NCBI GenBank assembly: GCA_977016875.1
Contig: CDRNST010000310.1
Coordinates: 1,116,001 to 1,180,000, forward strand
Reading direction: 5' to 3'
Length of the DNA: 64,000 nt
Source of the DNA: Pavona decussata
Taxonomy: Eukaryota
In this document: one piece after another, positions 1 through 64,000 of the stretch
Layout of the letters: each line of letters begins with the position of its first letter
How positions within the stretch are numbered: the stretch's first letter is position 1
Position numbers and translations under genes: made by a program
The notes under the pieces: model-generated
What the model saw: the letters and a program-made list of their open reading frames with translations, nothing else
Database searches by the model: none
Told to the model about the DNA's origin: nothing

Positions 1-166
1 GTCTTTAAGAATGGCTGGCGAACTCCCTCTTGTACTCGACAATTTTTAAAATTTTTGTTTCAATTTTTTTTTTTTTTTTTGTATCTATCGCTTTTCTCTG
101 GGAAAGGAGACGTGGTGGATTTCAAAATTATCAGTGATGTGTGACGCCAACTGAAAGCTCCTGTAG

Positions 167-466
167 CAGGGTTCGTACTCTTTTGAGCTTTTAAAATTCC
201 ATGACTTTCTATGACCTTTTCCATGACTTCTCCAAGTTTTCCATGACCTAAATTTGACCATTTTCTTGGAAATCACCTTTCATTTTGGGTACGTTTTTAC
301 TATTTTCTTCGCAAACAAACCCAATTTATTTTGCACTTTTTTATAAACATCATTTTCCATGACTTTCCATGACCCACACCTAAATTTCATGACTTTCCAG
401 GCCTTGAAAACTGAAATTCTAAAATTGCATGACTTTCCAGGTTTTCCATGACCCGTACGAACCCTG
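167..466. mobile_element. MITE with 12-bp TIR CAGGGTTCGTAC and internal TTCCATGAC repeats
   Basis: CAGGGTTCGTAC ... GTACGAACCCTG; multiple sub-terminal ttccatgac motifs; no clear TSD. Confidence 0.7.
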
Positions 467-537
467 TGCAACTTTAAAACAATAGGACATCAATTTCATT
501 CAGAAAACTTCAGTTGCTGCCAGTGATGGCAATCGGT

Positions 538-543
538 TTTATT
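538..543 (-). other. Likely PRMT5 polyadenylation signal (AATAAA)
   Basis: tttatt on the + strand, about 210 nt downstream of the PRMT5 stop codon. Confidence 0.5.
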
Positions 544-750
544 TCAGCACGATAGACCGCTACAACATTGTCGAATACAGCGAATACACGTACTCTCTAA
601 CTTCGTGTTGCACTGACAAAAACAATCCCCGTCTCAACTCCATAACTCTGCCTAACGATAACTCACAAAGGGAAACGAGTCTTAAGTTACACGCAGCAGC
701 AAATACATTTTTCTGTCTGAATAAACGCAAATCTTCGTTCTTAATCTGCG

Positions 751-17186
<16,436 letters not shown>

Positions 17187-17253
17187 TTTGATGATTTCCG
17201 TCGTCTTCGTAGCCAGGCCTCTTTAGCAGGAGTGGCTACCAAGCGAATCCAAG
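17187..17253. promoter_or_regulatory. Ultra-compact bidirectional PRMT5/PYURF promoter region
   Basis: 67 bp between divergent ATGs. Both ATGs sit in YY1/TISU-like contexts (CAAAATGGCGG on -, CAAGATGGCAG on +). Confidence 0.75.
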
Positions 17254-17983
17254 ATGGCAGAATGTTCACTCTGGAGATTTGCGTTGAAAAGTGTTTCAAA
17301 GAAACGTATTGTGTGGATTAAAACCGTCTCGTGCAGATGTTTTAGCGCTGGTAGACAATTGAGAAAAGATAAAGACGTCCCGGTAGACCAAAAACTGTTG
17401 GAAATCTTGGTCTGTCCATTGTCTAAAAAGCCATTAAGGTAAGCTTTAGCTGAAACTAATAATTTGAAGTCACTAATTGAAACTTAACTATAAAGGCTCA
17501 TATATGAGGTTATAGTAGCCATTAATGCGGCCTGATTACTATTTCTGCTGTTTTCTTTTTGGGCCACCCTGGTAAAATCTCTGTAGTACTCCTTTTGTGC
17601 AATGCTTGTACAAAATGCAAACTGCTACTTCAATGAAGGACAGCAAGTTGTTATTAATATTGGAAAGGCTACATTCTGGTGACTTTATATCAAATGGACC
17701 TGAGTAAGCCCCACCCTCACCCCTTCCTCCTCCTCCAACCTAATCCCCACATCCACTACCCCCTAGAACATCCTTATGTTCTCTTGAGAGAACCCAAAAT
17801 ATTAACTTTGATCTTGTTTTGTACATTAGGTACAACAGTGCAACAAATGAACTGATTTCAGATGAAATTGGTGTGGCATTTCCGATACAAAATGGTATTC
17901 CAAATCTTATACCCCATGATGGGAGACTTCTGAAGAGAGATAACACGACTTCAACTAAACCTCCCTCAAGCAAAGACAAGTAA
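17254..17983 (+). CDS. PYURF: Protein preY, mitochondrial (PYURF; Trm112-like methyltransferase chaperone), 2 exons, 112 aa
   Basis: Exons 17254-17438 and 17830-17983 (AG|gtaagc ... cattag|G). Translation contains LLEILVCPLSKKPLRYNSATNELISDEIGVAFPIQNGIPNLIP, matching the preY/Trm112-like core. The basic, Ser/Arg-rich N-terminus resembles a mitochondrial presequence. Confidence 0.93.
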
Positions 17984-19140
17984 AACCTCATGAAAGATTC
18001 ATCTAAACATGCGTGTTCGTCAGCCAAATCAAGGGTGGGTTTTCTCATATAAATGGGCTGCAGATTCTCGATGGCAAACCATTAAATGACTTCTATCAGG
18101 TACCTGGGAATCTCAATACGTGGAGGTGCACTTTAATATTTTCACAGCTTTTGTGAATTCATTCTCGTACACTGCCAAATGTGGCAATGGGACAGTTTTT
18201 GAAAAAATTGCGTCACCTGTGCAAGCAAAACATCGCACGTGTGGCCATGGCTTACGATGGAAGGGGACTTATAAGGAAATTTGATTGATATTTTGCCTGG
18301 CAAGGAGGAGGAAAGGAGGGAGGTTTGTTTTCTTGTGCCTTGCCCTATGGAGAAAATAATGGCCTTTGTAAAACAAGAAGCCATGAACCGCAGAGGGCCT
18401 GGCTATTAAGTTCACAATTTGTTTCTGTGATGACTCTCTAGGAGGAATAATTTCTAAACTTTGATCTTTCTACATCCCCTTTTAAGAGGGGGAAATTAGC
18501 ACATTTGAGAAGGAACTTTACAAAGTCCCCTCCCCTGCCCAAAGTTCCCCCCCAGGGGTTGGCTGATGATAGCTTCACAAAGTCACGCATACACTTAACC
18601 CAGTTTTTATAGCATGGAGCAACTAGGAATTTATATATTGCTCTATCCCAAGAGGGGATGTTAGTACATCACAAGCTTATCCCAGCAGTATGTCACCAGC
18701 ACCCACTTATTCACCTGGTTGATTTTCAAGAGATAATGTGGAGCATTTTTTCTTGCCAAGGAAGACAACACAACAACAGAGGCTGCATGTAGGTTTTGAA
18801 CCCCAACAAGACAAAAGTAAGAACTCTCAAAATCATTCCAACGATGGAGGAAATTATTTAATTAAGGTGGCTTGAATATTATTTTGTGAGCTAAAAGCAA
18901 ATAAGCACACCTCAAAATGGAAGGAAAGCACTTTATTTTACTATTTACTGGAATGTTGATTTTCAGCAATTCGATAGTGATGCTTCATTAGAAATAGTAG
19001 TTTGTGCACCATATAAACCATGTAATGTTTAGGATGAAGACAAAAATAGAACCTTTGATAAGACTCTGTTTTCATTTATAAAGGGGTTGGTTTCTAAAGA
19101 AACTGTGGTGCTGAGTCGGTGGGGAGTGGAAAGGAATGTT

Positions 19141-19332
19141 TTGTTTATCAACAGAGTTGATAGGGTAGTTCAGCCACCACAAAGAGATTCAAGTACTGAT
19201 GTTTCGAGCATTCTAGCCCTTCATCAGATTGGATTCACTCTGACGAAGGCCTCACCTTTGAAACGTCAACACTCAATTCTCTTTACGGTGGTAAAATTAC
19301 TTTTAGTTATCAACACTGTTGATAAAACCAAA
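19141..19332. mobile_element. Palindromic repeat carrying back-to-back minimal hammerhead-ribozyme-like cores (Penelope-type)
   Basis: Plus strand CTGACGA-aggcctcaccttt-GAAACGTC (19240-19267); minus strand CTGATGA-agggctagaatgctc-GAAACATC (19198-19227); the flanks are inverted copies of each other. Confidence 0.55.
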
Positions 19333-19340
19333 CTTCTATA

Positions 19341-19522
19341 CAGTGGAACCTCGATTTTACAATGTGGCAAGGGGACAGCAAAATCATATCATTAAATCAG
19401 GATATCATTGTGAACGAACTCCCAATTTATAATTAAAATAACTTTTGCCAGGACACAGAATGTTGATCGTTAAATCGGGAATACATTGTTAGATCGACGA
19501 TTGTAAAATCGGGGTTCCACTG
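19341..19522. mobile_element. Tc1/mariner (pogo-like) MITE
   Basis: TA|CAGTGGAACCTCGATTTTACAAT ... ATTGTAAAATCGGGGTTCCACTG|TA. Confidence 0.75.
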
Positions 19523-21261
19523 TAATAGTTTAGCTTGGTAAACCATTCCCACACTGACAGGAAACATGAAGAAATAGTCAGTGACTAGATAACAGAAAAT
19601 AAGAGCACTGCTAACAGGTCAGTAAAAATATGGTTTTACATTAAAAGTTAATTTTGACTCAAGTAAAATAAATATTTTATTATATGTTTTTTGCAATGGT
19701 GTTTCAAACATTCACCCACTGTCTGTCAACTTAAGTACTGTACATGGTCTTCTCTTAACTTTCAAATTGATTTGCTTTAATTTCCGATAGTTGTTGATTA
19801 ATTACTCAGCCAACAGCTTAAATATCTTTTTACTTTTTGACTGCACCTTTCAATAACATGCAAACTCTGACCTTGAAAACCAACTAACAATTTGCATATT
19901 TTACTACCATCAATCATAATCATATCAACAACCGACTGACTGAAAAATACAGTAACCGACGAAGTGGATTGAAATCTGCCAATCGGCACATTTGACCTTT
20001 TGACTTTGTTGAGCCAAATGACTTTGTTTTCTACGAGGTCCACAGCACTGATTTACAGCAGTGAAAAACAAGACAGGAGCGGAGGTTTTCCCCTATGTAA
20101 ACCATATTCATGTAGGTATGGGTGGTGGTGCCAAATGAAAGATACCATACATTCAAATCAGAGTTTGGTGAATGCTTCAATTGAAAGAGGTCAAATCAAG
20201 ATATACTTGTAACAAGTGTTTGTAACCCTGAATACATGTGTGAAAACTAGCCATTTGAATTGAGCCTAAACCATAATCAGGTGTTCACTAAAGTATTTCC
20301 CAGGAGGAGTTACAGTATATGATATGACTGGTACACTAAAATCAGAAGCTCACTCAACTGAACTCCAAGTTAAAGAGAACTCAAGTTGTTGGAAATAATG
20401 TCCACTAAAACTCCAATTTTTTTGGAATAACTGGAAGAACATTTTACTGTAAAAAAACTGGATCTAATAATATTATTATTCCCTCTTTTTTACTGTGAAA
20501 TTTTCTGTGTGCTGCTATTTTGGATTAATTGTGTGACATATCATAATTTGCTTGCTGTTATTCTCAGGAAGCAGAATTACTTTTGTGTGAAATAACTGGA
20601 TAACCAAAATAATGATGTTGTGAAATCCAAAATGGTGGCCTCAGGAAAATGAAAAGCAAAAATAGGTGATTATCAAATCCTGCTTTGTCTAATATTGAAA
20701 CATGACTTCCATGTTTTCCAGCACAATATGAAATAAAACAGAACAATTTAGTGTTTATTTGTTTGGAGTAGAGGTTGTCAAAGCCAAAACCTGACTTCAT
20801 AATTTTGAAAAAATAATAATGAATGGATAATGTATACCAAATAACAGATTCTTTTAGACTCAAGCTGTTTGTTTCAGTCATATTTTCGATTCCCTGTAAT
20901 AAATTTAACTCATTAAGCTCAGTCTTCATTCTGGCACTTCTTCTTAGTGCATAGTACTCTTTAAATTTCTAAAGCATAATCTACTGCAAATATCCATCCA
21001 TATTAATCTGCACTTAACTCTTTCAAGAGAAAAAGCAACTTTAGAAAATATGAAGTGCAGCTTACACATGGGTGCAAGCATTTGGGCAAGGATTGGTCTA
21101 TAATCACCAATTTAACAATATTGTTAATTATTGAGTTGTGGTCTTAAAATGGACCTTTGTGGTAATAACGTTATTTTTAAATATTAAGGAATTATTTTTA
21201 TATTCTCAAAAACAAAGAAAGGCATTGTAATGATAACAAAGCACATTCGGCTTCACTCTCT

Positions 21262-22533
21262 TTATACTTGTTCAAGAATGTCATCTAGATGAGCTATGTA
21301 ATTAATAGCATATTTCAGTATTTTGATCTTGGGGAGCTTAGTATCACATTGGTATCCAGGAATTAACTGTCTAAGGTCCTGATAAGCACTATTTAACTGT
21401 GCCACTCTGCGACGTTCATGCTCATTGGCTAAAAGCCGGTTTAGTTTTGATCTTTGTCGACCTTTCATGTGATAAGCCTCTTTTTCTTTCTTCCATTCTT
21501 CCTCCTCCTCAGGCATGACAAAGTCAGAACTGAAAGTCCGCGGCCGAGATGTTGCGGTCCTTGTATTGTAGGGTCTTACAGTGCCATGTTTGATTCCCTT
21601 CTTTGATTTGTGTTGTTTTGTTGTTGCCTTATGAGGCAGCTTATCTTGAAAATCCATATCGGTTTTGTTCCCATTGCACAGCTCACCTTTGTAAGTTTTC
21701 ACAGTCTGTGGCTCAGGAAATTCTTGTTTAATCTTTGCCTGAGGTGTACATATTTTCTTCTCTCTCCCAGAAACATTTGCTCGCTTAACCTTGTTGTTAT
21801 TTAACTGAGTTGTATTCTGCGAAGGAGAAGTCTGTCCACTGTCTTCTGTTTCCATTACATGATCCTTGTCAGTAGTTTCCATCTTCATTTTCTTTGTAGG
21901 AATCTCATTAGTTATGGTGTGGTCATCTTCCCTTTCAGTATTGTCATGAACTGGCACCTCCTCCTCCTCCTCTTCCTCCTCCTTCCTTGCAACCTGTAAG
22001 CCAGTCTCCATTCTGCGCCTAAGCTTTGCACAATCTTTCTCAGTGCGAGGTCCAGATACATCCTGCCCCATTTCCTGAGGCATGTCTCTTGGTTGGTAGT
22101 CTTGTCCTGCCAATGGCATGGGCAGTGATATGGGAGAAAATTGACCATGCTTTGGCAAGAACATTCCCTGGTGGCCACTGTTACAATTTACACCACTGCA
22201 CCAAGGAGAAATATGCACTCGAGTAACATCGGGCATTAATTTTGGAGTTGGAAAAAAACGACAGAAACAGCCAGCATGCTCATCTAGTTTTCTGTGAAAG
22301 CACTCGCAACAGTGGCGTCCCATACAGTTATTTCTATCTGCTAGCTTGACACAGCTGTCAGTTGCATGGGCAAATGTTCTTGGTCTATAGGGACAGCATG
22401 GTGGGTTTGAATGGCACATTGTGGTCTGGTTCCTTTCAAGCGAGCTGAAATGTAAAATAGGAGGATGAAATTCAATGCACTGTCTGGGGGGCATGACTGC
22501 GTGATGTTGGGCTGCAAAGTGCAAAGCATCCTG

Positions 22534-22564
<31 letters not shown>

Positions 22565-22574
22565 TTGTTGTTGT
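21262..22574 (-). CDS. Main exon of the bHLH gene (poly-Asn, Cys/His-rich region, poly-Glu tracts, C-terminal bHLH)
   Basis: Long uninterrupted ORF ending in a basic-helix-loop-helix signature (N..ER.R...LN.A...LR..IP......KL.KI.IL..AI.YI..L). Confidence 0.93.
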
Positions 22575-25500
22575 CTGAAAGATAAGAAATGTGAAGGGAG
22601 CAAACATATCAGGTAAAGAATTTCATGTTCTTGTCAGTAAACCTTGTGCAAATGACATGGACCAAATGGTTAATTGGCTCATACCAGGGGCTTTTGCACA
22701 TACTGGGAACAGTATGTTCTTACCAAAGATGCTGATGGATTTCATTATTTTTCTGTTCATGAAAAAAGTGCCCCAATCATTATGAAATGCAAATGACCCC
22801 TATATCCTATGTTATCATAATCATGTGTTTTTACAACAAAAGTTTTAATTTAAAAAACCCGGGAAAATGAGTTGTTGTCAGGTAAGGGGCGGACCATTAG
22901 AAATCACGGGAGGGGGGGGGGGGGGTGACAATTTCCAAAAACAAATTCCTGCAAAGGAAAATTGCCAAAAAAAAAAGAAAAAATTCTGCAGGCAGTTCAC
23001 CATCCAAAAAAAAATTCCTGCAAGTAAACTGAATCAAAGTACAATATCAAAACACAACGTCTACCAGTTTTATTGCACATTTCAAGAATATAACCTGCTC
23101 TTTTATCATTTTAACACATTTTACATGTATTACTGTTTTTAGAAGTGACAATGCAACCTGATCTCCTGCTCATTTATGGATTTCAAATGTAGAAGAAATA
23201 TAAAACAATTTGACTATAGCAAACCTTCAACAATCTTTTTTTTTTGAGTAGGAAATAGAGCAAGGGGTGACAGGCCTGCAAATTATGGAAACATTGACGC
23301 CTCGAGTCATGAGGTGCGATACAATTAGTAGCTCATTTCTTTCTCGATAATCGCGATACTCGAATTTTGCGAAAATCGAGACTCCAAAGAGTGTCACCTT
23401 GAGCTGTACTGTAATTAAACTGTGCGGAGCTTTGTATGTCTAAAAGTTCTGTCGAAAAAAAAATCGTGCAGAGTTTCCATGTTGAAAAAAAAATTCATGC
23501 AGATAAATAATTATTGGACTAAAAAAAAAATTCATCCACTGAAAAATTTTTACCCCCCCCCCCCCCCTACCGTGATTTCTAATGGTCCGCCCCTTACAAT
23601 CGGTAACATGCTCACGAGTTGTCACGCAAGTTGTGCGGCAGCGAAGCGTGACAGAGTGTGCCGACCCGAACAACGGCGCAAAGAAGAAAAACCCCGAGGG
23701 CGCGAACGATCAATTGTTCTTTTTTGGTCATATGAACAGGTGGGAGTCCTAAGCAATGGAACATTTAATTAAACCAAGTAGTAGATCATCCCCTCCTTTG
23801 AAAAAGCCGTGAGGGATATACCTTCTTTTATTGCCCTTTCAATATACTATCAGAGAACAATAAAAGCGGCTGTTAAACACAGCAGTGGGACACAACAGTA
23901 CATTTTAACACCTTCTGCGGTCGGCAAATGGAAAGAAAGAAAATGCATGGGTCTTTTAGATGTGGTTGGAAATCGTCGCGATTTAAACATATGCAACTCT
24001 CACTATACAAACACGTTTGCAAAGCGATAAAGTGATTTTTCTTCCTTATCAGGAAAAATTGCTATCGGTGGACTGACTCTACTGTGAGAATTGATTCTAC
24101 AAGGTGACTCCGATAACCTCGAAATACCGCCGGCCTCGAAAATCATACGGCGGGATTTAAATTGTCCTTTTTTAAAATTTCTTTTCATACTTTAATTTCA
24201 AATTTGACAGCAGAACGCGGTTGTAAACAGTGCTTAATCCCTCGAGGAGGCCTGCTATTAAAACAATCTTTTCACTGTTGTTTGGTGCAGTTGAACTGCA
24301 GGAAATTACCAAGGATCCTTTCCCAAGAACCTTTCTTGGCCATTTAGGAAGAAAATCGTTTTTTTCTCCGATGTTTGCGCGCTCGAGGCACCCGAATCTC
24401 GCAATGAAAAACAGCAGGAAATGCCAGATGTAATATCGCCGGCTAAATCTACCTGAAGACGAACCATCTGGTTAAATGAGTGACAAAATAGTGTTCCTTT
24501 ATCACGTAGACTGCAGTCGTTTGCGTTTCAGGGTTCAATTGTTTTCCGAAAAGACTTGTTTAACAACCAGAACAACGGCCATTAACCCACTTTAGCTTTC
24601 TTAAAGAACCCATTTCATCTCCAGAAAACCATTTTAAACGCGCATATCAGACCCAGCTGTTTTCATTTGCGATGCGTTATCGAAAACTTGGCATTCTTGG
24701 AATAGCTAGTTTTGACTAGCAGAGTTCATTTGAAAGGCAAGGACGGCACAGAGACAGAAGAATCGATTTCCCATCTGTTATATTCTAATTTTCACCACCA
24801 AGAAAAAACCCTTTTCCGTGCAAACAATCCCCAAATTACAGTTTCGCGAAAACAAAGTAAAGAATGGTTTCCTGGTAGCGCAGTTGTTTTCAAGTTCCCT
24901 CCCAGATTTGAATCGTCGTTTTCTTTGACTTTTCACCTCAGTTGAATAGTATTCAATAAGAGACGATTTTGTTTTTATCTTTGTCAAGTGTTTGGTCCAA
25001 ATAATTCACTCTGTGCGCGATAAGATGTACGAAAACAGAAACAGCTTAATTTGAGTTTGCCGTCCAATTTCCTTGAGCATCGACAACTGAAAACCAATGC
25101 GCAACAAAAAGCTCTGACCGACCATAAAATGTAGTATTGTTATCGAACATGTAGTGAACATCTGTTTCGAGATAAAGAATACATCTTTGAATGCTAACAA
25201 AAATTATTTATTTTTCATTTAAATTTTCCTTGAAAAAAAAAAAGCCTTTTGTTAGTCTGGGCAAATTGTTCCCTTTTTCAAAGGAAAAATAACGAAAATT
25301 CTAACAAGCGAGAGTCCGATTTTCGCTTTCTTTTTCTTTAATTTTTTAAGGTTGATAAAGTGAAATGTTTCGAAGCGAAAGTCCTTCCACCGAAAAATAA
25401 CCTGAAATTAACATAGCAAATAAAACATTGTCACTTTGTAGGTTCCGAGTTGCATTGGATTTTCACGATACCCTCTTCACTTTTGAAAAGAAAATTTCTT

Positions 25501-26942
25501 TTATTCGAATTACCAACATCATTAGCAAGCGCTTTATGTCTAGCTTGCGAACATTAACATATCTAAAAGATGAACTCCCAATTTTCCAGAGTTCATTTCA
25601 GGCTTGTGTTTTCCCTAAATTTGTATTTATCGTCCCCGAATTAATAACAAATCTCGGAAAAGAATATACAACGAGTTTATAGCGAAGAAGACCCCGCGCT
25701 TCTTCGTTCTTGCCAGGATTTCTCCTTTTCTTTTCTTTTTTTTTTCTTTTTCTATTATCATTTTAAATCGCCCATAGTCAATCATCTGTACCAGATGGTT
25801 GAAAAGCCATCGCCTTCAATTTTGGAGCTAATGCACTCTCAGCCCTTCACCGCTTTGATTAAAATTCATAACTTTTCGTTTTTATCGGCAATAGTACTGA
25901 GCATATGTCATTGAAGAGTTGAGTGGCACAGCGGGTCATCCCCTAAGGTCCATTTAGCATTTCCCGCGCTGCTTACTGTAATTTTATTTGTCCCGAAAAT
26001 CGTTCTAAGGCTTTTAACATATTTTTGGCCCGCTCAGTCTTGCACTAATTTCCGAAATGTTCCTCTTTCCTGTGAGTTTATTGTGCGCGGTTGTTTGTAT
26101 TTTCTCGCGCGGTTCAATCTCGCTGGAACAGCTGTGACATTAGGTTTCATGTGTTTACAGAACCGTTTTAATTTATGGCTAAATTCATAAAACAACATTT
26201 CCATTGCTTTTCGCGTTGGAGTTGCTAGGTATCAACCATCGACTGCGATCGCAGGCGATGGAAATCCTATTTAGCCGCGAAAATAAAGTCGAATTTCACT
26301 CAATGTCAATTCCCTTTCAAACCTGTGAGAATTCAAACAGAAAATCGCCACCCGGACCAGCGACTTGGCAAAACATCTGCCGGCCATCTCCCAGGTGTGT
26401 GTATACTGAAATTACTGTTACTTGCAAAGTGCTAATAACAAAAAGACCTAGAGATTTCTTAAAGGCCCGAAAGCCCGCTTGATGCCAAGAAAACCATTAA
26501 AATCCCCCTTCTCAGGCGTGCGAATGAATGAAATATGCATTGTAAATTTCTCGTTCGCTGCTGCTAGTTCCCTTGGCTTGTAACGTAGTAAATTTGACAA
26601 ATGCGGAGCCGAATAATGACACCGTAAGCAATTCGAACAAGCTTGAATTAATTAAAGAAATCTCTCCTCTTAACTGAAACGCGAGTCGTTCCGCGATTTT
26701 CGCAACGTTTGGTCCAGTGATTTGGAACGGAGGTTCTTCCTCGGCGTGTTGACATCTGAACTGAACCGTACCCATCGACACACCGATCTGGGGAGGAATC
26801 GCGAATAGAACGCACCGATCTATCGTTCGAGAACACGTGCGGATTTCGAGGAAATAATCAGGTTTACCAGAAACTTACCAGTACTGTTCGCAGATTTCTC
26901 ATCTTCGCTTTTTCGCCTCTTCACGAGAAACGATCTCGGCAT
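21262..26942 (-). CDS. SNAG-domain plus group-A bHLH transcription factor (Net/ATOH8-like or unassigned bHLH), 2 exons, about 458 aa
   Basis: Exon 1 (26879-26942) reads ATG CCG AGA TCG TTT CTC GTG AAG AGG = MPRSFLVKR and ends at a G|GTAAGT phase-1 donor. Exon 2 (21262-22574) follows the acceptor cttatctttcag, and phase 1 places it in the frame of the 420-aa ORF. C-terminal bHLH: RLLANEHERRRVAQLNSAYQDLRQLIPGYQCDTKLPKIKILKYAINYIAHL. Confidence 0.85.
22885..23594. mobile_element. TA-flanked non-autonomous DNA transposon in the SNAG-bHLH intron
   Basis: TA|AGGGGCGGACCATTAGAAATCACGG-poly(G) ... poly(C)-CCGTGATTTCTAATGGTCCGCCCCT|TA. Confidence 0.8.
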
Positions 26943-27024
26943 GATCGTCAAAGAGAAGCAAACTTTTGCGATCCCCTCGCACCCGCCGCTCGGTCAGACG
27001 ATAGCGCAAAATTCAAGCTCCATC

Positions 27025-27043
27025 CAGATGTCAAATATAAATA
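27025..27043 (-). promoter_or_regulatory. Candidate core promoter of the SNAG-bHLH gene (TATA-like TATTTATA plus adjacent CATCTG E-box)
   Basis: TATA-like element about 95 nt upstream of the MPRSF ATG. No ATG lies between the implied start site (~27010) and 26942. Confidence 0.35.
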
Positions 27044-28815
27044 AACTCCAGCCCAGCCTCACTTTGACACATGTTTGCAACAACTTCCGGTTTGACAAAT
27101 TTCACAGCTTTTAAAATTTACGCAGGGACTTCAAGTTACAAACATAATACTCAGTAAAAAACAGGAAGTTTTGCCTTTTTTACATGCAAGCTGATGGGCC
27201 ATTTTTTTTTCTGAAATAACTAAAACTATATTTAGAATACCGGAACCGGAAACTGTTTTGCCCTTCTTACTTCCGGTTTCATTGCAGATTGGCTGTTTTG
27301 ATTGTAAGCGGCAATTTCAAAATATTTACATGTTTTAAATCTTCGATTAGGATTTAATTTCTGTTTACTTGTCACAGAATTCTCTTGAAAAGACGTATTA
27401 TCCACATAACCACCGTCTTTTACATAACGTTGACGTTTTTTATGAGGAGCTCTTTTTTCAGCTGCAACTGATCGGCACTGAACGTTATTTATTTTTTTAG
27501 GATGGAATGATTTTTTAAACGTGCTCAGTGTTTTCTGCAATGAAAAAATAAGGGTTTCTGCAATAACAACTTCGAAAACTAATTATCAAACAGCTTTTTA
27601 AGCCGGTATTGAATTAAATTAATTGTGAAATTAGTGAAAAGTTGTACTACTATGTACGTATTTTTAACATCTCAAGTTCTTTTTCAAGCCGAACGCGGCT
27701 ATAATAGATCCATTACATTTAATATCGTGAAAGCTCTCCTCGCACTTAGAACAAATGGAAAAAATGTAATGCGTTTTCATTAGTAAAATTTTGGCCTTTC
27801 TCAGGCCCAAAGTTCCTATAAAGAAGATTCTTATATATATAAAAAGAGTGTACCGCGATAAAGCGTTTCCACCAAATGGTTTTAGCAGACTCGACGAAAA
27901 ATAAGTACACCGGTATATGTGATCTTGTGATTTATGTACACCAAAGTATGTTTCACTTTACACCCGCGGGCACACTCTCCGGGGTTTTGCAATTTTGTTT
28001 TCACTTGAATACCCGTTGACTAGCTTCCCTCGCAGAGGCTCGTCACGCAATCTTTCCTCCCGTTGTGGAGGAAAGGTTGCGTGACGAGCTAAAAGAGCTT
28101 CCGCGAGGGAGGCTACCATGCAGTTGGCATTCTGTTCCTCTTTTGCTCAAGAATCCACGGGGAGAACTCCCGAATATCGTGCTTGCTCAGTATCTTGCGT
28201 TCTCCCCGCGGATTCTCGAGCACTAGAGAGACTGCTCGTAGTGTATTTTGTTTCCCACTCCCAGGTATACAGCTACAAACAATTGCCTGGCCTGTTCCAC
28301 CCTCTCAGAAAGCAGTTTTAGCCGATCGTTTTATCAAACTGGGCTGATATGCTAATTTGGCCACTTTAAACTGACATTTCGAATGTTAGCCTTCACCTGA
28401 CGAAGGGCCACTCAAAACTAATTTCCGCATTCCCTTTCTGTTAGCCCTTCGTCAACGGAAGGCTAAAATGTCAGTTTAGAGTGGCCAAATTACAAGTCCC
28501 CCGTTCGTCCCGCAGTTTTGCTCGCTCCCCTTTCTCCTCCCCCTCCCCGATTACGCCTGAGGAAAAATGGGTTCGTGAATCGTGATTGGGACCCCCTCCC
28601 TCCTCTTTACACCCCTGAGACAAGGAGAGGGGGAGGAAGCCCGCATCTAACCTCCTTCTAACCGTTTCCTTCCACGGGAAATAATAAACCTCACATAAAA
28701 TTATCGCTTAGACAGCAGCTACTGCACTATGGAAGTATAGTAAGACGTTTTTATTGCGAGATTTCCTTTATTTCTATGTCCTTGACCAAAATACGAAAAT
28801 CTCATACTAATCCTT

Positions 28816-29103
28816 ATAGAGCGGTTTTCAACTGAGTGTCGAAAGTAATTGCGTTTTTGCTTTGGTTTTGCATTACTACGCTCTGTGATTGGTTGATAAA
28901 ACTCGTGCCACTTTCTCAACCAATAAGATGTGAAACCAAAACCAATCGTGCCTTGGTCGCAAGTCTTTTCCCGCGCTTGCCGCCGGTTACATGTATTTGC
29001 TTTGAATTCTGATTGGTTCATTGCGCTGTTTGCACCTGCTGTGATTGACCAGAGTAATTACTTTGGTTTTGGTTTTAAGACACTCGATTGAAAACCGCTT
29101 TAT
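28816..29103. mobile_element. MITE (family also present, degenerate, at 44911-45363)
   Basis: ATAGAGCGGTTTTCAACTGAGTGTC ... GACACTCGATTGAAAACCGCTTTAT; internal GATTGG motifs. Confidence 0.75.
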
Positions 29104-29507
29104 TACCCTTATTACGCGTTTCCAATCGTTGTGAAATAACCCCGCCGATATTTTAGGCCGTGTAGCAAGCGTTTCCGTTGGATTTTGTGCGTTTTCCGCT
29201 GGGTGAACGCGAACGCGCGAAATTTGGGACAGAGCGAAAACAAGGAGGAAGGGGGGGAGGGGAGTGTTATTCATTCTACCCAATTGCAGCTCACTTTTTG
29301 GTTTAGATCTTGGTCTGAACGAAGGTGAATGCTGCTCGATTCGCAAAGGTAACAGTGAATAAATGTCTTGGCAATTCATTACGGAAATCACCATGCCGGA
29401 ACTGCAGTGGACATCCGTTTAGAGTAAAAACAAAAAGCGCAAAAAGGCGCGTATTTTCATGACCATATTCCGTATACTTTTCATTGTTAATTTGCAGGAA
29501 AATTATT

Positions 29508-31887
29508 CCTTTAGTCATCACCTTTAGTCATTATTCTTTCAATTCACCCATGCCATTCCTCAAGATACTTTGGACAAAATTCCCGGCGAATTGTAAATCT
29601 GAATCGGTTGAATAATTTTGTTCACATCAATTGTGCATTGTAACAGTTGCAGTGAAAGCCGGGCAAATTAGCCTGGTGTAATCGAATGCACGAAAAATGA
29701 ACTTTATAGTAGGTTATATATTCAAATTACCCAGTATTCGGGTTTGTAAAGTTATTCATTCCCACTGATGGTTCAGACCTTGCCTTGATAGAGAGTGAGT
29801 GCTGTACGATTTGCAGCGAAGCTAGAAGCCAACAGTGAATCCATCGCGTTCCGTGTGATCCGTTCTGTGGCTCAATATAACAGCCGTGCGATAAGTATTT
29901 TTTTGTTTTCCAGTTATGGACGTTTTGGTCCATGGTCACCCATATTGGCCAACATTGGTCCATGGTCACCCATATTGGCCAACATTGGTCCATGGTCTCC
30001 CATATTGACCAACATTGGACCTTAGTGAGCCATATTGACCAATAGTGGTCTATGGTGACCAATATTGGCCAACACTAGAGCGGAGTCACCTGTATTGGCC
30101 ACGATTGGTCTTTGGTCACTCATATTGGTCAACATTTGTCCATAGTCACCCATGTTGGCCAACATAGGTCCATGGTCACCCGTATTGGCCACGATTGGTC
30201 CTTGGTCACTCATATTGGCCAACATTGGTCCAAAGTCACTCATGTTGGCCAACATAAGTCCATGGTGACCCATATTGGCCAACATTAGTTCATGGTGATC
30301 CGTATTGCACATTTGGTTTATGGTTACCCATAGAAACCACTGTTGGTCCATTTTGGCCCATAAGAGGCAATATTAGTCCATAATGTCCCATGGCACTGAT
30401 GTGTGTTGCCTAAGCCCCAACATGTTCATAGTCACGGTTCTCCGCATAAAATCCGAGAAAACGCTACTGCCAAAAGCTTTCCTTCAAAAAATTTTCCTCA
30501 GAGAATCCCTGAAAAGTCTTCAATCGCTAATTTGAAACCCCAAAAAGGTCTTCGCGCCTTCCCATCACTAATATTCTTTTAAGAGCACTCCTATCTATAG
30601 CCTTTTCATAAGCTTTCGTGCTGATTTCTCCGTTCACAAAAACTTGCCATTCTATCTACCACATTTGGTTCTTTTAAACGTAATGCACACCAGCAGGAGC
30701 CCATTACCTGGGCTCCTGACACCAGCATGTTTAGCTATGTTTTTTGTTGTTGTAAAAATACAAGAAATTAAAGCGATTTGGCGTTTCGATGTAATAGCTA
30801 ACATCATTATCAAGAAATAAAGTCAATTGAAGTTGTGTAGCTCAGCAATAGAGTTCAAAATAAATTTAAATAAATATCGTTTTGCGTGAATTAAGTGACC
30901 GGTTCGGCTCCGCCGTTTTTGGCGTTGTGATGTTTCCTTTGTGGAAATCTTACTAACTGTTAACACGAGCAAAAACCTTCAACGAGAACTTCGTCATCTT
31001 GGGACGCAAAAAGAAGCACTTCTAAACTGAAAAAAAAAATCAGTCTAAAAGGAAAACTTGCTGGTGTGCATTACCCTCCAGTCTGTCACATGAGATCCAC
31101 CGGCGATTCCTGAAGACAAATAAAGACACCTGATGCAGCTCACGGGCTGCACGTTTCCACAATGTTTTATTAAGAAAACCGCCCTTCTTTTCTCTGAAGT
31201 CCATGAGAGACCGCCGGTCATGTTCTGTCTTGATTGACGGTCAGCAAACGCCACAACTACTCCGCTGATCGATTAAGAGGTTTTTTTTAACACTTTGGTG
31301 GCATGTGGTTCGCTGTTTAGATCGATGAAGAGTGTCATTTACCTCTACCGATGTGCGGCTTTCTGGTCTAGAAAGACACGTACACCTTTAAATGACACCA
31401 TGGCGAAGTCCAAGCGGGGGGAGAACGAAGACCGTTAGTATGCAATGTAGATAGTAACGTACTCAAAACTCGGAACGTCAAAAACTGGATAACAAACTGA
31501 AATGATACTTATCACACTCTGGTGTATTGTGCCAGAACGGATCGTACGGAACGCGATGGATTCACTGGTACCTTTTAGTTTCGCTGCGAAGCGTATGTAA
31601 ACTCAACCGTCAGTGTACATGACTAACTTTTTAAACCCGATTACTGGGTAATTTGAATATATAAATTAATATGCTATAAGCTTCATTTTTCGTGCATTCC
31701 AACACGCCTGGCTAATTTGCCCGGCTTTTATTGGAACTGCTACAATGCACAACTGATGTGAACAAAATTGTTAAACTGATTCAGAGTTACAATTCGCCGG
31801 GACCATTGTCCAAAGAAGCTTGTGGAATGGCATGTACGGTTAATTGAAAGAATAACGACAAAAGGCGAAAGGTGAGGACTGAAACGG
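29508..31887. repeat. Pair of ~400-bp diverged inverted repeats (29508-29915 and 31483-31887) bracketing a ~1.6-kb core
   Basis: Collinear reverse-complement blocks, e.g. ATCCATCGCGTTCCGT, ATATTCAAATTACCCAGTA, AAAGCCGGGCAAATTAGCC, TTTTGTTCACATCA, CCCGGCGAATTGTAA. Confidence 0.8.
29925..30350. repeat. 30-bp minisatellite, about 14 copies
   Basis: Tandem unit CATATTGGCCAACATTGGTCCATGGTCACC with variants and no spacers. Confidence 0.9.
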
Positions 31888-31917
31888 CTTCTATATAATA
31901 GCAAGCATTAGCACCGG

Positions 31918-32809
31918 CAGGGGCGTAGCCAGGATTTCTAGGAGGGGGGTTCCAAATTGGTTCCAACGAAAACGGTTGGTCTAAAATCCTTACATTATGT
32001 ACGTACAAGACTTTGGCGTTTACACTACGCCAACAGAAGACGCCTTGGTTGCCGTTAAGCGAACGTGTTTATCACTTCCTCGATATTTATGTCTCAGTGG
32101 TAATCGGATGTTCATCACTCTCGCTCGCTTGACATGGTCGACCTCAGGTATGTTTTTAACCTTCTTAGTGTACTGAATGAGCGCTCACATTCAGCTGACG
32201 TCATCGGCAACGTGCACAAAATGCATATCGGGGTGTGGATGTTAGGAAAGAACTCTCGATCGCATGCTGCGAGTGTCTGAACTGTACTGGTGGGAAGGTC
32301 GGCGTCCTCAGTGCTGCACCACTTTCTCTTCCATCGGAGGAGCTCAACATCAACCACATGAGGAGAAGGAAGGTCGTTCTCATAAAACTCCAGAGCTGCT
32401 TCAATGTCAGGATTTCTGTCTCCGACGGCTACCAGCTCGGGAAGAAGATTAAAAAGGCTGGACAAGACAGCATCATTAGTAAGATTGAAGTCTGTTTTCA
32501 TCTCTGATCGTAGATGGTCTAGAAGGGGAATAGCAACTGCTCTCTTATAGTAATTAGATGGTGTCTGGACTGGTACATTGTCGCGATGCTGCTGCTAATT
32601 GATCCGGCGCGGGATGGAAGGCATACTCACCTACATTTGCAGCGGTAGTGACCGCTAGATCGAACCACTCGGTCCAGATGTCGAGAGTCCATTACACTCT
32701 TGCTGGGATAAAATCGCTGTTAAAAATAGGAGAGGGGGTTCCTTGACGCGACAGGGGGGGGGGGGGGGGGTTGCAGAACCCCTGGAACCCTCCCCTGGCT
32801 ACGCCCCTG
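31918..32809 (-). mobile_element. Internally deleted hAT DNA transposon (P52rIPK/THAP12-like transposase remnant)
   Basis: TIRs CAGGGGCGTAGCCAGG ... CCTGGCTACGCCCCTG; the internal - strand ORF carries the hAT C-terminal dimerisation motif. Confidence 0.85.
32115..32615 (-). pseudogene. hAT transposase C-terminal fragment (hATC dimerisation domain)
   Basis: ...QQHRDNVP...YYKRAVAIPLLDHL...FPNIH...LCTLPMTSAECERSFSTLRRLKTYLRSTMSSER; truncated, with an upstream in-frame stop and no catalytic core. Confidence 0.8.
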
Positions 32810-32921
32810 CCGGCGCCTTTCCTGATTGGATGATGAAATTACAGAGTTTTGATTGGCTTAGCGACCAAGGGATATCAGCCTTTAAACTACGCCCGAGAAA
32901 TAACGGTCATTAAATCGGCTT

Positions 32922-33166
32922 CAGGGGCCTGTTTCTCGAAAGTCCCGGTAAGTTATCGGGCCCGGTAAGTATATTTTTAAATGTTTTTTCGCCGGTTACA
33001 CAGTGATTAGAGACATGATACTTGGCCAATGTTTTCATAGAATTAAAAGGTTTTAAAATTTAGTATTCAAAGCTAACAAAAATGGACTTCTGCTAAGAAA
33101 CATTTATCACCAAAGACACTTACCGGGCACGATAAGTTACCGGGACGTTCGAGAAACGGGTCCCTG
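32922..33166. mobile_element. Harbinger-type MITE
   Basis: CAGGGGCCTGTTTCTCGAAAGTCCCGGTAA ... TTACCGGGACGTTCGAGAAACGGGTCCCTG. Confidence 0.75.
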
Positions 33167-34039
33167 GTCTTTCTTGCAAAATAAAATACAAAACGACATG
33201 GCTAACTTGTAAAAAAAGTTTGTTGGGTGGCCACGGTAAGGCGCGTCGCACTGTAAAAAAAAAACAAGCAATATTGCTAAATCTTGCGTCGCATTGTAAA
33301 ATGATTGTTATGAAAAGATAGTATGACCAACTGATATCTTATCTTTTCATTAGCCGGAATCATTTTAAATACAATTTAAATAAAATTCGGTTGCATAGTC
33401 CCAAGTTTTTCAACTCGCTAAGTCAGGAAATTCAAGATAGTGAGAGTATTGGCTTACTTAGCTAGTGTCATAAACTCTTTAAACATACTCGTTTTCTTCT
33501 TGTTCCTGCTTTTTTTTTCCCTCCCCCCCTCCTCTTTTTTTTAAAAACAAATACCAAATAATCTATTTACATACTCAGCAACTGAAACTTTCATTATTTA
33601 CTTCATGTTGCTAGGAAGCTTTTGGTCCATAAGCCCGCCCCGGCTTCTATATAGGCGTGCCAGAGCCTTTTTTTTTCTTTTTTTTTTTTTTTAATATCCA
33701 ACATCAAGCATTTATTTTATTTACTGTAAATGTATGTATTACACTAATTGTATGTATTACACCATATGTATGCTTGTGTATTTTTATGGTTTATAGCAAA
33801 TAAAATTGAGAAATTGAGAGATATGGTAACCGTTTATTTCCATATTTTTACTTAACTTTTTGCAGCCCCCGAAGAAGGTTAGTTTTGTCTCACCGAAATA
33901 TTGCGCAATAAAATTACTCTTTTCAGCTGTCCGATCAGCCAGGTTGCATTTGGTTTTAGCAGAGAAGTGTCCGTTATGAGATTATCAGAGAATATTAAGT
34001 AGGCGCGTGGTCACAGAACACTGGTTTTGACAAGAGCAA

Positions 34040-34157
34040 CCAATCGGCGCCGCGCCGGCCAGTGTGCAGGGGCCCGGACGAGTGGGCTGGTGGCTGGTTA
34101 TGATTCTTTTGTCACGTGACTGGAAGCCATGTTTGGTGGCCGCTTCCAAGATGGCGG
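34040..34157 (+). promoter_or_regulatory. GC-rich PPP4R1 promoter with CCAAT box, palindromic GTCACGTGAC E-box and TISU/YY1-like start context
   Basis: CCAAT at 34040-34044, GTCACGTGAC at 34111-34120, CCAAGATGGCGG around the ATG at 34151; locally CpG-rich. Confidence 0.55.
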
Positions 34158-37100
34158 GTAAGGTCATGAATTCCGATGAGGTATTCGTCTCGTTTCATTA
34201 CTTATTCCCGGCTTCTTTTCAGATATACATTTCTGTATAGAAAATTCTGATGGCCCAGAAGAAGAGGACCAAGAGGACGGTATGTTCCGTTGACTCGTTT
34301 GCTATAATTACCGGGGAGAGTTTCAAAACGACACCAGTTTTTCAACTGACTGTACATAGCATATTACTCAACACCTCAATTTGCATTTTTACAGAAGGGT
34401 ACGAGATGGATCAGGAGGAATCATCTCTGCAGAGTTATGCTTCTTCGGAAGAGCCTCTGAGCCCCATCATCCGAATGGAGCGTTTTATGCTGAGCGACAT
34501 CATAGTTAATCGGTGGGTTGAGACATAGATCTGCACGTGTGTACAAATTATGCTTCTTCACCTTGTCCGTGACGTTTGCTCGGTTTCTTAATGCTGTCCT
34601 AAATCGGGAACACGACCTTCAATCTCTTTCCTTTAGGCAAATGGCAGCTAGATGCTGCCAAGACGCTCTGAGGGCGAGTAAAACCAAAGAAGAAGTTTAT
34701 CACGTCCTGAGATTAATGGTCCGTCTTTCCGACGACATCGGTAAGTGCATGGACGAGCTTTTGCGTAATCCATGGTTTTATAACCCAATATTCAAATGTC
34801 AAGTATCCCGAAATACAGCTTATAAATTTCTGTTTGTAATCCTATTCGACTTTGTAAATAATGCTGAGCTTATTCACTTTCGTATATTCTCGATGCCGTA
34901 GTTTCTATTTTGCCGTTTAACAAGGGCATGTACGATTTTGATCAAAGTTCGGCGTGTGCACGAAGATAATTTTGTGATTTGATATAATCGCACGCATTAT
35001 ATTTGGTGAACAAGACTCCTTCATCGATCATGAATTTATATTTTGTCGGAAGAGGTTTTTTTTGTTTGTAATTGGGAAGTAGAAGACGGAGATTGAGAAA
35101 ATAATTTTGTATAAAATAGCGACGCTGTTGTTAACGTTGCCACTAAGCTTGGAGTGTAATTTTCCGGACATTTCTAGCTTGCCGGCGTTTGATATTTGCT
35201 ACAGTTTGTGTACTTTCCCAATTCGGCATTGTTTATGTTTTATACTTTAATAAATCCTAGTATTATTTCCCTTAGAGATCTACATTGGATTGCAAGAAAA
35301 AAATACGAGTTTCAGAAACGTTTCCGTCTAGCTGTAACGCAAATCTAAGATATAATTGTGCACGCAGAACGTTTTAGCTAGTGATGAGCTTATTTGCAAG
35401 ATGCTAAAGACGAAAATTGAGTAAAATAATGTAATTTTCCACTGCTCACCAAAAATGAAATATTAACTTGGGTATTTTAATATTATTGGATTTTTTTGGA
35501 TGTGCATGCACACGGAATAAGGTCACAAGGACTGGGCATCCCTCAACTTCATTTTCCAGGAAATTCTATCTTGCATACCTCTGGAAAATACCTCTCACAA
35601 TCAGTAACACTCCAGGGTTTGCCATCTGTTTATCTTGTCAGAATTAAAGACACGTTTTAGTAAAATTTGTAGCATAATTATACAGATGTTTGGTTCCTGC
35701 GTAACGCTTACATTTGCATGATTGTCTGGTTTTAAAGAAATTATCACTGACAACAAAAAAAACTGCAATTTTCACTGCACTATAAGCTGCAATTCTTTAT
35801 TCTTAACTCTTAGCATTTGATAGAATTTTACACATTTACAGTCTTTTTTTATGGGATAACTACTTCAGGGTGGTCTTTCCTTTTGAGGAGGAAAAACACA
35901 TCCTTTTTAAGAGGATCCTTTGAGAAGTCATGGCAGACTTAAAAACATGCCCAAAATTTATATTAAGAGTGCTTTTAGGAAGCTGCTTAACAGTATCCTT
36001 GAAGCCTGGGCACGGAACAGAGAGTGTTGGTCAGAGAATGGTCGACCTTATGCGCCTACTGTCATGCGGAGATTTGAGGACGACGATAACCTAAATGTTT
36101 TGCAGCAGCACCTAATACTTCGCATGTTGGGCTCCTAACTTCTCGATGTTTGGCCTTGTGCACGTGGGCTCCAGGAAATTTCTCTTAGGCAACAGCCTTG
36201 GCGTTCATTTACCAGTTTTAAGGACCATGCCCTTAACAGCACTTTTGATGGCGACAGGTCACACTGTTGCTGACGATGTATTTGTTGTAATATTTTCCAG
36301 AGCCATCTGTAAGAGTTGAGCTTATGGAGCAAGTTCCTCATGTGGCTGTCTATTGTTATGAACATCATTCCATGATGGAGGCTGTGCCGCAATACATTTT
36401 GTTCATTGTGCTGCGTTTTTTAACGGACTCCAATAATCAGGTAAAGGATGTTGTGGAAAACTTGTTCCTGGTGTAATTTGGCAAGGTTATAGTTTGGCTA
36501 TTCAGTGAAATGTTTTCTTTTTTTTTTTTTTTTTGTAAACATTAGGTATATTGAGAATGATGTATTATTCAGTGAGTGATATAGGCATACCAAGTAAAAG
36601 GAAATCGGAGTGCTCCGATTACAATTTCGGATGTTCTACCACTGGGCTACAGGAGACTCGTGAGAGCTAAGACCATTAAACTAGGTTCATGGGGCAAACA
36701 TCCTGCATACTGCTAGGATTTGAATGTCAATGTTTGGTATAATGTGTAATGGAATAAATGTATATTGTAACGTGGATGCAACCATTCACGCATCTAGTGG
36801 TTTCTCTTGGGGAAGTTTTTACAACATCACAAATATCCCAATCACACGTGGTCTTGTTAAGGACATGGATAGTTTGCTTTTATTCTGAGTCCCACCACCC
36901 CCACCCCTCCTCTCTCCTGTTCCCTCTCAATGGTAGTGATCTTAGGTTTAAATTTACAGTATCTGGAAAACTGTACAGCACTGCTAAGTGAGTTGGGGAA
37001 AGGGAAGAAATTTGAACATGTCAAAAATGATGCTATTAAGCAAGACTACAAGAATCTTGAGTCTTTTGCAACTGTTTGGAGCTAAAGGGGCGATTTCAGA

Positions 37101-40100
37101 CAGTTCCCTTCTGACATCTTGTAAGCAAGGTTTTAACCAGTAGGTTGTCCAGGAGGATTCAGGACTGCATTTTAAAAACAGTCAGTGAACATTCACCTAT
37201 CTTTTAAACATTTTACAGCACACACGCCTCTTAGACATTCAAATTAAAATTTCTGACTAAAGGCCTGCTTGTAATTGCATGTTATTATCTGTGGTTTGTA
37301 ATAATACTGTTCGTAATTCACCCATTGGGCCGTAGCCCTGAGTGCAATAGCTTTGCAATAAACCTTTAACTATAATGACTAACTCATTGTTGTTATTTAT
37401 AAGCCTGGGAAATTGTGACGTGGATTGTTTTTGTTATTTATTGGCATGGTGGCTTATGTATTAAGGGAAAGATTAAGCAAATTCTCAGTTGATTAGTGCA
37501 ACAGATGCCATGTTTCACATCTTTCTCGTTGTCCATGTGGGTGTACTTGTGGATGATTTACAGATGGCAGGGTTTAAATTTCATCCCAGTGACATTTTTA
37601 TTCCTGTGTTTATGGCCCAGAGGAGACAATATTTGGTTTCTTTTGTACGCTGCTTTGGTATATTTAGTATATACATGTACCAAGCACCATCAGTTCATTA
37701 AGGTAATCAATGATTTTACAGGAAAGTACCGTGCAAATAGGCTTCTTTCGATATATTAAAATTCAACTTTACAATGAGGCTTAGAGGACACAAACAAAGG
37801 AAACTGAATAATCATGTTTATTCATTTCTGCTGTTTCTGTCCTCTAGGCCTCGCATTCAAACCAAATTTTAATATTTCGAAAGGACCCTATTCCAAATCA
37901 CTAGATACATCCTTGGTCATTACATGTACTATAGTTCCCAAATAGATAGCCTTTGTATCTTGGTGCCACAGCACAAAAAGTTTTTTTTTCTTGTTTATTT
38001 GGTTTCATGACCCTAGTTGTTTGAGTGCCTCAGATATGTACATGTACATGAAGACCATGATTTTCAGTCCCTAATAATTTTATATTTTGTTAATTAGGTC
38101 CGTAAAACCAGCCAGGCTGCCTTGTTGGTGCTCTTGGAGCAGGAAGTTGTTGAAAGAGGTAAATAATAACACTGATGAATTCATTGGTAATGCCAAAAAA
38201 ATCTTTGTAATATTGCATTCCAAATTTAGCTAATGATTCTTTAGTTGATCTTGTTTTGGGGTTGTATTAGGCAACTTTAGATCACGTATAGCTGCGAAAA
38301 TGACCCTTCTAGTCAAGTATGCCATATCTCCTCAACGTCATGTCTAAAATGTCAAGAAAAACATCTGCAATGTGTCAAGGAATCGTATTTATATTGTAGT
38401 TCACATTGCAGATGTTATTCTTGATGTTTGAGACATGACATATAAACAATGGTAAATTATTTTTTGAGCACAGCATATTTTGGGCAAGCAACCTCACCTG
38501 TGAGTTGTTTTGTCTGTCTTTGTTCTTGTTGATTACCTGTAGTTTAATCTATATATCTGTTATTTAAAAAATGGGAGTAGAACTACAGTTTCCAGGCGTG
38601 GTATTAGAAAAATGGTGCATTGATCAAGAGACACATAGGAAACTTGATGCCTTGTGAGTACATTGTATGAATAAGATTTGAGATCACTTGTAGCTGGTTA
38701 AGGCTCTTAGTCTCAGCCCTGAAGTTCCACATTTTTACATGTGTATTTTCTTCCTTTGCCTTTTTTAGAGGATATTGAGGAACAGGTTTGTCCTGTTTTA
38801 CTTCAGCTAACAGCTGGAGAAAGTAATGACGACTACAGATCTGAAGCAGTTGCAGTAAGTCTTGCCATGTCGCATTCATGTATGTGTTGTGTGATGGATA
38901 TGGTGTGGATTTGTTTTGATTTGAAATTTTGCATTGAAACCAAAGGAAAATAAAATTAAACTGGTTTTACTGCATCTTTCAATAACACACAGACTCTGAA
39001 CTTCAACCCCAACTAACAGTTTGTGTGTTTACTGCTGTCAATCATAATTAAAGTGACAACCAGCAGACTGCAAAAAAAGAGAAACCGACAAAGTGGATCG
39101 AAATCTACATGAACATGACCATTTCATCGGGCTGTTGTGCAAAACGTTTTTGTTTTCTTAGAGGTCCATTGCAGTGAGTGACGGCAGTGAAAAGCTTAAT
39201 GGTTGGTTGAATCTTGAAGCTCAGTGTTTGCATGTTATTGAAAGGTGCCGTAAACCAAATTTAAAACACAACATGTGTACAGTGGAGGCCTGAAAAAAAA
39301 CCTTCAATTACAGCTTGCCCTTTTGGACTTGCCCTGTACATATATCCTGGCCGGGGTGCTGTCTCATGTGGCCAGGTGCTTGGTGGTTGTTTTGGTATTT
39401 GGATATTAACTTGGCAGCTAGCTGCCTGCCTATAGGCAAGTGCGTACTACAAAATGGTGCTTTCCGTTTAGGCACATTCAGCAATTTTCATGACTACGTC
39501 TGGTTTCAATGTTTGCAAGAAAATGATATTAATTGAATAGCAACATAGTTGAAGAATGCAATTGGTCAATTTATATTAAGAAGAATCTCAACTCAAAATT
39601 TTTTCAAATAGAAAATCACTCAAGTGACTTTGGGCTTTTGTACAAAACTGAACCAAACAAACGAAATTAGCCAAATGTTGACACCACTTGTGTAGGTCGC
39701 TTGCATTTTAAAGAACTTATTAAGCTACTTTCTTGTTTACAGTATTTGGTATTTTCTTAAGAGCCAAGTAGGTTACCAAGTTTCTTGTACAATGGCCAAT
39801 CTCTGTGCCAAAATAGAGCTTATCTAGAACAATTTCGTTATCAAAGTAGAAAAAGTCACTTATGATTGTCTTGCGGTCAGCATAAAACCCTTCAATTGTT
39901 AATAATAGATTTGTTAAATTACAATTTCTCTGTTTTAGTTAATGAGCAAGATGGCTCCACTTGTTGGACGAGACATTACAGAGCGATACTTTTTACCAAG
40001 GTTTGAGGCGCTTTGTTCAGATCCTCTTTTCCATGTGAGGAAGGTAAGCAGAACATGACCATTACTATTACTCTTTAGGTGTTAATAAGTCAACTCTGAT

Positions 40101-43100
40101 TTGGATCCATGTCTTAACCTCTATTTTCATTGCTCTAGTGTAGATTATAAGTATTTATAATAGTTTCAGGGCTTGTACGAGTCTGGTATTCTTGACAAAG
40201 TGTGGAAATCTTCAAACTAGTTTTCCAGACTGACCTGGAAATGGCAATAAAGTGTCAACTGGAAAAATGGGGGAAAAAAGTCTGAAGTTTTTTCAAAGTC
40301 AAGAAGAATCTTTATCAGCTAGTCCAATTTCATTTAAATTTCTTTGCAACCAAAAGTGTTGAACTCTCATGAGAACTCTCCCTTCCTATCTCTCTGAAGA
40401 TATTAAGGAGCTTTAGCAATAACCACAGTGATGGTAGCAAAAATGTCCCTATTAAAATGAATTCAAATGTAGGTGAAATTTCCTGGAGTTGAATTCTTGG
40501 AGACCGCACCTAAGTTTAGAGAGAGAAAGAGAAATTTTGTCATTGTGTGTTTACGTCCTCCGTAAAACATCCCATCAGGAAATTTCATGTCCTAGTCATG
40601 CAGTGCCGGCAAAAAATAAATGTTTGGGAAAAGTGTCGAACATGTCTTGAATTTTGCACACCATAAAGTGTACAATCCTTTAGTTTTTTGTGTTGATAAA
40701 CTTCAGGTGTGCGCTTCTAACTTTGGTGAGATGTGCAGTGTGCTTGGACCTGAAGTAACAAGCGACCGAATGGTGAGTAAAAATAAAATAGATAAAAAAT
40801 AAATAACTTTTATTTACCCTCAGCAGTGTTTATAGCACAAGTGCTAGTGTGGCCGAACATTAAACTTCACTAAGAAGTAATTTTAAATTGAACATGACAT
40901 GGTTAAAAATCTCAACTGGCAGGAGGCAGACCGGCTGGCTATTTACAAGCGTGGCCAAGGAGTTGAACTTGGGGCGACTGAGAAACAACTCCAGCTAGCG
41001 GTCAGAGCGGGACTTGAACCCGGAACCACCGGATTCAAGTCCGGCGCCCTAACCACTCGACCACGCTGCCTCCCTCCTCTGTAAGAATAACATTGATAAT
41101 GGCAGATTGTACATTGCAGGGAGCGGTCCACAGGGATTTTAAGGCCTTGCCTCACGAGCAAGTCCAGCTTGCCAATAAATAGATAGTTTTGAACAAAATA
41201 TTCCCAAGTTCAAGAATGAAAAATGCCTTTCTGAGTGACTTGAAAATCCAGGAAATGGCACTTTCAGGAGGTAACATTAAAAAATTCCCAGGGGAGCATG
41301 TCCTAAGATCCCGCTAGAACCTTGCATCTTTGGCGCTCGTATTATCAAAAAGTGGTCTTTTTTTACATGGATCTGCACCTGAAGTCTGGATTGACTTTGT
41401 ATATCTGATTGAGCTATTAATTTTGAATTGCTTGCGTCAGACTTGAGGTCACAAAATATCCTGTCTGAGAGGAAATTTTAATTTATCAGTTTCTAGATGG
41501 AGTAGAGCTCTTTGTGAAACATGATATCGTAATGTGTTGATTGAGTGCAGTCTGAACTACTTTGTTCCATATCACATAACATGATACTTACTTTTGTTTT
41601 TGTTAAAAGCTTCCAGTATTCTTCAAGCTGTGTCAAGATGGAGTTTGGGGTGTGAGAAAGGTGCGTGTTGACTTTAGGCAATGACTTGTTCAAAACAATA
41701 ATATTGTTTGTTTCTGTCGAGGGACTATTCATTTGACTTATAGTTGCCCCATAGAAATTTCATGTTCTTAAAGCAAATATTAGCTATGAGGGCTTGCATG
41801 CTAGTATTAAGAACATCAAATATTTCCAACGGTCAACTATCAGACCAGTAGTGCCAAGAAAGAAACACTCTGACTCTTGTTTTGATTGTCCCCCACTGAA
41901 TTTTCTCCCACACAAAAGTCATTGAGACTGACATGTCAAATTTGTATTTCACCAATTTGAACTTCTATGCCAAAAGGTTGAAATGATTGACCAGAAAACG
42001 ATGAATGAACAATGTACACAGGATAAAAGGTTGCAAACAAACCAAATCGGTCAAGTGCCAGTACATGTATCTCTTTTGTGTGGGTAACTTGTGTTTTGGC
42101 AAAACTAAAAAGATCACACACGTGAAAATGATAGAAAAATAAAACTATTAAAAATCTACAAAACTACAAATTTTGATTAAAAGCCATGCCGCCATGATAG
42201 AAAAACGCCTTTTTTGTTGACTCTAATTTAACTCTTGGTAGTCTAATGTGGTTGCTTTGTCTAGTAGTCCTTTCGATGCAATCTTTATTAAGGTTCTGTA
42301 TTGAGTTGTAAGCTCTGTAATATCTGGATCACTCAGATGTTTTTTTAAAGGATTAATCAAACTGTTGTTATTGTTCCTGTATAAAGGCCTGTGCTGAGTG
42401 TTACATGAGTGTATCAACTGCAAGTCCAGCTGTGACGAGAAAAAATGAGCTGACGCAATTCTTCATTAGTTTGCTGTGTGACAAGTCAAGATGGGTAAGA
42501 TTTGAAGACTTGATAAAAATATGATTATAATTAAACAGGGGCAATGTATGTCTATCCTCCTGTGCAAACGTTTCTTTAGGCCTGTTGCTCATGAATAATA
42601 ACATTACGTGCTTTACAGAGTAGTTGTTTCCATTTCATGTGACTGAGTGATCTCAGGCTGTTTGCAAGAATTTGTAAAGCAACACTTGCCCTTTCAATTT
42701 CATACGCAGCAACATGATGCAACTTGGTTTGTCTCAAATGCACTTTCTATCGGTCTCCGAATTATCAGAAACAGGCCTTTTTGCCGAGAGATGTCTGCAA
42801 GTAAAGTGTAGGGGGTATCTAATCCATACCTGCATACATTTTGAAATTCGTACATGTATGCATGTATACATGACCTATGCTTCTTGCTTGTGCCACATTA
42901 ACTAACAGGGCAGCAGTGATTGACACTCGGTTGTCAGTGATCAGCAGATCAGAATGGAAGTTGCCATTCTGTTGAGCAGACATGTGGGTAGTGGGGACTT
43001 AATTGTGCAGTATTTTATGCTTAGGTTGATCTTGAAGATGTATGGCCACAAGTGATGTAACACCTCCAAATAATTATTGATACAACAATGTTTGTTACAG

Positions 43101-46100
43101 GTTCAAATGGCTGCTTATCAAAGCCTTGGACCTTTCATTTCCACATTTGCCGACCCTGCAGAAAGTGGTTTTTACGTCAATGAAGAAGGCGTTTTGTGTG
43201 CTCTGCCCCAGAGAGAACTAGAAACTCCATCTTTGCCAACACAGACTGAAGGAGAAGCAACAGCAAGTCAAAACACAACTGAAGAACCCACACCTGAAGA
43301 GTAAGTGTTCAGCATCCTTCAGAACTTTAGCGTTTTCAGGGAATATTCTTGTAATTGGCCTCTGAGGGCCCAGGAAGTCCCCTTACAGGGCTGCCAGTCT
43401 TTTTTCAAGGTCAGCCCTGGATTTTGTGTCAAGTCAGGGAAGCTTTTAATTCTATGTTTAAGTCAGTGAAAAGTCGAGGAATTTTGTTTTTAGTCTAGTC
43501 TTAGGTTTCTAGATACATGCATTATAATAATTTGTGCAAGACACATGGCAAAATATTAATTATTTACCCCTCTTTCAGTGCAACCTCATTACAAGGAACT
43601 AACGAAGGAAACAGACAACAAACTGAAAGGCAGTCATCGCCTGAAGCCCGCACCACTGACTCTGGTTATATCTCACCGCCGGAAATCATGTCGAATGAAT
43701 CGGACATACACAAACATTCAGAGAATAGCAAAGACACGCATGCCTTTGATCAATCTTGTTCAAAAGATTCAGGAAATTGCAAACCACATATGACTACCGA
43801 CCTTGACGAAGTAGACGATAAGTACTTTGATTCGTTTCTCTATTGGAGGACCCCTTTACCTCAGGTTGAGTTAGAACCAGAGGATTTTGTTGATGTTGAA
43901 AATGTTGACACTGAAGTTGAGAAACTGGAATTAAGTGCTGAAGCGAGTTCAATAGACCGGGCTGAAATGATCGGATCTTCAGCCATTCATCATTATCATC
44001 ATAAACGACCACACCATCCTAAGTTATCTTTTATGCATGGGGATGACGACAGCGACGAGGAAGATAGTATTCCACTCTATTCCCTGACTGATGATTTTCA
44101 TGCGCATCACGTGGACCACGGCATTGGCCGTTTTGATTATGATGACTACCGAAAACTTAATTTGGTGCACACGCCTTCATTTGAGGAGGAACTTCTCATT
44201 GCTGATCACATCACAGCTCCTCCTGTACAGGTACAGTTCAGAAAATCCTAACTTTTGTAGTTTCAGGCTTGATACATGATCTGCATGTTAATTCTACACT
44301 GGATGGGCAGCATGGACAAGGTCTCAACAAAAACAGACAAGGGTAACCATATGTATACAGCTATAAAAATAACCGCAACAGACAGGGTGAGAAACTGCCG
44401 AGCGAGACTTTTGTGCAAGGCTTTTTTAAAGACTTGTGGTTGGAAGATCGATGCAAAGCATTTTTTAGTTTCTCACTGATTGAGGCAAGTTTATCATTCT
44501 CATACATGTAGCTCAACCAGGACCTTTTCTGTTGGTCAAAACATTGCACAATCCTCCACAATTTCCCGCACCATCAACGTTTTCTACTACACAATTTGTC
44601 CCCCATATCCCACACAATTTTCAATTTTTTTTCCCGCACCCTGCCAGAAGTCGTGTCTAGAATGAGTAATGGATTGTTGGATAGCTTTTTTTAGGTGAAC
44701 CGCAGCTACACTGTACTAGTCCAGCAGTAAAAAAAATGCAGGCGTTCATCAGTGCAATGTCCATCTACACCCTGTACAATCCCTCTCTCCTGCCGGTCTC
44801 ACTTTAGTTTCTGGAGTGGGCCCAAAAGATGTTAATGAGTGTCCAGCTACTGCAAATATGGTAGAACCTGAACGGTTTCAAAAGAACAACTGAATTACTG
44901 TACAGCGTTAATGGAGCAGTTTGCATTTGAGTGTTGTAAAACCAAAACCAAAGTTATTACTCTGGCCAATCAAGAGAGATGTTACAGTGCGACGCGCCTT
45001 CCCGGGCCACGCAACAAACTTTTTTTACAAGTTAGCCAATCAGAGTATCTTCCTCCTTGTTCATAAAATAAATCAAATTTAGCGTATCCTGATTGGCTAA
45101 CTTGTAAAAAAAAGTTTGTTGGGTTGTTACAGTAAGGTGCATTGCACTGTAACAGCACAATAGACTAATGGAAAGTCACTGCAAATAAATTATTGTAACC
45201 AACACCAAACACTGGAAAATATACACAAGCAAATCATTATTGGTTTTGGTGTGTTTCTCATTGGTTGAGAACATTGCTCAAGTTTTGCCAACCAATCACA
45301 GAGTGCAGTAAAGAGAAACCAATGCAATTTTACCAAATAACTCTCAACACTCAATTGAAAACTGAATGAATACTGCAGTGTTAAACAGGAGTGTGTGTAT
45401 TCACCGTGACCATCATAAAAAATAATGTTATTAGTGGCAAAAAAATATAATTATAATTATTATATGGTAACCAGCACTTGCACTTCAAATTAAGAGCTTT
45501 TCATAATCTTAGGTAACTGTTAATTGTACCTTTTTTCAGCATGTTATTCCTCAAACCCTTCTGGATCACTATGTCTCAATGACGGAACCTGCAAAAGCGC
45601 AGACGATTGATACTGAAATTGTGCGACATTGTGCCTTTAGTCTGCCTGCTGTATCACTTACGCTAGGCCGCAAAAACTGGCCTTGTTTGAGAGACACCTA
45701 TGAACTCCTGACTTCTGATATGCAGGTAGGATAATCAAGAGAAATTTTCATCTCTTTAAATAAGTTTTGGTTACATTGGTGTTGGTGATCTTTAGCAGTG
45801 ATAATTGTCACAACCATCAGCTACATGTAGCATTGGACACATGGAAGGTAAACACGGCCATTGCATGATGTGGCAGTTATGATGTCTACACACTTTGAGT
45901 GGTCACGATCGAGTGGTTATCACTGTTTCAAAGTTTGAAGGTGTATTACAGTGGAACCCCACCTTACAGCTACCTCGGTAATACGATCACCTTGTTATTG
46001 CGGCCAAAAGGGCCATACAATTGCTTATAAAAAAAACCCCTTGTTTACATGGTCACCCGTTAACACGGCCAACAGCCACATTTTGAAATCCCAAACAGTA

Positions 46101-49100
46101 CAATCCTTTATAATTTCACCCCGTTAATATGGCCACTCACACTAAATTTAGAAAACCAAAACGCCTGTGACATGTCAATTTCATTGACCTCTGTCATTTA
46201 CTCTAATCAAACAACTGATTTACTTTACAAAGTAAGCAACACTCCTCCCTGTTTTCATTACAAACATGACAAAGGGAATACAGTAAATCTTGATGCTAAC
46301 ATCCGCAAATTACGTAGCCATTAAGTCAATGTGCTTCGCAGCAAAGGTGATTGATACTACTAAGTTCAAATATGTTGTACAATTCCGTACATCTCCATTC
46401 CCATTGTTTATTAAGAGAACCGTTTGTTCAGAAAGTGCGAATGTGATATACTTTATCATTACTGCCCTTAAGTCATGAAATATTATTTGACCCTGCCCCA
46501 GTGAAACTAGCAATTTTTTTGGACCCATTGGTGACCGTGTAAACGGGGTTCTACAGTATGTGTGTTTTTGTGGCTGAATTGAGTTCTTTGGGTTTATTAA
46601 GTTAATTGCAATCATGTTTAATTAACAGTGGTTGAGCTGAGGTTAGCTTTTCAGCATTCAGACAAATATAACTCAATGCAAGGCTTGTCTGTGAGCCTAA
46701 GATTATTTCTGGTTAACCTTTGAAAGTTTACCAAATATTTGTTCAAACTTTGTGGTCTTTTTGTAGGTACTGTAGAGCATTGCATTTTCTATGTTTTTGA
46801 GCCATTGTTTTCAAATATATGTTTCATATTCATGTTCATTTATTCATCCTTTAGGGGTATATCACAAACTCACAATAATTATGACCAGCTCCTAGTTGGC
46901 TTGTTAGCTCAGTTGGTAGAGCACTGCACCAGCATCGCAGAGGTCATGGGTTCAAATTCCATTTTTTAAGGCTTTCTTTTTGCAACTTCTTAAGTTGCGT
47001 AAGTAACTGCGAGGGTCATTTTTCTATTTAATTTATTTTCAATTGGTCTTTGTTGGAGTGTTTTCTGTATTTCTTAACAAAGTTAAAGATTGAAGTTTTG
47101 TTTCTTCCATTTGATTCCTTTGAAAAATACCCATTTACTCACTCGTGTGTCATATATTTTGTTGTTTTGCAGTGGAAAGTCCGTAGAACATTAGCATTTT
47201 CCATCCATGAGTTGGCATTAGTTCTTGGCAGTGAGATTACCAGAATTGAGTTGGTACCTACATTTAATAGTTTCCTCAAAGATTTGGATGAGGTGAGAAC
47301 AAAATAAGAATCACTCTGTTATAAAACTCTTAACAAATAATTGTATCTGACTTAAAGAGGTATAAAAGTACTACATTTTTGGCAGCCCTTCAGCTGCCAC
47401 CATCAGTGTTAAATGACAACTATGAAGAATAAGAAGATTTTCTTATGTAACACAAGCAGCAGTGTTTTATCAGGATTTAAAACGACGAGGCACAGCTGAG
47501 TGGTTTTAGACCCGATAACACACATGCTGCGAGTTTTTTGAACAGCTTCAAAAGAAGGAAGTTTTATCGGATTTTAAAACCACTCCACCATTAATGCCCA
47601 TTTGATAGGGCAATGGGCTTATGAAATTTTAATGAGTTTTTGAAGAGTAGGCATTCATTCACAGCATTGGTGGCATGAGTGGATTCATAGTCGTAATTTT
47701 ACTCTGACAAAGGCAGAAGATGGGCTGCCGAAAAATTTAGCATTTTTTGTACCCTTTAAGTTCAGATACTATTATTTTTACAGAGCTTTATCATGAACAC
47801 TGACCACCCAAACAGTATAATCACTCTCTTGTCACAATGTAAATCCATAGTTATGCTACATTACAGTGCATACTCATGATCACAGTAACATGAAATAGGG
47901 CATTTAATGAGAGGTGTTAAGCCATGGCTTTGCTAAACCATGTTTATTTTTTAAGTTCTCTGTATGATATGCATGTGTATATTCGTACATAGTATTTACA
48001 GTGAAACGAACTCAACTGGGGCCACCAAAAAAACCAACACTTTGAAATTTAACGAAAAGTTCTTGTTTTTGATTAGTTTACAAGCTACCAAAGCCAGACT
48101 CCTTTGTTGTTAACGTGACCTGTGATTGGCTGATCAATGTTGGGTGGCCCCGGTTGAGTTTGTTGCACTGTAACTAAAAGATGATTTCTCTATAATGATT
48201 GTAGGTGAGGATAGGTGTTTTGAAGCATTTAGCAGATTTCATCAAGGTAAGCTCACTGGAATGTCATCTAATAATAAATTATTACCCCAAGGTCACATAC
48301 AAACTTTTTAAAGCATTGCATTCACCCCAGCCTACCAAACAATATTTTACAACTTGATGTCAACAAGTGGTTAACAATCACCCAAATATCAACCATGGGT
48401 GAACTCCAAAGTTCTTACTTCAATGCTACAATCGAAGAGACAATGATTTGATGATCTAATGCACAGAAGTTGGTACATCAGTTCACTCGAAGACCAGTGC
48501 CTGCTAGGTGTGACAGTTTACTAGAATAGAATAGAATAGAATAAAATAGAATAGAATAGAATACCTGTAGCATAGATACTTTATTCAGACATTGCAGCCA
48601 TAGGCTGAATTACATCTTGACTGAGAATCATAAAAGTGAATATAATAGAATTAAAAATATATCTCACTTGGTTAACATCTCAAGTTTCAAGTTTAAAGTT
48701 TCTTTATTTCCACATACTAATTTACAACATTAATGCAAGCAAATGTGGAGGTGTGTAAACAAAAACCCATGGGGTTAAAAAGAGTTTACACACCTGATCT
48801 CTTACTTAACAAAAGATATCATGCATTTAAATTAATCTTAGCTGGCAAACATACATTCATTATTGAACAAAGTACAATAATTTTTGTAGTGATGAATTGG
48901 GCAGCAAAGGGTGGTAATGACATTGTTGGTGAAACATCCATTGCTGTGTTAAATGACATCAAACTGATTTGATTGATGTTTATTTTCACAGCTTCTTCCA
49001 TCAGACATCAGAACCGATTACCTTCCCATGTTAACAGACTTTCTTACTACTGACAATAACAGGAACTGGAGATTCCGATTTGAGCTAGCAGAGTAAGTGA

Positions 49101-51729
49101 TTACAGTTGCAGTCTGAAGGCGGATTTACTTATTTGCTTACGACTGTCGCATGCGATTCTAGAGCGTGTGCTGCTCGCATTAAGCAAAAAATCGCACACA
49201 ACTCTCGTCACTCAACATTGCCTATACCTACGATTGTCATACAACATTTCTTGTGACGTACATGACAGTCGTAAGCGAGTTGTAGATTTGATTTACACAA
49301 AACAATTTGTGTCATAGGCTTGTCGTAAGCTTGTCGCATGCGACAAAGTCGTACCGTGTAAATCACCCTTTAGCTAGGCCAATACTGCCGTTCCTACTAT
49401 CAATTATGTTTGATCACTAATAGTACTTGTAAAATAACAAAGTATCTACCATTGGTCAGGATTTGTTAGCCAAGAATAATAATTATAAATTATTATTTCA
49501 ACCATTAGCCCTTAGTTGGACAGCTGCTTTTTTCCTTCTGAGATGAAAGTTTATTCTCCCTTTAACCCTAGTGTTCATCATATTCTTTGTGTAATTAAAG
49601 CAATTAAAGGACAGTCCAATTCAAGTACAGATGGACAGTAATGCATTGTAAGATTCATCCTATTCGAGTTAAATCTTGCAGTTCTTATTGTTAGTAATGA
49701 AACTCACTTCTTTGTAGATGAAACTAATGAAGCTTTGAGGTTTTGAGATCTTTCCTTTTTTGTTTTGGCAAACATTTGTTATAACACCTTATGTCAAGAG
49801 CTCCAAAAATCCTGAAATGCAAAAGAAACTTCTATTCTTTATAATGGTCACTGTTTTTGTTTTCAGGCAGTTGATGTTGCTTTGCGAGCTCTACGCACCA
49901 AAACAAGTGCTGCAGTACATCTGCCCCATTGCCATTTCTCTTGCAACAGACAGAGTAGCTGATGTTAGGACTATAGCATTTAAATTGGTTAGTATAGAGT
50001 CCTAATGTGTGATGTCACAAATATTTGAATTTTTGAAGTTATGGGATTTGTTAGTATATTCGGAAAGAGCATGATGAGAAATGCTTACTTGCCAAAAATC
50101 AGCACCTTATTGCAATTTGGGAGTGAGATATTAGCTCTGTTACGCCCCGATGACTCCATACCAATCCTTCTAATTTTGTCTCAGTTCTTAACGTTTGGAA
50201 CTGAAACAAAATTAGAAGGATTTGTATGGAGTCACCAAGGCATAACAGAGCTAATATCTCGCCCCCAAATGGCAATAAGATGTTGATTTTTGGCAAGTAG
50301 GCATTCTTCATCATGCTCTTTCCGAATATACTAACAAATCCCATAATTTCATAAATTTAGTTTTTGTGACATCATCACTTAAGGACTCTATTACCACTGT
50401 GAGCTGATGCTTGTAGTGCTAAGAATAATAATTTGAACCACTTTGCAGTGGACACCTTGTTAAATAATATACTGAATAACTTGAAAAATGGTGCACTGGA
50501 TGAATAAACAATGAACAGTTGATCTCTTAAATCTTCAACTGGGCCTGTCCTAATCCTGTAAACTTAAAGGATCTTCCCACTTGGATATTAAACAAAAATC
50601 ACATTATTTAAGTGTCACTGTTTTTAGCGCAGAGCACTAATTGGGAACAGTCTAGATCAAATTGGAATTTGGCAATGTTGTTTTTTTACAAGAGAGAAAC
50701 AACAGAGTACTTGGAGAAAAACCTCTTGGAGCAGGGACGACAACCAACAACAAACTCAACCCACATATAACGCCGAGTCTGGGAATCAAACCTAAGCCAC
50801 ATTGGTGGGAGGCAAGTGCTCTCACCACTGTGCCATTGCTGCTCCCCAAGTATAATACTGTATAATAGTTTCTTTTGTTTTCTCTTTAGATTGGCGTTTT
50901 ACTCCAGAGGCTCCACACATGCCCTGATGATGGGCCGGTACATAAATATGTTTGTGATATCATCAATAAATTTGCTCACAGCCCCCAGTGGACTAGGCGG
51001 CAAGCGTGAGTATCTTAAAAGTTTCTGCGTGTACGTTTGGTGAAATGTACAAGCAAATCAACCAGTCTTGGTTGGAATCATATCTCTGACAGTTAACGGA
51101 TCAATTGCAGGAGTTAAGTACTGCTAAAGGAGTTTTCTCATTTGGTACATCCTCATGTTTGCACAATGATTTGACAAGTTCAATGTGATGCAGGCAATTT
51201 TCAATCATTCCTCTTCTGACTGCTACATCTAGAATTTGCTGAAGTCCTATTGTTTCTTCTTGCAACTGAAACAATTAGCAGCTTGTCGCTTTGACAAAAA
51301 TTAAATCCAAGTCTGTTACTTAAGAAAAATTTCAACGAACCTACAAGCCAAAAGCTGAGAAGTTAAGCACCCAGAGCATTTTCTTGTGCACCCCAGGCTA
51401 CTGGTTAACAACAGGTTACTTGGGGAGTGGAGACAAACAATCTGTGGAACACTATTATTATGTTTCAGCTATGCACAGCTCTGCCAAAATCTATTGGAAG
51501 AGAATGTGGAAACTGGAGAGCAGTTCTGCCAGGAGTTTTTACCAAGCCTATTATTTCTCCTCGCTGATCCTGTTCCAAATGTGCGGCTCAGTTTGGCTAG
51601 GACTTTGTCTCAGAGCATTTTGATGTCAGGTAGGATTGGCGAGGATGGTAATTAAGGACGGTACCTACTAATAAAGAAGTATTTTTGTGTGGTTTACGAC
51701 TATACGGGGAAAGCAGATCTTAGCAAGGG

Positions 51730-51760
<31 letters not shown>

Positions 51761-52983
51761 ACCATGTATTTTTCAGAGATAATTAAACAACAATTATCAA
51801 TTATTCTAAAAAGCAGTAAAATACAAAGCAATGTATGGCATTTTTCTCCAAATTGAAGCTTTTTTATCTCTAAAAAATGCATGGTTACCCCCAGTTTTCT
51901 TTTTGAATACCAAGAGCACTTACTAAGTTCTGCTTTCTCCGCTTAGTTTTAAACCGCACAATAATATCCCCATATTAGTAGGCACCACCTATAGGAAACC
52001 TGAGTATCTCGAGATGCGCAGAATGTATGCGCAGTAACAAAAGTAGGCACTGTCCTCAAGTATGATTTATGAGGAGGATGATAATTTGTCATTCAAATGT
52101 TTAAAAATTTTGGAACTAAAAGTATTATAACAAATAGACGAAGAACAGTAGGAATTCACATCTACAAAATCAAGGCAAGTAGACATGCTTTATTACAATC
52201 AAAAAAATATGGAAAAGCTAGTGACCGACATTATTTGCATGAAGCAAAAGAATTTAACAGCAAATTTTGAATAAAAGTTATTCAAAAATTATTTTATGGC
52301 CCTTTTGCAATCCTTTTATTGTATTCATATCTAGCTGATGATTGACAGGTTTTTGGACTTGCCATATAAATTTTGTTGTTGAACTTTACTAACATCTTTC
52401 TTGATCTTGTGTAGATTACTTTAAAGAAACAGATAGTGAAGGAAGAGATGCAGTTCATTCAGCTATACAGAGGCTTCAGCGCGACCCTGACAGGGATGTT
52501 AGGTATTTTGCTGGTGTAGACGAAGATGCTTTGGATTTGATATTTGAAGATGCTGTGTCATCTCATCATACCGAACCTGATTATAGCTTAGAGAGAACAC
52601 TCAGTACCCCTGAGGAGGAGATTGAATATGAACATGAACATGAAATACCAGCTGAGGCTCACAGTGGGACAGTAGAAGGCATGGAGGAAAGTGTTTATGA
52701 CAATGTAGAGATAAGAACTGATCAAACTCCTGGTAATGTAGAACAACTCCAAGATGCAGGTATTCGTGAATCCTTGGATGAGAGTTACGTGGAAAGCAGT
52801 GCTGATACAAATTCGACGCATGAATTCGAAGAAAATGAAAGGAGGTTAGATATTGAATCTGATGACGCCACAGCAATAACCAGTGATTTACATGAAGAAG
52901 AAGCGACAGCCGGTGAATGGGAGGAGACAGAAGGATGTAGGGTGGAAAGTGGACAGACGTCAGAAGAGGTATTGAATATTTGA
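34151..52983 (+). CDS. PPP4R1: Serine/threonine-protein phosphatase 4 regulatory subunit 1 (HEAT repeats), 21 coding exons, about 1056 aa
   Basis: Exons: 34151-34157, 34223-34279, 34395-34512, 34637-34740, 36301-36440, 38098-38158, 38769-38854, 39939-40043, 40707-40772, 41610-41660, 42387-42494, 43101-43300, 43579-44230, 45540-45725, 47173-47292, 48205-48246, 48992-49092, 49867-49987, 50890-51005, 51469-51629, 52415-52983 (3171 nt, phases consistent). Motifs: EPSVRVELMEQVPHVA, NQVRKTSQAALL, FHVRKVCASNFG, VWGVRKACAEC, AAYQSLGPFISTFA, SFLYWRTPLP, HCAFSLPAV, WKVRRTLAFSIHELA, DPVPNVR, DRDVRYFA. Confidence 0.95.
40895..41074 (-). mobile_element. tRNA-derived SINE
   Basis: 5' head with A box TGGTCGAGTGG, anticodon-like arm CCGGA-CTTGAA-TCCGG and B box GGTTCAAGTCC, followed by a non-tRNA body. 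Confidence 0.7.
44911..45363. mobile_element. Degenerate MITE (28816 family) interrupted by a TA-flanked CAGTG MITE (44985-45149)
   Basis: Inner TA|CAGTGCGACGCGCCTT ... AAGGTGCATTGCACTG|TA; a partial copy of the inner element also lies at ~33200-33255. Confidence 0.65.
45949..46556. mobile_element. Tc1/mariner (pogo-like) non-autonomous element
   Basis: TA|CAGTGGAACCCC ... GGGGTTCTACAG|TA (imperfect TIR). Confidence 0.6.
47999..48170. mobile_element. TA-flanked MITE
   Basis: TA|CAGTGAAACGAACTCAACTGGGGCCACC ... GGTGGCCCCGGTTGAGTTTGTTGCACTG|TA. Confidence 0.7.
48522..48563. repeat. (TAGAA)n pentanucleotide microsatellite
   Basis: About 8 tandem units. Confidence 0.9.
49118..49369. mobile_element. 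Harbinger-like MITE with TGTCGCATGCGAC palindromes
   Basis: AGGCGGATTTAC ... GTAAATCACCCT imperfect TIR. Confidence 0.55.
49994..50391. mobile_element. Foldback element, ~195-bp arms with almost no loop
   Basis: ATAGAGTCCT...GGGATTTGTTAGTATATTCGGAAAGAGCATGATG... is mirrored by ...CATCATGCTCTTTCCGAATATACTAACAAATCCC...AGGACTCTAT; this explains the two near-identical opposite-strand ORFs. Confidence 0.9.
50630..50850 (-). mobile_element. Degenerate tRNA-derived SINE
   Basis: Head TGGCACAGTGGTGAGAGCAC...GGTTTGATTCCC (A/B boxes) followed by a repeat body. Confidence 0.55.
51656..52055. mobile_element. TTAA-flanked (Kolobok-like) MITE
   Basis: TTAA|GGACGGTACCTACT ... AGTAGGCACTGTCC|TCAA. Confidence 0.6.
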
Positions 52984-53080
52984 ATAGCTTCAATATGTGT
53001 ACTGCTGTGTGACAAACAGACCACAAACTAGGCTCTTATTATAAATAACTTGTTGGAAGGTCTTGCTGGTTTGGGCTGTA

Positions 53081-53888
53081 CAGTACTGCTCAAATACAAG
53101 TTGAGAGTCTCCACTCAATCCTCAAAACTCGATTCTTGGGACGTTTGGGTTACAAGGCATGACAAACAAGAAGCAAGGAATTCTCAAACACGCAAACTCA
53201 AATAAACATTCAAGAAAACAATTTATTCCTCAAAGAAACAGCAATAGCCATTTGCACGCAAGATTGAAGTTTTGGTAGGTGTATCTTGCATCAATCAACT
53301 CCCAACATGTCATCATGAAACAACTCGGTGAAAAATTGACAATGCGTGCTTTTCAACCCGTTGAAAAAAATTGCTATTGCAGAGTACACCAAAACGTAAA
53401 TGTTTGTACAGACTACACATATAAATATTTTGAAGTGAATGGAAATCCAGAAATTTAGCTGTGAAACCCGTTCAAAACTCAGTTTAATTATTTATTTATT
53501 TTTTTTAGCTTTAGTTTACATGTGTTTTGACAGGAAAATTTTGCAGACTATTTATGCCCATCTATAACCTGCTAAACGAAAACACACAAACTCCCACATA
53601 TTGCAATTAAAATTGCCAAGTATTGATTCCTTAAAGACAACAAATCACATAGTGGTTCATTTATCCAGTACTTTATGGAATAAAACTGCAGTACTTGCAT
53701 CTCAAATTTCAACATGCTTTGACCTGAATGATATGTACAATGCTCATGAGTGCTGTCTTTCTGTCCAGTTTATTTCTCAAGAGATCAGTCAAGTAATGAT
53801 CTCATTAAATTTTCGACTTGAGACTCAATTCTCAAAATTGTGAAGTCCCAAATTGTTGGGACTATCAACTTACATTTGAGCAGTACTG
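53081..53888. mobile_element. TA-flanked non-autonomous DNA transposon in the PPP4R1 3' region
   Basis: TA|CAGTACTGCTCAAAT ... ATTTGAGCAGTACTG|TA. Confidence 0.75.
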
Positions 53889-56800
53889 TATATAATTATG
53901 TTGTAGTGCATTGTGTAGATTGCTCTCTTGGTGACAAGAATGGTTGTGATGATGATGATGATGATGATGTGAAGAGGAGGGGTGGGGAGATTTGACTATG
54001 ATGAGAAAATGTGTCTTTATGTTTGTCCAAGCTGGTACATGTATATTTCAGTTGTTCTGTTTACCCCAGCTGAATCATAATATTATTTCAACCCTAGCAT
54101 AGCTGCTGTTTACAAATTGATGAAGATCTTAGCCTTTACAACTGCCCCCTAGTACCATAAATAGTGAGCTTCCACAACAGGACGGCTGAGGGCAGGGGAC
54201 GGTGAAGTATTGTGGTGTGACCAACATGACATCTTAGTGCCTTCACATTTTTAGGCGCTTTGTGACTAAAACTGGTGTTCTTTCATCTGTGACAACGTGA
54301 AAACCATGAGTTGTAGGAATGTTGCAATCTAAAGTAATGAAAACTTGGCCATCACGTTGGACACAAGGACAATTTGCCGTCCCACCTCATCAGCCGTTCT
54401 GTGGAGTAAACTTGCTAATGTCTGCAGAACAGAGAGGAGAATAATTATGTATCTTGATGTTGGTGCTTGAATCTCGGTCAGATGCTCAAGGCAGCTAGGC
54501 TGTTGTATACTTCCGCTGTCTTTTTTTGTTTCTCTTTTAATTTGTAGGATCTTTCAGAAACCTCTGAAGGAGTGCCAGTTCAAGATTTGTCAGAGGAGCA
54601 GTAATGAAGAGATTCATTGTTATGAGTTCTCTAGTGGCCAGTAATTTAAAAACTTAATAATAATATTGTACATTTTCTAACCAAAGGAATTTGACATGGC
54701 AACCTAATTCCTGCACAAAATTGTGTTGAATAATAATTTAATTTAATGGCCCTGGTTGCTTTGTTTTAATTGAATGGGGGCAGCGAATGTAACTAATGAG
54801 CTATTGAGTGCATCCCAAGGAGTTATTTTAATAATTATTAGGCTAGGAATAATGTATGAAATGATAGTGGTTAATAATTTGTGGATAGCAGAGGAAACCA
54901 TGTTTCATAATGAAATTCAAGTTGTATTTTGTACAGTTGGATTCAGTTTGTTGTGTACAATTTTTGATGGTGTTATGCCATCGCTAAATTTTGACTTCAG
55001 AATCCACAGGCCGTATAAATCAGTTGATATATCTCATTCTATACTGTTTTTGAAATTTTAAGATGATATTGATCTGAATACTTACATCTTATGTATTTTT
55101 TGGACTTTTGTTTTATGTATTAATAATTAATAGTGTTTTCTGTTACAGTAGTGCAAAAAAGGGTTGGCATCAATTTTAATATATATTATACAGGGCATTC
55201 AATTGAATAAAATTCTGTGATTTAACTTAAGATTGGAAACTATCTGAACATTTTTGCAAGAATTGTCATCAATATGATTCTGACAATTTGGCCAAATGGC
55301 CTGTTTTATTGTTCCTTATTGCTTTCATTCAAATAATAATCATGCAGATTATATGGCAATGATTTCCAGGTACAATCATCCCTCTGGGCATTTGTTTTTA
55401 ATCTGTAGGCCAAAAAGGGCACCCCTTAGGCAATCTTGTAGCAGTGCATAGACTCTAAAATGATGTACACTCAGCTGTCTTCATCGTATGTGTTCATTTT
55501 GTTAACTTAGCAGTCATTGGGATTGACTGATGACATAACTCAAGTGTTTGTAGACGAACCTGTTATCTTTACGCTTTGAAATAAGTGCTGCCACAGGAGA
55601 AAAAAGAAATACTTTTGGCCATGTACCAACTTCCGGTCAGGTGTTGTTTTCATTTTGCTCAATAAACCATTCATGCAGGAAACATGAAACAAAGGCAAAC
55701 GACCCACATAGGAGCAGATTAAAGAACTGTTAAAATTGAGACTAATCATACATCAGCTGTACACCTTCATTTTAAAATGCCTAGATTTAGAAATGTAACA
55801 CAAACTTTAATCTAGTATGTATAATCTTGTATTTAGCCTGTGTTGCAGACCCTTGAAAATATATAGGGCGCAAAAAGCGAGGAACGCCAGGGAGGGAGAC
55901 ACGCGTCTCTCTCGTGTGGGCATGTCTCGCGCACCCTATATTTTTCATGTGTTTGCTACGCATGCTATCTCATATTCAGACCTGCTATATTATACTTGAG
56001 TATCAATTCCGTACAATGGACGCACACATACATGGCAGTGAACTACGAAATTAATAATATTTTTAACATCAGACCAGTTCTAAAAATTATTGGAAAGAAA
56101 AGAGTTTCTTTGAAATATGCACATTTTTTGAATATTATTTCTAATTTTACTACTCCCTGGCTTATGTCAAAGTAAAACTCTTCAGATTTGTTCTTAAATT
56201 ATGTTGAACATAGCTATTCAGTTTAGTTTTATACATTACAAATGAGTGACAACAATCTAAATATACTTATCAATATTAACAAATATTTTTCATTGAAGAA
56301 TAAGGAATCATTTAAGGACTTTGGCTCTCTGCCTTTTGGTCATCAGTACCAAACTTTAGATAAACTTCAGATATACTTCCACTTATATAGTATACTATTA
56401 TTATTTTTTGAAACAAATGTTTCGTCAAGATGGTAACTTAAAGCCCTGGGTGCTTCGTACAACTCTTAGTTCTTAAGTTCAAACTTGAAATGCTGATTTG
56501 TACTTGTGCTTGTCACTATATACCATTGAACTCTTGAAAGTGAAAAATAAATTTATTGTACATTAGCCTGCAGAGCTGGTAGGATGTCATGCAAAGGCAG
56601 ATCGATTAAGCCCCAAGAATGAACAGTGAAGCCACAAGGGCAATGGGGAGGAGGCAATTTGAGATTGTCACCTAGTGACTCCAACACCAAAACTTTATTA
56701 TTCACGCAGAAATTACTGCTGGCTATGCATGCATGTGGTAGGTTGTTGTGCCAACAAGTTGAACATGTCCAGTGTGAATATTAGTTGGCTGTTCACACTG

Positions 56801-59800
56801 GGCAGGCCAGTAGTGTGAACATCACTAACAATATACCATTTAAAGCACTATGAATCAGCATAGCATGATTACATTAGCTTTTTCAGACTCTAGTGGGATT
56901 GCAGTGAGACAACAGGGGAGCAAGAAAGTGTTTTTGGCCATTTTGTCAGATTATTAGGGAGTGTGAATGACTGGTAATGTTATTGAGGCCAATTTGTTTG
57001 GTTACTTAATAAAATATGTTATCATCTGCTAAATTGTGTACATTGTGTTAATACAGTCAAGTAGCTGAATAAAGATTATCAAAATTTTGGGTTGCGATGC
57101 TTTTTTCAAATGAAACCAATTTTGTTGTTGTATTCATGATAACATACCATAAACTGACAAAATCTATACAGGTTTTTCTGCTTGAGTTTGACAACATTAG
57201 TACTCAGTGGGTGAATGGTTGGGAAACCAGTACAGATAATTATTTGAGTTACAGTTCACATGCAAACTGGGAGACGTAGCTGATATTGCATTTCAGATTT
57301 TACAAAGCTGGGTTAAAGTTTACTGCTGATGTTAGTTGAAGGTGACTCCGATAACGAAATGATGTACAGGTACTCAATGGGGTTGCGGTTTTGGTAGCAA
57401 GCACAGCTGGAATGTACACACAGGGATTTTAAGGCAACTACCAGTGGTCAGAATATTTACCTCTGGGGTGAAATGAATTTAAGCCATACTCATTTTTGTG
57501 CCAGCTACTGACCGATCTTGGGAAATGTTTCATGTTTTCCCCCTATACTCTTGACTTTTGTCATATATTTTTATTTGCTATGTAATAATCTTAACTAATT
57601 TACTGCCTTGAGTGTATACATGCATAAATCATCTTGGGTAAATAGTTCTTTTTCCTACCAATGTAGTAGTTTTTTTTATACGTCCGATACTGGCATTATC
57701 AGTTGTTAATTTGTTTTATTTTAACTTGAGGGAGCCTAACATAAGCCTTATGGTTTCCTTTTAGGCTTCCCCGCCACTTTCTTTCTTTTTTGTAAACATG
57801 TATTTTTTTGTTCTCTACCTTATTCAAATGATAACATTTTTAGGTGAGTCACATTCCCCCTCTTCCTGGGGTAATATGACCTCCACTCCCCCCCCCCCCC
57901 CACCCCCTAAAAATGACCTGACAAGGGAAGGTGGGGGGTGTGTTATGAAGTAGCTCATGTACACTGCAAGAGAGGAAAGAAGAAAAGAAAAGTTGGAATG
58001 CTCTCCACTTGAATGACAAGCCTTATGATTGACAGTCGGTTGTAGTCTCTACATACAAGGGAGAGAGCTCAGGACTTGCTCTACCAATGATTTGTCAAAA
58101 AAAATTAATGGGCCAGGTATACTTTCTTGAAATAGAGGGACAACAGGATTTGATTATCACCTAATTACCCACACACTACCATTTTGCATTATTGTTAACG
58201 GAACTTTAGCTTCTGATAATAGCAACCGTGACAAAATCCAAATTGGTGGCACATGGGAAATTTAGTAAGTATGTAAGCAAGTTGTAGGTTTGTCATTATC
58301 ATTTGTGGTCAAATGCTAGCATCATTTGCCTATTTTATTTTTTATTTTATGTTTTTATTCATTTGCCACTTGGCATAACCAGAAAATTTTGGTTTTGTGG
58401 TAGTTGTAGTCAATTGACACCATATTTTTATGAAATATTTGCCCTATTACCATTCACTTGCCTCATTTACCAGCAATTATTGTTAGCAAGTTGAAGGTTT
58501 GATTAATGTAAAACAACTCTCATCATAGGCTTACCAGCAGCTTACAGATGAATACAACTTTTGTCTACCACTCTCTGCCAACAAAATGTCCCTCACAGCC
58601 AGAAAATAAGCAGAACCTTATTGATTTATACCGCTCAGGGCAGATGCATTATATTTGCATGTTACACACTACCTTTTCTTTCATAATAGTCTAGGTGAAA
58701 AAAAGCATAATTTTGCATAATTGTAGCATGTGAATGCGTCTAGAGAAGTTTACCCTTTCAAGGATGTACAGAAGTAGTTGTCAGGAAAACAGCATCACTG
58801 GCCAAGCCAAGAAGTTCAACCTTCCATCACTAATTCTTACTGTGAAAGCTCTCTTAATTTATTGCTCCAAGAGGTCAATGAACCACTCAAATTGTAAACA
58901 TGAAAGTTCGCTTTCACCGAGTTGTTCATCTCTTGATATAATTCAAATTTATACCGCAATTCAAGGTAAGTGTGAAATGTTCAAATTTTAGACTTCAGTC
59001 AGCTGAAATATTTTGCATGCTGAATTTAGCAAAAGTATGTTTCCTAAAGATCTGATTTTAACTTGAGGATTGTAAAAACACAATTTTCTCCAAAGAAACA
59101 TAGAGCATGACATGGGCAGTGATAACCCACTAACATTTTGGACGTGAAATGAAAGAATTCACTGCTTATTATTTTGAACTGCGGATGAAAATTAAAAAAT
59201 GAGTGGCCACCCTAGTTATGTAAGCAACTTATAATTAAGCAGCTACAAAAAGAAACCCTGAAAAAAATTCAGACTTGAATAGGATTCAATCCAGTGGCCT
59301 CTGCGATACTGGTGTGGTGCTCCGATTAAGCTACCAAGCCAAGTATTAAAGAGCCAGTCAGTTTGTGAGTTCATCATATATATACTGGGAGAGTTGAAGA
59401 TATGGAAGTGAAATCCACAGATTCTGAATGGTGTATGAAGGAATAGATAACTGAATGACCGTTGCAGTGATGTGTACACAACTACCAAGATAGGCACTCA
59501 TTTATCTAGTCCACTAACATTTCCTTTGCAAATTGGCTTGGACATAATGCACCCACCAATGTTGAAGCAGTGGTGGTGGACTTGTCGGCAACATCTACCA
59601 TTAAATCATTGATGACGCCCCCCTGTAAATTTGGTTTGGTTTCTTTTGATCATTTTACTGCGATTGCTGACTCAAAAACTAAATGAGCTGATTCGAAGGA
59701 AATAGTAGGGATAAAACAATAGTAAATATTTCCCGCTGCCCCTTTCCCCCACCCCCTCCCTCCAACCCTGTGCACCCCCCCCATCTACAACCTGACACAT

Positions 59801-59994
59801 ATATAAACAACCAAAGAATTGATTTTATCCCCACTTTTATGATAAAAGCTGAGGGTTTACAACTTTTGTTTTCGTCTCTTTTACATGTTATATGGCAGTA
59901 AAAAGTTTATTTCACTCTCCTACAAGATTTTAAATCATAGAAAAAGCGAACGCAACCTTTAAGATGGAAAGACACCAAGTTCCCACAACAGCTT

Positions 59995-60381
59995 TCAATG
60001 AGCGGCCTTGCTTCCCTTCTCTGATTTTTTAGGCAACAGAACAGCCTGAATGTTTGGCAACACACCACCCTGCGCGATCGTCACACCAGCCAACAGCCTG
60101 TTTAACTCTTCGTCGTTTCGAATTGCTAGTTGAAGATGGCGAGGGATAATTCTCGTTTTCTTGTTATCCCGGGCAGCATTGCCGGCCAATTCCAAGATTT
60201 CTGCCGAGAGGTACTCTAAGACTGCCGCCATGTAAACAGGAGCCCCAGCACCAACTCGCTCGGCGTAATTTCCCTTTCGTAACAAACGATGGATTCTGCC
60301 CACCGGAAACTGAAGCCCTGCTCTTGAAGAACGTGTCTTCGATTTGGTGCCCTTAGCTTTGCCTTTTCCCCGTCCTGACAT
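59995..60381 (-). CDS. H2A: Histone H2A, 128 aa (canonical-like core, no SQ motif)
   Basis: MSGRGKG...[32 protein letters not shown]...[17 protein letters not shown]. The true ATG is at 60381; the ORF-track N-terminal extension is upstream sequence. Confidence 0.97.
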
Positions 60382-60786
60382 TTTTCTTCTCAAGTTTCTT
60401 TTCTTGCTTTGGCTGTGGTACAAAGAAGAAGGACGTCAATACAACAGTCAAAACTCGAAAATGCACGTACCGGAAGTGTTTGTTATCACCTGAATGAATA
60501 TTTTACAACAGTTATGGATCGAACGCACCAAGTTTCGTCCAATCAAACTCGCCAATGCTAACCGGAAGTAAAGGATGTGTACATTTACCTGCTCCCTCAG
60601 AGGTACGCATTCAAAATAAACCAATCACATTACAGTATTTTCGATCCCAGAGAATTTCGATCCTGGACCACTCGAATATAAATAGTGGAAGGCCAACCTC
60701 TGCAGTTTTCCCAAACTGAATTTAGTCGTTCCGTTCTTGGCTGGGCTAATTTGTGAACCGTATAGATTAAGAGCATTTACTTCAAT
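60382..60786. promoter_or_regulatory. Divergent H2A/H2B promoter region
   Basis: 405 bp containing three CCAAT boxes (~60539, ~60552, ~60621), two CCGGAAGT ETS sites (~60470, ~60562) and TATAAATA at 60677-60684. Confidence 0.6.
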
Positions 60787-61155
60787 ATGGCCCCAAAAGC
60801 TCGAGGAAAAAAGGGCGAAAAACACACCGAGAAAAAGCAAACTCTGCCGGGCGAGAAGAAAAGGCATAAGAAGCGAAGAGAAAGCTACGCGACTTACATT
60901 TACAAAGTTCTCAAACAAGTCCATCCAGACACTGGTATATCAACAAAAGCTATGAGCATCATGAACTCCTTCGTAAATGACATTTTCGAGAGAATTGCGG
61001 CGGAATCATCACGGTTGGCTCACTACAACAAAAAGTCGACGATTTCTTCGCGCGAAATTCAAACAGCTGTGCGCTTGCTTCTGCCGGGGGAGCTTGCCAA
61101 ACACGCCGTCAGCGAAGGAACAAAAGCTGTCACGAAATATACAAGTAGCAAATGA
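60787..61155 (+). CDS. H2B: Histone H2B, 122 aa, with a divergent N-terminal tail
   Basis: [42 protein letters not shown]...[26 protein letters not shown]. Confidence 0.97.
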
Positions 61156-62330
61156 ACAAGACTTTAGCAAGGAACAATGTTGTTGTTATTGAATTGTTCT
61201 TCGAGAACTCTGAGGGAAAGAATTGAACAGCGATGGCTTTCGTTTTGTGTTGAATTGGATAGCAGTGTGAGGTTGTTCCCGCTGTTATGCATTTCAAATT
61301 TCGCGGGAAATTTAAAGCCAGGAGAGGCCGGACTAAATGTTCACACTGTTAAAGATATTTGCTTTGCGGAAATCATTTGACATTGACTCCTGTGTCATAA
61401 ATGTAACTTAAATGTCGTATCGTTTATATTAATGCATGTGAACAGTGTGTGAGGTTGTTATACACAAGTTTTTAGTATACCTGTTCGAATTTCATCAAGA
61501 CAACTGACCGTATTCTCTAGCCTTTGTTTGATTTGTTTGCTGTGGAAAAAGATTGGTGGTGTATTAAAGCGCACAAGATAATTTCCATAAAACTAGTAAC
61601 TATGTTTGAAAGCACACCTCACAGATAGCATAACGACGGTCACGTTTCTGGGGGGAGGGGACTTTTTATTTTTAAATGATGAATTTTCAACAAAAGCTTA
61701 ATAAACTTTTCCGAAATGTTTCCACACAAATCATTGATAGGTATGGGTTGTGAATCACAGGATTCAAACCCATGACCTGTGTGACACCCTCTCACTTTGT
61801 AAAATATGCTCTGCACAGTTATCTAGAGTGGTGAGAGGTCGGGGGTTTGAATCATGTTCAAGCGTGAAAAATTCCTGGATTTGCCCTCCACCTGAGAAGT
61901 AATTCAATTTGTAAAACGTGGCTGAATTATCCCGTAACATGTTATTGGCAGCAACAGTGTTCAATTTCAGAAAAACTGAAAGAGAAATAAAATCACCGTC
62001 GTGTTCCTATGTTCTCCTTAAAACGTTGTGATTGGATCATTTTCAGGGGACGTCAAAGAAATGTACCACAATTCTATAACGCACCACGGGCATTTGACCG
62101 TGTACCGCACCGGGGGATTGGGGATCTGATCGGGGTGGGAAATTTTAACAGGTTTTTGGGAGTTAAAGTTTTGCAAGGACAGGATTTCGCCTCAGCTCTG
62201 TGAGCGAATGGCTCACTCGAAATGGCTTCAAAATAGCTTTTGAAGGGGTCATTTAATACATTAGTTTTTTAAACAATAAGCAAGGGACCGCAAAATGCTG
62301 CAAGTATACGCAGGATCTGTAAAAGATCTA

Positions 62331-62884
62331 TCGTGTAGCATGAAAATTTTGCGGGTTCTTATTTTTGCGGATTGACCACGATCCGCAAAAATTAGTTCCC
62401 GCAGAAAAAAATACCCGCAAAATAAAACGCCGCAAAAAATAACTCCCTTCAGTCAAATTGAAAACTTTGCTTGTAATAGACTTGTGCCACTGGGCGTTAT
62501 AAATTGGACTCAAACAAGAACACGGACATGATTTTCCATTGTAAAAGGCAACCAGAGCTTAGACACATACGGTCAGGTCTGTTTCGCAAACAAAACAATG
62601 TGTAAAGAACAGAAAATGTAAAGTATACAGTAATTCAGTACATTAGATTGGCACGAATGGAGTCATCTGAAGGAACACCATTTGCTAGGGCGTTTCCGAT
62701 GCCAGATCTTTTACATCCATTCTCAATGATTGCGGAAGTTTTCTGCTTCTTGAACAATGAATCGCAAAAATTAGTTCCCACCAGAAATTTCAGTCATCTC
62801 GAGCCGCAAAAATTTGTTCCCGCAAACTACAAAATATCGCCAATCCGCAAAATAAAACTCCCGCAAAATTTTCATGCTACACGG
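62331..62884. mobile_element. TA-flanked MITE with CCGCAAAA sub-terminal repeats
   Basis: TA|TCGTGTAGCATGAAAATTTTGCGGG ... CCCGCAAAATTTTCATGCTACACGG|TA. Confidence 0.8.
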
Positions 62885-62997
62885 TAATCAGTAAAAATAT
62901 AAATGACTCAAATTTCTGCAAGGCTGATCGGACTGCGTAGAAAACTTAACACGAAAGCGACATGATAGAGACCAAACCGAGAATCAATAGAATGCGA

Positions 62998-63045
62998 CAA
63001 CCGTGGACAGCTGTTTCGAGCTGGTTGGCTCTCGTCAGGACGGTG
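62998..63045 (-). ncRNA. Minimal type I hammerhead ribozyme motif (Penelope-like element remnant)
   Basis: Minus strand: CACCGTC-CTGACGA-GAGC-caacca-GCTC-GAAAC-AGCT-GTC-CACGGT. Intact catalytic boxes, 4-bp stem II, palindromic stem III, and stem I ACCGT/ACGGT with a C-C mismatch next to the cleavage site. Confidence 0.65.
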
Positions 63046-64000
63046 AAGTACAGCAAAAAGTGGAACAACCAACGCGAGTCGAGTGGTCTACCAAATGCAC
63101 GTGGTAGTGATTTCGGATGGGCCCAAATTCAGACATCCGTCCACGTTGAGTTTTCTACGCAGTCCGATCAGCCTCACTTTTTGGAAGAGAGGAGAGCGAC
63201 GCCATTCTGATTTATTGAGGGTAACTCTATCAGTGACTAAATGTCCCTGCTATCAACAGGAACCTTCCTAAAAACTATTAAACAACTACTGCTCTTATAC
63301 TACTCTTAAAACTACGAATAGTGATTGATTGCAACTGGGAAGAAATTTGTCCTCTAGGAGAGGTCTTGGAGCATTTGAGGGAAGGGCATTTGAACGGCTT
63401 TGTGGACCCCCGGGAGCGGGAATTTAAACAACCTATAATCTTCAAAAGTTCAAATTCCTGGGAGTGTTGAAGTTTCGAATTGATCGGCGCAGAATGCTTT
63501 TGGGATTTGACGTTCTCTTCGTTAGGTCCCTAATATATTGGGAGAATCTCCTGTATATGTAGGTTGTATACGATTTTGAATATGAGGGTGTTGTAGACGC
63601 GCAATTTTTTAAAGGCGAACGACCGCTGTACATTAGATCATGTAGAACCAGTAGGCCAAGCTGAGCAATGCATCATGTTCAAACATTGAAGGCCAGTTGA
63701 AGGACAAGATTTGGAGACGGGGAGGGGAACACAAATATCCTCTTCCTATTATCGTTAACACTCTACTGCCCGTTGAATGAGCCCGCTGCGACAGCGGTGA
63801 CAACAACGACCCCAAGTGAAACAATTGTTTTTTTAAATGAGCAAAAAACACTGCCTCTGCACGTGCAATATACATCTTGGTACATTTCTTTGCAGTCCTC
63901 TGCAAAACAACTACGTGAAATGACAAAATTCAAAGTTTTGCGGAGAATGTGTCGTTTTTCAGTTCTCTACCCTACCTATTCTCACTGCATATATAATGAG

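What the first reader, a model, noticed from the sequence alone, without database searches (positions are those of the whole stretch)
21262..26942. Hidden SNAG-domain exon fused to a bHLH: a candidate SNAG-bHLH repressor
Seen: a 64-nt exon 4.3 kb upstream of the bHLH ORF, absent from the ORF track, encodes MPRSFLVKRRKSEDEKSANST and ends in a consensus G|GTAAGT donor. Its phase (1) matches the acceptor at 22575, opening the bHLH frame. No C2H2 zinc-finger or homeobox exon is visible between it and PYURF. Known: MPRSFLVK at the extreme N-terminus is the SNAG motif of Snail/Slug/Scratch, Gfi1, Insm1 and Ovol zinc-finger factors (also Gsx homeoproteins). It mimics the histone H3 tail and inserts into LSD1/KDM1A-CoREST. 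Inference: this is an E-box-binding bHLH that recruits LSD1 directly. I do not recognise this architecture as a named family, so it may be an undescribed lineage-specific repressor class created by exon shuffling.
Basis: partly seen in the sequence, partly recalled or inferred. Interest (0 to 1): 0.92.

Follow-up and report, generated by a model that had tools for sequence, protein, structure and literature searches.

The report
Coral SNAG-motif bHLH transcription factor gene
A two-exon coral gene joins the short "SNAG" repressor peptide, otherwise known from zinc-finger factors such as Snail and Gfi1, to a bHLH DNA-binding domain; the junction is seen in transcripts and the arrangement is conserved from stony corals to sea anemones, but I found no paper that describes it.

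Summary
On the minus strand, a 64-nt first coding exon (26942-26879) encodes MPRSFLVKRRK... and ends in G|GTAAGT. Its phase-1 intron is 4,304 nt. Exon 2 (22574-21262) ends in a Pfam HLH domain.

- **Transcripts:** contigs from three independent studies join 26879 directly to the start of exon 2.
- **Chance:** only two exact MPRSFLVK-coding sites exist in the 602-Mb genome. The other heads a classical zinc-finger gene.
- **Conservation:** NCBI gene models from Montipora, Pocillopora, Desmophyllum and Nematostella start with MPRSFLVKR and end in the same bHLH. Five unannotated genomes carry an upstream, same-strand, phase-1 SNAG exon. The nine-residue peptide is invariant while its codons vary.
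- **Family limits:** the family is sharply bounded (at least 190 bits, then 65 bits for generic Hand-like bHLHs). No bilaterian member was found.
- **Prior record:** its bHLH domain sits in published survey alignments, but no searched paper mentions the SNAG-bHLH architecture.

LSD1-CoREST recruitment and E-box binding remain inference, and exon shuffling is only compatible with the data. This is a new variant of a known kind.

The parts
26943..27012 (-). 5' untranslated region, minimum extent; no ATG inside it; A at -3 of the start codon
   Evidence: Contig X1 record 8 reaches 27012 and X6 record 16 reaches about 26990; sequence read
26879..26942 (-). Exon 1 coding part, 64 nt: MPRSFLVKRRKSEDEKSANST plus the first base of an Asp codon (SNAG motif at the extreme N-terminus)
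   Evidence: Peptide MPRSFLVKR is invariant in 6 genomes with 2-4 synonymous codons at each of codons 2-9
26873..26878 (-). Splice donor GTAAGT (phase 1)
   Evidence: Three transcript contigs end their match exactly at 26879 and continue in exon 2
22575..26878 (-). Intron, 4,304 nt, GT..AG; holds a repeat at about 23066-23490 whose contigs run on into other loci
22575..22600 (-). Polypyrimidine tract and acceptor AG (ends at 22575)
   Evidence: The X1 loose end at 26879 reads, reverse-complemented, AC AAC AAC..., which is the start of exon 2
21262..22574 (-). Exon 2 coding part (436 codons after the split codon, plus the TAA stop at 21264-21262)
   Evidence: Covered by contigs of X1, X3, X4 and X6
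22527..22574 (-). (AAC)n poly-Asn tract at the start of exon 2; its length differs between runs, always by multiples of 3
   Evidence: 48 nt in the reference against 36 nt (X3) and 21 nt (X6); the letters read from X1 show 6 AAC before ATC against 9 in the reference
22261..22416 (-). Cys/His-rich segment (residues 53-104 of exon 2); C91 and C102 are nearly invariant; relatives show paired CxCxxC motifs; not folded with confidence
21487..21576 (-). Conserved motif before the basic region (YNTR ... SDFV.P ... EWK); function unknown
   Evidence: Nearly invariant Y335 N336 T337, invariant R338, nearly invariant D350 and W360
21268..21459 (-). Basic region and helix-loop-helix at the C-terminus (residues 372-435 of exon 2)
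   Evidence: Pfam HLH E = 8e-17. AlphaFold helices at 376-403 and 415-435, the only confident part. 44 invariant columns
21100..21261 (-). 3' untranslated region, minimum extent (contigs run on beyond 21100)
   Evidence: X4 record 13 and X6 record 16 reach 21100 and continue

Best explanation
Shown: this is an expressed two-exon gene of a stony coral. Its product starts with a perfect SNAG motif (Met-Pro-Arg-Ser-Phe-Leu-Val-Lys). About 350 mostly disordered residues follow, with a Cys/His-rich patch and a conserved YNTR...SDFV...EWK motif. The protein ends in a group-A-type bHLH. It belongs to a sharply bounded, conserved family found in Scleractinia, Actiniaria and some unnamed relatives.

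Inferred: after removal of the initiator Met, the free N-terminal Pro-Arg-Ser-Phe peptide mimics the histone H3 tail and inserts into the catalytic cleft of LSD1/KDM1A, as in Snail1, Gfi1 and Insm1. The bHLH dimerises, probably with an E-protein, and binds E-box DNA through the retained Glu and Arg residues of the basic region (ANEHERRR). Together these would bring LSD1-CoREST-HDAC to E-box targets and repress them. This does with a bHLH what the known SNAG factors do with C2H2 zinc fingers.
For: - **Splicing:** contigs of runs X1, X3 and X6 (three studies) match up to 26879 and then continue in exon 2. X3 record 12 and X6 record 16 lie on both exons. The X1 loose end spells the start of exon 2.
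- **Domain:** HLH at E = 8e-17. Only the bHLH folds with confidence.
- **Gene models:** P0018, P0021, P0025 and P0031 (Montipora, Pocillopora, Desmophyllum, Nematostella) all start MPRSFLVKR and end in the same bHLH.
- **Unannotated genomes:** loci L001, L002, L011, L012 and L013 each have an MPRSFLVKR exon 3.3-7.1 kb upstream on the same strand, with a phase-1 GT[AG]AG donor and a phase-1 acceptor.
- **Selection:** the peptide is invariant while codons 2-9 each use 2-4 synonymous codons. Selection therefore acts on the peptide.
- **Orthology:** microsynteny with the Trm112p/PYURF gene in L002, L012 and L013.
- **Rarity:** only 2 exact sites in 602 Mb against 0.07 expected.
- **Partner exists in the phylum:** Lsd1 is present and developmentally required in Nematostella (PMC8786827). 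The SNAG motif of NvInsm1 is discussed as an Lsd1/CoREST interaction motif (PMC9020782).
Against: - No binding, DNA-recognition or repression test was possible here.
- I could not show LSD1 in this coral's own genome. The SWIRM and amine-oxidase scans did not land on one locus.
- The basic region has His where most group-A bHLHs have Arg/Lys (ANEHERRR), so its E-box preference is uncertain.
- NCBI models a second Nematostella isoform (P0056) with another first exon that lacks SNAG. The motif may therefore be optional.
- The runs used are only guessed to be RNA. The exact GT..AG skip is what argues that they are.
- The tool masked the AAC repeat, so the joint is read letter by letter only in X1.
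Confidence: 0.6

Rival explanations
1. The gene model is right, but the SNAG peptide does not work mainly through LSD1. It could serve nuclear import or protein stability, or bind other SNAG partners. The protein could also be an activator or a context-dependent factor.
For: No interaction was tested. The linker carries further conserved motifs of unknown role (Cys/His patch, YNTR...EWK) that may hold the real effector function. From memory, SNAG domains of Snail proteins have been reported to have partners other than LSD1.
Against: All eight residues are identical to Gfi1/Slug-type SNAG. They sit at the extreme N-terminus, as LSD1 insertion requires. They are invariant under synonymous change across deep divergences.
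Confidence: 0.2
2. SNAG is an alternative first exon and not the constant one. The main product starts at another exon or at the first in-frame ATG of exon 2 (about 22494, MPPRQ...). The SNAG form would be a regulated minority isoform.
For: Nematostella isoform X1 (P0056) has a different, non-SNAG first exon joined at the same point. Exon 2 has an internal in-frame ATG.
Against: All three runs with contigs at the 5' end of exon 2 join it to 26879, and none shows another upstream exon. The open frame upstream of the internal ATG, with its poly-Asn tract and good acceptor, is used. The SNAG exon is conserved in every genome examined.
Confidence: 0.1
3. The protein is not a DNA-bound repressor. 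It is a titrating factor: an HLH partner that sequesters E-proteins, or a soluble pseudo-substrate that blocks LSD1.
For: SNAG peptides are competitive with the H3 tail in the LSD1 cleft (from memory of the Snail1-LSD1 structure). The basic region deviates at one canonical position (His for Arg/Lys).
Against: The basic region keeps the Glu and the Arg triplet used for E-box contact. It is among the most conserved stretches of the protein, with invariant columns from K376 to N394. Id-type HLH proteins lack such a region.
Confidence: 0.08
4. Chance match or assembly artefact: the MPRSFLVK frame is not a real exon of this gene.
For: The exon is only 64 nt, and the tool did not tabulate the joint because of the repeat mask.
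Against: Expectation is 7e-6 per window. There are spliced contigs in three studies and conservation with the same phase in ten genomes.
Confidence: 0.01

Closest known systems
SNAG-domain zinc-finger repressors (Snail/Slug/Scratch, Gfi1/Gfi1b, Insm1)
   Same: The first eight residues are identical (MPRSFLVK) and sit at the extreme N-terminus, followed by basic residues. They are encoded by a short first coding exon. The classical SNAG zinc-finger gene of this same genome (L005) also has a 64-nt, phase-1 first coding exon. The expected mechanism is insertion into LSD1 and recruitment of CoREST/HDAC.
   Different: The DNA-binding domain is a C-terminal bHLH, not C2H2 fingers. No C2H2 pattern exists anywhere in 10-34 kb, and Pfam finds only HLH. 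It therefore works like these factors but is not a member of their families.
Hand and Mesp families of group-A bHLH factors
   Same: They are the nearest by sequence outside the family. The top non-family hits of the profile search are Hand-like, and one is named Hand2-like by NCBI. In a published alignment the Nematostella and Acropora orthologues stand beside the human MESP/MSGN rows. Helix 2 is of the K-I-x-x-L-x-x-A-I-x-Y-I-x-H-L type.
   Different: Scores drop from at least 190 bits within the family to 65 bits. That is no higher than for many other group-A families. The quick tree separates the family by a long starred branch. Hand and Mesp proteins have no SNAG motif (from memory).
Hairy/Hes bHLH-Orange repressors with C-terminal WRPW
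   Same: The design principle is the same: a bHLH DNA-binding domain plus a terminal short linear motif that recruits a corepressor.
   Different: The motif, the terminus and the corepressor differ (WRPW to Groucho/TLE at the C-terminus, against SNAG to LSD1 at the N-terminus). The bHLH group differs too (E against A-like). This comparison rests on memory and was not tested here.
TAL1/SCL-LSD1 complexes of vertebrate blood cells
   Same: A group-A bHLH brings LSD1-CoREST to E-box targets (from memory). TAL1 is among the best solved-structure matches of this bHLH.
   Different: As far as I recall, TAL1 has no SNAG motif and reaches LSD1 by other contacts. Here the contact would be built into the bHLH protein's own N-terminus.

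Membership tests
SNAG-motif repressors (functional class) | Motif directly after the initiator Met, with Pro2-Arg3-Ser4-Phe5-Leu6-Val7-Lys8 | tested here: met
   The same holds in four gene models and five further genomes.
SNAG-motif repressors (functional class) | Binds LSD1/KDM1A-CoREST and represses transcription | not testable with these tools
   No intact cnidarian LSD1 sequence could be obtained by reference, so no complex prediction was sent. Bench assays are needed.
Snail/Scratch, Gfi, Insm1 families | C-terminal array of C2H2 zinc fingers | tested here: not met
   No C2H2 pattern in six frames of 10-34 kb. Only HLH in Pfam. Transcripts join SNAG directly to the bHLH exon.
bHLH superfamily, group A type | HLH domain above the Pfam cut-off | tested here: met
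   PF00010, 61.2 bits against a cut-off of 20.7. Two helices are modelled with confidence.
bHLH superfamily, group A type | Basic region with the E-box-contacting Glu and flanking Arg residues | tested here: met
   ANEHERRR was read. E384, E386 and R387-R389 are invariant in 23 sequences. One canonical basic position is His. DNA binding itself was not tested.
Hand family | Orthology: scores and tree placement with Hand proteins | tested here: not met
   65 bits against at least 190 within the family. A long starred branch separates them in the quick tree.
Pearl / Amber / Peridot (Gyoja et al. 2012) | Orthologues in bilaterians: molluscs and annelids for Pearl and Amber, cephalochordates and hemichordates for Peridot | tested here: inconclusive
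   No member outside the cnidarian-like set was found among 1.84 billion representatives. The original paper is not held, so its family labels for the Acropora and Nematostella genes could not be read.
Mesp family | Orthology with MESP1/2 and MSGN1 | tested here: inconclusive
   The only link is adjacency of rows in a published alignment. No Mesp-like protein stood out. No named reference tree was built.

The most novel reading that the evidence does not exclude
An anthozoan family of transcription factors gained the LSD1-binding SNAG peptide on a bHLH, independently of the zinc-finger SNAG factors. This may have happened by capture of a 64-nt, phase-1 first exon. The protein would be a direct, sequence-specific recruiter of Lsd1 in cnidarians, and alternative first exons could switch the repressor function on and off. 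It would then be a candidate for one of the unknown DNA-binding partners behind the Lsd1 requirement in Nematostella neural and cnidocyte differentiation.
Probability: 0.35. Interest if true: 0.75.

Novelty: new variant of a known kind. Interest (0 to 1): 0.62.

Why it matters
SNAG is the textbook example of a short peptide that mimics the histone H3 tail to capture LSD1. It is known almost only at the head of C2H2 zinc-finger repressors.

A conserved, expressed family that puts the same peptide on a bHLH shows that the module is portable between DNA-binding classes in nature. This gives an independent test of what the peptide alone can do.

It also offers a concrete, testable link between E-box regulation and Lsd1 in cnidarians. 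Lsd1 is needed for neural and cnidocyte differentiation there, but its recruiting factors are not known.

The Nematostella orthologue (LOC5519487) is in a tractable model that already has an Lsd1 knock-in line, so the question is directly testable.

Tried and rejected
- **Fold of exon 2:** the model built with 23 homologues had mean pLDDT 45. Only the bHLH was confident and the Cys/His patch did not fold, so no fold search was run.
- **Relaxed Pfam on six family members:** nothing beyond HLH.
- **Third word-index search with P0072:** this is a second bHLH family with CxCxxC motifs. The search gave no named relatives, and no SNAG lies within 10 kb upstream of it (L007). I do not claim kinship.
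- **LSD1 in this genome:** the Pfam SWIRM and amine-oxidase scans did not give a single locus. The 415-aa SWIRM ORF (L008) has no amine-oxidase part.
- **Complex prediction of SNAG with LSD1:** not sent, because no intact LSD1 sequence was available by reference.
- **Joined exon 1 + exon 2 protein:** not searched or folded. All searches were exon by exon or used natural full-length homologues.
- **Bacterial promoter/terminator scan:** not relevant to a eukaryote.
- **Accession and gene-id paper searches and the Gyoja 2012 paper:** nothing held.
- **Lookup of P0012:** not on record.
Full report
**Observation.** Read on the minus strand, the window has an ATG at 26942. It is followed by codons for MPRSFLVKRRKSEDEKSANST and one extra G, then GTAAGT. 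The exon is 64 nt, so the intron is in phase 1.

At 22600-22575 there is a pyrimidine-rich tract ending in ...tttcag. The next bases, AC, complete an Asp codon with the G of exon 1. That frame is closed just upstream by TGA at 22611-22609. It stays open for 436 codons to TAA at 21264-21262.

Pfam finds one domain, HLH, at residues 379-429 of exon 2 (E = 8e-17). No C2H2 pattern occurs in any frame between 10 and 34 kb.

**Is it more than chance?** From the window's base composition, an exact MPRSFLVK is expected 7e-6 times in 64 kb and 0.07 times in the whole 602-Mb assembly. A degenerate-codon scan of the assembly finds two sites, and none with the reversed control pattern. One site is this exon.

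The other, on contig C204 (L005), is followed out of frame by zinc-finger-like sequence. It is a conventional SNAG zinc-finger gene.

**Transcript evidence.** I laid Logan contigs of four runs from four studies on 21100-27090. The runs are only guessed to be RNA. However, their contig sets are small, and three of them hold contigs that skip exactly the 4.3-kb GT..AG interval.

- X3 record 12 (246 nt) lies on 26966-26879 and on 22526-22405.
- X6 record 16 (3,272 nt) lies on 26980-26879 and on 22526-21100, and runs on.
- X1 record 8 lies on 27012-26879. Its 31 loose letters, reverse-complemented, read AC AAC AAC ... ATC AAC AAC, which is the start of exon 2.

The tool masks the AAC repeat (22527-22580), so it did not tabulate the joint. 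The letters are seen only in X1. In X3 and X6 the unplaced stretch between the two pieces is 36 and 21 nt, against 48 nt in the reference. These differences are multiples of three, as expected for a polymorphic coding poly-Asn tract.

No run shows another upstream exon. X6 also has thin contigs inside the intron, which fit unspliced RNA or some DNA. The observed 5' UTR (27012-26943) holds no ATG, and the start codon has A at -3.

**Relatives.** Exon 2 alone finds 41 proteins, all with HLH. Most come from prokaryote-style ORF calls on coral or anemone contigs, so they begin inside or just before exon 2.

The four that come from eukaryotic gene models all begin MPRSFLVKR and end in the same bHLH. 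They are Montipora capricornis (P0018), Pocillopora meandrina (P0021), Desmophyllum pertusum (P0025) and Nematostella vectensis (P0031 = XP_001639375, LOC5519487).

I fetched the contigs behind five ORF-only relatives. In every one that had enough upstream DNA, I found an MPRSFLVKR exon on the same strand, 3.3-7.1 kb upstream, ending at a GT[AG]AG donor in phase 1. A pyrimidine-rich phase-1 acceptor lies in front of the conserved ORF (L001, L002, L011, L012, L013). Two short contigs (L003, L004) end before the expected place but show the phase-1 acceptor.

Across six genomes the first nine residues are invariant, while codons 2-9 each use two to four synonymous codons. Selection therefore acts on the peptide and not on the DNA.

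The Trm112p/PYURF gene lies next to the bHLH gene, convergently, in the window and in L002, L012 and L013. This supports orthology.

**How wide is the family?** I searched a profile of 13 members against 1.84 billion representative proteins. It finds 14 proteins up to 1e-30 (191 bits or more) and one N-terminal fragment (P0066, 94 bits). After that only generic bHLH matches remain, at 65 bits or less.

The best of those are Hand-like, and one is named Hand2-like by NCBI. No named member outside Hexacorallia appeared.

A quick maximum-likelihood tree was drawn in place of the unfinished careful search. It has SH-aLRT support only and a midpoint root. It gives the following picture.

- The family is separated from the Hand-like rows by a long starred branch.
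- There is a group around Nematostella.
- The window falls in a group with Montipora. Its nearest row is P0001, 98% identical.
- There is a group with Pocillopora.
- A weakly supported set of unnamed, more divergent lineages (P0034, P0041, P0037-39) also carries the SNAG exon.

I could not name those lineages.

**Anatomy of the protein.** Three features are conserved besides SNAG and the bHLH.

- The bHLH itself is almost invariant, with 44 invariant columns.
- A motif YNTR ... SDFV.P ... EWK lies just before the basic region.
- A Cys/His-rich patch appears in anemones and the divergent lineages as paired CxCxxC motifs.

AlphaFold2 with 23 sequences models only the two bHLH helices with confidence, and Pfam sees nothing else. 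The basic region reads ANEHERRR. The Glu and the Arg triplet typical of E-box-binding group-A proteins are kept, and one usually basic position is His.

**Mechanism.** The steps that are shown are the gene structure, its expression as a spliced RNA, its conservation, and purifying selection on the peptide.

The rest is inferred from established knowledge of SNAG factors, cited from memory and from PMC9020782.

- Met excision exposes Pro.
- The peptide occupies the H3-tail site of LSD1 and brings CoREST/HDAC.
- The bHLH dimer binds E-boxes, and target genes are repressed.

Lsd1 exists in Nematostella and is required for cnidocyte differentiation (PMC8786827). I could not pin down LSD1 in this coral's assembly with simple Pfam scans, and I had no intact LSD1 sequence to send to complex prediction.

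One caveat is that NCBI also models a Nematostella isoform with a different first exon that lacks SNAG (P0056). The motif may therefore be switched by promoter choice.

**What is known.** Papers holding SNAG, bHLH and Nematostella reduce to the NvInsm1 study, which does not concern this gene. Searches for the peptide string, for accession numbers, and for SNAG with helix-loop-helix and coral gave nothing relevant.

The bHLH domain itself has been catalogued. In the supplementary alignment of the Sycon bHLH survey (PMC5064789), the rows Nvec_fgenesh1_pg_scaffold_14000163 and Adig_gs002045003 carry exactly this domain. They are printed beside human MESP/MSGN. Those surveys used the domain only.

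I could not read which label, if any, Gyoja et al. 2012 gave it. Pearl, Amber and Peridot are defined by bilaterian members, and none was found here.

**Origin.** In this genome, the SNAG zinc-finger gene L005 and the SNAG-bHLH gene both have a 64-nt first coding exon ending in phase 1. This is what capture of a first exon would leave, but two cases do not prove it.

**Limits.** Exons were used by reference, and natural full-length homologues stood in for the spliced product.

**Verdict.** The functional reading is plausible and well motivated but untested. The architecture is a new variant of a known kind. It is present in databases as uncharacterised proteins, and to my searches it is undescribed in the literature.

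Noticed in passing
window 22527-22574 (-): The (AAC)n poly-Asn tract at the start of exon 2 differs in length between runs: 48 nt in the reference against 36 nt and 21 nt, and 6 AAC against 9 in the letters read from X1. The differences are always in frame.
   Followed up: partly
L005 = G000:C204:545756-548779 (site at 547256-547279, +): This is the only other exact MPRSFLVK-coding site in the genome. It is a 64-nt, phase-1 first coding exon, followed downstream and out of frame by zinc-finger-like sequence, so it is probably a classical SNAG zinc-finger gene (Gfi/Snail/Scratch type).
   Followed up: partly
P0056 against P0031 (Nematostella LOC5519487): NCBI models two isoforms that differ only in the first coding exon, one with SNAG and one without. 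This suggests promoter-dependent inclusion of the motif.
   Followed up: no
P0072, P0095, P0138, P0171, P0190 (L007 for P0072): A second unnamed bHLH family of 570-710 aa has several CxCxxC motifs, an ANWLERKRVAELN basic region and a conserved extension after the bHLH. No SNAG exon lies within 10 kb upstream in L007. Its relation to the SNAG-bHLH family is unclear.
   Followed up: partly
window 17254-17983 (+): A two-exon Trm112p-like (PYURF) gene lies convergent with the bHLH gene. This neighbourhood is kept in L002, L012 and L013. A CSRNP_N gene lies near the bHLH in L001, L011 and L012 but is absent from this window.
   Followed up: yes
window 23066-23490: A repeat inside the intron is covered by higher-depth contigs of X1 and X4 on both strands that run on into unrelated sequence. 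It is probably a dispersed element transcribed elsewhere.
   Followed up: no
window 32115-32501 (-): An ORF carries a hAT-family dimerisation domain (E = 5e-9). It is a transposase remnant.
   Followed up: no
window 59995-60423 (-): An intact histone H2A ORF.
   Followed up: no
G000 contigs C52, C243, C209: Tandem arrays of intronless ORFs of 490-550 aa match the whole amine-oxidase (PF01593) profile, and some carry stops. This looks like an expanded flavin amine-oxidase family.
   Followed up: no
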